Below, piece by piece: positions 1-64,000 of a stretch of 64,000 nt of DNA. How positions within the stretch are numbered: position 1 is the stretch's first letter; every line of letters begins with the position of its first letter. The notes beneath the pieces were generated by a model. It ran no database searches. It was not told the origin of the DNA and saw only the letters and a list, made by a program, of their open reading frames with translations. The position numbers and the translations under genes are program-made. The DNA is from Octopus vulgaris (Eukaryota): NCBI GenBank assembly GCA_951406725.2, contig OX597827.1, positions 36,642,001 through 36,706,000 on the forward strand, read 5' to 3'.

Positions 1-278
1 GAGATAACCAAAAGTACCGATATTTCTCGTAAATCGAGGGGAGATAACCCTATTTTTAATGGTAGTGAGATAACGTATTTTTTTTGTAAATTTCAAGTTT
101 CGTTGGGTAGAAAAATCACTTTCAGTTGTAAAAAAATCAAAAAATCCCCCCCAAAACTGAACGCTTTAATTACACTTTCTGTCACAGTAAACCTCATTTT
201 ACCCCGGGAAATTTCTCTGAAAGGCATCTTTGCTGAAAAGGTGATCATTATTTTATCACATTTTTTTTGCCCCCAACA

Positions 279-800
279 AATTCCTATATTATCAGAGACT
301 ACACTATCTGAAGCATATATGTATAAAATTTTGCGAAGAAACAAAACTGATATGGGAATTTTTTGAAACTCCTCTCCAAACTGTTGGGAAAATTTTTTTA
401 CAGATTCGGAATCTCCATAACCAAAAACGTGGGTTTCTGTCGGGGGGAAAAAACAAAACAAAACAAAAAAGAAAACTAGAAGTGGGCGTAGTGACGGTTC
501 ACCTTGCCCGCCGTAAAGTTTCTGTGTTTAATTTTGTTGTTATTCTCCATGTTAGAGCAAATCGAACAAGAAGCGAGGTTGTGAGGAACTGCAAATCCAC
601 TAATGGGAGATAACTCACATATCTAACGCTTGTTTGCTTTGCAGCACATATGAAGTAACATTTTTGGCATACTTACACAATGTGCTCCCTCCCGACTTTG
701 TTGCCGTCTAACTTCCAGGAAAAAAGAAAAATGGATATTCTTTAATGAAATTTCTACAGATATGCTTCAGATAGTGCAGATTTCGATTATATTGGAATTT
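279..800. repeat. Diverged inverted repeat pair (~53 bp; 279-330 and 748-800), probably DNA-transposon-derived
   Basis: cactatctgaagcata (~302-317) is the reverse complement of tatgcttcagatagtg (761-776); flanks also align with mismatches. Confidence 0.5.
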
Positions 801-1029
801 ATGTTGAAACATTTTCCCGAGGGTTGTGGTGAAGAGTATTGGAAAATTCACATGAGTTGACTTTGTTTTCTCATAGCTTTCAGAAAAATAGGTAATTTAT
901 AATGAAATTTTTTTAAATTGTCCATTTAAAAAAGCAGAGTGCTTTCATTGTGGAAATATAGAACATAAAAATGCACTGTAGAATGAAGATAACAAAACCA
1001 CAGAACAAAGAAAAAAATAATAAATAGTA

Positions 1030-2430
1030 TATCATTAGAAGAAATTGGAAATATAATGATGAGGAAATTCATGACGGACAAAATCAGAAATGCAAGTGTT
1101 AAAATGCAGTTGGACACTGGTAGTGGTATCACCATTATAAACGAAAAATGTGGAACTAAGTCGGTAAGCTGGAATTAATTAAATCTTAAAAGGTAGCACA
1201 TGGTGTTACAAGAAGATTATATTTTCTTGGTAAATTTGAATGTAGTGTAACATTTTGAGATCAAACAAAAAAAGCTAAGATTTATCTGTTAAAAAATTCC
1301 CATAATCTTTTCAGCACAGAGTTGATGGAACTGTTCAAAGTATGGAATGTGCCCATACATGTTCTGTGTGGAAATATAGTCGGTTCAGTTAAAAGTTCAA
1401 ATGAGGCTGAATGACTGAAACAAAAAATTGCAATAAAACAGAGTGGAAAACCTGTATGTAAGCCAAAACAGAATAAAAAATTGCTCATGATAAAAAATAA
1501 ACATTGTTCAAAGGTAGATGTTCCATGGATGAGACCACATATCGACTTTTGATGGTCTTTTAAATGATTCTTACTACTTAGTTGTAGTTGATAGTTTTTC
1601 AGAATTTTCCTGAAATTCATAAGTAAAACACCAACCTCCTCAACTGTGATAAATTTTTTACACTAATTGTTTGCAAGATTTGGCATCCCAAAGAAGATTG
1701 TGTCTGACAATAGAATGCAGTTTGTGTCTGTTGAATTTAAAATATTTTGTGAAGCATTCGTGGTAGAATATATAACTATGGTGCCATATCATCCCAGATC
1801 TAATGGACAGGCAGAATGCTTTGTCAATACCTTCAAAAGGGTCCTTAGAAAATCACAGATGAGATAGCTCAACAACAATTTTTAAAAGTGTACTGTGTGA
1901 CACCAAACCCAAATACACCAGCAGGTAGCTCACCTGAGGAGCTGATGTTTGTAAGGAAAGTAAAATCAGTCTTTGCTAAATTGTTACCTGGCGAGAAAAG
2001 AAAAAGTGCCAGGGAAGACATAACAAGGTTCTTTAAAGTTGGTGAAAAGGTGTATATGAGGGCGTACAAGAATAGAAGGCTGAGTTGTAAAGATGGCGTA
2101 ATTGCCAAATGCATAAGTAAAATGATATATTCGGTGAAAAGTAGAAAAGGCATACAAAAGAGACACAGGAACCGACTGAAAAAGAGATTCATAGAAAGCG
2201 AACCTAAGAAGTTGGAGGAATGGTTGTATGATGTTCTAAATACCAATTCCCCTGCATATGATTGAACCCAAATGTACAAGTGAGAGGAAAAGAAAACATA
2301 GAGTTCCTGAAAATAGATACCAAACACAAAAAAAAATAAAAACTCAAAGAAAAGGAAGGTGGGGTGAATAAAAAAAAGATTATTGCTAAATAAAATGACA
2401 CTTCCTATGAAAAACTTAAAGAGGAGATGT
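1030..2430 (+). mobile_element. Degenerate, internally deleted Ty3/Gypsy LTR-retrotransposon remnant (protease + integrase + polypurine tract)
   Basis: VKMQLDTGSGITII protease motif at ~1096-1140; integrase FARFGIPKKIVSDN...PYHPRSNGQAE in ORF 1667-1867; ttaaagaggagaTGT (PPT then LTR-like start) at ~2416-2430; stops and frameshifts. Confidence 0.8.
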
Positions 2431-2433
2431 AGG

Positions 2434-2565
2434 TTCTTATTTTATTGACCTTGAAAGCATGAAAAGCAAAGCAGACCACAGCGTAATTTTAACTCAGAAT
2501 GTGAAGATGAACAAGCTGCAGCTAAGCTTTTTGCCTCACATGCTAATGATTCCACCAGCTTGCCA
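2434..2565 (-). mobile_element. Degenerate copy of tRNA-derived SINE (same family as 47408-47985)
   Basis: Similar to ...gaatttgaactcagaa...gctaagcattt...gctaa...ctgccagct of the 47.4-48.0 kb copies. Confidence 0.65.
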
Positions 2566-2599
2566 TAATTTTTTTCATTTATTTACAAATATTAATAAA

Positions 2600-2795
2600 G
2601 GCACCTGTGCAGGTGGCACGTAAAAAGCACCCACTATACTCACGGAGTGGTTGGCATTAGGAAGGGCATCCAGCTGTAGAAACACTGCCAGATCAGACTG
2701 GGCCTGACACAGCCTTCTGGCTTCCCAGACTCCAGTTGAACCGTCCAACCCATGCTAGCATGGAAAACGGACATTAAGCGATGATGATGATGATG
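2600..2795 (+). mobile_element. Short copy of the RTE 3' end with (GAT)n tail
   Basis: Near identical to 9600-9793 (aaagcacccacta...ggaagggcatccagctgtagaa...catgctagcatggaaa...gatgatgatg). Confidence 0.85.
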
Positions 2796-3229
2796 AATAA
2801 AATTTTTGTTTACTAATATTAAACACCTGAATATGTCAGCTGAGATATAGAGAACTCATTCATGTATAGAATAAATTTATGTGAATTCGCTTTGTGTGTG
2901 TACTCATCTGATTTAATATAATGTTATGGTTTACCTGAAAGAGAGAAGTCAGAGAAAGTAAGTGGGGACATCTATTCATGATCTAACAATTAGCACAGTT
3001 AAAACAGTAATCACATAGAGTGAGAGATACATATACCACACAGTACAAACAACACTGAGAGTTACCAAGAACAAACTCTCGTATTTGGCGCTGGCACATT
3101 GCTGCACATATGTCAGCACCATCTATTACTAAACTAAATAATGAACTTTCTCATCGTTTGTTTTATTGCTATTATTTCTTATATTTTGAATTAAGACTGC
3201 TTCCAATTTGGCAAATTTTGTAATATGTA

Positions 3230-3373
3230 GCCAAAAGTATAGTTATAATCTTGCACATAACTCAAAATCCTGATATACTAGAACAATTCTGAGTTTGAAT
3301 TTGGAATCAGCATCCTTGATTTAGTCTAAAACACATGCTTTTACCCCAGTAGCAAAATCTTTGTTGTCCAGTG
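3230..3373 (+). mobile_element. Possible DNA transposon end (Chapaev3-like ...CCAGTG followed by TAA)
   Basis: tgaatttggaatcagca...ttgttgtccagtg|taa resembles recalled Chapaev3-type termini; opposite end not found. Confidence 0.3.
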
Positions 3374-3379
3374 TAATAT

Positions 3380-4000
3380 ATTGAGTTGGAATCTAATTTT
3401 TTCGAGAATTCTATTTTTGAATCTATTTTCTTTTTTTTTTCTAGTTAATTTTAGTTAATTTTTGTTTATTTTCAGATCATTAAAATGGAATGTCAAGTTA
3501 AGAAAAACGAGCATTTTCGACACCTGTGTGTTTTTCCTTTTAATCAAGGTTCTAAGGCTGCAAAAGCTGCTTGCGACATTTGTGCTGTATATGGAGAGGG
3601 TGCCATAGCTGAAAGAACCGCTCGTGATTGATATGCCAAGTTCAAAAATGGAAATTTTGACCTCAAAGACGCACCTCGTTCTGGCCGTCCAGTTGAGTTT
3701 GATGAAGAACTATTTAACCAACTTTTGCACAGAAATTCTCATCAAACGACAAAGGAACTGGCAGGAAAAATGGAATGCTCCCACACTGCTATAGAGAAGC
3801 ATCTTCACACGATGGGAAATGTTCAGAAGTAAGGAGCATGTGTTCTGCATGCTTTAAGTGACAACAACAAAAATCAATGAGCCACAATCACTGCTGGTTT
3901 GCTTGCTCATCACCGCTCAACTCATGGATACAAGCAACGATTTCTTTACCGAATCGTTACTGATGACAACAAATGGTGCCTGTATATCAATATGAAGCAG
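3380..4000 (+). pseudogene. Mariner-type transposase pseudogene, 5' half, truncated by the PLE
   Basis: MECQVKKNEHFRH...ICAVYGEGAIAERTARD...FKNGNFDLKDAPRSGRP from 3485; RIVTDDNKWCLY (first catalytic D region) at ~3950-3985; in-frame stops. Confidence 0.85.
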
Positions 4001-4719
4001 CATATAATACTTTTTGTTGAATGTTTTCTTAAATACTTTCTTATTATCAAAGAATGTATATATATTTCCACTCGTGTGGGTACCTTACAACTTCACTTTC
4101 TTATATATATAAACACCACACGAGTCCTGAAAATGCCACCTAAGTCACAACAAACAGAAAAGTTATTGAACCAAAGCATCCTAAAAGAATTACAGTAAAT
4201 CTCCAAACTTTCAACCCTAACTAACAAAGTCATGCAATCACAATTATACCTAAATGGACTCCTGGAGGCTGAAACAGTTAATCAAACTCCTGACATCATC
4301 TGAACATTACAAAATCTAATCAAATCTATAGAGACAACAATACTTCAAAAGCAGGAACACACTACAGACTATCACTCAATTAAAAACACTCTTAACATCT
4401 GGATTAAAAATCTCACAGCATGCAAATTTGCTTTCTGGAACTTCATAAAAAATAATAACAAAGCAGACATGATCTGAAAATAAACAAAAAAAATTACACC
4501 CAGTATGAACAACCCAGATCCCGGAATAACCAAAACTCCTCTAGTAGGCCACACCAACAACCCAGACCCCAAAATAACCAAAACCCTTTTAGTAGGCAAC
4601 ACATCAATGGGGGGGGGGGGAAGACTAACACACACCAAAATACCGCAGTCAGAAGAACCCCCAGAAATAATTTTTTAGGCCTGGGCAATAGAATCCACAA
4701 CAACAGATGGTAGATAACA

Positions 4720-6315
4720 ACCCTGAAAAACCAAAAATATTGAATCTCTCAAACCTAAACCTGTCGATCCAGCAAATCAAAATCCTTTCAAAAGGACTAA
4801 AATTCACTCCAACTCCACCTGAGTGAAATACAGGATGTCACACTTTTGCAGAAAATTACGCCTCACAGAGGAATTTTTTGACAAAGAAATCAATAACGAC
4901 GAATCAATGGTTTGTAACAAAAGCAGTTATAATCCCACAAAAGGCAGAAACAAAACTTTGGACAAATTTTGTGACTACATTTCAAACTTTCCTTATAGTG
5001 AACTTCCACAACCTAAACCCAACAACAGTAAAAGGGAATGGTAAATGATCTATAAGTTACGAAACAATCATGACACCACAATCAAGAAAGCAGATAAGGG
5101 TAGTGCTGTTATCATTATGGATACTGAACAATATAAAAACTGTATCTCATCTTTTACAAGATACTATCTACTATGAAAGAGTAGTCAACTACCAACAGTC
5201 AAAAACAATGACCAAATTAAACACACTCATTTGCCAACATCGAAATAACTTAACAGCAAAGGAATGCGACTACATAACAAACTTGAATTGCAAAACCAGC
5301 ATCCTCTACGGGCTTCCAAAAATTCACAAGAGCAAAATTATTACCAAAGCTTGCAAAAAGCCCACTTCAACCTGCATCACTGTGTCACATCCCACTGATC
5401 TCAAACTGAGACCAATTGTGGCAGGCCCAAAATGTGAAACACACAGATTAAGCAACTTTATCAATATCATCCTAAAACCAATACTGAAACACATACCAAG
5501 TATTGTAAGAGATGACCTGGACCTATTAAATCATCTCCCCAAACATGCCAATAAAGACATTTTAATTGTCTCCTTTGATGTAATAAACCTTTATACTATG
5601 ATCCCACATGAATATGGACTGGAAGCCATTAAATTTTGGCTAGAAAATACCCCAATGAGGTCCTGGAAAGAATAAAAAAGAATTCATCATCGAGGGCTTT
5701 AAGTTTATTCTCTAAAACAACTTTTTTAATTTTAATAATAACACCTACAGACAGGTGTCAGGGACTGCAGTGGGTACTAAAGTTGCTCCTACTTATGCAA
5801 ACCTGGTGATGGCCTACCTAGAATTACAAATTTATGAAGAATCCAAATATAAGTATGGCCTGTCTTTCCACAAATACCTGTTGGAGAATTGGAAATGCTG
5901 CTCGGATGATTGCCTCATCTTATGGTCCCACACACTCGACCAACTTATTGATTTCAAAAACTTAATCAACAGTGTCAACAACCATATCCAATTTACAATG
6001 GAATATGGTCAAGACCAACTTCCTTTTCTTGACATTCTTATAAAAAAAGGCACCAACATTGAAACTGATATCCACTACAAACCAACTGATTCCAAACAAT
6101 ACCTTCTGTTCACCTCCAATCACCTAAAGCACACAAAGACAAACATCCCCTTCAACCTAGCGAGAAGAATCTGTACAATTGTCTCAAATTATAGAACATG
6201 AAATAAAAGACTCCAAGAACTAAAGGCAATTCTTCTTGAAAGACATTACCCAGCATCATTAGTTGACAATGGAATAGAACGGGCCAAGACAATTACTACC
6301 CAAGACTTACGAAAA
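4720..6315 (+). pseudogene. PLE reverse transcriptase pseudogene
   Basis: ADKG-like motif ~5090; LYGLPKIHK, LRPIVAG, VSFDVINLYTMIP, GTAVGTKVAPTYANLVM, DD motif, FTME...LPFLDI, KPTDSKQYL in ORFs 5070-5675 and 5755-6201; frameshifted. Confidence 0.9.
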
Positions 6316-6486
6316 CCATACCTACATATATACAGACACACAAATGCATACTCAATACCAGCATACACAAAACGCACATGCACACACATACACACCACCC
6401 AGATAAACCCAACACACAGAACCCCTGATAAATACAACACATTCGCACACACATACACACCCACACATACCCATACACATAGAGAT

Positions 6487-8691
6487 ATGTTACTTGAAGC
6501 CTTTGACGAAGTGGAAGTGGGTATAGCTATACATGGGGTAGAAGACAACTGGACGTTTCTGAGGGACAACCTGCTGAAAGCCGCTGACCAGATCTGTGGC
6601 TGGTGCAAAGTCCCCTTAAGACCCAAAATAACGTGGTGGTGGAACAATATTGTTGATAGGGCTATTAGACAAAAGAAACAGGCTTGGAAGGCCTGGAAGA
6701 ACGGTGGTAGCAGGGAAGTGTATCAGACTGCCAGAAGGGAAGCTAGGAGACAGGTCTATCTAGCCAGAGGGGAAGCAGATAAAAGAAAATTTGCCAATGT
6801 CCTGCGCCGTGAGGATGAAAGACTTGAGGTATTTCGTGTTGCAAGACAGTGTGTGAGAGAGAATCGAGATGTGGTAGGAGAGAAATGTGTTCGCATGGAG
6901 GATGGTTCACTTGCGCTAAATGAGGATGCAAAGAGAGAAGCTTGGAGACGCCACTATGAAAGGTTGCTGAATGAGGAAAATGAATGGGATAAAGAGAGTC
7001 TGCCGAATGTTGACCCAACAGAGGGACCAGCTATCCGAGTTGATTGTTCCGTGGTAGCTAAGGCAATTAGAAGCATGAAGACAGGGAAAGCCCCAGGCCC
7101 ATCAGGAATTACTGCAGAGATGCTCAAAATATCTGGTAGTGTCGGCTATAGCATAGTTACCCGTATAGTTAACCAGGTGATACACGAAGGAGTCATACCC
7201 AATGACTGGTGTAGCAGCATAATAGTCAACTGCTACAAAGGTAAAGGCGATGCCCTAGATACAAATAACTACAGGGGCATCAAGCTGTTGGATCAGGTAA
7301 TGAAGGTTACGGAGAGGGTTATAGCCCAGTTAATTAGAGAGAGAGTTAGCTTAGATGATATGCAGTTTGGGTTCGTGCCAGGGAAAAGTACTACTGATGC
7401 TATATTCCTGGTAAAACAGCTGCAGGAGAAATACCTAGCCAAAGGTAAGCCCTTGTACCTGGCTTTTGTTGACTTAGAGAAAGCCTTTGACAGGGTCCCC
7501 TGATCCCTTATCTGGTGGTCAATGAGGAAACTAGGGATAGATGAATGGTTAGTGAGAGCTGTGCGAGCCATGTACAGAGACGCAGCTAGTAAGGTGAGGG
7601 TTGGCAACGAGTACAGTGAAGAATTCCGGGTAGAGGTTGGGGTCCACCAAGGTTCAGTCCTCAGCCCCCTCCTATTTATCATAGTCCTCCAGGCAATAAC
7701 GGAAGAATTTAAGACAGGATGCCCCTGGGAGCTCCTATATGCTGATGACCTTGCTCTAATTGCTGAGTCACTATCAGAACTGGAGGAGAAGTTTCAGGTG
7801 TGGAAACAAGGATTAGAATCGAAGGGCCTTAGAATCAACCTAGCCAAAACCAAAGTCCTAATAAGTAGGAAGGTGGACCAACCACAAACGACTTCAGGTA
7901 GATGGCCCTGCTCGATCTGTAGAAAAGGTGTAGGTAGAAACTCTATAAGGTGCACCAAGTGTAAGCTATGGACACATAAGAGGTGCAGCAATGTCAAAGG
8001 TAGGCTAACTGGGAAGATAGTTTTCGTATGTGGCAGATGCTCAGGAGAAATAAACACTGGAAATGTGCAGAGACCAACTTCTACCACGTTCCAGGGAGAC
8101 AAACTAGAAGTAGTTGATAGCTTCCGCTACCTTGGAGACCAAATTAGTAGCGGGGGTGGGTGTGCTGAAAGTGTAACTGCTAGAGTAAGAATAGCCTGGG
8201 CAAAGTTTAGAGAGCTCTTACCCCTGCTGGTGACAAAAGGCCTCTCGCTCAGAGTAAAAGGCAGACTTTATGATGCATGTGTACGTACAGCCATGCTACA
8301 TGGTAGTGAAACATGGGCCGTGACTGCTGAGGATATGCGTAAGCTCGCAAGAAATGAAGCCAGTATGCTCCGATGGATGTGTAATGTCAGTGTTCATAAT
8401 CGTCAGAGTGTAAGTACCTTGAGAGAAAAGTTGAACCTAAGAAGCGTCAGTTGTGGTGTGCAAGAGAGACGGCTGCGCTGGTATGGTCATATGACGAGAA
8501 TGGCTGAAGATAGTTGTGTGCAAAAGTGCTACACCCTAGCAGTTGAGGGAACCTGTGGAAGAGGTAGACCCAGGAAAACCTGGGACGAAGTGGTGAAGCA
8601 CGACCTACGAACTTTAGGTCTCACCAAGGAAATGACTAGAGACCGAGACCTATGGAAGTATGCTGTGCGTGAGAAGACCCGGCAAGACTAG
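6487..8691 (+). pseudogene. RTE reverse transcriptase ORF (5'-truncated) with a single premature stop at 7501-7503
   Basis: ORFs 6487-7503 and 7522-8691 are in one frame; GKAPGPSG, NYRGIKLL, QFGFVPGKSTTDAIF, FVDLEKAFDRVP, GVHQGSVLSPLLF, YADDL, FRYLG, RRLRWYGH, RGRPRKTW; TGA fits a CGA>TGA change. Confidence 0.92.
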
Positions 8692-8867
8692 TCAGGCCAT
8701 AACCCGTGGCCCCTACCTAGGACGTAGTCAGTCCACCTGTGCATACCTTCCTTCTTGTGACACTTGTGAAGACCTGTTGAGGCAAGTGAAAATCAAACAA
8801 AATCAAAATAGATGAACATCAATGGAATTTGTATCTTTGTGGTACCAGTGCCAGTGGCACACAAGAA

Positions 8868-9627
8868 TACCATCCGAACGTGGGCGTAGCCAGTATCGCA
8901 CCGACTGGCCTCCATGCTGTGGGCACGTTACAATCACCACCCAATCGTGGCCGATCGCCAGCCAAATCTGGCTCCTGTGTCGGTGGCACATAAAAAAAAA
9001 AAAAAACACCATCCGTGCGTGGTCGTCTGCTAGCCTTGTCTGGCACCTGTGTCGGTGGCACATAAAAACACCATCCGAGCGTGGCCGTTCGCCAGCCTCG
9101 TCTGGCACCTGTGTCGGTGGCACATAAAAACACCATCTGAGCGTGGTCGTCTGCTAGCCTTGTCTGGCACCTGTGTCGGTGGCACATAAAAACACCATCC
9201 GAGCGTGGCCGTTCGCCAGCCTCGTCTGGCACCTGTGTCGGTGGCACATAAAAACACCATCCGAGCGTGGTCGTCTGCTAGCCTTGTCTGGCACCTGTGT
9301 CGGTGGCACATAAAAACACCATCCGAGCGTGGCCGTTCGCCAGCCTCGTCTGGCACCTGTGTCGGTGGCACATAAAAAACACCATCCGAGCGTGGTCGTT
9401 TGCTAGCCTTGTCTGGCACCTGTGTCGGTGGCACATAAAAACACCATCCGAGCGTGGCCGTTCGCCAGCCTCGTCTGGCACCTGTGTCGGTGGCACATAA
9501 AAACACCATCCGAGCGTGGTCGTCTGCCAGCCTTGTCTGGCACCTGTGTCGGTGGCACATAAAAACACCATCCGAGCGTGGCCATTCGCCAGCCTCGTCT
9601 GGCACCTGTGTCGGTGGTACATAAAAT
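8868..9627 (+). repeat. 62-bp tandem array in the RTE 3' UTR: 10 near-perfect units alternating between two variants, preceded by 2 diverged units
   Basis: Unit starts at 9007, 9069, 9131, 9193, 9255, 9317, 9380, 9442, 9504, 9566. Confidence 0.95.
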
Positions 9628-9793
9628 CACCCACTACACTCTCGGAGTGGTTGGCGTTAGGAAGGGCATCCAGCTGTAGAAATGCTGCCAGATCTGACTG
9701 GCCTGGTGCAGCCTTCGGGCTCCCCAGACACCAGTTGAACCGTCCAACCCATGCTAGCATGGAAAGCGGACGTTAAATGATGATGATGATGAT

Positions 9794-10560
9794 ACATATG
9801 CACCCTCACACACGCACACACACATATGGTTGCTCACATACACATAGACACCACAAGAACAAAACACAAGCATACTCAGACAACACATACACTCATGTAC
9901 ACACGCATAACATTCCCACCATCACAAAATACACAAGCATACACACACACACACTGATGCAAACATACATATGCACCCTCACACACACATGGTTGCTCAC
10001 ACACACACACACACCACAAGGACAATTAAAACAGCACAAACATACTCAGACAGAGACACATACACACTCACGTACACACATAACATCCCCACCAACACAA
10101 AACACAAACATATATGCGCACACACACAGACGCACACCCAAACAAACACATATACACACACATGCGCACACACAACACCCTCACAAATACCAATCACACA
10201 CATACACACACACAACACACACATACTCAGACAGAGCCACACACACACTCACATACACACACATAACATCCCCACCAACACAAAACACACAAACATGCAC
10301 GCACCCACATACACACATGCATACATGCGAACAAACACAGACATGCGCACACACAACACCCTAACAAATATTAATCACACACATTTACACACACACACAA
10401 ACGTGCACACATATACACATACCATCCTACCAAATATAAAACACACACACCCATTTACACATGCCACGATAAACTCTGGGACCAATCAAAAATGGTCCAC
10501 ACACATAAACACATGTATATACACACACACATAGAGACGTGCACAGAGACACATACACTC
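9794..10560. repeat. CA-rich low-complexity region of the PLE (continues 6315-6480)
   Basis: Degenerate (CA)n with repeated cataacatcccc and catactcagacag motifs. Confidence 0.8.
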
Positions 10561-10970
10561 ACACCATTCTGACCTCTAAGACCTGTCTCAAAATCCACTG
10601 CACTATGACAGACTAGCAACGAAACAAAAATCCTTTTAATTCAACATTGCTCTTCTTTCTCCCCACCCCAACCTACCTCCCACACTCCCTTAAAATAGCA
10701 AACAATCCTTAGCTACACACAGGAATGCAGATTGGTTCCTCTCAAATTCTTTGTAGACTCTTAAATATATCTCCTGTGTATATATAAACTACCAAACAAA
10801 CATGATTTTTATTGAACTCCTAATACTTTTTGTTGAATATTTTCTTAAATACTTTCTTGTAAACTGTTTTTATCATTTTCTTATTATTATCAAAGAATGT
10901 ATATATGTATTTTAATACTTTTGTGACAACCAGTACTTAACAAAACAAAGCTTATACAAAGCCTTACATT

Positions 10971-11015
10971 TTACTTTTGAGAATCTTTTTCTAAAAAGTG
11001 AAAACGGTCAAGTGA
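10971..11015 (+). ncRNA. Degenerate minimal hammerhead-like motif in the 3' terminal repeat of the PLE
   Basis: ttactt-TTGAGA-a-t-ctttt(tct)aaaag-t-GAAA-acgg-TC-aagtga; stem I ttactt/aagtga; core imperfect. Confidence 0.5.
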
Positions 11016-11096
11016 ATAAACATCTTTAAAATTGCATTTTCAAACCTTCTTTTATATATATTTCCACTCGTGTGGGTACCTTACAATTTCACTTTG

Positions 11097-11132
<36 letters not shown>

Positions 11133-11136
<4 letters not shown>

Positions 11137-11430
11137 TCTGTCCAGTAACGAGTTTCAGACCTGTGCTGATATCCAGCAATTTGTGTGCCATGTCAGGCTA
11201 CATCCACTATCCCACAACACTTCACCTGTGTTTAATGAAGAAGACTGCTTCACTGACCTGGGCCAATAATAATAATATTAATAATAACCTTAGGAACGAG
11301 ACACCAAGACACCTGATGAAGTCTGGAGGGTATATCAGCTGAAACGTGTTAACAACAAACAAGATGAGGACAAATATTCGTCAATTGTAAATAATGTACA
11401 TAATTCCTCATCTCTTAAATATAGAACTGT
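11133..11430 (+). mobile_element. Short PLE pLTR-like segment next to (TA)n with hammerhead-like motif at 11308-11350
   Basis: gacac-CTGATGA-ag(t)ctg...cagct-GAAAC-gtgtt; stem III/cleavage triplet looks deleted. Confidence 0.55.
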
Positions 11431-11469
11431 AACTTCTCTTTTACTATTCCTAATTCCTCTGTCAACTCA

Positions 11470-12195
11470 GGCTCTGCAGTGACAACCATGATTTTGAGAG
11501 ACGGCTCACCACTTCACCCTACATGGATATCTCCTCACCATTATCCACACTGCCATCGTCCTGTAAATTTTGGACTGTGCCTCTACTGTTTCTCCTCACA
11601 CCCACCCTACTCTTACCCGTCTGCCATTCCACCACCACCTTACCCCTCCAAAGCGCCATTCTCTGAGTCTTCCGGCAACTCCAGTTTGACCCCTCCATCT
11701 TGCACATTTTCCCTAACCCGACCTTTACCTCCTTCAAATGAGTCCTGTGTGACCTCCTGATCCACAGTTTCTTCCCTACCCCTTCCTCCCAGCTTGGCTC
11801 CTGCTCTCACCCACGCTGTTGCACTTGCTCCTTCCTCTCCAACATCACTGTCCTCACTGGCATCCTCCCATCACAGCATCGATTCCTTTACCTGCACATC
11901 CAGTAATGTTATTTACTGCATCTTCTGCTCTCTCTGTCCTTCCTAGTACATTGGTCAAATGGAACACTGCTTGGGTGACTGGTTTGCAGAGCACCTCCTA
12001 GACATCTGACTTGGCAATTACACCCTGGTCTCATGCCATTTCTGCTCTACTGGTCATTCGCTACATCTGTCTGTGTTTGGATTGTCTCTGCACAGGGGCC
12101 ACCCATACTCTCACCTTCACCACAAGCAGGAATTAATCTTCTCCCTTTGTTCCTTTGCACCTAATGGGTTCAACTTGCTACCTCTCTTCATCTGA
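11470..12195 (+). pseudogene. PLE C-terminal GIY-YIG endonuclease remnant
   Basis: FTCTSSNVIYCIFCSLCPS*YIGQMEHCLGDWFAEHL read from ~11888; APNGFN-like terminus at ~12157-12175. Confidence 0.8.
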
Positions 12196-13024
12196 CACCA
12201 CCTCACACAGATTGCCTCAATAATCTCGCCACATACACACCACTATTCAGACACCCATTCACTGTTCAACTCATTACTCACTTCACACACCATTACACTC
12301 ACACTCACAAAAACCTTCCCACTCCACACACACTACCACCAAACACTTCTCAGTACCTACATCACACACTATTATCCACATACTGACACACACTCTTCAA
12401 TAGCATCCTCACACATACCACTATATGAACATCGCTATGCACTGTTCAACTCAGTACACACACCACACACCATCATCCACACTCCCACACCCACACAACC
12501 ATGTAATGCCTGAACACTGACAATATATACACACACACATGCAACATGCATAAATACAGATAACTTTCACCTAGAAATATACACTATACACATGCACACT
12601 ATATGGTCACAGTCACACACACACATACACATGCCACCTGAACAAGCACATATCAACTGTTAAACGCAAGTGTTTGCACATGCGCACACACACACATGCA
12701 CATGTTAGCCTCACACATATACACATGACCATATGCATACTCACACATATACACACACAGATATACAAATACACAAAATGCACATTACTCTACACAACAC
12801 ATACACTAGGTTACTTGTACACATAGGCCAATGTGTTTGCACACACACACACACACACATACATACTAGTATATGTAACACATACAACTCCACATAATGT
12901 ATGCACTGGGTCATTTCCAAACATACACAGGTCCATATATTTTTCAGCTTGCTCACACATACTCACACACTTACCCCTATTCATACATACACACTCATTC
13001 ACACCATTCTTACATATACGTGTG

Positions 13025-13305
13025 TGCAAGAATAAATTCGTTCAGCCGGGTCACTGTAATTATCTCCTTTTCATTCAGCCTTCTTCTGGCTATTTCGTCA
13101 TGTTGAACTGTTAATTGCTAAAAAAATGTTTTTTCTCTCTCAATTTTTTTTCATTCTCTCTCCTTTTTTTCTTATTCTTTTCTGTTGAAGATCATAGGCT
13201 CGAAATGTAAAAGACAGTTCCGTTCTTCCCGAGCATTAAACTAATACACGTGCTTGCTTTCCTACACCTATCTTTGTCTTTTGTTTTCTGTAAATTTGAA
13301 TAATA
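13025..13305 (+). mobile_element. Short pLTR-like element with hammerhead-like motif at ~13176-13214 (family also at 33955-34145 and 56470-56702)
   Basis: tctttt-CTGTTGA-agatc(atag)gctc-GAAA-tg-TA-aaaga; downstream sequence shared with the other two copies. Confidence 0.6.
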
Positions 13306-13372
13306 CACACACACACACACACATACACACACATGTATATATATAAATGTATATATATATATATATATATTG

Positions 13373-13600
13373 ATTAAAGTAAAAAAGTTAATGTCTGGTC
13401 TCATCAGACTCTAATCTTCGGATCAGAGTCTGATGAAATGCCTGTGAGGTTAAGGCCTTTGTGGATGTGAAACCATTGGTCACTCTGTGACCAGACATTA
13501 ATTTTATTTCTTTAATACTTTACTACTCTATGTTTTAGAGAGTGCTTCTTTTTCGGATACATGATACATTGACGAGGCTGAAACATATAAAATAATAAAA
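13373..13600 (+). mobile_element. Fold-back mini-element between (TA)n runs carrying a type I hammerhead
   Basis: ~28-bp inverted repeats 13373-13400 and 13489-13516; inner hairpin tcatcagactct...agagtctgatga. Confidence 0.7.
13424..13487 (+). ncRNA. Type I hammerhead ribozyme, canonical core
   Basis: cagagt(13424-29)-CTGATGA(13430-36)-stem II-GAAA(13469-72)-ccattgg-TC(13480-81)-actctg; perfect 6-bp stem I, GUC triplet; stem II weak. Confidence 0.8.
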
Positions 13601-13613
13601 GAATATATATATA

Positions 13614-14010
13614 GGCACATGCTGTATGGCTGTGTGGTAAGAAGCTTGATTTCCAACCACATGGCCCAGTGTTCAGTCCCACTATGTGGCATCTTGGGCA
13701 AATGTCTTCTACTATAGCCTCAGGCCAACCAAAGCCTTGTGAGTGGATTTGGTAGATGGAAACTGAAAGAAGCCTGTCATGTGTGTGTGTGCTTGTGTCT
13801 ATGTTTGTTCCCTCTCCATGACCACTTGACAACTGGCATTGGTATGTTTACGTCCCCGTAACCTAGTGGTTCGGCAAAAGAGATGAAAGAATAAGTACTA
13901 GGATTTAAAAAAATAAGTCCTGGGGTCAATGTTTTTGACTAAAACCCTTCAAGGTGGTGCTTCAGTGTGGCCACTGTCAAATGACTGAAACAGGTAAAAG
14001 AATAAAAGAA
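13614..14010 (+). mobile_element. tRNA-derived CORE-like SINE, near full length
   Basis: A-box-like tggctgtgtggtaag, B-box-like gttcagtccc, CORE-like cttgggcaaatgtctt, internal (GT)n; several copies in the window. Confidence 0.85.
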
Positions 14011-14134
14011 TACATTTAAAAGAAAAAAGATAGAAGATATATATATATGCATATGCGTGAATAGACATGAAATAAATTGGAATAAACATAATAATCAATT
14101 GTGCAATAATGCAATGAATATCAAAGGCACATAA

Positions 14135-14519
14135 TCTTTATATATAAAAGTGAAGTTGTGTGTCTGTCTCCTACGATTTAGATTCCTAACTACTCCCACA
14201 TTTTGTGGTGCAGTGTAACCAAAAGCGGGTATCTTATAGTCGTGATTCATACCGAGCCCTTCTGGATATTAGCGCGCGTCTACGATTTAAAAAAAAATTT
14301 ACCATCATTTTTTCCCATTTTTAATGCATTTTTTTGCTATTATATAAGGGAAGTAACTCTCTAAAAATGTATTATTAAATCTCAGAACGTAAAAAGCTAC
14401 AGTAACACCCCCCTTTGTGGTTAGCCATATTGAGATGGCTATTATACTTTACATCTCTAAAAATTCTTATATTAGTTATTTCCCTTACAAACCCGAGCAA
14501 TGCTGGGCGATACTGCTAG
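14135..14519 (+). mobile_element. Non-autonomous Helitron
   Basis: a|TCtttatatataaaa 5' end; subterminal hairpin cccgagcaatgctggg (14492-14507); CTAG|t 3' end; no TSD. Confidence 0.8.
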
Positions 14520-15277
14520 TAAATTATAAAGCTCTATAGTAATAAAAATAAGAACAACAACCATAGCAACAACAAATCAATCAACCAACAAGATTTAATG
14601 TATGTATTTTTGTTATGATTAAGACAATCAAATTATAATACATCATCATCATCACCACTTCTTACAGCCACCACCACTACCCTCTTGCTCATCACCAGCA
14701 CCACCATCATCATTTTTGCATTCCATGATATCAGTTCATCATGGAGTCTATCCTCAACTTTTTCTACAAACACATGATTTACTTTACTGTGACTCACAGA
14801 TCTCTCCCTTCTTCCCTCTTTCTCAATGAATCTCTGATGTCTAAGCTAAACTCAATAGTCAAAACTCCACTCTGAAATCCTCACTCTCTATCACTAGTAA
14901 TTCTGACTTGATGAATTGCACACTGTTTTATGGTCACCTATTGCCTCCACCACTCATTGAACTCCTCCACCTGCCAACAGTTACTTAAATATTTCTTGCC
15001 CTGCATTCTAAATATTTGTCTTTCCTCACCAATTTGGTTTTCACATTCCTAAGAGATTAATGTTGATCTTTTACTGAACTACCTGCATCTACCTTTATAA
15101 CTAACCAATTTACTAACTAGGGGCTATTCTGAACTGTTTGCATCAGTGCAAAATACTCACACATTCACAAGCACACACACACACACACAGATTACCAAAA
15201 AATTAAGAAGCAAAACATTTGGCATCACTCAAAAAAAGCCCCATTTAATTTAGAAGGAGAATATAAACATATAAAGT

Positions 15278-15364
15278 CTCTTACAGCTGTTTCTAGAGTA
15301 GTCGAGCATGTGTATCATGATACAGAGTAAGGATTCCATTAACTGAGTACCTTGCTATCAGAGA
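15278..15364 (-). ncRNA. Degenerate hammerhead-like motif with long loop II
   Basis: Minus strand: ctct-CTGATAG...GAAA-cagctg-TA-agag; palindromic stem III cagctg also seen at 61061-61192. Confidence 0.5.
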
Positions 15365-15904
15365 GGAAGAGGTCAGAAAAATGTACAGATGAAGAAATAT
15401 TCCCAATCAAGGATATTTGTACATTTTAGCTTGTCAAAAATGGAGGAAAAGATCAGAGTAAAATAAATATGCATTACACATTTTCATGATCAAATAGATA
15501 ATAAAGTTATAGGTAAGGCCCATTAACAATTTTAAATGAGAATGTTTGATGATAATCCATGGCAAGGAATAATGGAAGTTATCAGTTCCATTTTTGAAAG
15601 GAGAATGAATTTGGGTTGAGTAGAAATAACATACTACAGTGTGAAGGAAAGACAGAATGTATATTTTCTATATACACACACATATCCTTCCTGTATTTGT
15701 AGATTTTCAACTCTACCTTAGGTGTTGTACATTACATTCCTGAAATAGTGTCAAAATCAAAAGTTAACAAATAAAAGAAAGTATTTATCCATCATTGCAG
15801 TGTTGAGTACTCATCCTCATTGTTTACATCAAATGTGTGTGTGTGTATATATATATATAAATGAAAGAATGGAGTCGAACGACGATTTTAACAAAATTTC
15901 TTTA

Positions 15905-15987
15905 CTCTCGACACATGTTTCAAAGGCTGCATATTCCTAATTCCGAAGGAATAAAGGGTGTATTATGCCACCATCTCATCAGGAAAG
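15905..15987 (-). ncRNA. Hammerhead ribozyme motif (minus arm)
   Basis: Reverse complement reads ctttc-CTGATGA-g...t-GAAA-catgtg-TC-gagag; stem I ctttc/gagag. Confidence 0.7.
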
Positions 15988-16081
15988 ACAAGGAACTTAT
16001 GTCAGCACCATGAAGGTGGACATCATGTGGGCAGTCATCTAAAAGTTTTTGCTCTTCATGGTGCTGACATAAGTTCCTTGT

Positions 16082-16164
16082 CTTTCCTGATGAGATGGCG
16101 GCATAATGCACCCTTTATTCCTTCGGAATTAGGAATATGCAGCCTTCGAAACATGTGTCAAGAG
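16082..16164 (+). ncRNA. Hammerhead ribozyme motif (plus arm)
   Basis: ctttc-CTGATGA-g...ggcggcat...atgcagcc...c-GAAA-catgtg-TC-aagag. Confidence 0.7.
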
Positions 16165-16359
16165 TAAAGGAATTTTGTTAAAATCGTCATTCAACTCCAT
16201 TCTTTCATTTATTCATAGTTAAAAAAACACACAAATTTACACACGAGAACACGGGATCCCTGCCCTTGGCATATAGCTTCAACCGTGTTTTCTGACGTGA
16301 ATTTGCTACCCAGGTATCGGTTAACTGAATTATCCATACTAGGATAATTCATTCACCTT

Positions 16360-16395
<36 letters not shown>

Positions 16396-16581
16396 AAGGT
16401 TTGAAGATGATGTACAGGTATTTTATATTAGAAGAAATGAGGTACTCAGAAATTCGAATGGTTTTATATTTACAGATATTTATTTGTATATTACATGTTT
16501 TTATACATCATATAACTTATATCATATATTAGCGCTTTCGTCTATTCTGATGGATTTTTCTAATTGAACCAAGTTCCTGTG

Positions 16582-16957
16582 GAAAAATTTTGACCATTTT
16601 ATAGTGTTATTGAGTGTGTAGTAGTGGGGAGGGATATAAGATAGTACAAGAGGGTGATGAATAGGGAGAAAGTGAGAGAGAGAGCATGTGTGTGTGTGCA
16701 TGTGTTTTTGTATCTGAAAGTAGTGTTAGAGAAAAAGAAGGGAAGGAAGAAAAGGGAGAGAGGGAAGAAGAAAAAATTGTTTTGCTGGTTTCTTTTGCAG
16801 TTGGTTAAGATGTTTACTCCAAGGTGGGGTCTAAGATCTTGGGGAAAAAATTTGACCATTTTATAGTGTTATTGAGTGTGTAGTGGTGGGGAGGGATATA
16901 AGATAGTACAAGAGGGTGATGAATGGGGAGAAAGTGAGAGAGAGCATTGTGTGTGTG
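16582..16957. repeat. ~115-bp direct duplication (about 16582-16697 and 16843-16957)
   Basis: ttgaccattttatagtgttattgagtgtgtagt...gagaaagtgagagagag present twice, ~260 bp apart. Confidence 0.9.
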
Positions 16958-16984
16958 AGTTTGCGATCATGCTCATGAAGACCT

Positions 16985-17935
16985 CTATCCAGTGAAGGGG
17001 TGAAAATCTCCGCAAATGATAAGTTTACATGTCCGTTGAAGATGTTGAAAGCTGGATGAGATCTCCCTGCATCCTCTGTCGTTTGAGTGAAGGCAATGCC
17101 AGCTTTTGGAGATGTTCCTCTTGCGCAAGCTTAGACAAGCCCGTGCCCATTCGGGTGGCCAAGTGCTGAACCCGTTCCAGGTGCTGAATGTCTTTCTGGA
17201 GATATGGTTTGAGGTATGGATGCAATATTCGAGGATAGGTCGAACTAGAGTGATATATACAGGCCGAAAGACATCCATTGAAAGGTTGGCAAAGGATCGG
17301 TGGATGAGGAAAAGATTCCTTCTGGCTTTGTTCGCCGCCTCGATACCCTGCCGTGGTGGTTTGAAAGTAATATCGATCATTATGCCAAGATCCTTTTCTT
17401 CACTGATGTTGATGTTTGTGGCCAATTGTCAAGGGAGAGTTTAGAGGTGAACCTATTGGCAAGTGGCTGCATTTTGAGGTGTTCAAGGGCAGATCCCATT
17501 CTTCTGCCCAATTCCGAGCTTGGTTCAGCGACGATTGGAGTATGTCATATTGATTCCTAGGCGAGACAAGTTTGACGTCGTCTGCTTATAGAACTCATCC
17601 ATCAAGAAAATCTGGCAGGTCTTTGATATGGAGAAGGAAAAGTATTGGCCTCAGCACCGACCCCTGATGAACGCCGCTGCATGCAATCGTCTCCGTGGAG
17701 AGATCTCCATTTATGTGCACCCGAAAGGTTTGATAGCTCAGGAAGGAAGAAATCCACAAAGTCACCAACAGATGAATCTTGAATGCTTGAAGTTTGCACA
17801 AGAGAAGTCAGTGATTAACGGAGTCAAGCGCCTTTGCGAAGTCCAAAAATACCACGCCCACCGAGTCTTTTTCATCCATGGTCCTTGTAATCCATTCTTC
17901 AAGAAGGAGATTTGTTAGACAAGATCTTCGGGGAA
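16985..17935 (-). pseudogene. CR1/L2-group LINE RT C-terminal remnant
   Basis: SGVHQGSVLRPILFLLHIKDLPD, EKDLGIMID, RPILEYC, DIQHLERVQHLATR in minus ORFs; frameshifted. Confidence 0.85.
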
Positions 17936-19726
17936 GAAATTCATGCTGTGAGTCAGATATATCTTTGTACCATATACAGATAATTGTATAATGCTTTGGT
18001 TGGAAATAGCTGTGGGAATGACCTAAACATTGTGAATAAAGACAAAGTCAAGTATGTTATTTTCCCCTAATTGGACGGGTAATGATTTGTTGTATGGGAA
18101 AGTCTTTTGTTGTATCAAGGAAAGTGTTCATATCCCACCACTTCAGTTGCTTAGTTCCAGGCTGTATATATTCCTCGAACCAGCTAAGATTAGTAAAGTT
18201 AAAGACCCCTGTTAAAAGCATATTAGCTGGCCTCAGCTAGGGTTAGACTTATGAGCAAAACAAAGCACCTCTGAAGTGATCTTCGTGGTTAACCGCGTCA
18301 GGATGATGGTAGGTAATGCTTTTAATATCATCTCCTTTTTATATAGATTAGTCTGAAATTGTCAAATACATTTATTCGCAAATTAGGTAATTTCGGGGTT
18401 GGTCTGCAATCATTTATATAGTTAAATATAGTTAAATGTTTCCTTTCAAAATCTTTTGTTTTTAATTTTTTTTATTAAACTAGACTAGTTTTTCGAATGA
18501 GCAATAAATATCAAAGCATTTAACAATGAGCATCAAATATCAAAGATAAAAATAAATCATTTTGTTCCCTTGTCAAACTTTGGACCTAACAACCTAAAGG
18601 AGAAAATGACTGAAAGAATTTTAAAAGGGCTTTCAATTTTAGGCTGAGGTCAAACAGTCAAATCCATTCAACCATGTCGTCAGTCTTTAATGACATCAAC
18701 TACAAAGAACTTGAGAGAGGTGACAGATAGAGAGAGGACAAGAACCTTCACACATTTTCAGCATTGCAAGATTTTGGAGTTTTTTTGTCAGAATAGGGCT
18801 GTCTTCAAGAATCCAAGTAATGCTATGTATTGAAGAGTAGCCGTAGATGCTGGTCATGTTGTTGTTCTTGTTGTTTGCTGCTACTGTTGTTGTCACATAC
18901 TTTTTATTTTGACGCTACTTTGCTTCGGAAGTTGGTTAGTCATAAATTCCCTTGGGAATTTTAAGCCCAGCTTCATCACTTTTATTTATTTATTTTTGTT
19001 CTTTGTTTTTGCTTTTCACGAAATCTAGCTTCAAGCGTCTTATACAGATAATTTTTTAGACACTATTTTCTGAAACTGGTAAAATTATGTAGGGGGTGCA
19101 AATTTTTATCTTGCACCACATGAAAATTCCAAGGGGTGCAGGTGCACTGCTGCACCCCCTGTTCCCGGGCCCTTGCATGTGTCCCTGTGTCTCTCTACTC
19201 TGTCTAAAAAATGTTGTTTGTTGTAATTAGGTTGGAACGGGTCCTCAGTGTTAGGGTTGTTATTGTGGGAGTATTGTTGTGTAGGTGAATTGGATGGGAT
19301 TATGTGGAATGAGTTGTAGGGGTGTTTGGTCCTCTATGGGGCACTGTGAAGTTGTTATTTTTGTTTGGGTGAGAGAGTTGAAGTTCAGAAAGTTGAATTC
19401 CTATGTTGAAGAGTAGGTAGGAATTCCTGTCTGTTTCTAGTTGTTGGAGGGAAAGTATTGAAATAATAATTGTTATTATTATTCTTCCTATGTGTTTCTT
19501 ACTGGTGTTTCCTATTAATGGGGACGGGGGGAGGATCCTATTGTAAGGTTGTTGGTGGTTGATTTCCCCGTGGTGGGGTAGTTTTGTGTGTCTGTGTTGG
19601 AAGTTTGATCTGGGTGTACAATTATTGGTTTCTGTGGATGTATTTGTTTTGGATTTTTTTTTAAAGGGGTTGTCTGAGGTGTAGTCTTTTTTGAATTGAG
19701 ATTCATAGTTGGGGAAAGAGAGATAG

Positions 19727-19785
<59 letters not shown>

Positions 19786-19804
19786 TCAGGTGATGTACAG
19801 ATAT

Positions 19805-20010
19805 TGTATATTTAGAATAATAAGGTTGTCAGAATATTAGGTGATTATGTATATTTCTATTTACATTTTATTTACATTCTTAGCACTTTCTTCTGTTATC
19901 GCATTTATCAATCTGGTAACAGAAGAAAGCACTAAAAGTGTAAATAAAATGTAAATAAAAATATATATAATCATCTAACATTCCGACTACCTTATTATTC
20001 TAAATATATA
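19805..20010. repeat. Hairpin with ~95-bp imperfect arms between (GA)n and (TA)n
   Basis: tttagaataataagg...ctttcttctgtta / taacagaagaaag...ccttattattctaaa. Confidence 0.85.
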
Positions 20011-20159
20011 TATATATGTATATACATGCCTACATACATACACAATCCTCCCCACACACATACAGAGGCATACAAACATACATATAAATATAAGATATAA
20101 AATATAACCAAGGTAAAATAAATTAAGTCTTTAAAGAATAACAAAATGAAGCTAAATAA

Positions 20160-20745
20160 AACTAGAAAAGCACTCGGATAGCACAGACCTCCGCCAAGCA
20201 GCTCATTTCCACCCATATACACACATGCTGAAAATCGCCCAATTTCCCAAACCAACGCTGGCAAAAACATAACCTCCTTGGCGGGGGTAAAAAAAATAAC
20301 GCAGCCATATGAGTTTTAAAAAACCCTTTAAAACAGGAATCAACCCAATAGTCAAGGCTTGTCATGTCATCCTCCGCAGACCTCCGCCAAGCAGCTCATT
20401 TTAAGATAGATACACAAGTAAAATTACTAATAGAGAAACGAAAATAAACTTTAGAAACAGCAATGCCACCATAGGTTACGTGGAAACGATGAACGTGTTT
20501 TCAAAGGAGATAATCAAAGAATGTAACATTGTAATACTTCATGTAAAGTAAATATAACAAAGGAAAAATCCGTCAAGAATCCATAAAAATTCCTGGATCA
20601 CTACCATCATCTGTTCCTTATGTCATTACCTACTTTTCCTGCAAGTTTCATCGAATACCATTGGCAACTTTTTGAGTTATTTTGCACACAGACGGACAGA
20701 CCAATGCCGATGAAAACATAACCTCCTTCCTTGGCGGAGGTAATA
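20160..20745 (-). mobile_element. Helentron/DINE-1-like non-autonomous element with duplicated ends
   Basis: Minus strand starts ttattacctccgccaagg...ggaggttatgtttt and ends cttggcggaggtctgtgctatccgagtgcttttctagtt (subterminal IR + 3' stem-loop); both end motifs occur twice. Confidence 0.75.
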
Positions 20746-20864
20746 AATAGGAGATCTATAAATATATACATAAAAAATTAGGTAATTCACATTTATCACC
20801 TTGTCTTTATATCCATCTCCACTTATATCTTTCACTATATTATTAAAGTTGACTAGGGAACCTA

Positions 20865-21523
20865 CTAAATGATTTATTTTTAAAATGTTTACAACTTACC
20901 CCTAATTCCTGCCTATGCTTAATAAGGTTACCTGCTGCTTTGAGGATTTAGAATGATTCTTCTAGGCAAAGTTCACTTCTCTTTCTACCTATTTCATAAG
21001 GTTTAGTTCTACTGAGGGTTGGCCATTTCAGTTTGTATTCTATTTTTTCCTCCCTAATTTGCCATATTAACTTGCTAAGTGATGTCACATTTTCTGATGC
21101 CTAAATGATGAGATGTGGTTATAATATCGTAACTTAAATGTTGTGTCACAGCATCCTGTATATCTATAAGTTGTGTTCTGGGTAACTACTGAACATTCAT
21201 ATGCTATGTTCTTTTCTGAGCAAGATTTATTCAACACACATTCCCTACCACTTCCACAGTTACAACTAGTGCTTTCCTTCCTATTGCTGCTACTATTAGA
21301 GTTATTCCCACAATTACTGTCATTATTCATATTATTTCTGCTCTTTTCATTACCGTTACCACTACTGCCCCTATTCTTGTTGTTTCCAGTATCTTTTTTA
21401 TTGATCTTGTCCTCCTCTTAGCCTTACTGTTTTTATTATCTATTCTATTCCTGCCTAGTTCTGTCAATTTTAAGTTTTGTAATTCCCTTCTATGGGTGTT
21501 GTGGGATGCTATGATTTGTACTA

Positions 21524-21525
<2 letters not shown>
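20865..21525 (-). pseudogene. Naiad-like PLE GIY-YIG endonuclease remnant
   Basis: SCNCGSGRECVLNKSC...IAYECSV...YTGCCDTTFKLRYYNHISSF (ORF 21085-21330), then LSKLIWQI and LCLEE motifs past a stop. Confidence 0.75.
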
Positions 21526-21569
<44 letters not shown>

Positions 21570-21640
21570 GATGAAATAAGTGATATAGGTATCCATTTTA
21601 TACACCTCAACCAATTAGCGCTCTGATAGAGCTTCAGGAA

Positions 21641-22222
21641 TATAAAATTAAGAAGAGGAGAAAACAAATTCAAAGGCCGATGTATATATTCATTCAATCC
21701 TTATTAACAAAATTCTCCATGGTATACAAAGTACATACATAGATGCATTCATCTATATGATATATAAAAGATTTCTAAGAATTTATAAATACATATATAT
21801 ACACAAAAATTTATAAATATATAAAAATTCATACACATCTAATATTTATACACATAAAAATTCATAAATACATGAAAAGTGTAAGTCCGAATGAAGAGGA
21901 TGATAAAGTGGATGTAAAATGATTCATAAGGAGTTTGGAGCATGTATGACTTCGCAAGTACTTTTATGGACTTGCACTTTTTATATATACATGAATTTTT
22001 TATGTATTTGTAAATTTTTATATGTGTATGAATTTTTATATATTTATAAATTTTCGTGTATATATATGTATTTATAAATTCTTAGAAATTTTTTTATATA
22101 TCATATAAATGAAAGCATCGAGGTATGTACTTTGTATACCATGTAGAATTTTGTTAATATGGATTTTAGTGAATATATACACCAGCCTTTAAATTTGTTT
22201 TCTCCTCTCCTTAATTTTATAT
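21641..22222. mobile_element. Large AT-rich fold-back element (arms ~240 bp) between (TA)n runs
   Basis: aaaattaagaagaggagaaaacaaatt... mirrored by ...aaatttgttttctcctctccttaatttt; inner aaagtgtaagtcc/ggacttgcacttt; partial arm copy at ~26770-26850. Confidence 0.85.
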
Positions 22223-22260
22223 ATATATATATATGTGTGTGTGTATATATATACATAGAT

Positions 22261-22342
<82 letters not shown>

Positions 22343-22360
22343 GTATGTATATATATATAT

Positions 22361-23005
22361 GCATATATGGGTACAGGATATCTCCAAGTGTGTAAACAAC
22401 ATGAAATATGAAAACTGATGAGTTAAATATGCAAATAACAAGAGAAAAAATGGAAAACAGGACATGTAACACAAAGAACGACCCTGTCTATCTACTTTCA
22501 TTTTGAGCATTCAATGACAATATGAGTCTTTGAAGACAGTTGCTCCCATAAATCCTAAAATAAAATTTGGGATTTATGGAGGGTAATGTTGGCAACAAAA
22601 ATAGGACAGTGGAGACATAGAAGGAAACCGAGTGAAAACAAACATGGAGGGTCATTAGACCAGAATGAGAGAAAAATAGTGAACACGGAGAAATATTTTC
22701 TTTGGAAAAAGAAAAGATAGAAGAGAGAGATAGAAGATGTCCGTCCTTAGAATGTTGTGCAGGAAAAGAAAGGTGGTCATGTGAGAAAAAGAAAAATGGA
22801 CGATGATCACATGTGAGCAATGAGATAGAGAAAAAGAGTAAGAGGGGAGAGAGAGAGAGATAGAAAATGGTGAAGAGGAGAAAAGGGAATTAGAGAAGGA
22901 TGAGGGAGAAAGCAGTATAGAGTCGCATCAAAAAGGTTAAGATAAACTTACTTAGAAATGGATGCGTGGCATTCAGTTAAATAATAATATAAATAATATG
23001 TATAG

Positions 23006-23046
<41 letters not shown>

Positions 23047-23332
23047 GCATATATGGGTACAGTACATCACCAACTGTCCTATTTTTGTTCCCAACTTAGA
23101 CCCTCAATAAATCCTAAATTTTATTTTGGAATTTATAGGAGATCAACTGTCTTTGAAGGCTCATGTTCTTGAATGCTCGAAATGGGGAGTAGGTAGACAG
23201 CCAACAACTGATGAAGGGTCATTCTTTGTGTTACTTGTCCTGTTTTCCATTTTCTCTCTTTGTTTGTGTATTTAACTCATTTTCGTATTTCATGTTGTTT
23301 ACACAGTTGGTGATGTCCTGTACTCACACGCG
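22361..23332. repeat. Two inverted copies of a (TA)n-flanked pLTR-like repeat (22361-22620 minus; 23047-23332 plus, with its own ~30-bp terminal IR)
   Basis: aatggaaaacaggacatgtaacacaaagaa versus ttctttgtgttacttgtcctgttttccatt; gggtacagtacatcaccaactgt mirrors acagttggtgatgtcctgtactc. Confidence 0.75.
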
Positions 23333-23356
23333 TATATATATATATATATATATACT

Positions 23357-24330
23357 CATGAATTGCATTTCTGCTTCTTGCAGGGCATTTGGACTCAGCA
23401 TTAGCCTGGACAAGACTGTTGTAATGTTCCAGCCTGCACCAGGAAATCCATATATAGAACCAGCTATCTTGGTTGAAGGAACAATTCTGAAGGTAGTAGA
23501 CAAGTTTGTCTACCTGGGCAGCACACTCAGCCGTTCTTGCTCCCTGGATGAAGAAATATCGTTCAGGTTGCAGAGAGCAACTAATTCCTTCCGGTCTCTT
23601 CAGTCTCGTGTCTGGTCCCAACATGGCATCGCAAGGAGAACAAAAGTTGCTGTGTACCGTGCTTGTGTACTGACATCGCTTCTCTACTCATGTGAGACAT
23701 GGATTCTGTACAAACGTTAGGTAAGGGTCCTTGAACGTTTTCATCAGAGATGTCTCAGACACATTCTCAATGTTGGCTGGACCTCAAAAATTCCAGACAC
23801 ACAGATCCTGAGGACAGCTGATATCTTGAGTATTGAGGCGATGGTATACAAGCACCGGTTGCGTTGGACTGGACACCTTATTAGAATGGAGGATAGAAGG
23901 ATTCCTAAGCAGATGCTCTATGGAGAACTTGTGAATGGAAGGAGACTCCGGCAGAAACCAAGGCTGCGATTTAAGGACTGTGTCAAGTCCTCGTTAAAGG
24001 CCTTTGATATGCAGGACACTGACTGGGAGAACAATGCCTGTTATCGCCACAGATGGAGGAAGCAGGTTAAGGAGGGGAGCGACACTTTTGAGAGAGCACG
24101 TATCCAGCATGAAGAACTTAAGTGAGCTGCGCGAAAGCGCATGGCTCATATAGTGAATGGGGAAAGCTTGGTCTGCAATGTTTGCAGTCGTGTATGCTTA
24201 TCAAGAGCAGGGCTCATTAGCCACCAACGGAGCCGCAAATGCAAAATATAAGTTAGTCCTAGAGCACACAATGTTCTTGAAGTTCGGCAATGGTCTTCCT
24301 CGGTCACGAGAGGACGGCCATCATCATCAT

Positions 24331-24335
<5 letters not shown>
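23357..24335 (+). mobile_element. 5'-truncated RTE (BovB-like) LINE 3' end with (CAT)n tail, inserted in (TA)n
   Basis: FGLSISLDKTVVMFQP, DKFVYLGSTLS, LLYSCETW, LRWTGHLIRMEDRRIPKQMLYGEL; C-terminal CNVC...ISHQRS zinc-finger-like motif; in-frame stops. Confidence 0.9.
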
Positions 24336-24364
<29 letters not shown>

Positions 24365-24369
<5 letters not shown>

Positions 24370-24670
24370 AAAAAATATACAAACTGGGACAAGAAGGCTA
24401 AACATTTAGAAGACGATACAAAAAACACGGAGGGGACATTCGAAGCCTTCAATCTTCAGTCAAGAACTGGATCATCCTCGCAATTTCGGCTGATTAATCT
24501 TGAGATTGCTCCAATCTGGCCAGCCCCAAGGAAAAACTAAGCTAAGTACATTAGATTCCTTGGAAGAAAGCTTCGAATGTATACAAAACAAGGACAGAAA
24601 AACGAACGATTTAACACGAATTTGAATACAAAAATAATACGTAAAAACAATAATAATAATACGTAAAAAC
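24365..24670. mobile_element. Short (TA)n-associated repeat related to 28165-28650
   Basis: Shared ctccaatctgg...cccaaggaaaa.ctaagcta...ttggaagaaagc..cgaatgtatac. Confidence 0.7.
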
Positions 24671-24891
24671 AATATATATATATATTATTTTTATTGAACA
24701 CCACACATCCATTTCCAAGTATATACGTACATACATGCATACATACATACATACATACATACATACATACATACATACATACATACATACATACACACAT
24801 ACTTACATATATATTGTTGTATCTTGGGAGGGTCATTATACTATTAATCTTGCAAACCAAATGCAAAAACAATATATATTTATGTATGTAT

Positions 24892-24925
<34 letters not shown>

Positions 24926-25310
24926 CCAACAGGCTATATGTATATGTGTACGTGTGTGTGTGAAAATGATTATGACAGTTGCAATGAGGATGAAATCAAT
25001 GTTGCTTGTGTTAATGGTCAAGGTTGTGGTGGTGTGGTGGTAGTAGGGGGCGATGCAACATTGAGCCAGCTTTACATTATAGATAATTGGATGTGTTTTA
25101 AAACAGTTCCTATTGAGGAATAAGCAGACCAAAAACTTCAAAAATAAAATAAAGTATAATGATGATGATGATGATGATGATGATTCCTTTCTTTATATGT
25201 TTTGTAAAAGTAATACACAAAATAAAATGAAAAAGTTTTAAAAGTATATCAAATCAATAAAATTGATACAGTGTGTGTGTATACATTGTACACAGTGTTT
25301 GTGTGTATGC

Positions 25311-25358
<48 letters not shown>

Positions 25359-25565
25359 TACATATGTACACATACAAACATATATACATGCATAGAGGAT
25401 GTATATATGTTTGTATGTGTATGTATGTAATAAATATATATATATCTGCATACACACACACACACTGTATATAAGTATATATAATGTGTTTTATATAGTA
25501 TACATGAATATATATATATATATATATTTATATGTATGTGTGTGTAAGTGTATGATTCATACACA

Positions 25566-25623
<58 letters not shown>

Positions 25624-26299
25624 TTCCTCACTCACACACATCACTGCTAACTGTCTACTTAATCATTTATGAAGAATGAAAGTTGTTTCAGTTGGATAAT
25701 CATTGTTATTTATTCTTGTTTTTGTTTCTTTTAGTGGTGTTTTCTGTTAAGGAAACAAAACAAAAGGAAAATGTCTTTTGAAATTTGTGCAATATTTTAG
25801 AAAGATATTATTGTAGGGTAGAATTGCATTTGATCTGAACTATCTAACTGTCAATAATCAATATAACATATATATATATATATATATATGTTTGTGTGTA
25901 TGTATGTATATGTAAGTATATATATGTGTATATATATATGTGTGTGTATATATATATATGTACATATGCATAAACCAAGAACAGATTTTCTTTCAAACAT
26001 TTTATATCGAAGACACAACAATATTAAGGATACTCCTTATTTCCTTATCAGTTTTTATATCTAATTTATGTCTAATTTGGAAGAATAGATTTTCTAAGTT
26101 TGTTAGCTACATCATTAAAATATATTCAGAGTAACTATAGTGTTTTGTTAGTATACTTTGCAATAAGTCAAAATCTTACTCTCCTCGATATAATCATGAC
26201 TGTTGGACTTAAAATATTTTTTACTTCAGTCCCTGTAGATTTCAAGGTTTATTTTCTGTGTGCAGTATCTGTGTGCTGATTTCAAGTGTTCATGTTGCT

Positions 26300-26520
26300 A
26301 TTAATAAAGAGCTCATAGTTAATCTTTATGTAATTTAATTAATTTATTTGGGGGAAGGGGAATCTGTGTAGGATGGTAGTGTTATCAGCCAAAGTTTTCC
26401 TGTCTAATTCTGTTTCCTGTACTGTGTTGTAATGTATTGTAATGGCTCTTTGCTATAAATGTATGACCAGCTGATAAGAAAGTGTTGTAGATGTGTGTCC
26501 AGTATAAGAGTTTGAGTCAT
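26300..26520 (-). pseudogene. PLE GIY-YIG-like remnant
   Basis: Minus translation YTGHTSTTLSYQLVIHL*QRAITIHY...LDRKTLADNTTILH resembles the PLE YIG-T-TTL-RRL-H region. Confidence 0.5.
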
Positions 26521-27833
26521 GAAGTTTTACTCTTTCTCACTCTGCTCTCTCTGTCTCTCTCCACATCTTTCATATTATGCTTTTTCTTGCTCTGCTGAGG
26601 GTTAGCATTTAATGTTAGGATTTTGTGTTAGCACTTAGAATTACAATTTTGAGTTAGGGTAAGGATTTTGTTTAAACAAAAATTGAAAAGAGATTCAAAA
26701 GATTTGAATTTGTGTACAAATTTTTACAGAATTGAGCTTGCTTATGTTTGGAATTTGGATATAAAAAAAATATATATTTTGTTAATATGGATTGAATGAA
26801 TATATACATTGGCCTTTGAATTTGTTTTCTCCTCTCTTTAATTTTTTATATATATATGGTTAGTACTTCTTTCAATTGAAGTTTTCTATAGAATTCTGCA
26901 ATATTATCTTTAATTTCATTGGAGTTGGGTCTATGTGGGTCTCTCTTCTATCTTTTCTTTTTCCAAAGAAAATATTTTCTTAAAAGAAGAAAAATAAAAA
27001 GGTCTACAAAGTTTTCTTAGTCCATGAATGATATCTAAGCTACAGTGGAAAGGGCAAGCCACTGGATTTGGTTAAAAAGAGATGATGAGCACTGGATTGA
27101 AGAATATTGAGCAAAACCTTTTTTTCATGAAGACCTTGATGTATTGGTGAACAGTCAACAGCATTGGAGAGTATAAGGACTACAGTCATAGTTGAGAAAA
27201 ACTTAGGAGACATGGAGGACCAAAAGCCATCAGAATATTGGATAAGAGTTACCTGTATCATGAGGATTTGTTGCTAGGTATCAAAATATCAACATCATGA
27301 CTACTGTTCAATGCTGTTTTTTGAAATGCAAATATGTGAATGAAAATTAAGTCCAGACTTCTACATGGTAGGTAGACCTGGTAGAAATAGCAGCCAAATC
27401 TTCCTCAAAACACCCTACTGTCTTAATCTGACAATTCTGCCTATCATGTAGTTTTAATGAGAAACTGTAACTAAAGATTATTTACTTCACAAAGAGGTGA
27501 AAGAAGAGAGACAGCATAGCGAAAGTTTTGGCTGTACTCCCCTTGTTGCTAGTGAAATGGTATATGCTGGCTGTGTTAGCAACTGGTTGTTTTAATGGTG
27601 GAACAAATGGGAATTCCATTAGAAAAAATTTAATCGATTTTCTCGGTAACTATGGGGGCTAGTTACAAACTGCATTCCAATCTATGCACCCGTCTCCACA
27701 TGTGTGCCATTTTTCACGTGAATCCACCCAGCCGTTTGACTGTGAACCTCAAGGCAAGAAAGAATACAACAATCGCCCATGTCCAATTTATATTATAGAT
27801 TAATTAAGAGACCAAAGTGTATGTATGCTGCTA

Positions 27834-28157
27834 TCTCTACATATATAAACGGCAAAATGTCTGTGTGGGTGTCCTTTATAGAAATACACAATTTTTCAGT
27901 TAGAGGGCTTGCACTTTCTATGGTCATTCAAAACCATCTAAGGGTGGTCGTGCACATCTTTACATTTCCCCAGTCACCCCGCAAAGCCATTAAAAAAATC
28001 AACAGAAGTGACAGTTTTGTGAATTTTCTATCCAAAACCCAATCAAAATGCCCGAAACTTGATACGCCAATTGAATGCCAGCTAGCTGTATGTGATTGGT
28101 CGGAGATTTGGACAGTACTTGTGTGTATGTGCGTAAGCACGCAGCCGCACTAGCTAG
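27834..28157 (+). mobile_element. Non-autonomous Helitron (second family)
   Basis: a|TCtctacatatataaa start; hairpin tgcgt-aagc-acgca at ~28130-28143; CTAG|t end. Confidence 0.7.
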
Positions 28158-28164
28158 TATGTAT

Positions 28165-28646
28165 ATAAAAAAGAATACAAAATATGGGACAAGAATGCAA
28201 AACATCCCAACAGATGATACAAAAAAGGGACAAGGAAAAACAAGGATGTGTCATTTGGAGTTCCAGATTAGATTTGCAGTTTCAGCTGGTTATACTTGAG
28301 ACTACTCCAATCTGGTCCACCCCAAGGAAAATCTAAGCTAGGAGCACTAGATTACTTGGAAGAAAGCAGCGAATGTATACGTAAAGAAAGATAGAAAAAA
28401 GGAAACGGAGAAATGGTACACAAATACAGATGCAAACAACAGGACATAAACAACAGGTATCTTTCGACTAAGGACGAATTAAATTTAAGCTGGCGTGTGT
28501 GGAAGTGTGGAACTCGACTGACGAAAGAAAACTCTGAATGACCTGTCCTTGTTTTTTCTTGTCCATTTTTGGTATCATCTGTCTGGATGTTTTGTTGTCC
28601 CTTTTTCGTATCATCTAACTGTCTGGATGTTTTGCGTTCTTGTCCA

Positions 28647-28650
<4 letters not shown>
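28165..28650. mobile_element. (TA)n-adjacent element with ~55-bp imperfect terminal inverted repeats
   Basis: ggacaagaatgcaaaacatcc...agatgatacaaaaaagggacaa mirrored by ttgtccctttttcgtatcatct...ggatgttttgcgttcttgtcc. Confidence 0.75.
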
Positions 28651-28702
<52 letters not shown>

Positions 28703-28724
28703 GTGTGTGTATGTATATATGTAC

Positions 28725-28950
28725 ATGTATACATATGTGTGTCTGTGTCTGTGTTTGTTCTTCACCACTACTTGACACCCAGTGTTGGTGTGTTCACATC
28801 CCCATAACTTACCAGTTAAGCAAAATATTCTGATAGAATAAGTACCAGACTTTAAAAACATAAATACCGAGTTTGATTTGTTTGACTAAAATTCTTCAAG
28901 GCAGTGCCCCAGCATGGCGAAAGTCTTATGACTGAAACAAGTAAAAAAAA
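28725..28950 (+). mobile_element. 3' half of CORE-like SINE
   Basis: cttgacacccagtgttggtgtgtt...gatagaataagtacc...cagcatggc...gactgaaacaagtaaaa. Confidence 0.8.
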
Positions 28951-29402
28951 TAGAAGAAAGATATGTATGTGTATGTATGTGTGTGTGTGTGTGTATATAT
29001 ATATATACACACATACACACATGTATACGCATATGTATATGTATGTACGTACGTATGTATGTATGTATGTATGTATGTAGGTGTGGGTGTGTTGAGGGTG
29101 GGTAAGATATGTTGAAAATATTCGAATTTATTCTATAATGAAGTAACTGATTTTTAACAGATACACACACACACATGCATTCATACAAACGCACACACAA
29201 GCACACTCATACACACATAGACATACATATGTATATGCAAATACATGTGTGTGTAGGAACACATTTTTCCATGGCTGACAAATCTGTTTAGGTTTAAAGT
29301 ATATATACCTCAGGTTATTCCTGAAATATATAACTCTTCTGAATATTGTCTGCTTTTATTAGTTTTAAGGCACCGAATAAAAGTGTGTATGTAAAGATAT
29401 AG

Positions 29403-29505
<103 letters not shown>

Positions 29506-30018
29506 AAAATAGATGGTGTGAGGGAGAGGGAGTGGGAAATAGAAAAAAGAAAATTTCTGAATACACTGATATTGATGTCTCTATGTGCAGCTATATGTGA
29601 GTTTATGTATGAGTACATATGTTTGTATTTTAGTTCCTATTCCTTTGAATCAAAGATTTACTCTACTTGCCAGCACAGCCATAATTTACCCCTAGTTGTG
29701 TGCATTAAAATGAAAATGTCTTCTGATTCACTGTTTGTGAGGTTCAGTGGTTAAAAAGTTAATTTCATAACCACATGGATCTGTGTTTGATCCCACAGCA
29801 CAACATCTTGTTGACTAACATCATCATTCTGACACTTGAAAAACCAAAGATCAATTTTGTGTGTTTGCTTCTTGCTCCATTTTGACCACAGAAATGGAAA
29901 AGCTACTGAGTATGGTATCATACCCACTGGGTATGGTATCCCATTCAGGTTAGGATGAGTGGGTAGTTTTTTTTTATCTCTCCATCAATGAATTGAGAAT
30001 TTGAGAATGTACACAAAT

Positions 30019-30189
30019 AGCGTAGAAGTGGCTGTGTGGTAAGTAGCTTGCTTATCAACCACATGGTTCTGGGTTCAGTCGCACTGCGTGGCACCTTGGG
30101 CAAGTGTCTTCTGCAATAGCCTCGGGCTGACCAAAGCCTTGTGAGTGGATTTGGTAGAGGGAATCTGAAAGAAGTCCATCGTATATATG

Positions 30190-30247
<58 letters not shown>

Positions 30248-30670
30248 ATCCAAACATGAAAACACAAAGAGAAAACACAAAGCGAAAATGTGGAACAAAT
30301 ATAGTATTATTGGACGCTCAGGAAGGAAGGGAAGAAGGAGGGTTTAAGGTTTCAAGTGGAGCCTTTGTCAGAAACATAGGAAAAGGAAAGATTCAGAGAA
30401 GGGAAGACGGAGAAAAAAAAATCGCCAACGGTACACACGTGGCCATGTATGTGTGTGTGTATATGTTTGTATGTCTGTGTTTGTCCCCTCAACATCGCTT
30501 GGCAACCGATGCTGGTGTGTTTACGTCCCCGTAACTTAGCGGTTTGGCAAAACAGATCGATAGAATAAGTACTAGGTTTGCAAAGAATAAGTCCAAGGGT
30601 CGATTTGCTCAACTAAAGGCGGTGCTCCAGCATGGCCACAGTCAGATGACTGAAACAAGTAAAAGAGTAA
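30019..30670 (+). mobile_element. CORE-like SINE with a hammerhead-type mini-element (30243-30443, minus) inserted in its internal (TA)n
   Basis: SINE 5' part 30019-30185 and 3' part 30445-30670; insert matches the reverse complement of 35508-35717. Confidence 0.85.
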
Positions 30671-32437
30671 ATACCAAATGAAATATTTCATTACGCTTCC
30701 AATTAGCTCTGTCTGTTGGCTGTAAGCAAGTGTCACCATCATGCAAGGCATGTCCTTCATTTCCAATTTTTTGATACATATCTGATTATTAGAATATATT
30801 GCCTTACTTAGCAACAGGTGAATGTTGATGACAGGAAGAGCATCTAGCCAATGAGAATCTACCTCTATGAATTCCATCTGACCCATATGGGCCTTGAAAA
30901 GTTGACATTACATGATGATGACAATATACACACACACACACACACACAGACACACAGACACACACACACACACACACACATGCACGCGCATGCACGCACA
31001 TGCACACACATTATATATGTGCACGTATACATACTTCTACTACACATACAGACATGCATATAAATATGTTTATGTTTGCATACATGCAGACATACATATA
31101 TATACACACATACATACATAATACATACATACACACATACACACATAATACACACACATACATACATACACACATACACACATACATACACACACATACA
31201 CACATACATACACACATACATACACACATACACACACATACATACATACATACATACATACATACATACATACATACATACATACATACAAACAAACACC
31301 ATTTTCATGTAATGTATTATATAATGTACTGTTCAGAAATACAGGCACTATATTATCAAAGGGTTGATACACATAGAAATAGATGGTAAGAAAAACAAAA
31401 AATAGTACAGTCAACAATAGATAAAAACAAAAATGTCTGTCTGTTTAATGGTGTAACAATTTAGAAAGTGGGTTTATAGTTGAAAATTCTGACTGAATTT
31501 ATTTGATTCACTAGATAGATTTGATTGGGAAATGTTTCCAGAACTATTTAAAGTCTGAGATGTAATAATGTTGTTTTGTGGATGTTCTCTGTATCTGGCA
31601 ATTGAAGCTATTGTTTAGCAGACATTTTGTTCAGAGACTCTTATTCAAATGGCTATTTTGCCTAAATTTTATCTTTTATGTATTTTTATTATTATTCATT
31701 ATCTGCGATCTTTGATACTGCATCAGTTGGAATTACTGAAATTGCTTTTGTCTTTGTGCATCCTGTGATACAACTAGTGAAGTATGGTGTTGGCTCAGAT
31801 TGTATGATTACGGTGCATAGTGTGGGATGTGGTGTGTGTGTGTGTGTGTGTGCAGCAGGATGTGATACAGGGTGTTGTAGGACAAGGAATGGATAGACAC
31901 AGACATATTCTTAATACAAAAATACAAACTAACAGGAGAGACTCTACAAGGTCATTTGACCTGCTTGATATTGTTGCCAAATTATTGCAAATCACGTACT
32001 ATTGTCTTACAAAAGTAGTTCTAGATAGACAAAACAAAAAGTCATAACTGGATTACTTTTGGTAAGAGTTAAAACACAAACAGATGTTTAAAAAAATATT
32101 TATTTTAGTTGAGAAGTTAAGGTGTTAATTCTCTGACCACATGATCAAAAGTTCAAATTTCACCATCTTATAGCTTGGGACAACTAAATAAAGCATATAA
32201 TTTTTTTTCTATTGTTGTTGGCATCAGGGTAGTTATGATCCAGGAGACATATGATCAAAGATATTCCAGCCATGACCATCCTATTTTTCTCTAGATATTA
32301 TATTGCACTATATTATTGAATGTGCCCTTCATTTTTTAAGAAGGCAGGATGTGGTTTAAAAGGGAATTGGTTACTACTTCATGCAGGTTGACTGACCATG
32401 CAGAGGACCATTTGTTGCTACATAGTCACTCTTGCTA

Positions 32438-32616
32438 CACACTACACTCTTGGAGTGGTTGGCATTAGGAAGGGCATCCAGCTGTAGAAACTCTGCCAGA
32501 TCAATATTGAAGCCTGGTGCAGCCATCTGGTTCGCCAGCCCTCAGTCAATTCGTCCAACCCATGCTAGCATGGAAAGCAGACGTTAAACGACAATGATGA
32601 TGATGATGATGATGAT
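32438..32616 (+). mobile_element. Short RTE 3'-end copy with (GAT)n
   Basis: Matches 9630-9793. Confidence 0.85.
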
Positions 32617-32685
32617 AGTCACTACAGATAACCTAACCGGACAAGTAGGGAGAGTCCAACACTCTACTTCATAGACGAGTGCCAA

Positions 32686-33062
32686 TGGTAGGAAGGAAAT
32701 TACTGGTGACTGATCAGTAGGAGGAGGAACACAAGAATATACTGATCAGTAGTAGGAAAAGTATTAAAAGTGATTGGTCAGTGGTAGAAGGGGCATTACA
32801 GTTGAGTGGTAAATAACAGGGGAGACTTTAAATGTGAGTGGTCAGTTGTAGGAAGGACATTAAAGGTGATTCCTCAGTGGTAGGAAGAGCATCAGATGTG
32901 AGTGGTCACTTGTAGGAGGGATATTAGATGCAATTGGTCAGTGGTAAGAGCAGCATTGGAAGTGAGTGGTCAGTGGCAGGAGGAATATTACAGGTAAGTG
33001 GTCAGTGACTGGACAGTGATTGGACAGTGGTAGGAGGAATATTACAGGTAAGCGGTCAGTGC
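32686..33062 (+). repeat. Diverged ~32-bp minisatellite (~11 units)
   Basis: Recurrent tggtaggaagg.cattaca.gtgagtggtcag. Confidence 0.75.
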
Positions 33063-33297
33063 ATCTGATGGAATTTTATTCAATTGGGTGGCTTATTACA
33101 ACACCAGTGATTGTCCAACCATTGTATTCTTACATCAGCAGTGAAGAATTTTCACTTAGCATGCAGTTGGTACTGATATATCTGTGTCTTTAAACACAGC
33201 ACACATCCATAAGAGATATTGCCTCTGTTTGAATACTGCAGTAAATTTGCTTCCTCATGATGTATTGATATTAAGCATGGTATGCAGATGGACACAT

Positions 33298-33373
<76 letters not shown>

Positions 33374-33399
33374 ACATATGCATACATACACACACATAG

Positions 33400-33900
33400 T
33401 ATGAATGAGTTGGAGAAGGTTTTGGATACTACCACTCCTAGTAACAAAAATCTTTTCCCTCTGAATGAAGAGCAGATTGTAAGATTGCATTATGTTTGTG
33501 TTAGAACCATAATGCTGCATAATAATGTAGTGAGACATGGATTTTGAATGCAGAGGATTTGAGAAAACTGGGGAGAAATGAAGCAAGCATGCTCCATTGG
33601 ATGTGCAATGTAAGTGTGCATGAATGATATAGTACAAATGTGCTGAGAGGTAAACTGGACATAAAAGGAATCGGATGCAGTGTACAAGGATAAAAACTGA
33701 GCTGGTGTGGACATGTGTGATGCATATGGATGAGAACAGTTGTATAAAGAAGAGGTGATAACTTAATTTGGATGCAGCTTGTAGAAGAAGAAGATCCAGA
33801 AAGACATGAAACAAAGTGGTGAAGGCTAATCTCAGGATTTTGAATTTCACAGAGGAGATAAAAAATGACTGGTGATAAGCTATTCTTGAGAAACTTCCCA
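33400..33900 (+). pseudogene. Old RTE RT C-terminal fragment related to 6487-8691
   Basis: gtgagacatgg, agaaatgaagcaagcatgctcc, ggatgtgcaatgtaagtgt align to 8305-8400. Confidence 0.7.
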
Positions 33901-33954
33901 ACATTGGCAAAACTGAGTTCTGGTAGTACTGTATATATATATATATATATATAC

Positions 33955-34145
33955 ATGAATTTTACAGAAAAACAAAAGACAAAGACAGGTGCATGAATAA
34001 CAAGCAGGTGTATTAGTTTGATGCTTGAGGAAGTGAAGAAGTCTTTCGATGTTTCTAGCCTACACTCTTCAATAGAAAGGAATCAGAGAAAATAAACAGA
34101 GAGACAATAAAAAAAACTTGTGGATTTAGCAGTCAAGCATGGCGA
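33955..34145 (-). mobile_element. (TA)n-adjacent pLTR-like mini-element with degenerate hammerhead-like motif (~34041-34080)
   Basis: Minus: cttt-CTATTGA-agagt(gtag)gcta-GAAA-c-ATC-gaaag; homologous to 56470-56702. Confidence 0.6.
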
Positions 34146-34292
34146 CTGGTTGAAAAAAAAATGGTTTGATAGGAAAGGTAGAAAGAAAGGAAGATAATAA
34201 AGTATTGGTGATCCCAAAACGAAGGTGCATGTGCGTATGTGAGAATGTGTAAGTGTGTGTGTCTAATGTGTGGATGATGGTGTGTGGGTGCG

Positions 34293-34325
<33 letters not shown>

Positions 34326-34751
34326 GTGTGCACAACTGGGCCCTTCACCCAATTTTTTTTCCTCCTCAAGACACCCCATTACCCATCTTCTCCATAACTG
34401 CAGCTCTTCTTTGATACATCTTACTTTCTTACTACCCAGAACCATTTGGCAAGATATATTTCTTTCATCCCTTTATACTATTTTCTCCATCCACACTATA
34501 TATTAATCACCCTCCCCATCTGAGATACCAAATTATGGCTCTTCCTCTCACCCTTCTCATACAATATGCTTATCTCTCTCTTTCCCATCCACTCCTCCAA
34601 CACCATGTCATCCTTTCTGTCCTTGTCTTGTCTTCTGTACCATCGTTACTATTCTTCTGCTCTGTACTATCAGTCATCTCATAGCCGCCCTTCTTTCCCT
34701 TGCATTGTTGGTCCCTGAATAAGGGTTCTTTAAGGATGTTGAACAAAACAC

Positions 34752-35041
34752 CCATGTTTCCAAAGGTGAATTATTCAAACCGCAAATAATCCCCCTCAAC
34801 ACATGGCTATGATGCTCCCCCATTACTTCTGCTCATGATCAGAGATGCACATATCGTCAGCCACTAAGGGACATGCTCAACTGGTTAAGGTCAAACAACT
34901 GACAAGCAAATCTGTGGTATTGAGCAGAATATTTGCTGTAGCCCATCTTTTATACCAAGGCAAAACAATGTACATGATAACACTTCCAATCAGTTAAAGA
35001 TCAGAAGCCATGAAAGCCACTGCCTGGTACTGCATCAGGGC

Positions 35042-35043
<2 letters not shown>
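34752..35043. repeat. ~290-bp repeat abutting (TTA)n; near-identical copy at 38006-38297
   Basis: cccatgtttccaaaggtgaatt...cctggtactgcatcagggcatt present twice. Confidence 0.9.
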
Positions 35044-35104
<61 letters not shown>

Positions 35105-35154
35105 CATTATTATCATCATCATCATCATTTAACGTCCATTTACCATGTTTCGAT

Positions 35155-35269
35155 GATTCTGGGTTCAGTCCCACTGTGTGATACCTTGGGCAAGTGTCTT
35201 CTACTATAGCTTCAGGCCGACCAATTCCTTGTGAGTGGATTTGGTAGATGGAAACTGAAAGGAGCCCAT

Positions 35270-35310
<41 letters not shown>

Positions 35311-35485
35311 ATGTGTGTGTGTGTATGTTTGTGCATCTGTGTTTGTTCCCTCACCATCGCTTGATGACTGATAGAATAAGTACTAGGCTTACAATGAATT
35401 AGTCCTGGGATCGATTTGTTTGACTAAAGGCAGTTCTCCTGCATGGCCGCAATCAGATGACTGAAACAAGTTAAAGAGCAAAAGA
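35155..35485 (+). mobile_element. 5'-truncated CORE-like SINE
   Basis: gggttcagtcccactg...ccttgggcaagtgtctt...gactgaaacaag. Confidence 0.85.
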
Positions 35486-35507
35486 GTATGTATATATATA
35501 TATATAA

Positions 35508-35712
35508 AATGTGACCGCGTGTGTACTGTTGGCGATTTTTTTCCCATGTCTTCCCTTCTCTGGATCTTTCCTTTTCCTATGTTTCTGATGAAGAGCTCTG
35601 CTCGAAATGTTAAACCCTCCTTCTTCCCTTCCTTCCTGAGCGTCCAATAATACTATATTTGTTCCACGTCCTCGCGTTGTTGTGTTTTCTCTTTGTGTTT
35701 TCATGTTTGGAT

Positions 35713-35717
<5 letters not shown>
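35508..35717 (+). mobile_element. ~210-bp (TA)n-embedded mini-element with minimal hammerhead motif at 35581-35614
   Basis: gttt-CTGATGA-a-gagc(tct)gctc-GAAA-tgt-TA-aac; second copy 30243-30443. Confidence 0.75.
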
Positions 35718-35759
<42 letters not shown>

Positions 35760-35791
35760 ATGTATGTATGTATGTATATATACATACATCT

Positions 35792-35858
<67 letters not shown>

Positions 35859-35920
35859 TGTAGAGAGAGAGATAGGTAGATACATGCAAACAAACATACA
35901 TCCAATCATGCAGGCATACA

Positions 35921-35951
<31 letters not shown>

Positions 35952-37059
35952 TGATTTGTATTCAAACATATACAGCAGCACACACACATATGTATTAGGT
36001 AGATATACGCATTGTTAGAGTGAAATAAAGAGGTGAAAGATGAAGAGAAGATGCATAGTTATATTCGACATTCTCATTACCATCACCAACATCAACACTG
36101 CCAAAATTATTCTCATCATCATTACCACTTCCCCTACCACCACCAAAATCACCACCACCACCACCAAAACCACCACCACCAGTACCATCGTCCCCACTCC
36201 ACCACTTTCATTAGCATCATCATCCTCATCATGGTCATCATTATGTGAGGAAGAGGGAGAGAAACTGCTGTTTGAATGGTTGAAACAGGGAGATAATAAT
36301 ATAAAAAAAGAAGCCAGCAATTGAAGTTAAAAGTGAAATATAATGCTATTGATTACAAAATATAAAAAGATATTTACTTCCTTAGAATAATTTTCCTTCA
36401 ATTTAATAAAATATATGTTAAGGGGAAAAGCAATAAAACACAGATACAAAACTTTTCATTTATCAATTGTTTCTGGAAGTCAGCCATCTTGGATTCATTT
36501 TGTGTCATTGTTGTCATCACAAGGATTCACTGTGTTATTCTTGTCACAAAATTTTTGCTGCATACACACACTCTATACACAAGCTCATATGTATATATTA
36601 TTTATACAAACTTATACATTCAGATAGATACATGCATGTGTACACACACATATATCTCCAGCTTCCTAAATACTCTTATATACACAGAAAATTTATTCAA
36701 AGATTTCTTCTATTTTGTCTATTCCACTTATTTGATACTCACTTCCTATTCGATTTTTCTTTCTATCTATAATACTTAAACTGATGCATAGTACACTTAA
36801 CCTATAGCAATTTCAGTATCCAATGCACATATATATAAATTATTATACATATACACTTCATACACTCATATATATACAAACACATGGTAGTATGGTAATA
36901 TATATGATGTATGTTTAATACTTTTACTGTTGCCTGTAGGCAAACTAAGGCGATTGTGACTATATACCATTAAATGAGAAATAATTATTTGAAACATCTT
37001 GAAATAATCCTTCCTGTACAAAACACCACACCCAATTTTCCATTCCTGAATGTCATTCC

Positions 37060-37733
37060 TCTGCAGGTATCTCCTTGCTCATGGAAGTCCAGAGGTGCTA
37101 AATCTGGCGAATAGGGTGGGTGTAGAAGTGATACCATGTTGTATTTCGCAAGAAACTCACAAATGAAGAGAACTTGGTGACAGGGTGCATTGTCATTGTG
37201 AAGAATCCAATTTTTTGCCCTTCACAGGTCTGGTTGCTTTCACCATATATCTTCCCTCAAATGCTTCAAAACATCGTTGATTGTTCTCCAATGATCCTCA
37301 TGCGCAAGCTGATAAATTTTCTCCACATTTCTGGGGGTGATGCTCATGACAGGTCTTCGACATCGCTCATCATCTTCCAGGGACATTCTTCGACATTTGA
37401 GCTACACGTGCCACTTGAAACATTGTGTACGACCCATTGCCTCGTTGCTGCAAGTTTGCTGAAGCATGCTCAATGTTTCTGTAGCAGATTAACTCAGAAT
37501 TTCATGTTGGCTCTTTGTTCCAACTTCCTGTCTATGACAAAAATCACAGACTACAGCATACATATGATCCCCAAAATACAAATTTCACAACTTGCAAAGT
37601 AAACACAGGGATGTCACTTGGCACACTGGCTCACGAAGGTCATTGCTAGCTGTCACTGCACACGCAACCATGTGCTGCGATCTGTTCGTGTGCTACAGAA
37701 CTAGTCAGGGAACTTTTTGATACCATCTCATAC
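37060..37733 (-). pseudogene. Internally deleted mariner remnant
   Basis: HPPYSPDLAPLDF on minus at ~37085-37123; TIR-like tatgagatggtatcaaaaagttccc at the 37733 end. Confidence 0.8.
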
Positions 37734-38294
37734 GTACTTTTTAAACCTACCTTTATGCTCATTAGTACTCAGCTGTATATGAGATGACAAGAATTTTCTC
37801 AAATGCCTCCCACCCACTGTCTCAGAAGGAACTAATCTTTAAGTTTCGTTTTAAGCAAACTTTATACTAATATACTTCACACTTTATGCCTGGAAGCAAC
37901 CAATCAAAAACTGGGTAGGGAAACATAGAGGGAATATAAACAAATGCTTCAAAATGGATTTCGTTACCAAGGACACACACCTGATACTACAGGAGAATAC
38001 CTTTACCCATGTTTCCAAAGGTGAATTATTCAAACCCCAAAGAATCCCCCCCAACACATGGCTATGATGCTCCCCCATTACTTCTGCTCATGATCAGAGA
38101 TGCACATATCGTCAGCCACTAAGGGACATGCTCAACTGGTTAAGATCAAACAACTGACAAGCAAATCTGTGGTATTGAGCAGAATATTTGCTGTAGCCCA
38201 TCTTTTATACCAAGGCAAAACAATGTACATGATAACACTTCCAATCAGTTAAGATCAGAAGCCATGAAAGCCACTGCCTGGTACTGCATCAGGG

Positions 38295-38328
<34 letters not shown>

Positions 38329-38331
<3 letters not shown>

Positions 38332-40156
38332 TAGTTTTATTTTTATAGCGTGCTTTCACTTCACTACCGAGCGCAGCTCTGTGTGCCTTGGGTATGTGCT
38401 GTGATTTGTTGTGATGCTCTGATGGTTATTGTATGGAAAGTGTTCTGCGTAGGATGTGTGCAGTGCCTAGTAGTGCAATTTTCTGTATGTTATATGTGTT
38501 TGTAAGTCCTGGTGTTTTTGTTATGTATTTGTCTGAATATTTTTTTATCATGCCTAATGCACCTACTATGATAGGAATTGTTTCTGTTTTCAGATTCCAC
38601 ATTCTAGTTACCTCTATTTCCAGGTCTTTGTATTTTGAGAGTTTCTCCATTTCTTTTAGAGACACGTTGTCATCTGCCGGTATTGATACATCAATTAGAA
38701 AGCATTTTTTTTCTTCATGATCTCTGACAACTATATCTGGTCTGTTGGCCTTAATTTCTCTATCTGTGTGTATCGGCATATCCCAGAGTATGGTTGCTTT
38801 CTCGTTTTCTGTGACCTTTTCTGGTGTGTGCCTATACCATCTTTTTTCTGTTGTTATTCCATAATGTTGGCATAGCTTCCAATGTATGTAGGTTCCAACT
38901 CTGTCATGTCTGTGAATATATTCCTTCTTAGCCAGGACTGGGCAGCTAGAGATAATATGATTTATTGTTTCTTGTCCATCTCCACATATTCTGCAGTTAC
39001 TTGTAATATTTCTTTTCATTACATGTTTTTGGTAATTTCTGGTGGGGAGGCTTTGGTCTTGTGCTGCAATTAAAAATCCCTCTGTTTCTGCTTTGAGTCC
39101 TGAGCTTCTCAACCATTGCTGGGATTTTTCTTTGTCTATTTCTTTTGCGTTTAGTTTAGTGCAGTATTTACCATGAAGGGGCTTTTCTTGCCATCGTTTT
39201 ATCATGGTTCGTTGCTGTTCTATTTTTAGTTTGGATTTCATTTGTTTTATAGCTTTTGTTGTTTCTTCATCATCTTCTTCTTCTTCTTCTTCGTGTTTAT
39301 TAGGTGGTATGATTTCTTGTTTGTATTTGTCAGCTTCCTTAAATACTGAGAACAGTTTTTTGTTTTGCTCGTGTTTTGCTGCTATCTGGATCAGTTTTCC
39401 TTCCTTCTGAAGTAGATATTTTTGCAGTCCTATGGTGGTTATTTTATAGTAGTTTTCCAGCTGTATAAGGCCTCTACCACCTTCTATACGTTGTATATAT
39501 AGTCTTTCTATGTCAGATTTTGGGTGATGCATCCTAGATCCTGTCAGTATTTTTCTTGTTTTCCTATCTATTTTGGACAGTTCATTTCGTGTCCAGTTAA
39601 GGATATTGTAGCTGTAACTTATAACTGGGACAGCTAAAGTGTTGATACCTATTATCTTGTTTTTAGCATTGAGCTCTGTTTTTAGTATTGATCTAACTCG
39701 TCTATAATATTCTTTTTTTATTTTCTCTTTCATTTGTGTGTGTTGTGTCTTATCTAGTTCATGGATTCCTAAGTATTTGTAAGTTTGGCTTTGGTCTAAT
39801 TCTTTTATTTCATTGGTTTTATCTAGTGTGATGTTGTTACTCTCAACTAGTTTTCCTCTTTTCATGGTTACTTTGGCGCATTTTTCTAATCCAAATTTCA
39901 TATCTATTTCTTTGGTAAATCCATGAACTGTCTTTAATAGTGTTTCCAGCTGTTTGTCATTTGCAGCGTATAGTTTTAGGTCATCCATATATAAAAGGTG
40001 GCTGATCGTTTTGCCGTAACATTTATATCCGCATCCAGTTCTATTTAGCATATCAGATAGAGGTGACAGTGCCAAGCAGAAAATGAGTGGAGAGAGCGTG
40101 TCTCCCTGGAATATTCCTCTTCTAATGGGGATGTCTTTGGTTTCCATGAGTCCCTC
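38329..40156 (-). mobile_element. 5'-truncated R4/Dong-like non-LTR retrotransposon inserted in (TAA)n
   Basis: (TTA)n on both sides (~38296-38328 and ~40161-40208); RT, CCHC and REL domains. Confidence 0.92.
38426..40147 (-). CDS. Stop-free C-terminal part of R4/Dong polyprotein (RT C-half, CCHC zinc knuckle, restriction-like endonuclease); 5'-truncated, so probably not functional
   Basis: RGIFQGDTLSPLIF, HLLYMDDLKLY, YKYLGI, GGRGL, CRICGDGQETINHIISSC, RHD, NRPDIVV...LIDVSIP, EKLSKYKDL. Confidence 0.85.
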   Translation of the reverse strand: METKDIPIRRGIFQGDTLSPLIFCLALSPLSDMLNRTGCGYKCYGKTISHLLYMDDLKLYAANDKQLETLLKTVHGFTKEIDMKFGLEKCAKVTMKRGKLVESNNITLDKTNEIKELDQSQTYKYLGIHELDKTQHTQMKEKIKKEYYRRVRSILKTELNAKNKIIGINTLAVPVISYSYNILNWTRNELSKIDRKTRKILTGSRMHHPKSDIERLYIQRIEGGRGLIQLENYYKITTIGLQKYLLQKEGKLIQIAAKHEQNKKLFSVFKEADKYKQEIIPPNKHEEEEEEDDEETTKAIKQMKSKLKIEQQRTMIKRWQEKPLHGKYCTKLNAKEIDKEKSQQWLRSSGLKAETEGFLIAAQDQSLPTRNYQKHVMKRNITSNCRICGDGQETINHIISSCPVLAKKEYIHRHDRVGTYIHWKLCQHYGITTEKRWYRHTPEKVTENEKATILWDMPIHTDREIKANRPDIVVRDHEEKKCFLIDVSIPADDNVSLKEMEKLSKYKDLEIEVTRMWNLKTETIPIIVGALGMIKKYSDKYITKTPGLTNTYNIQKIALLGTAHILRRTLSIQ

Positions 40157-40209
<53 letters not shown>

Positions 40210-40214
40210 GGTAA

Positions 40215-40600
40215 AATATATCAACAAATAAAGGACTCAGTTATGGGAACAAAATTTGCACTTACATTCTTCATATGCTAATCTAGTGATGGGATATTTA
40301 GAAGAGAAATTATACAAGGGAGTAGAGAAAACTTTTATTTTTTGAGAGAAATCAAATGATCTACAAATATTCAATAACATTTTGAACACCCTTCATCCAT
40401 CTATTAAATTCATGACAGAAACCAGCCATAATGATTTACCTTCTTAGACATTCATGTAAAAATACACAAATTCACAATGGATATTTATTACAAAACAAAA
40501 AACAGACACATCAATATTTGAACTTTTACTCTCGTCAACCTTCACACATCAAATAGAATATTCCATATAGAATAACAAGATGTATTTGTTCAATAGTTGT
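40215..40600 (+). pseudogene. Old PLE RT fragment
   Basis: MGTKFA...YANLVMGYLEEKLY, LNTLHPSIKF, LPFLDI-like and NIPY motifs; many indels. Confidence 0.7.
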
Positions 40601-41417
40601 TGCCCAAGTGCCCAAAGTCATCTGTCCTAGTGGTCTACCTTACATGAATGTCTGAGGCTGTCTGCCTAGTGAGTTAGGTTCTAAATTGTTTTTGAAAGGT
40701 AAAAAGGGGGCAAATTTTACATCATCTGAGAAGCTACATCATGTCACTGCTTCACACTGATGGGTTGATAGACCCTTGGTTGATTTATAGACCCTTCAAA
40801 TAAGAGGTTATAGCATTGAGGAAGGTGGCTATATGCCAGATGATGTATGTTTAAAGTATGAAATAGGGACAGAAACTGACGTCTTCCTGTAGGGGAGATA
40901 TATGATGACACCAGTTGGAAAAGGGAGATGATGGTGAAAATGTGTCAGTGCATACCTTCAACTTACAAGAAGGTAAATATAAAAGAAGTGATACCGATTG
41001 GACAGAGCAAGTGGATGGGTAAGTTGATAACAGGGTGGAAGGAGAACAACGGATAAATAGAGAAGAATTCAGTGAGTGGTGAATATGGATAATGGTATAG
41101 TCAATTGTGAATATCAGTTGGAGGGGAAGAGGAAGGAAGTAGGAGTGGGTCAGTGAGGTAATAGGTGGCAGCACAGATGATGTGAAGTGAGAAGTACAGT
41201 GCCAGAGACAAATTCAATGGTAAATAAGGATGGAAATAATGAGAGACAAAAGATTTGTGGGAAGAAGAGAGCTGCCTTTGGCAAGATTAAGAAGTGTGGT
41301 GACTATACCATTATCCATATTCAGTGGAAAATAAGGTGGCAAGGGATGACACTAAGTAGGGCCTCAACACATGTGTAGGAATACATATATGTGCTTTTAT
41401 TACATTCACTGATACTT

Positions 41418-41845
41418 ATGTACTTGTACTTGTACTTGTGGTGACATTCACCCTGGGTGGGTTGAGTCGGCTTCTTCTACCACCCTCGAGGCAATGGAAG
41501 AAGTTTCGTGGGAATATGTGGATTACACAAGTGGTCCCCAACAATCCCGCATGTAGAGACATCCTGTTTGCCGCAGATTGTCCGCAGACGCAGGGACAGA
41601 ACGACCGAGGAGCTGCCGGTTGCCGAAACAGACACTCCAAAGATTTTCACCAGAGCCCCGTCTGCCGGGTTGTGGCCCTAATACCACTCAGTGTCAGACC
41701 AATCCGCCTTGGGTGGCCCTACCAGGAATGGAAGTTCCTGATGGCATAGCTCTGACACTACCCGTTGCCAGCATCCTCACCATGGTGAGGAGGGGATGGA
41801 CTTTGGGGACGCAAAGTTACTTATGTAACCACCATTTACTTTAAA
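41418..41845 (-). mobile_element. Non-coding bipartite RTE-derived element (RTE 5'-UTR motif + (AAGTAC)n tail)
   Basis: Minus: agagctatgcc...cctggtagggccacccaag, shared with the RTE 5' region at ~54313-54358; terminal acaagtacaagtacaagtac. Confidence 0.65.
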
Positions 41846-42024
41846 GTTGAACGAGGTGTCCACGTATCCATCACCTGGCAAGATACCAGAATATTCTCAA
41901 CCTTAGAAATATGATTCTGTAGGGAAGTTTGAATTACTGGATCTGTCATTAACTTGGCTCTAGCTTAATTAGTGTTACTTGATTTGTAAATGAGCACACA
42001 CATGCACATGTATACATAACATTT

Positions 42025-42405
42025 ATTTTTTACTTGTTTCAACCATTAAACAGTGGTCATGGTGGGGCACTGCCTTGAAGATTGACCTCAAGACTTATTT
42101 CTTCTTAAGCCTTCTACTTATTGTATTGATCTCTTTTGCCAAACTGCTAAGTTACAGGTACATAAATACACCAACACTGCTTGTGAAGTGGAGGTGGGGG
42201 ACAAACACAAATACAAAAACATAAACATACATACATATATATATTTATGATGGACTTCTTTCAGTTTCCATCTACCAAATCTACTCACAAGGCTTTGATC
42301 AGCTCAAGTCTACAGTAGAAGACACTTGCCTAAGGTGCTACACAGTGGACTGAACCTAGAACTATGTGGTTGGGAAGTAAACGGCTTGCCACAAAGCTAT
42401 GCCTG
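42025..42405 (-). mobile_element. CORE-like SINE (diverged)
   Basis: Reverse complement of the 13614-14010 family. Confidence 0.8.
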
Positions 42406-42419
42406 CACATATATAATAC

Positions 42420-42810
42420 ATTATCATCATCATCATTTAACATCCGTTTTCCATGCTGGCATGGGTTGGATGGTTTCACAGGAGCTGGTCATCTGGAGAA
42501 CTGCCCAGGCACTATCTGTCTGTTTTGGCATAGTTTCAATGACTGGATGCCCTTCCTAACACCAGCTACATTACAGAGTGTACTGGCTGCTTTTCATGTG
42601 ACGCTGGCACTGGTGCTTAATACATGGCACCAGCACAGGTGATTTATACATAGCGCCAGTATGGGTGCATTATATGTGGCACAATCACAGGTGTTTTTTA
42701 CGCGGCACTGACATGGGTGCTTTTCTATGTGGCACCAGCATAGGTGACAATGAAACAAGTGTTTTTCACGTGACACTAAAAAAGGTGCTTTTTATGTGGC
42801 ATCAGCACTC
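42420..42810 (-). mobile_element. Old RTE 3'-end copy with a short-unit gtggcaccagca array
   Basis: catcatcatttaacatccgttttccatgctggcatggg...ggatgcccttcctaac, then repeated tgtggcaccagcac units. Confidence 0.7.
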
Positions 42811-42997
42811 ATGAATTTACAAGACAGGATCTCTCAGTTGAAAGAGGGAGTGAGGGCACATGGCTGTAAAGGACATGCAGTTTTGTATGAATGGCCATAA
42901 TTTTACTCAGTCCTTTGTCATCTCTTCAGTGAGGCCCAACACCTGAAAATCTTATACAATATATATATACATGAATACATGGATACACAGCTTCATA

Positions 42998-43052
<55 letters not shown>

Positions 43053-43359
43053 TTATAAATATGTGTATATAAATACATATAATTAATTGATAGTGCTCTA
43101 TACAGCAAATTTGGTGAATGTGCATATACTGATAATGTGATTTCATAATTAATTAATTTCTACTAAAGGATAGATAAAAACCTAAGGTGTAAACAATGTT
43201 TACTTTTTACAGTAAAAACAAAATGGTATACTTTACAGTTCAAATTATCTAAAAATGCTGAGTGGTACACAAAGAACAAAGCTGAGATACCGGCCTGTAA
43301 TTGTGCTTAGATACCAGCCATTTATCGAAGCCCTTTAAGAAATTCTATCTTGTCATTAA

Positions 43360-44002
43360 CCTTTTTGTTACCGTGTTTCCATTAAGATATGCTGTTTCTG
43401 TTTGAATAAATTTCAAAAATAAAGAAGAATTTAGTAATGTAATTTTTTTCCTTATCAAACTGGTGATTGGAACACAAATTGAGCACATGTATGTCTGTGT
43501 GGTAAGAATCTTGTTTTCTGATCACATAGTTCCTGTTTCAGTCCTATAGCATAGTACCTTGGGCAAGTGTCTTCTACTATAACCTCAGGCCAACCAAAGC
43601 CTTGTGAATGGATTTGGTAGTTGGAAACTGAGATAAACCCATTGTACATATATGTTCATGTGTGTGTGTGTATGTGTGTGTATGTGTGTGTGTGTATGTG
43701 TGTGTGTGTTTGTGTTTGTATCATCACCACCATGAAACAACTAGTGCTGGTGTGTTTGTATCCCCATAAGTTAACAGTTAGAGACCAACAGAATAAGGAC
43801 TAGGCTTAAAAATAAGTCCTAGGGTCATTTGTTTCATTAAAACCCTTCAAGGTGGTGCTCCAGCATGGCCCCAGTCAAATGAAAGAAACAAGTAAAATAC
43901 AAAAGATATCGGTGGAAAATTTTATCTTAGATCTCTTTAGGTCAGTGAATTTGTATCATTGAACTAGCGGTGGGTGTCTGAGATGGATTGGTATCAAAAA
44001 AG
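43360..44002 (-). mobile_element. piggyBac-like MITE (TTAA flanks) interrupted by a CORE-like SINE (~43480-43905)
   Basis: ttaa|cctttttgttacc ... ggtatcaaaaaag|ttaa; homologous, inverted, to 55750-55971. Confidence 0.7.
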
Positions 44003-44709
44003 TTAAGTTGTTCTTGGTACAAAACTTTGGATGATCTGGTAATATCTTCTTAGAAAAGTTCATTTATAGTCATTCCTTTTTCTTTTTCCTTTCTAGCATA
44101 TTACAATTACAACTACAGCAACAATAAAGAAAAACAACTGCAGAAGTAAGAGCAGGTGTAACAAGAGTAATCCTGACTTAAGTAGTAACAAAAGCAGCAA
44201 CTGCAGCAGCAACACAACTGTAATGGCAGTTGCAACAACTATGGCAATATGTACAGCAGTAGCAGCACCAAGGGCATCAATAATAATTAGAACAATTACA
44301 GTAATAACAACAGCAACAACATCTATGACAATAATAGCAGCTGTAACAACTACAGCACTAATTCTAAAATGAAGAACTTGAAATTTCAAGATACACTTGT
44401 TCTATTTTAAAATCTATTAAATATCCACCCTGTTTATAGTTAGCGATTAACAGGGTGTTACTGATGGTAGTGGGTGCAAGGGAGAAAAGATAACAGTCGA
44501 TGTGAGGGTGGTTGTGGTGATGGTGGTAATTCCTTGTCAAAAGGGAATACTGATCCGAGTGTATAACAAAAGTTTGATGTGTATTTGGGTGGAGAGGTGA
44601 GCACCCAATTTGCTATGTGTGTATATAATTATATATGTATGTTTGTGAGTTTGAGTGTATATATATTGCTTGAGTGTGTGTGTGTATGTGTGCATGTGTG
44701 TGTGGGTGT

Positions 44710-44743
<34 letters not shown>

Positions 44744-44747
<4 letters not shown>

Positions 44748-46130
44748 ATCAAAATAAAATAAAAACATTTGGAGTTTAAATTAGAATTATCGCTAGTGTG
44801 AGTTGAGTGCTAAGTTCGATTATAATTGGGAGTCTTATGGCCGACGGACGCTCCCGGGTGGTCTACATATGATATTCTCTGGTTATACCCGGCACTATAG
44901 AGAGCCTGGTTGTAGTGTTGTGCATGATTATTGAAAATTTCTCTATTAGAGGATAGTTTTGTCAGTCTGTCTGAGATGGCTTGGACCGTGGTGCTAATTA
45001 TACAGGGTGGATGGTTGGAAGAGGTATGGATGTATTTGGTAGTTTCTTCCGGTTTCCTATACGGGTAGTGAAGGTGCTTATTCAAATCTAACGTAACATC
45101 TAAGAAGTTTACTATTTTAGTATTGGTCATAAATTCTAGTTTAAGATTGAAGGATTTGAAAAAAGCCTGATCTTTTTCCTAATTCTTTCTAGTTTACTCC
45201 TATTGTTGGTGGGGTATATGAAGAGAGCGTCGTCTCTGTATAGACCCCCCTGAAGATCCGGTACCTCGGAGAAAAGCTTCTTGAGCAGGTAGGCCCCGAC
45301 CAAGTCAGTCACCTGAGCTGAATCGCTCGAGCCCATAGCCACATCGAAATTGTCGGGGGTATCGGATCTGGTCCAGAGTCTACCGTCGAATTCTATTATG
45401 GTTTTTCTAGCTAATAGAATTATGTCAATTTTTTCTCTGTCTATGAGTGAAAGGTTGCGGGCAAAAATAAGGGATTTGTTAAGTAAGATGGGGGATATAC
45501 TGGCGTAGTAGCTAGCTATGTCGAATTGGATGAATGAGTAGTCGGGCCTATTGGTGATAGTGTTAAACAATTCTAGCACATCGTTGGTGTTAATCCATAG
45601 TTGGAGTGGGATGTGGGGTTTCTATTTTTACTTTATAACCTTATGCCTTTACATTTATTTATATTTCTCCTTTCAACTCTTTATATCTTTATCCTCTACA
45701 TTTTTATATTATTCTATACTTACACTTTTTATACATTTTTTATCCCTCGTCCCGAACTCCCGCCCCTCCATCTTCAACTCTATATATGTATTTATTTATT
45801 TACATTACCTCAACATCCAAATTTCCTCATTCTACATTGAGAGAAGAAAGAGATGGACGCTTCAATTCTATGCTGCTGCCGCATTATGTCGTACGTGAAT
45901 GAGAGGATTTGCATCCCCAACCAAGAATTTTTGATGTAACACATGTCCTTGTGGAAGCTGTTGTGCGCGGCTGAAGAAGGCCACAGACATACATTATGCA
46001 TTGTTATAAATCTGTCTAATAAAGGCCCAAAACATATGTACCGCTGAATCCTTCGCATCATGTTTTTATTTTATTTTGATCAATTTACTCCACCACCTAC
46101 ACCACCAAACGGTATACACAGGTGCTTATA
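44744..46130 (-). mobile_element. Naiad-like PLE: RT fragment on minus with an inverted, hammerhead-bearing pLTR at its 5' side
   Basis: FIQFDIASYYASI, FDVAMGSSDSAQVTDLVG, GLYRDDAL, VNFLDVTLDL, SNHPP in ORFs 45136-45579 and 44810-45130; 25-bp IR 44744-44768 / 46060-46084; (TA)n flanks. Confidence 0.85.
45967..46044 (+). ncRNA. Hammerhead motif with G12>A lesion
   Basis: gcgg-CTGAAGA-aggcc...ggccc-AAAA-catatg-TA-ccgc; palindromic stem III, GUA triplet. Confidence 0.7.
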
Positions 46131-46443
46131 ATTATATATATATATATATATTTAGGTAAATATATTCAAAAAGAATATTATGTACTGAATTTATATCGAG
46201 TGCTCAATTGTATCAAAATATTAATACTATTAAAGTATTATGAACTATATTTGGATTACCGGATAATATAATGAATTTTATGCAAAAGTATTATGGATTG
46301 CTGCAGAGAAATTACCAAGAAGACATGTGAATTTCAAGATTCTCATACTAAAGTATATACAAGTACTTTCACATGGGTATATCTTCATTATGAGTTTGGA
46401 TATTAATTTCCTTATATTAATGATAATAATATATTATTAAAAA

Positions 46444-46473
<30 letters not shown>

Positions 46474-46474
<1 letters not shown>

Positions 46475-46521
46475 TGTTATCATTGACAAGGGACAAAAAT
46501 CCCGAAACTAGTCCGAGCATA
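46474..46521 (+). ncRNA. Minimal hammerhead motif, U3-A8 core variant
   Basis: TTGACAA(46483-89)-ggga(caaaaa)tccc-GAAA-ctag-TC; imperfect stem I atgttatca/cgagcat. Confidence 0.7.
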
Positions 46522-47033
46522 TCACTCAGGCTTGTGAGGAGGGGATGGCCTCCCTTTGCAAATACTTCAAGGGCACTGAAATGGTGTCTAAAGCCAGCTG
46601 GAGACGACGATCTCCTGGGGCTATAAAGCTACAGTAACACCCCCTCCCCTATGTGGTTAGCCATATTAAGATGGCTTCTATACTTTACATTATCGAGCGA
46701 TTACTGTTTACATCTCATTCTGAGATTTAATAATGCAAACAATAAAAGGTTGTCATTATAGTGTTTGGAGTTTCGAATGTTGAATCAAGGAGCTATTATA
46801 CATTCTTGTCAGCTATTAATGGCAACAGACACTATGTGAAAAAAAACAAAAAACATTGAATAAAAGTTACTCTGATAGGTAGAAAAAGAAAAAAAAACAA
46901 GATAAAAAATACACGCAACCATATTCTCTTGGATTATGTTACATCATATCTAGTTTTAATTAAATTGCTACAATTATACTAAACTACACAAACACACATA
47001 TATATGTGTACATGTGTTTATGTGTGTATGACA

Positions 47034-47073
<40 letters not shown>

Positions 47074-47407
47074 AACACATAAGAGATAACCAAAAAATAG
47101 GATATCTGACTCACTAGAAAGAGCAGTTAAACTCCAAGCCACTATTTGTTGTAATTCTGAAAGTGAATGAAAAATAAAAACTTTTACCTTATTGCCCTAG
47201 ACTATGCATAATTCCTGCTGGCTTAAATATAGATTGAAATAAAATAATTCCAATCTATATCTGGTGCTGCTTCTTCAGTAGGATGCCAGGGATCAAACAC
47301 ATAGACACGGGGCAATAAATAAACAATGAACCCCAAAGAACCAATATAACCCCAATGAAGAACGACAACACCAAGTTATATAAGTTAAGAAATCCATACA
47401 GAAATAA

Positions 47408-47985
47408 CCCCAAAAGGATGAAAGGCGAAGTCGATCGTGGCAGAATTTGAACTCAGAATGTAAAGACAGACGAAATACTGCTAGGCATTTTGCCCAGCTT
47501 GCTAACATTTCTGCCATCTTGCCTCCTTACAACAAGACACAGATTTTTTTCTACTCGAGGCACAAGGCCCGAAATATTTGGGGAGGGGGCCAGTCGATTA
47601 GATCTACCCCAGTACGCAACTGTTACTTAATTCATCGACCCCTAAAGGATAAAAGGCGAAGTCGACTTTGGCGGAATTTGAACTCAGAACATAAAGACAG
47701 ATGAAATACTGCTAAGTATTTCACCTGGTGTGCTAACGCTTCTGCCAGCTTGCTGCCTCATAAAATATTCTTTTCTACTCTAGGCACAAGGCCTAAAATT
47801 TTGGGGGAGGGGGGTAGTCGATTAGATCTACCCCAGTAGGCAACTGTTACTTAATTTATCGACCCTGAAAGGATGAACGGCAAAGTTGACCTCAGCGGAA
47901 TTTGAACTCAGAACATAAAGACAGACGAAATACTGCTAAGCATTTCGCTCGATGTGCTAATGTTTCTGCCAGCTCACTGCCTTCA
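47408..47985 (-). mobile_element. Three head-to-tail copies of a tRNA-derived SINE
   Basis: Minus: gagctggcagaa...ttagca (A-box-like) and gttctgagttcaaattcc (B-box); units ~47408-47525, 47545-47760, 47768-47985. Confidence 0.85.
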
Positions 47986-50082
47986 ACAAGACATAGATTG
48001 CAACATAAACGATGGTGCATACACACAACAATAAGTGTATACATTCTAATCATACAACAGTAACATACACCTGAACAACATAGACATATGTAAAAACATG
48101 CACACACATACACACATTTATTCAGTCACAGATGTACACAACACACACACACACACCACCACCACCACCACCACCACCGCCGCCGCCACCACCACTACCA
48201 CCTCCAGCTGTGTAACCACCATTAATCTCCTCTTCAAATTGACAACAGGGAAAACATGAAAGTCCAATTAAAGATATGAAGAATAATGTTCATGATTGTT
48301 GTCAGAACAATCACTTCATGTCTACCATTGTTATCCACCATTTTGACACTCCTCCTATTGTATTGCAGATATTGGAACCACATCTCCAGTGTCTGGGGAG
48401 AGCCCAGTGTGTATTAGCAAAATCCACTGCATTACAAACCTTAAGATCATATTGCCTGGGTCATGAATAACCCAGTATTTTGATGTGTTGTTACTTCATA
48501 CTGTTGTAACCAATGGCTTGTGGTTTCTTTCTGAGTTTAACTTAAACTTCTTTTAGAAGTCATAGCTACTACACCATCAATTCACCACAACAGTAATTCT
48601 TCTACAAAATCATCACCACTACAACAGCTATGACTATACTAGCATTTTTACAACAAGAACAACAACAACAACAACAACAACAACACCACAATACAACTAC
48701 AGCACTGATGCCACTACAAAACCAACACTGCTTCAGCCCAACATCATCACAACACCAGCATCACTGCAAAGTATCACCGCTACAATACCAAAACTGCTAC
48801 AATACCAATACTAGTACAACACAAATTACTCAGGCTTTTATTTAGACAAGTATATATAGGAATATATTAACTAATTTGTCTGTTCTTTTTTAAGATAGAA
48901 AGGTATTATTTGAATGAGATTTGGCAGCTATTTCTGGTAGGATTTCATGAATACATTAGAAACACTCTCTCATTAGTTCAGTTTCAATGAGATATTGTTG
49001 TTATTATTAAGCCTCAGGTCAGCCCTAATCCAACTGACCTATAATCTAAGATGTTCCAGCAGTTCTCTTCTAATCATTTGTTCCCAAACACTATAAAGAA
49101 CGACATTGACTAACAACTTCCTCTTTTAATAATACAGGTAATTTGAAGCAACCAATCCTCCTTTCTGAGCCACTTCTTTCTCTCTCACCTTATGCTCTTC
49201 ATATTGTTATTTCCTATCAGCTGCTCTGCCACTCTTATTCATCTCTACTCTCATATCTAACCATCTGTTACTCTCCTCTCACACTCTTCTGAAACTATCT
49301 TTCTCTCCCCACCTTCCCAATCCACTGTTTGTATCCTCTCTTATCCACACCTCTTTGTACCTCAAAAGTTTGCTCTGGCACCCCATCAGTACCACCTTTA
49401 TCTTCTTCCCATTCACTAGCCCACCTTTATATCATGTGGGGTAGCCTTGTGTTTTCTCTATAGCAAGATACCTGTGGTTGGTCTTTTATCATACTTAAGC
49501 CTCTCAGCACCTAATATAAAACCATCCAACTTCTCATATTCTCCCCTTCCACTCACTTTGTTATGGTGTCTTTTTGCCTGTTCTCCTTTGGTCTTGCAAG
49601 TTATTAGTCCTCACTAGTGCTGAAAGCATGAAAAAAATCACCCGGTATACACTGTAAAAGGATTGACATTAAGAAGAGCATACAGCAGTTGATGCCATGC
49701 CAAAAAATGACATAGGAGTTTCATGCAGCCCTACATCTTGTTGGATCCTGTTATAGCATCTAACACATGTCAGTATGGGAAACAGACAAGAAGAAGATGA
49801 TGATGATGATGATGACAATGATGATGACAATGATTTGGTCGCTATTTCTGCAAGGGTGAATGACCACATGAAGGCCTGTCTCTTTAACTTGGTTCTAATT
49901 AATTACAATGTTAGCTCTTGTCCCATTACCTTAAAACTTTTCCTTTGACATGCACATCAATAAAACCATCTCTTTGAAATATTTCTGGCCCTGTGCACTT
50001 TTTTTTATTGTCAATTATAATCAGTTAGGACTAGTTATTATATTAGTCATCATTCTTAGTAATTACAATTGTATTAGCATTA

Positions 50083-50122
<40 letters not shown>

Positions 50123-50149
50123 AGTAACTACTATATTCTTTTTCTTCTA

Positions 50150-50190
<41 letters not shown>

Positions 50191-50228
50191 CATTATTATT
50201 ATCATTATTATTATTATCATTATTATTA

Positions 50229-50272
<44 letters not shown>

Positions 50273-50655
50273 GTTAATGGTTGTTACACATATTTACTAG
50301 ATTAATAAAGCTGCCTGCTGCAGATAAATTATTCATTTTGACAAAGTCATTTCTTAGAACTGATTTTTCTCTCTCACAAATTACTTTGTCTTTCTGTTTA
50401 TTGTCAGTTCTTTTGCTGTAGCGGTAATGTTGATGTTTGTTGTTGTTGTTGTTGTTGTAATTGGTAGTTGTGGTGGTGATGGTGGTGACGATGATGGTGG
50501 TAAGAGTGGTGTTGTTTTTTTTCCCTTTATTACTGTAGTGATACCATTTTTAATCATAGAATTTTTAACCAGTGGTATGGACAGATCATCATCGTCATCA
50601 TCATCATCATCATTGTCATCGTCATCTTCTTCTTCTTCTTCTTCTTCTTCTTCTC

Positions 50656-50687
<32 letters not shown>

Positions 50688-51728
50688 CTTCTTCTTCTTC
50701 CTTCACCCTCTTCTCCTCCACTGTTATTATTGTCATTATCGTTGCCTTAATGAGGACAAATATAATTGATCATCGTGACAATGATCTACATTGCCATTCT
50801 CACTCCCATGGTCACTATGATTATCACTGCTGTCATAATTATTAGGATAATGATGATCCTCATCATTGTTGTCATTGTTGTTACCATCTTCATCCTCCTC
50901 CTCATAATTTAAATATTCCTAAAGATGACGGGTGCAATCATAAACAATTAGCACCATTATTTCTCTTCCTTTGCAGTGGCAGTCACATAGGGTCTCTGCA
51001 AAGTAGTCAGATCTACTGGATACTCATTCACGGTTGTGCTCCCACTTTTCATAAGTTTTGTGGAAGCAATATTGTTTACTTGACATCACCAAAATTTATG
51101 ACTGAATTTGACATCCCCTATCTATCCCTAATCCTTCTGTGGAATCCATTCATTCTTCATCTCAACAGATTAGAAGTGTCCTGTCAAACCATACCTTTGA
51201 ATTAGGTTCTGACAGCACATGCTGTACCTTTAATTGTGGTTTAGCTATATCAGCTCCTCACTTCTTTCTCTATATTAATAATCTACTTGTTACTCTAATT
51301 AACAACACGCACTTCTATGGCCATGTTACAATACTTTTACTCCTTCTTAACCTTCTATACACAGGTAAGTCAAGCATGTAACCTAAACCCATGTTTTGAT
51401 CTACACTCTGAGTCCACAAAGATTAAACCTTAGAATCTGCTTCATTTGGGATATGACACAACATTGTTACTTTCAACAGCACTAAGACGTGAACACAATA
51501 CATGTAATATATGAAGTAAAAAACTTTTCTATTTCACCTTTGGTTATCAGAAAAGTAAAACCCTTAAAATCACTACAAATGTTTCCCACCACATCAGATG
51601 ACCTCTGTGATGACCATGCATATCTAACATTGCCAAGCAATTGCATTACAAAGTTTATGGTACCTCTTTGGAGCCAGAACACACACACACACACACACAC
51701 TAATATGTATGTTTATTTATATATGTGA

Positions 51729-51795
<67 letters not shown>

Positions 51796-51803
51796 CATAC
51801 ACA

Positions 51804-51872
<69 letters not shown>

Positions 51873-52604
51873 ACATATATATTCTTTTATTCTTTAACTG
51901 GTTTCAGTCATTTTGACAGCAGCCATATACATACATGTATGTGTGTGTATAAACATTAATATCAAACAGTGAGAACGAGTGCCCACCACCGTATTAGTGG
52001 ATAAATATTCTCTATTCATGGTTTCATGTTGAGAGAGATATATTTCAACAATTATTTAAGTCTGTCACGTGGAATGTTGTTCATCTCCATTTTGGATAAA
52101 AATTACAATAAAACAATAAAATCACGTGAAATCACGTGAGGTTTTGGAATAAGCAAATAAATATACATCTCAGAGGGGGAACAACTCCCAAAATATTATC
52201 TCCCTTGTATTAATTTGAATTTTATAAATATTAAGTTTGAGTTTTAATTGGTGTGCAAACGCACATATTACCATACCTACATTATGCATATTTAGTAATT
52301 TGTATTTGCATGTGTGTGTGTGATTGTCTGCTTGCAGAGCTTTACATGTTTTTCCGTTGTTGTTGTGAATTCATAGGATTGTATATTTATAAGTTTGTGT
52401 GTATATTCATTCTGTGAATCATTTGGTTTCTTGTGCATATACACATATACACAGATATGTGTATGCACACACTTACGCACACATGCATACACACAAGCAC
52501 TCACATATACACACACATAGATATACACCCATATATACATACATACATACACACATACATACATACATGCATACATGCATACATACATGCATATGTATAC
52601 ATAT

Positions 52605-53040
52605 CATCATCGTCATCGTTTAACGTCCGTTTTCCATGCTAGCATGGGTTGGACAGTTCGACCGGGGTCTGGGAAGCCAGGAGGCTGCACCAGGCTCCAG
52701 TCTGATCTGGCAGTGTTTCTACAGCTGGATGCACTTCCTAATGCCAACCACTCCGTGAGTGTAGTGGGTGCTTTTTACGTGCCAGGGGTGGCTGGCAACG
52801 GCCACGATCGGTTGGTGGTTTTTACATGCCACCGACATGGAAGCCAGTCAAGGTGGTGCTGGCATCGGCCACATATGGAAGGTGCATTTTAGGTGCCACA
52901 GTAGGCTGGCAACGGCCACGATTGGTCGGAGCTTTTTACGTGCCACCGGCATGGAAGCTAGTCAAGGCTGCGCTGGCATTGGCTGTGTACAGATGGTGCT
53001 TTTTATGTGCCACCAGCACAGATGCCAGGGTAGGCTGACA
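52605..53040 (-). mobile_element. RTE 3'-end copy with several diverged hairpin repeat units
   Basis: Reverse complement of the 9630-9793 end plus units related to the 62-bp array. Confidence 0.85.
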
Positions 53041-53419
53041 GACACAAAATGCATACGTGTATGCACACATGCACACACATCATTGCACCTTGTGTTTGGA
53101 TGTTTACTCATAATTGTAGAGTTTCACATTTCTTTCAAATATTTTGATGTCCAACTTGGTTCTTGGGATTATTTCTGAGATTATGGAGTTATGGATTCAT
53201 AAATGAGTGTATATCATGTGATGTCATGGGTATGTATGATGTCCATATATTTGTGTAATGAGGGAGCTCAGCATACGTTGATGAGGGTATGCATCTTTGA
53301 TGCATAAAGTTCATATAATGCATATGATTGCTATTTAGAGAACAAAGCCCTATCCAAGTTGGGTGGTGGTGGTAGCAAAGAAAGTAGTGGGCCGTGTTTG
53401 AAATTTCAGAGTGGGAACT

Positions 53420-53990
53420 GTTACTTGTGTGTGCAGGGAGAAAAAGTTTCATCCATAATATTTAAAATATTTGTATTTGATGTAATAATGTTTAATTTTT
53501 CTGTGATGCAAAGTTTGCGTTTGCTGCCCTGTCCCCTGTATTAGTTGGCCTTAGCAATAATACTCCAGATTATCTGGGGGTTGTTCACACCTCTCCCTTT
53601 CAGTGTCCATACCATATTGGATAAAGATGTTGTGTGTTATTTGTTTATGCCTCTAAACAAAACCAAATGCTCCATATAACTTTCTTTGAAGTTGTTTCCT
53701 GTCCTTCCGATATACGTTTTTTTTTTTTGTTACTCCATTCAAATCTGTGATGTTGGTCTTGTACCCCAGTTCTTTCTTCAGGTACTCATTGTTCAGCCAT
53801 CTGCAGATCCGAAATTACATAGTCTTGGGTGGGGTGAAGGTTTCTAATATTGTTATTTTATTGTGACCAAATACAATTGACCCTATATTGGGGAAGCAAT
53901 AATAGATAACTTTAACTGTATTTCTATTGAAGATCTTAAGGTATTTATGTCAGTGTGGGAAGTGGTTTGATAAAACATTATCACATGATT
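53420..53990 (-). pseudogene. Naiad-like PLE linker/GIY-YIG remnant
   Basis: Minus: KVIYYCFPNIGSIVFGHNK; FKESYMEH; TTSLSNMVWTLK; IWSIIAKA; KLCITEKLNII; SPCTHK. Confidence 0.7.
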
Positions 53991-54289
53991 TCTAAATTTG
54001 ATCAATGGGATCTTGTTTCTCATCACATGTTTCTAGAATTAGTTTGAGTTAAAAGAGATAGCCTGGCCCCCATTCATACATGAGAAAAAGACCCATTGAA
54101 AAGTGAATAACATACAATAAGATATAATAATATATAAATGTATTAAGATACATTAAATACATTATAATGCAGGTAGCTATAGCAATTAAAACCAAAAAAG
54201 TAAAATTAATAAATGAGGGTGTAAAATATCACCAACAATTGCTAGAAATGAGTGCTAAAATTTAACTTGATATATATATATATATCTTT

Positions 54290-56035
54290 TATCCTTGCAA
54301 ATGAATACCATGAGAGCTATGCTGGTGGGAGATTTGTCTCCTGGTAGGGCCACCCAAGCCAGACAGGTCGAAGGTTAGAGACCAGGACTGAAACCAGGAT
54401 AGGGACCTGGAACATCTGAACCCTATATGAGGCCAGGAAAAAGTGCACAAGTGTGCAGAGAGATGCACGGTTACAATCTGAAGATTCTTGGCCTGTGTGA
54501 GACAAGATGAATGGGAACAGGATGTACAAGGCTCACAAGGGGTGACACCATCATCTACTCTGGAAAGGAAGAAGCCCAGCTACACACACACAGAGTAGCA
54601 CTGCTGATGACACCTGAAGCAACATGAGCAATGCTGTCCTGGAAATCAGTGTCACCAAGGATCCTGACTGTAAGATTCAACTCAAAGGGTAAGGAAGTTA
54701 CCATCTGACAGTGTCCCCACAAATGCAGCAAATATGGTGGACAAAAAAGAGTTCTATGAGCAACTCCAAGTAGTCATGGATAAAACACCAAAGAGAGACC
54801 CGAAGATCCTTATGGGAGACTTGAATGCAAAAGTGGGAATGAACAAGAAAGACAGAGAATGATTCATGTGCTGACATGACACCAGAGAACAAAATGTAAA
54901 TGGCGGACTTTTTACAAAATTTTTCTCCTTCAATGACCTAGTCATAAAAAGCACTGTCTTTCCTCACAAGAAGATCCACAAGACAACATAGATTTCCACT
55001 GGTGGCAAGTCTGAAAACCAGATGGACAACATCACCATTGACAGAAAGTGGAGAGGGAGCCTGCATGACGTTAGAGTAAAGCGTGGAGCTGACACAGCAT
55101 TGGATCACCACTTGGTAGTAGCAGTTTACAGGACCAAGCTGAAAGACTTCAACAACTGAGTAGGAAGATCATCACAGAGGTACAATGTATGCAGCCTGAA
55201 AGAGAAAGAAACAGCAGAAAGATTCAAGGTTGAACTGAGGAATAAGTTCAGAGCACTTTCACAATTTCCAGATGAAACAATAGAAGAACAGTGGCACAGT
55301 CTGAGTGAGGTCTGGAGAACAACATGCACAAAAGTCCTGGGGATGAAGACAAGGAAACGTAAGAAGTGGTTAACAACAGAAACATGGAAACTGATCACAG
55401 AGAGAAAACAACTGAAAGACCAGATCAGCCAGACACAAGATCAAGAACAGAAGCAAAAACTACAAGCAGATTACCAGGAGAAAAATCAGAATGTGAAGAC
55501 AAATGCAAGGAAGGACAAGAGAAATGTCATTGAGGAGTTGACTGAGGAGGCAGAGACTACAGCAGGCCAAAGGAATATGAAGAGACTGTATGAGATCACC
55601 AGAACACTCTCTGGAAAAGCCAGCAACCCCAGCCGTCCAGTCAAAAATAAGGCTGGAAACATTATCCCAGGTGAAGAAACTGAGCTCCTAGACATCAACA
55701 CCAACCCACCAACCAAGACTGAGATCACTAAAGCCATCAAGTCCCTTAACCCTTTTGATACCAACCTGGCCAAAAACGCCTCTGGCTCTGTAGTACAAAT
55801 GTCTTACTTTCATAAATATTGAATTAAAATCTTCCACCAAACCTTAGTCACAATTTATGTTCCTAACACTAGCCTAATGATAACTAAGTTCTTTTTCTAA
55901 ATTCCTCGTTACAATTAAAATTAATTGAATGAAACATAGAGCATCTCAAAATAAATACGGTAATGAAAGGGTTGTCAGGAAAGGCAGCAAGCCTTGATGC
56001 GATACCACATGAAGCACTGAAGGCACACATTTTAA
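54290..56035 (+). pseudogene. RTE-clade LINE 5' part (UTR, APE endonuclease, linker), degenerate
   Basis: RIGTWNI, ILGLCETR, ILMGDLNAKVG, TVFPHKKIHK, DVRVKRGAD..DHHLVVA; KAIKSL...SGKAA..D.IP split by a MITE. Confidence 0.85.
55750..55971 (+). mobile_element. piggyBac-like MITE inserted at a TTAA in the RTE remnant
   Basis: ttaa|cccttttgatacc ... ggtaatgaaaggg|tt; RTE sequence resumes afterwards. Confidence 0.75.
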
Positions 56036-56214
56036 GTTCCGCAAAGATCAGTACTTAACTGCAGCTCTTGATGGTCCAAATCAGATATGCAATCTATGTG
56101 CATGTCTTTCCAATACATTGTCTTTACAAAGCCACATCAGACGCCATGATGGGTCTAAGGTGTAGGTACAGGAGATGGTCAGACTCTGCATAAGGAGTAG
56201 ACAACCACCATATA

Positions 56215-56421
56215 CAGGGTGTCATAGAAGTCACGCACCACCCTGGTTTTAAAAAAAAATACACTCTTATTGATTTCAAAAACACTTTACTGAAAATAAT
56301 CGTAACAAATGCTCAAATTGAGCAGCCTCTGCAATTAAAAATGCATCAATTATAAAAGTAAAATGAATTGCATGAATTACTTTTAATGAAAACCAGAATG
56401 GTGCGTGATTTCTGGAACACC

Positions 56422-56424
<3 letters not shown>
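56215..56424. mobile_element. Tc1/mariner-type MITE with ~26-bp TIRs and TA target duplication
   Basis: ta|cagggtgtcatagaagtcacgcacca ... tggtgcgtgatttctggaacaccctg|ta. Confidence 0.85.
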
Positions 56425-56464
<40 letters not shown>

Positions 56465-56469
56465 GGGAA

Positions 56470-56700
56470 GCTTTATGAAGATAGACAAAAGACGAAGGCA
56501 GGTTTACGGAAATAAACAAAAGACGAAGGCAGGTGGAATACAAACAAACAATTGTATTAGTAAGGCGCTCAGGAAATATAAATAAAACAAGTCTTTAACG
56601 TTTCGAGCCTACGCTCTTCAACAGAAAGATACACAGAGAAAAAACACAGAAAGAAGGAGAGAAAAAAAATATGCGTGCAGAAGCTAGCGAATCAACATGG

Positions 56701-56702
<2 letters not shown>
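56470..56702 (-). mobile_element. (TA)n-embedded mini-element with hammerhead-like motif (~56592-56630)
   Basis: Minus: tcttt-CTGTTGA-a-gagc(gtag)gctc-GAAA-cg-TT-aaaga. Confidence 0.7.
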
Positions 56703-56743
<41 letters not shown>

Positions 56744-56773
56744 TATCAAAATATATATATTTATATCTATATC

Positions 56774-56807
<34 letters not shown>

Positions 56808-56811
56808 TATA

Positions 56812-56883
<72 letters not shown>

Positions 56884-57069
56884 TGTATTTATGTGGTGTT
56901 TATGTTCCTTGTAGTAAGCCAATGAAGCACATTCACTGCCCATGGCTACCTGACATCATCCACAGTAGATCTACATCGGGAATTCCTCAGTGTACACTGG
57001 GTATATAGCAAATGATAGAGATGGAAAATGGAATACATGGGAAACTTTATTTTGTGTATTCCATTTTCC

Positions 57070-57144
<75 letters not shown>

Positions 57145-58029
57145 TTATATATATATCTAAATATCATATAATATAATTGTGTTGTATTCAGTATAAGATT
57201 AGACTGTAAATGAGAAATGAGCCATCTGTATTTACACAACAATAATAGTATTCAAATATATTATTGTTTTTGAAGTTTTGCATATTTCAAATGTTCTATG
57301 AATAAATCTGAATAAATTGTATCAAATCTTTGTTTTTTTTTTTTTTTTTTTTTTTTACTTCAAGGACTCAAGTTTCTCAAGTTTATGTCATAAAGAATTT
57401 CTGACATTGCAACGAGTAACATTGATTGTAATATTGGAAACCTTTATAATGAGAGTAAAACACATGCATGCTGTTGTTTAGACCTGTCAAAGTAATTTTT
57501 CTTTCACCAACTGCTGGTGTAGTCATAGCCAGATCTGTCGCAACATCCACATGGTTGTTTTACTTGTTAGGAAAAGCAGCTATATCTCCTTCAAATTATA
57601 CTCTACCATCTTTGATAAGGAAATAACACATTAGATAATGTTGTTCAGCATTTGTGTGAAAGGATAAGGTGGTCACAGTTGGAATACACTTGATCATATG
57701 TCTGTCTGGTCTATTAGAACTAATCTGGAGTAAAAGGAGGAGGAGGAGGAGGAGGAGGAACTCAAATTGAAACTACTTCTGGATAAAGTTCTTTGAATAC
57801 CTCACAGAGAAAAAAAAAAGGTTTAGGGATTAATACTAAAACCGACAGATCTGGAGTAGAGAAGGCATGTTATTGATAAGGCTGTAAATAGTGACAAAAA
57901 GATGTTGATAAACCTAGCCAACTGATTAACTGACTGAATGATTAATCAAACAATTGATTAGTAATGGAAAAAAAAAAAGAAGTGAAATAAAACCAGTGCA
58001 TTTATTATTACATCTACAGGCAATAAAGG

Positions 58030-58440
58030 ATTTCTCTTACAATGTCAAGGGCAGATAGTATGATGCTTGCATCTGAAGTGAGCTGCTGCATGGCAGTGAA
58101 ACATGGGCCTTGAATGCGGAAAATGTGAAGACTAGAAAGAACTGAGATGAACATATTTCACTGGTTGTGCTGTAAGGGTGCATGAACGACAAATTATAAA
58201 TGAATTGTGTATAAGAAGAATCAGATGTAGTGTGCAAAAGAAGAGACTGCAATTGTATGGGTGCATGGAGCAGATGGAGGTTGACAGCTGCATAATGAGT
58301 ACTGAATGCTCAGAGCGAATTGTACCTGTGGAAGAGGTTGACAAAAGAAGGCCTGGGATATGATAATGAAAAATGATCTCAAATATTACATCTGATGAAG
58401 GAGATTACAGAAGACTATGTCAGCTGATGATATGTAGTAC
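58030..58440 (+). pseudogene. Old RTE RT C-terminal fragment (diverged 3' tail at ~58915-59105)
   Basis: gtcaagggcagatagtatgatgcttg...ctgcatggcagtgaaacatgggcc aligns with 8250-8320. Confidence 0.7.
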
Positions 58441-59557
58441 TTCTGATTTCCTGCACAAACTTCTTAGAATGGCTGCTAAAATAGTTGGATAATCTACACT
58501 CCTCTAAGCCTACACCTATTCCATACCCTCTCATTGCTTTATCATCTCATCTGTTCTTCTACCATGACACCCACCCCTTTGAATTCTGAATAGCCCCCTA
58601 CCTCCATCACTCACTTTGTACTTTCCCTCCTTCTTCTACCCTGCATCATGATACTTCAATGGGGAGGGAAGGATTGGACTCTTGAAACCTTCACTCACAC
58701 TCTCTCAGTCATCTGTCACCTTGATCTCCTCTGTTCACCTTCTTTGGTATGTTACTTATACTCTAGCACCTCCTCCTTCTCTATCACTCTCCCCTCTACC
58801 ACTCTTTCACAACAATAGATTCATTCCTCCTATCATACTGTAACTTCTCCCAATATTCCTTCTTTCTCTTATTCTCTCTTTCAGTGGTAGAAACTATGCT
58901 TTTACTGTCTGATTGGTGCTGGTGGCACAGAACAAAAATACATTCAGTACATACTGCAAAAGGTTTGGCATCAGGAAGGGTATCCAGCCACAGAAATCAT
59001 ACTAAAACTAAAGCATTGGAGCAAGATGCAGTTCTCCAAGTCATCAGATCATGACAAACCATCTAACCCATGCCTGCATGGAAAGTGGGTGTAAAATGAT
59101 GAGGAAAATTATAATACATATTCACAAATATACACATGTACACATAAACACGTCTGCATATATGTACATACACATATATACATGCACACAAAATATGTGT
59201 GTATGCGTGCATATATGTGTATGTGTGTGCATGTGTGTATGCATAACTATAATTCTTTCAGAACTGCCAATAACTGTACATAGATGCCTGAGGAAGAAAA
59301 GTTAATGAAAGAGATCTCCCCACCAAATCTCAGACATAAAACCATCATTACAGCTACTAAGCCCCAAATATGAATTGCAATCATTAAGTGCTCTTACATG
59401 CAATACCAAGCTGCTTAACAATTTAAATATCCATTTTGTCTGCTTGGTTGTCAATTATGCTCTCTCTTTTTCTTTCATTCTTCTTTCACTTTCTCTATCT
59501 TTCACTCTTTTTCACTTAACTCTCTATGTATTCAGTGATATAAGATATAAGATGCAA

Positions 59558-59611
<54 letters not shown>

Positions 59612-60214
59612 TATATATATATATAAACAATGAATTAAATAGAGAGATACAATTGACAATCCAACGATTTATTTATATTATAATATAACATAATATACTA
59701 TGAATATGAATATAATATAATATAACATTAAAAATTCATTAAAAAAATAAAACACTTTTTTCAACTTATATACATTTTTTGATATATAAACAATTTAATT
59801 CACTTATATAAGTCTCATCAGAGCTAAAATTTAGAGATGAAATTCCTCATGAAAGGACGGCTAGATAGTAAAAGAATTAACTCAAAAGCCTATGTATTAT
59901 GAGCTTGAGTGTTAACATTTCAACTACATAGCAATTACAATTAAAAAACAACAAAATTATAACGGAAAAAATAATTAAATAATTAACTATCGAAATAATA
60001 TTAATCCAAACTCGTTTAGGTCAAAGACAATCTTTCGCTATTATAATAACATGCAACAACAATATCTAGGTATTTAAATTAAGAATTAGAGTCTTACTTA
60101 ATCTAGAAACTGTAATAAAATGTGTAAAAAGAAATACAAAGTATAATTATATTGGTAATATATAAGAACTCTTCTATTCATTTAAAGTTATTGATATAAA
60201 AAAGATTGTTTAAA

Positions 60215-60464
60215 CAATTGCAGCGTGGAAGGTGTTTGTAAGCCATTTAAGAAACACCACAAAAGCTGTTCAATTCATTGTCAGTGAACAGGTTGCGGAT
60301 TTTAGCGACGAAAATATTTTGACAAATTAAACTTAAATGTTGAAGTGAATCGAATGGCTTTTGTGTGTTTCTTAAATGGCTTACAAACACCTTCCACGCT
60401 GCAATTATTTTCGTTCCAGCACACGATCTCAGATCAAATCACTTGCTATGCGAGTACATCTCCG
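60215..60464 (+). mobile_element. 250-bp fold-back mini-element with 12-bp TSD and a hammerhead-like motif (G3-C8) in the loop
   Basis: TSD agattgtttaaa at 60203-60214 and 60465-60476; ~60-bp arms 60216-60277 / 60346-60406; ttgtca-GTGAACA-g-gttgc...gcgac-GAAA-atat-TT-tgacaa at 60278-60325. Confidence 0.8.
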
Positions 60465-60716
60465 AGATTGTTTAAAGTAACTAATAAAAAATGTTCTTTA
60501 TTCATTTAGTTTATTGGAAGAGAAATATGAAGAGAAACATAACAAAAATGTTCTTTGTTTACTTAATTTATCATTTGAAGTTACTTAAATATGGATTATT
60601 ATTCGTATATTATGGAAGGGAGAACTCAGTAAATAAAAATTAAGTAATATAAAATCATTAAAAATCAAAAGGCAGAAACAGGAGGTACATGGTTGCATAA
60701 AATTGTACATACAATG

Positions 60717-60781
<65 letters not shown>

Positions 60782-60816
60782 ATAAATATATATACACACA
60801 CACACACATATATATA

Positions 60817-60853
<37 letters not shown>

Positions 60854-61060
60854 CAAATAAGAAAATGAAAATGGAGAAACAAATTCATCTCGTTCATCAA
60901 CTTACGGATATTACAATTTTACATTATTTATTAATTATACAAATGAGAACATCAAAATCAAACAACACATTATAGAAATCAATAGGTAATATAATAATGA
61001 AAATAATACAAATACATATTTTAATAGTCATATTATAAACTATTAAAATTCATAAACTAC

Positions 61061-61192
61061 TTCTTACAGCTGTTTCAGCCCATGGTCAAAAGTCAATCCA
61101 ACTTATATTGCCTATAGATGTCAGTATATTATGGTTGTAGGCATTAAAAATTATACTTATATGTTAAAAGAAACATAGGCCTTGTCAGAGGA
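61061..61192 (-). ncRNA. Hammerhead-like motif with long loop II inside a (TA)n-flanked AT-rich element (~60850-61500)
   Basis: Minus: tcct-CTGACAA-ggcc...ggct-GAAA-cagctg-TA-agaa; G8>A fits CpG decay of CTGACGA. Confidence 0.6.
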
Positions 61193-61910
61193 TATAATTA
61201 ACTTGAAAAGTATAATAATAATAATATTGATATACAAAACATGCGGCACTTATTATCTAATATATACATATAAATAATAAAACAAATATCCAAAATACAT
61301 ACATATACATTTTCTTATTTGTATTATAAATTTACGGTAAAAATATGTTTTACCGTCACCCATTTAATACAATAAATGAATTAATTGCATTGCAATTAAA
61401 AGCATTTATGTATTAAGAATTTGGGTACTTTACCAACAGTATATTGGATAATTGATATCTCATAGTGGGTTACATTCATAACCCCTATCTTACTTTGACT
61501 ATATATATATATATATACATATATACATACATACATATACACCATAAAAACACACGTAATTTATGAACTTTTTTCTGCAAAAATAAAAATAAACTTTAGG
61601 GGTGCATAAATTACATGAGTAGATTGTTTCCAGAATTCTTTTGAAATTTTTTTTGTTGGAAAAAGGATGTACAAAACGTAAACATTTATACTGGAAGTTG
61701 ACTCATTTAATGTCAGAACAGGTTTTTACAGATAAAATAATGGTTTAAATATAATGAAGGTGACTTTTATTTATGCTGGAGGCAGTGGCCCAGCAACAAA
61801 ATTTGCTAAGGGAGAGCAAACCCAGGTCCTAATTTTTTAGTGAAAAATGTGGATTTTTCCAATGTTAACATTAAAAAACAAATGCTGGTATAATAATAAT
61901 TTGTTTTATT

Positions 61911-62400
61911 ATGAGGGTCGGCTGAAATGTTCATAATCTGAGCAAGACACTCTCAATGGAATGTGACCAAATGAAGTTCATTTTCTAACATAGTTCCTCT
62001 TACTGTCCACAGACTTCCATTAGTAGTTGCAGTGTTGGGTCACACTGGCGAAGAAGCTTTTCTGTTGATCAAAATGGTCATCAACAACATAAGATGTTCT
62101 CATCATAGTGATACTGGTGCTCAGCTGAGTGTTTTTCTGTGTTGGGAAACAGATGATAACCAGAAGGAACCAAATCACTAACATAGGGAGGATGATCAAC
62201 CAGTTCAAAGCCAGTCACACACAGCAGCCATTGAAACCAAGGACTTGTGTGCTGAAGCATTGTCCTAATGAAACAAGACCCCATTCATCAGTTTTTCTGG
62301 GTGTTTGGTCTTGATAGCCTTTCATAACTGCCTTAGGAAGTTGGTATTGAAATTTTCCATTGATGGTGTGATCATTTTGAAGATAGCCAATAAACACAAT
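61911..62400 (-). pseudogene. Mariner transposase C-terminal remnant with 3' TIR
   Basis: GFELVDHPPYVSDLVPSGYHLFPN (YSPDL region) in ORF 62081-62284; TIR-like atgagggtcggctgaaatgttcata. Confidence 0.75.
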
Positions 62401-62715
62401 ATTTTTTGCATTAATGCATAGTATATATAATAATGTGAAGTATATTTTGCATATTAAACTGTTTAATTTTGGAAATGTATCAAGCAGAGCTAAAATAAGC
62501 AGTAAAAATACAAATTGCAAGTATTTCAAAATGTGGGATTCTACATGAGAAAAACTATCAAAAAAAAAAAAAAAAAAAAGAAGAAAATAGTGGTACAATG
62601 AGAAGGCTCAGGATAAGGATAGAGAGAGGGGGTAGAGGGAAGGAAGTTAGAAGGAAAGAAAAGAATGAAAAGTGAAAAAATAAACTGGGATCTGAAATGA
62701 GTACTAGGCAGGAAA

Positions 62716-62971
62716 CTGGCCCCTGTGCCGGTGGCATGTAAAAGCACCCACTACACTCTCAGAGTGATTGGCGTTAGGAAGGGCATCCAGCTGTAGAACT
62801 CTGCCAGATCAAGATTGGAGCCTGATGCAGCCATCTGGTTCGCCAGTACTCAGTCAAATCGTCCAACCCATGCTAGCATGGAAAGTGGACGTTAAACGAT
62901 GATGATGATGATGATGATTTATATATGTATACAGATACATAGATATGTGTGTGTGTATGTGTGTATGTGTT

Positions 62972-63039
<68 letters not shown>

Positions 63040-63120
63040 CTTCAACATTTAAATTTAATTTACCAAAATATTTTCATTGCTTTCAGACCGTGAACTGATC
63101 ATGATAAAATTCTGTGTGTA

Positions 63121-63186
<66 letters not shown>

Positions 63187-63375
63187 CATACATATATATA
63201 TATCATCATCATCATCATTTAATGTCTGTTTTCCATGCTAGCACGGGTTGGACAGTTCAACCAGAGTCTGGGAAGCCAGGAGGCTGCACCAGGCTCCAGT
63301 CTGATCTGGCAGTGTTTCTAGAGCTGGATGCCCTTCCTAATGCCAACCACTCTGTGAGTGTAGTGGGTGCTTTTT
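62716..63375. mobile_element. Two short RTE 3'-end copies in opposite orientation (62716-62917 plus; 63203-63375 minus)
   Basis: Both match 9630-9793 and end in (GAT)n/(ATC)n. Confidence 0.85.
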
Positions 63376-64000
63376 TCTTGTTACTGGCACATATATATAT
63401 ATGTACACACACATACACACACACATACATATATAAAAACACATACCTTTAGGAAGGTATGTATAATTAATTGAAGCTCTGTCTGTTCCTTCCTGTAATT
63501 CTATTTTACTTTCTCTTATGGTTAATTTTTATTAGCACAACCCCAACCATTAAAACTCCTACCATTGGCTAAGTCCCTTTCTAATGTTGCAGCCAAAAGC
63601 TGGCCCAATCAACTCAGTTTCATTATATGAATGGCTTTAATGAACTCCAAATGAACATTTGGTGATATTTCAATATATGTTTCTGAATATTTTTACTGTG
63701 GTCCTTTTTGTTATTGTTGTTAGATTGGGTTGGAGAGATCTTCAAAGTAGTCTGCCTATTTTCTTTTTTTTATTTTTCATTTATTATAACTATTACAAAT
63801 ATAAACAACAAACAAACAAACTTACTAACAAAATGTTCATATATATATGAAATATATATGAACATGCTTTCAAAATGTTTACTTCTCTTTTTCCTTATTT
63901 ATGTATACTTTTAGTTGAGTTTTGGTGTAAGAAGGAAAATTCTTGATTTATCTCTCAAACCAGTAGTAGTAATAGCAGTAGTTGTAGTGGAATTTATGGT

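Follow-up and report, generated by a model that had tools for sequence, protein, structure and literature searches.

The element at the locus

The stretch of DNA that was analysed, 64,000 nucleotides long and called the window in what follows, contains at 15857-16362 a 506-bp element which, judging by its sequence, is a 5'-truncated head-to-head insertion of the end of a Penelope-like element (PLE) in a TA repeat. Its features are collected in Table 1. Element positions are numbered along the 506 bp, so that site A is position 356 and site B position 506, each followed by TA. The segments 15857-16015 and 16054-16212 are reverse complements of each other at 152 of 159 positions; the seven differences are all transitions, five of them at CpG. 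The original prediction described 159-bp arms around a 38-nt spacer between (TA)n bounds and attributed them to inverted duplication of a PLE end, and both the architecture, with TA runs on both sides, and this origin are borne out. In ORF-bearing copies of the family, the stretch corresponding to the spacer extends upstream into the 3' UTR. The locus is an ordinary dead retroelement stump. Immediately to its right lies a 112-bp direct repeat (16571-16682 and 16833-16944) with 95% identity between copies.

Table 1. Features of the 506-bp element and of its flanks in the window
Feature	Position	Strand	Description
(TG)n/(TA)n run, left flank (target site)	15834-15858	.	From the sequence; related loci are also TA-flanked at both ends
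Tail-less arm, 5'-truncated copy of the PLE end, leftward	15857-16015	-	Ends at site A (position 356), truncated at 198
Type I hammerhead motif, minus	15894-15998	-	Core from 15982, GAAA from 15921, cut after 15910
Tail-bearing arm, 5'-truncated pLTR copy	16016-16362	+	Element positions 160-506, ending at the fixed site B
"Spacer"	16016-16053	+	38 nt; element positions 160-197 of the right arm, not reached by the left arm
Type I hammerhead motif, plus	16071-16175	+	Core 16087-16093, long stem II, GAAA 16148, cut after 16159
Tail, sites A to B	16213-16362	+	150 nt
(TA)16 run, right flank	16362-16393	.	Sixteen TA units

A Hydra-like family of Penelope-like elements

BLAST of the 506 bp against the 2.8-Gb assembly gave 4409 candidates. 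Among the 40 of these that were scored, 27 (the query locus included) match over the full length and 13 from position 160 onward. Longer copies of the family carry an ORF, absent from the window copy, that encodes a reverse transcriptase (RT) with a C-terminal GIY-YIG domain of Hydra-like type and contains an Asn-rich insert. Its atlas matches are RT/GIY-YIG clusters, with 146 homologs found, and a Pfam scan of four ORF pieces recognised no family.

The pLTR lies downstream of the ORF in one locus (L062) and is also present upstream of the ORF start in other loci. In four of seven loci inspected, the tail runs directly to an ATG 54 nt beyond. Since the tail continues into the ORF start, the pLTR also serves as 5' UTR. 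Between site B and the ATG, two loci (L141:891-945 and L142:808-862) show a pyrimidine-rich stretch with a TACAG end that resembles a splice acceptor. Like Penelope, the family may have an intron in its 5' UTR; no splice joint, start or end could be read in the assembled contigs of public runs.

In the endonuclease domain, CCHH is absent, and CxxC and CxH stand beside conserved E and N, the E being found in 21 of 24 rows, a set in which some loci are represented more than once. At the N-terminus, DKT is present and RWL replaces RWK. The linker motif CxCX5C was found in none of the 24 family rows, against nine of nine aligned homologs. The family has the features of EN+ PLEs, namely an RT-GIY-YIG ORF, a pLTR on both sides and an inverted 5'-truncated copy with a one-sided tail. 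From the Hydra clade it has the absence of CCHH, the CxxC/CxH pattern, the hammerhead and the insertion in (TA)n, but not the CxCX5C linker. By these described motifs, it is classed as Hydra-like and not as a member of Hydra.

The Hydra clade (PMC8557442) likewise lacks CCHH and has DKT, CxxC/CxH around E and N, a hammerhead and (TA)n insertion. The octopus copies differ from it by the missing CxCX5C, by RWL for RWK and by a unit of about 3.5 kb instead of less than 3 kb. Octopus appears at four places in the supplement of the same paper, two of them Naiad rows. More generally, EN+ PLE insertions (PMC8557442, PMC3846280) share with the octopus family a pLTR with hammerhead, an inverted truncated 5' copy, a one-sided tail, an AT- or TA-repeat target, an RT with C-terminal GIY-YIG and an Asn-rich ORF insert. 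Their tails measure 30-40 nt, compared with 150 nt here, and the window copy has no ORF. The inverted truncated copy, the one-sided tail and TA targeting are already known as standard for PLEs (PMC8557442), whereas the 150-nt tail, the lost linker motif and the quantified rule of end pairing described below are distinctive of the octopus family.

The 150-nt tail is also found in a sister subfamily about 75% alike. One part of it (window 16276-16345, including TGACGTGA) is near-invariant between the two subfamilies. A search with RNAalifold for conserved structure in the tail proposed 19 pairs, and in none of them do both sides change. One copy (L066:1439-1647) terminates at position 387, followed by a TA run, which corresponds to a 31-nt tail, of canonical length; the common form of this end had no match as a genome pattern, a pattern that misfits the A-run of L066 itself. 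Five copies within less than 1 Mb (L049-L053, G000:C14:73.45-74.31 Mb) have identical scores and an identical endonuclease translation, and this cluster is probably a segmental amplification.

Hammerhead motifs

The right arm was initially read as a complete hammerhead. Its conserved residues are all in place, with CTGATGA at 16087, GAAA at 16148 and a GUC ending at 16159, and the left arm mirrors the motif on the minus strand as expected (CTGATGA from 15982, GAAA from 15921, cut site 15910). However, helix III, formed by the self-complementary segment 16151-16158, is unstable as a monomer, so the motif is of the dimer type only. The core CUGANGA/GAAA/NUH and helices I and II are present: helix I is long, with an internal loop, and helix II has 11 bp and a branched-loop cap. 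Helix III comprises only 2 bp with a self-complementary loop, and its computed pair probability is 0.004-0.021 even in the isolated motif. With a second copy, the same 8-nt segment is predicted to form a duplex of -6 to -7 kcal/mol.

CUGANGA is retained in 162 of 180 distinct family copies and the full core pattern in 126 of them. Over 46 copies, the proposed structure has 93.7% of cells paired and five pairs with changes on both sides, while none of 500 shuffles scored as high and slid controls reached 36-49% paired; these copies were picked for divergence and are related by kinship, so that the figures are not a probability. Rfam gave no hammerhead match, either at the gathering score or at E<=10, but only sub-threshold hairpin look-alikes such as miRNA models.

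Each window copy has its own lesion. On the plus strand, G>A at 16160 breaks the first pair of stem I, which becomes C.A; on the minus strand, the closing pair of stem II has become G.U. The family has C-G at the former in 118 and G-C at the latter in 122 of the 126 full-core copies, which identifies both as lesions and agrees with the CpG-type lesion announced for each copy. Both motifs have decayed through transitions, in a neutral-looking way. When the whole element is folded, stems I, II and III have a mean pairing probability of 0.000, whichever strand is taken. The idea that the rod masks its own ribozyme therefore holds in the predicted fold. The hammerhead itself is the ordinary pLTR ribozyme of the element and is predicted to act as a dimer formed by tandem copies on the same strand. 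A second hammerhead-like motif, minimal and unrelated to the PLE family, occurs in the window at 35585 (+), with CTGATGA, a short GC stem and GAAA.

In viroid-like ambisense RNAs, each polarity carries a ribozyme motif on a rod-like fold. The window element differs from them: it is an insertion of linear DNA, each of its motifs is a copy of the other, and it gives no sign of RNA-to-RNA replication. The analogy drawn with such RNAs is superficial. The genomic data explain the symmetry without viroid-type replication. A closer counterpart was reported in 2014 for the Cercyon PLEs of Schistosoma, which carry two hammerheads, one per strand, at a distance of 100-700 bp (PMC4209133). As in the octopus family, the ambisense double hammerhead of Cercyon comes from truncated PLE ends, and its type I motif has a palindromic, unstable helix III for which a dimer is presumed necessary. 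The Cercyon hammerhead is minimal, whereas in the window family helix I is long and contains an internal loop, and helix II has 11 bp.

Fixed outer ends and variable inner junctions

The exact pattern of site A followed by TA has 599 matches in the assembly, a few read-through copies included, and that of site B followed by TA has 298; the controls gave none. From these lists, the first 30 of each end and 120 further places were taken, that is 172 loci after removal of 8 duplicates from 180. They are not a random sample, since they were selected on contigs C1-C6, the first six, by exact matches to the end patterns. Five false site-A arms from a sister subfamily were excluded before counting. 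Among the 172 end-anchored loci, 112 are head-to-head A+B pairs, one is A+A and one B+B, and 58 have no detected partner.

The inner junction behaves in the opposite way. The 102 head-to-head pairs whose arms are joined within 60 nt have 101 distinct junctions. The arms share at least two bases at the joint in 39 pairs, are blunt or share one base in 26 and are separated by extra bases in 37. They overlap by at least 30 nt in 55 pairs and not at all in 40. The tail-less arm reaches more than 10 nt further 5' than the tail arm in 66 of the 102 pairs, or in 57 of 93 without the nine pairs whose tail arm begins at 484-487. Arm starts are weakly correlated (rho 0.33). Near-symmetric pairs, with starts within 10 nt of each other, number 19, and two loci (L029 and L002) are almost perfect hairpins. 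As for the window, its inner junction is found within 3 nt in none of the 102 pairs and is absent from the 29 other loci inspected. Recurrence of the junctions at many loci, which had been put forward as a check, is therefore seen for the outer ends, present at hundreds of sites, and fails for the inner one, whose uniqueness had been named beforehand as an outcome that would refute the prediction.

In 36 pairs whose arms overlap by at least 80 nt, a set that does not include the window locus, the mean distance of an arm to its own partner is 0.025, compared with 0.064 to other loci. Rare alleles are present on both arms in 17 of these 36 pairs, and in only 13 is no other sequence as close as the own arm. 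Shared alleles could also result from gene conversion between arms.

Hammerheads on both arms were found in only 19 of the 172 loci. Because the arms truncate independently, inner junctions are near-unique and the double hammerhead is restricted to these 19 loci, the rod is remade at every insertion. The double hammerhead appears as a minority outcome, in loci where both copies happen to be long enough, and the pairing of ribozymes probably arises by accident from the mode of insertion.

RNA template and 5' ends

Among 299 arm 5' ends, 24 fall at 149-152 (12 of them at 151), against about 3.6 expected; another 32 are located more upstream. In CTCATT, a match to the Initiator consensus, position 151 is the A. 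Since the 5' ends cluster at this Initiator-like site, the simplest reading is that transcription would begin at 151 and that short copies would be run-offs from the upstream pLTR on uncleaved RNA. Ribozyme-cut RNA was also considered as template and rejected, as 5' ends do not pile up at the predicted cut site 303-305 (0 of 299, against 2.7 expected, a deficit that is weak on its own).

The window arms begin at 160 and 198, so that neither carries the probable start site. A conditional ribozyme, as suggested for this locus, is not supported, given that both arms start downstream of the likely transcription start and that the motifs have decayed. The hammerhead of the window copy is likely inert: its opposite-strand copies cannot dimerize in cis, the probable promoter start is absent and both motifs are decaying.

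Origin of the inverted arms

The family, its ORF, the fixed ends, the variable junction and the A+B rule are read directly from sequence, and the mechanism is reconstructed from these genomic products. Very probably, both ends of a cut TA repeat prime reverse transcription at two fixed RNA sites 150 nt apart, and the truncated cDNAs are then joined. The endonuclease would cut both strands of (TA)n; site A would serve one target end and site B the other, the template being either one RNA or two sister RNAs held by the protein, which is probably dimeric. Short copies would likely be run-off cDNAs of the upstream pLTR. The cDNA ends would be joined head to head, with or without microhomology. For an inverted repeat to form, the B-primed cDNA would have to extend past site A; for a hammerhead on each strand, both cDNAs would have to extend past the hammerhead.

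The chances lean slightly towards a more specific version of this mechanism, a programmed twin priming. A dimeric RT-endonuclease would prime each break end at a different fixed site of the sense RNA, and most short copies would be strong-stop cDNAs of the 5' pLTR, extending to the transcription start on uncleaved RNA. In L1 twin priming, two target ends also prime, the 5' segment is inverted and microhomology is found at the joint. The second priming site of L1 varies and the segments barely overlap, whereas in the octopus PLE the second site is fixed and the segments often overlap.

A biochemical counterpart is PAc, a Poseidon element of Anolis, which nicks and extends both strands, initiates reverse transcription at two internal sites bounding the tail and uses uncleaved RNA as template in vitro (PMC11167929). 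Like the octopus family, PAc has two fixed ends bounding the tail, an A/C-rich sequence after the first site and a pLTR that runs into the ORF start. It belongs to a different clade, and the octopus sites are 150 nt apart with one used per insertion end; site use in PAc showed no difference between strands and was not tied to inversions (PMC11167929). A literature search, with most subscription papers outside its scope, found no published two-site model of inversion and no A+B rule.

For the head-to-head repeats of rotifer Penelope elements, fold-back self-priming on an antisense template has been proposed (PMC3846280). Applied to the inverted arm of the octopus family, this explanation is very unlikely. 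It might account for some of the 19 near-symmetric junctions; the near-perfect hairpins L029 and L002 and the weak correlation of arm starts speak for it as well, and the alleles common to both arms fit a single template. Yet self-priming cannot yield the 40 non-overlapping pairs or the 66 pairs in which the tail-less arm outreaches its partner, which means that neither arm is a fold-back copy of the other. Furthermore, the symmetric cases concentrate where both arms run off at the common 5' end near 151. The A+B pairing rule likewise speaks for priming at two sites, from both target ends, rather than for fold-back self-priming.

A self-contained ambisense fold-back unit acting as a conditional ribozyme or as a substrate for ADAR or Dicer, as originally envisaged, and propagating in that form, is extremely unlikely, although 26 other loci among the 40 scored of 4409 match the whole 506 bp by BLAST, the predicted rod masks both motifs and family sequence occurs in contigs of runs guessed to be RNA. 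The unique inner junction largely refutes it as a propagating unit, the "spacer" being the extra 5' part of the longer arm. Moreover, the motif is on both arms in a small minority of loci only, arms track the subfamily of their own locus with no left-arm lineage, both motifs bear transition lesions and neither arm includes the likely start site. At 16160, 16193 and 16273, A>G differences are also present in the large run X17 and equal family variants; because of this match, and as the kind of run X17 is not on record, they are uninformative on editing.

A one-off inversion or an assembly artefact has a negligible probability: the inner junction is indeed unique and spanned by none of the public contigs examined, but both outer ends are fixed sites used at hundreds of loci and the seven arm differences, mostly CpG transitions, are those of a real aged insertion.

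Two other classes of elements were considered and set aside. A MITE or fold-back DNA transposon does not fit, as the 150-nt tail lies outside the repeat and the junction varies between copies. Non-LTR retrozymes are head-to-tail tandem units with a hammerhead in each (10.64898/2026.07.22.740005), whereas the window copy is head-to-head and has no tandem unit.

Other elements in the window

The window contains remnants of several other retroelements. An RT remnant at 44786-45597 (-) belongs to a second, diverged Hydra-type PLE, 40-47% identical to P0001. Linker or endonuclease remnants of related PLEs are found at 20867-21264 (-) and 53397-53976 (-), and an Asn-rich frame at 21088-21417. The frames at 5049-6198 (+) resemble the RT of another PLE clade, and those at 7504-8688, 16988-17428, 23721-24122, 38429-40240 and 55160-55819 resemble LINE-type RT remnants. 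A repeat at 47407 seems similar to a cephalopod SINE. A tandem array at 9002-9631 consists of ten 62-bp units with a 124-bp higher-order period at 97%. As for host genes, the ORF list of the window, which is not a gene prediction, comprises retroelement remnants and no evident exon.

Implications

The window family matters modestly, as it bears on how PLEs make inverted repeats and tails. Genomic data alone separate the models of inversion here, through the near-strict A+B pairing, the pairs without overlap and the peak of 5' ends. TA targeting by a family without the linker cysteine motif questions the role proposed for CxCX5C. Rods such as that of the window would supply long dsRNA genome-wide if they lie within transcribed regions. 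Finally, if twin priming is true, a family with hundreds of datable insertions would make the inversion step of the PLE cycle testable.

Follow-up and report, generated by a model that had tools for sequence, protein, structure and literature searches.

One insertion of an abundant short repeat in Octopus vulgaris: a likely Penelope-like terminal repeat with a tail and a hammerhead-like motif with a swapped G3-C8 pair

The locus described here lies in a stretch of 64,000 nucleotides of Octopus vulgaris DNA (the window), AT-rich and crowded with microsatellites and the remains of retroelements. It consists of two inverted arms around a loop that carries a hammerhead-like motif, the whole being framed by a direct repeat. 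This raises the question of what was mobile: the entire fold-back of 250 bp, as in the initial annotation, or some part of it, and by what route it was inserted. The features are listed in Table 1.

Table 1. Coordinates of the features at the locus, and of the second family copy in the window.
Feature	Position	Strand	Basis or remark
Left target-site duplication, 12 bp	60203..60214	+	exact repeat; empty-site joint
Inverted, more truncated element copy	60215..60277	-	corresponds to 60346-60407; junction near single-copy
Direct copy of the high-copy family	60278..60464	+	contig depth and loose ends
Minimal type I hammerhead-like motif	60278..60325	+	descriptor, fold, family majority
Stem I	60278-83/60320-25	+	part of the hammerhead-like motif
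Core G3UGAAC8A	60284-90	+	followed by an extra G at 60291
Stem II	60292-96/60305-09	+	followed by GAAA at 60310-13
One-sided extension (tail), 57 nt	60408..60464	+	between the two ends of the element
Right target-site duplication, 12 bp	60465..60476	+	exact repeat
Second copy of the family, decayed and limited to the 5' part, surrounded by microsatellites	63034..63116	-	E 8e-12; nhmmer E 4e-5

As had been noted from the sequence, the insertion is bounded by a perfect 12-bp target-site duplication (TSD), AGATTGTTTAAA. The repeat can be extended in neither direction, and the 12-mer occurs twice in total in the window. The probability of such a match by chance at a fixed site is about 1e-6 (9e-7 from the flank composition); empirically, 402 of the 53,499 non-low-complexity 12-mers of the window recur 200-320 nt downstream.

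Contigs from four of 24 public runs (X1, X3, X5 and X7, with four species labels) were aligned to positions 59900-60715 at a threshold of 80% likeness, and the results given here are those of the displayed rows (40 of 179 variant rows, 15 of 99 joints and 24 of 1,470 loose ends). The empty site, which the initial annotation had proposed to look for in other genomes, was found in three of the four runs, X1, X3 and X7, as a joint 60202>60465 with the 12-mer present once and a fit on both sides; the support is one contig per run, at single-contig depth, and the X5 contigs contain no exact empty joint. The flanks (59930-60200 and 60477-60660) are themselves an old low-copy dispersed repeat, with tens of related contigs that are about 80-90% alike; other copies of the flank likewise lack the insert, and the empty contigs could therefore be paralogs. 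The orthologous locus is favoured by a 149-nt flank contig of X7 that is identical to the window. The true TSD and the empty site bear out the proposal that the insertion was a single event.

The depth of the contigs shows which part of the insertion is repeated. Summed over contigs, which is not a copy number, the depth is 0.2-3.3 million over 60292-60459 and 45-6,841 in the bins of the flanks as far as 60655, so that the family part is about 1000-fold deeper than the flanks in the four runs. At the junction of arm and loop (60272-60277) the summed depth is 11-235, compared to 0.6-3.3 million at 60320-60347: this junction is near single-copy, being present at a handful of loci at most. The fold-back hairpin is therefore the by-product of one insertion and not the unit of the family, which is the direct part of about 190 nt (60278-60464). 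The left arm is specific to this copy, and the 250-bp fold-back has to be given up as the mobile unit. Typical single-contig depth is about 45-50 in X1 and X3 and 4-11 in X5 and X7, and the ratio of summed to single-contig depth suggests of the order of 10^4-10^5 family copies, which agrees roughly with the presence of two family copies in 64 kb.

The 3' end of the unit is sharp. It had been suggested that 3' ends be compared across copies, and in all four runs (91, 107, 88 and 64 contigs) the contigs leave the element behind 60464 and enter flanks that are unlike each other and AT-rich (median length 111-255 nt, agreement 0.50-0.55). A further 31-34 contigs in three runs end at 60462 and continue with TG, which is a CpG-decayed form of the same end. 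All seven displayed 3'-flank rows continue TAAT, which suggests a target preference, these rows not being independent because the runs share loci. There is a weaker second end near 60405-60409, with 20 contigs ending behind 60405 (in X3, from few displayed rows). Among the joints listed (15 of 99) are a go-back joint 60406>60304 in X1 and X3, and the joints 60234>60409 (X1, X3, X5) and 60233>60414 (X1), which would correspond, at other loci, to a short inverted arm joined to the tail. The window has a private A at 60407, and second ends would therefore be clipped by a base or two.

At the other side, 49-93 contigs per run have loose ends before 60278. The runs agree for about 16 nt upstream and then disagree, the pieces being short (median 15-40 nt); the family sequence reaches 16 nt or more beyond 60278 on its upstream side, where the other copy in the window agrees with it. 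It is worth adding that one joint in X3, 60334>60278, with two letters between, has a depth of 3,227, about 60 times the single-contig depth. If it is a go-back, there would be a subfamily with a tandemly doubled ribozyme, for which a dimer in cis is possible; if it is a change of strand, it would be a recurrent inversion junction near stem I.

The second copy, placed at about 63040-63115 of the minus strand by the initial annotation, is real. It keeps C8 and six of six stem I pairs (one through a double change from G-C to A-U, one as a wobble), but the G at position 3 is gone and stem II is broken, mostly by changes of CpG type. The idea that a ribozyme made the inverted flanks of this copy (arms 62812-62995 and 63119-63302) was considered and rejected, since the two SINE-like repeats that flank it are 83% identical and no closer to each other than to four of five other SINE-like copies in the window (84-91%; the fifth 73%). 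Searches for further copies gave 0 and 4 matches in metagenome_contigs, the four spanning 21-23 nt as expected by chance, 0 and 0 in viral_contigs, and 0 in genome_contigs, these sets being poor in animal DNA.

The inverted arms (60212-60277, as reverse complement, and 60346-60410) measure 66 and 65 nt, in good agreement with the 60 bp or so first estimated. In the arm alignment they differ by four substitutions and one 1-nt indel, and the AAA of the left TSD doubles as the first three bases of the left arm. CpG positions account for three of the four substitutions, and the family-majority letter is found in the left arm at both 60355 and 60407. CpG observed/expected is 1.3 in the direct copy and 0.36 in the window. 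The differences are consistent with arms that were identical at insertion and decayed afterwards. The left arm (60215-60277) stands head-to-head with the direct copy and has neither tail nor ribozyme, and the segment 60408-60464 has no partner in it; this is the unique 3' extension of the earlier description (there about 58 bp). The insert is thus bounded on both sides by a 3' end of the element, of which only one includes the tail.

This anatomy is that of the ends of Penelope-like elements (PLEs). In PMC3846280 PLE inserts are described that have an inverted pLTR next to them, a one-sided tail of 31 bp and TSDs of 8-10 bp; the same scheme, with a tail of 30-40 bp, appears in PMC8557442, and the same anatomy in PMC8969392. 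Among the closest known systems are Pen2/Pen2a of Adineta vaga (PMC3846280), together with the scheme of PMC8557442: here too there is a head-to-head, inverted and shorter copy at the 5' end, a tail on one side, a TSD that bounds the whole unit, and a pLTR of about 180-220 bp. The octopus insertion differs in having no ORF between the repeats and no partner element that could be found, and in its tail (57 nt against 30-40) and TSD (12 against 8-10 bp). In keeping with a terminal insertion of a PLE (EN+), the locus has a TSD in an AT-rich target, a 5'-truncated inverted copy head-to-head with the direct one, a tail on one side, though longer than published, and a 3' end that is fixed in 64-107 contigs per run in all four runs. 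An inverted truncated copy, a one-sided tail, a TSD and a minimal hammerhead are together the published anatomy of PLE ends. We consider it probable that the locus belongs to an abundant family of short repeats whose 3' end is sharp and whose front carries a hammerhead-like motif, that this repeat is a PLE terminal repeat with its tail, and that the backwards arm comes from priming on both strands of the target at two sites in the RNA. The direct copy is then likely to be a 5'-truncated pseudo-LTR plus tail.

Membership of the PLEs is not proven, since a protein-coding partner (RT/endonuclease) was looked for and not found. The frames of the direct copy gave a best E of 0.09 against a profile of 50 PLE proteins, which are relatives of one PLE in the window; the 53-aa open frame of the direct copy had no relative in the protein libraries (four matches, all repeat-summed); and the direct copy matched none of the PLE remnants in the window. 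A further possibility was that a PLE ORF has its N-terminus at 60306-60464. This reading is rejected, as no homolog was found and a C>T change at 60384 introduces a TAA stop into the frame in 58-63% of the depth in all four runs. The family may be a dedicated non-autonomous element or, with about equal likelihood, a set of heavily 5'-truncated copies of an autonomous PLE. The repeat library of O. vulgaris (PMC13282606) may already list the family under another class, and related work is found in PMC6765202, PMC8495972 and PMC3884650.

The most distinctive part of the family is the hammerhead-like motif. The initial annotation had pointed to such a motif with G3-C8 in the loop, and it is present, with a palindromic helix III, U17 at 60319 and a predicted cut at 60319/60320 after the triplet UUU. 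The type I descriptor has two matches in the window, this being the sole one with a short stem III; a match with short stem III occurred in one of 20 shuffled windows. The minimum free energy fold of 60272-60332 consists of stems I and II (z -2.4). Rfam at the gathering score gave 0 matches in the window, which is uninformative for minimal variants, and there are no ribozyme families among the 31 matches at E<=10.

The core is a property of the family and not of this copy. The sequence GTGAACAG is in the majority line of the loose ends in all four runs, and the contigs that leave before 60304 (62-90 per run, agreement 0.70-0.80) read it followed by GTCGC. This 5' side of stem II is fully Watson-Crick with GCGAC, and G3-C8 with a Watson-Crick stem II is therefore the family state. 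Instead of the CUGANGA core (C3-G8) the family has GUGAACA, in which the 3-8 pair is kept but swapped. All else expected of a minimal hammerhead is present: GAAA, NUH, G10.1-C11.1, an extra base between 9 and 10.1, a palindromic helix III, and helices I and II. Judged by its sequence, the motif may be classed as a hammerhead-like core variant.

The minimal hammerheads of PMC4209133 are similarly type I, with a 6-bp helix I, the extra base between 9 and 10.1, G10.1-C11.1, a palindromic helix III and U17, and are mostly dispersed single motifs. G3-C8 is however the majority in the octopus family and is found in none of the 56 representatives given there, of which 53 start with CUGA and three with UUGA, in a set collected with core-biased descriptors. 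It had been cautioned that UUU is a poor cleavage site. This caveat carries little weight, since by our own count U17 is present in 24 of the 56 representative metazoan minimal hammerheads in Fig. S3 of the supplement to PMC4209133, and in the PLE example from oyster GAAA is followed by A-U-U-U, which gives UUU. The natural 3-8 covariation described in PMC3088659 is U3-A8, and the C3G/G8C change in the Poseidon PAc of Anolis carolinensis (PMC11167929) is an engineered and partial rescue, while the swapped pair of the octopus family is natural. Neither a natural G3-C8 nor a report of a cephalopod hammerhead was found in the literature searched; examples of the former may be contained in the survey of such variants by Lünse et al. 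2017, the largest for PLE hammerheads.

In the energy model an active dimer (-22.8 kcal/mol) would gain almost no advantage over two monomers (2 x -11.1), and it loses to a form extended by A14-U17 (-24.6) and to the unconstrained dimer (-27.7). With one ribozyme and an unstable helix III, the lone insertion copy is probably inert as a monomer. The new aspect is the family-wide swapped core, the type of insertion being ordinary for PLEs. We put forward only tentatively that the family is a non-autonomous PLE satellite of tens of thousands of copies with a natural G3-C8 hammerhead core that is still functional.

As to the route of insertion, target-primed reverse transcription, as first suggested, is probably the best mechanism, carried out by a PLE. 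A PLE RT/GIY-YIG protein would nick the AT-rich DNA with a stagger of 12 nt. The end of the bottom strand would prime cDNA at a distal start, 60464, and run for 187 nt to 60278. The last three bases of the left TSD (AAA) are complementary to 60408-60410, a microhomology through which the end of the top strand could pair with UUU and prime about 63 nt from a proximal start, 60407. The two cDNAs would be joined head-to-head, and filling of the gaps would yield the TSD; the tail would be the distance between the two starts. Two nicks 12 nt apart, each 3'-OH priming at one start site, would be the simplest account. In PMC11167929 a PLE protein nicks and extends both strands of AT-rich DNA in vitro, and the RNA has two internal start sites, whose spacing equals the genomic tail; the main site lies 111-118 nt past the point, at stem II, where the ORF begins. 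The octopus element resembles PAc in its two ends separated by a tail and in its AT-rich target. Stem II and 60407 are 116 nt apart, which is a resemblance to the 111-118 nt of PAc that may be coincidence, and the cut site is 28 nt past the start of stem II, compared to 26 past the start codon in PAc. On the other hand, the region after stem II is coding in PAc, whereas the only long frame in octopus is stopped in about 60% of the depth. Catalytic mutants of the PAc ribozyme insert normally, and cleavage needs protein (PMC11167929); hence the ribozyme need not have acted in the insertion at 60203-60476.

For an insertion of the same family, the inverted arm could also have arisen differently: at the junction the cDNA, or an antisense template, would have folded back and primed itself, and the product would have been joined to the target through the AAA microhomology. 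Self-priming is preferred for head-to-head PLE repeats in PMC3846280, because of palindromes at the junctions, and at this locus there is a weak pairing of 7 bp where the arm meets the loop, which closes the hairpin. However, the junction here is a 68-nt loop and not a palindrome, and self-priming does not predict that the outer end of the arm should coincide with the second end of the family (60405-60409). We therefore regard it as rather unlikely, and retain priming on both strands.

Two further origins of the family are more improbable still, both to the same degree. The first is a monomer of a non-LTR retrozyme, moving via circular RNA. Metazoan retrozymes (PMC7229834) are likewise short and non-coding, with a type I hammerhead, TSDs of more than 4 bp and probable dependence on PLEs, of which they have been proposed to be derivatives (bioRxiv 10.64898/2026.07.22.740005); a length of about 200 nt and a long TSD would suit. 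But they form head-to-tail arrays with a canonical hammerhead in each unit, whereas the motif at 60278-60325 is of the minimal PLE type, neither a tandem array nor a whole-unit go-back joint is seen among the joints listed (15 of 99), and the 3' end enters unlike flanks 145 nt past the cut site. The second is a SINE mobilised by a LINE, in which case the inversion would be L1-type twin priming and the likeness to a hammerhead incidental or captured. The high copy number, the length of about 200 nt, the fixed 3' end and the 12-bp TSD would all fit, LINE-type RT fragments are present in the window, and only about 16 nt of family sequence are visible upstream of 60278, where the tRNA head and the Pol III A and B boxes of a tRNA-derived SINE would be expected. 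Against this, there are 0 tRNAs in the window, no B box at up to two mismatches in 60201-60480, and a 3' end without poly(A) or simple repeat, and every hallmark of a minimal hammerhead is present except the identity of the 3-8 pair. A duplication of 62 nt, moreover, does not normally accompany the inversion in L1 twin priming. The initial annotation had already argued against a MITE. Such an element, or a fold-back DNA transposon, is hardly credible in spite of the long and near-perfect inverted repeats and their strong hairpin (-123.9 kcal/mol, z -14.3), because the repeats are not terminal but offset by 57 nt, the junction is near single-copy, and other copies have the fixed 3' end without a conserved left inverted repeat.

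Ends of PLEs from several families are frequent in the window. At 35585-35615 (+) there is a minimal hammerhead with a standard core, CUGAUGA, an extra A, a 4-bp stem II and GAAA-UG-UU, in a unit of about 210 bp at about 35510-35720, inside a (TA)n run; the unit is probably the solo end of a different PLE family. A small fold-back at 13385-13500 surrounds a standard hammerhead core at 13430 and has two nested pairs of short inverted arms, one of which repeats the core backwards; it is possibly a head-to-head insertion of the same type, from another family. A decayed hammerhead-like motif at 45965-46050 (+), with a CUGAAGA core, a long stem II, a palindromic helix III (CAUAUG) and G12 lost, lies some 350 bp upstream of, and antisense to, the fragment at 44810-45621 (-). 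This fragment is RT-like, with RT-like clusters in the Atlas, and its 3' part weakly matches a PLE profile (E 5e-4). The motif could be the inverted terminal repeat of that element. Motifs resembling hammerhead cores were also seen by eye at 11315 and 13185 (11310-11350 and 13180-13210, +).

Protein-coding remnants are also found. A broken PLE ORF at 4650-6318 (+) continues in the same open frame as a LINE-type RT to 8691 (Pfam RVT_1), apparently a nested insertion, the LINE-type part being presumably RTE-like. For the PLE RT fragment at 5049-5672 the closest named protein is from Octopus bimaculoides, with 84% identity over 70% of the query. A decayed GIY-YIG-like C-terminus is at 11761-12190 (+) (weak profile match, E 9e-4), and a 604-aa open stretch at 38426-40240 (-), with RVT_1 and zf-RVT, is a largely intact 3' half of a LINE.

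The origin of the inverted ends, tails and TSDs of PLEs is unsettled between self-priming and priming on both strands. A very-high-copy family without an ORF, with empty sites, offers a direct statistical test of this, from one assembly. If the core cleaves, G3-C8 would be a natural compensatory variant, and because searches with CUGANGA, such as the descriptor of PMC8557442, miss it, PLE ribozymes would be undercounted. If the family is indeed a functional G3-C8 satellite, its many minimal insertions, with inverted arm, tail and TSD but no ORF, would serve as natural material with which to test two-site, two-strand priming in vivo, and PLE families that have been reported to lack hammerheads may hide swapped cores.
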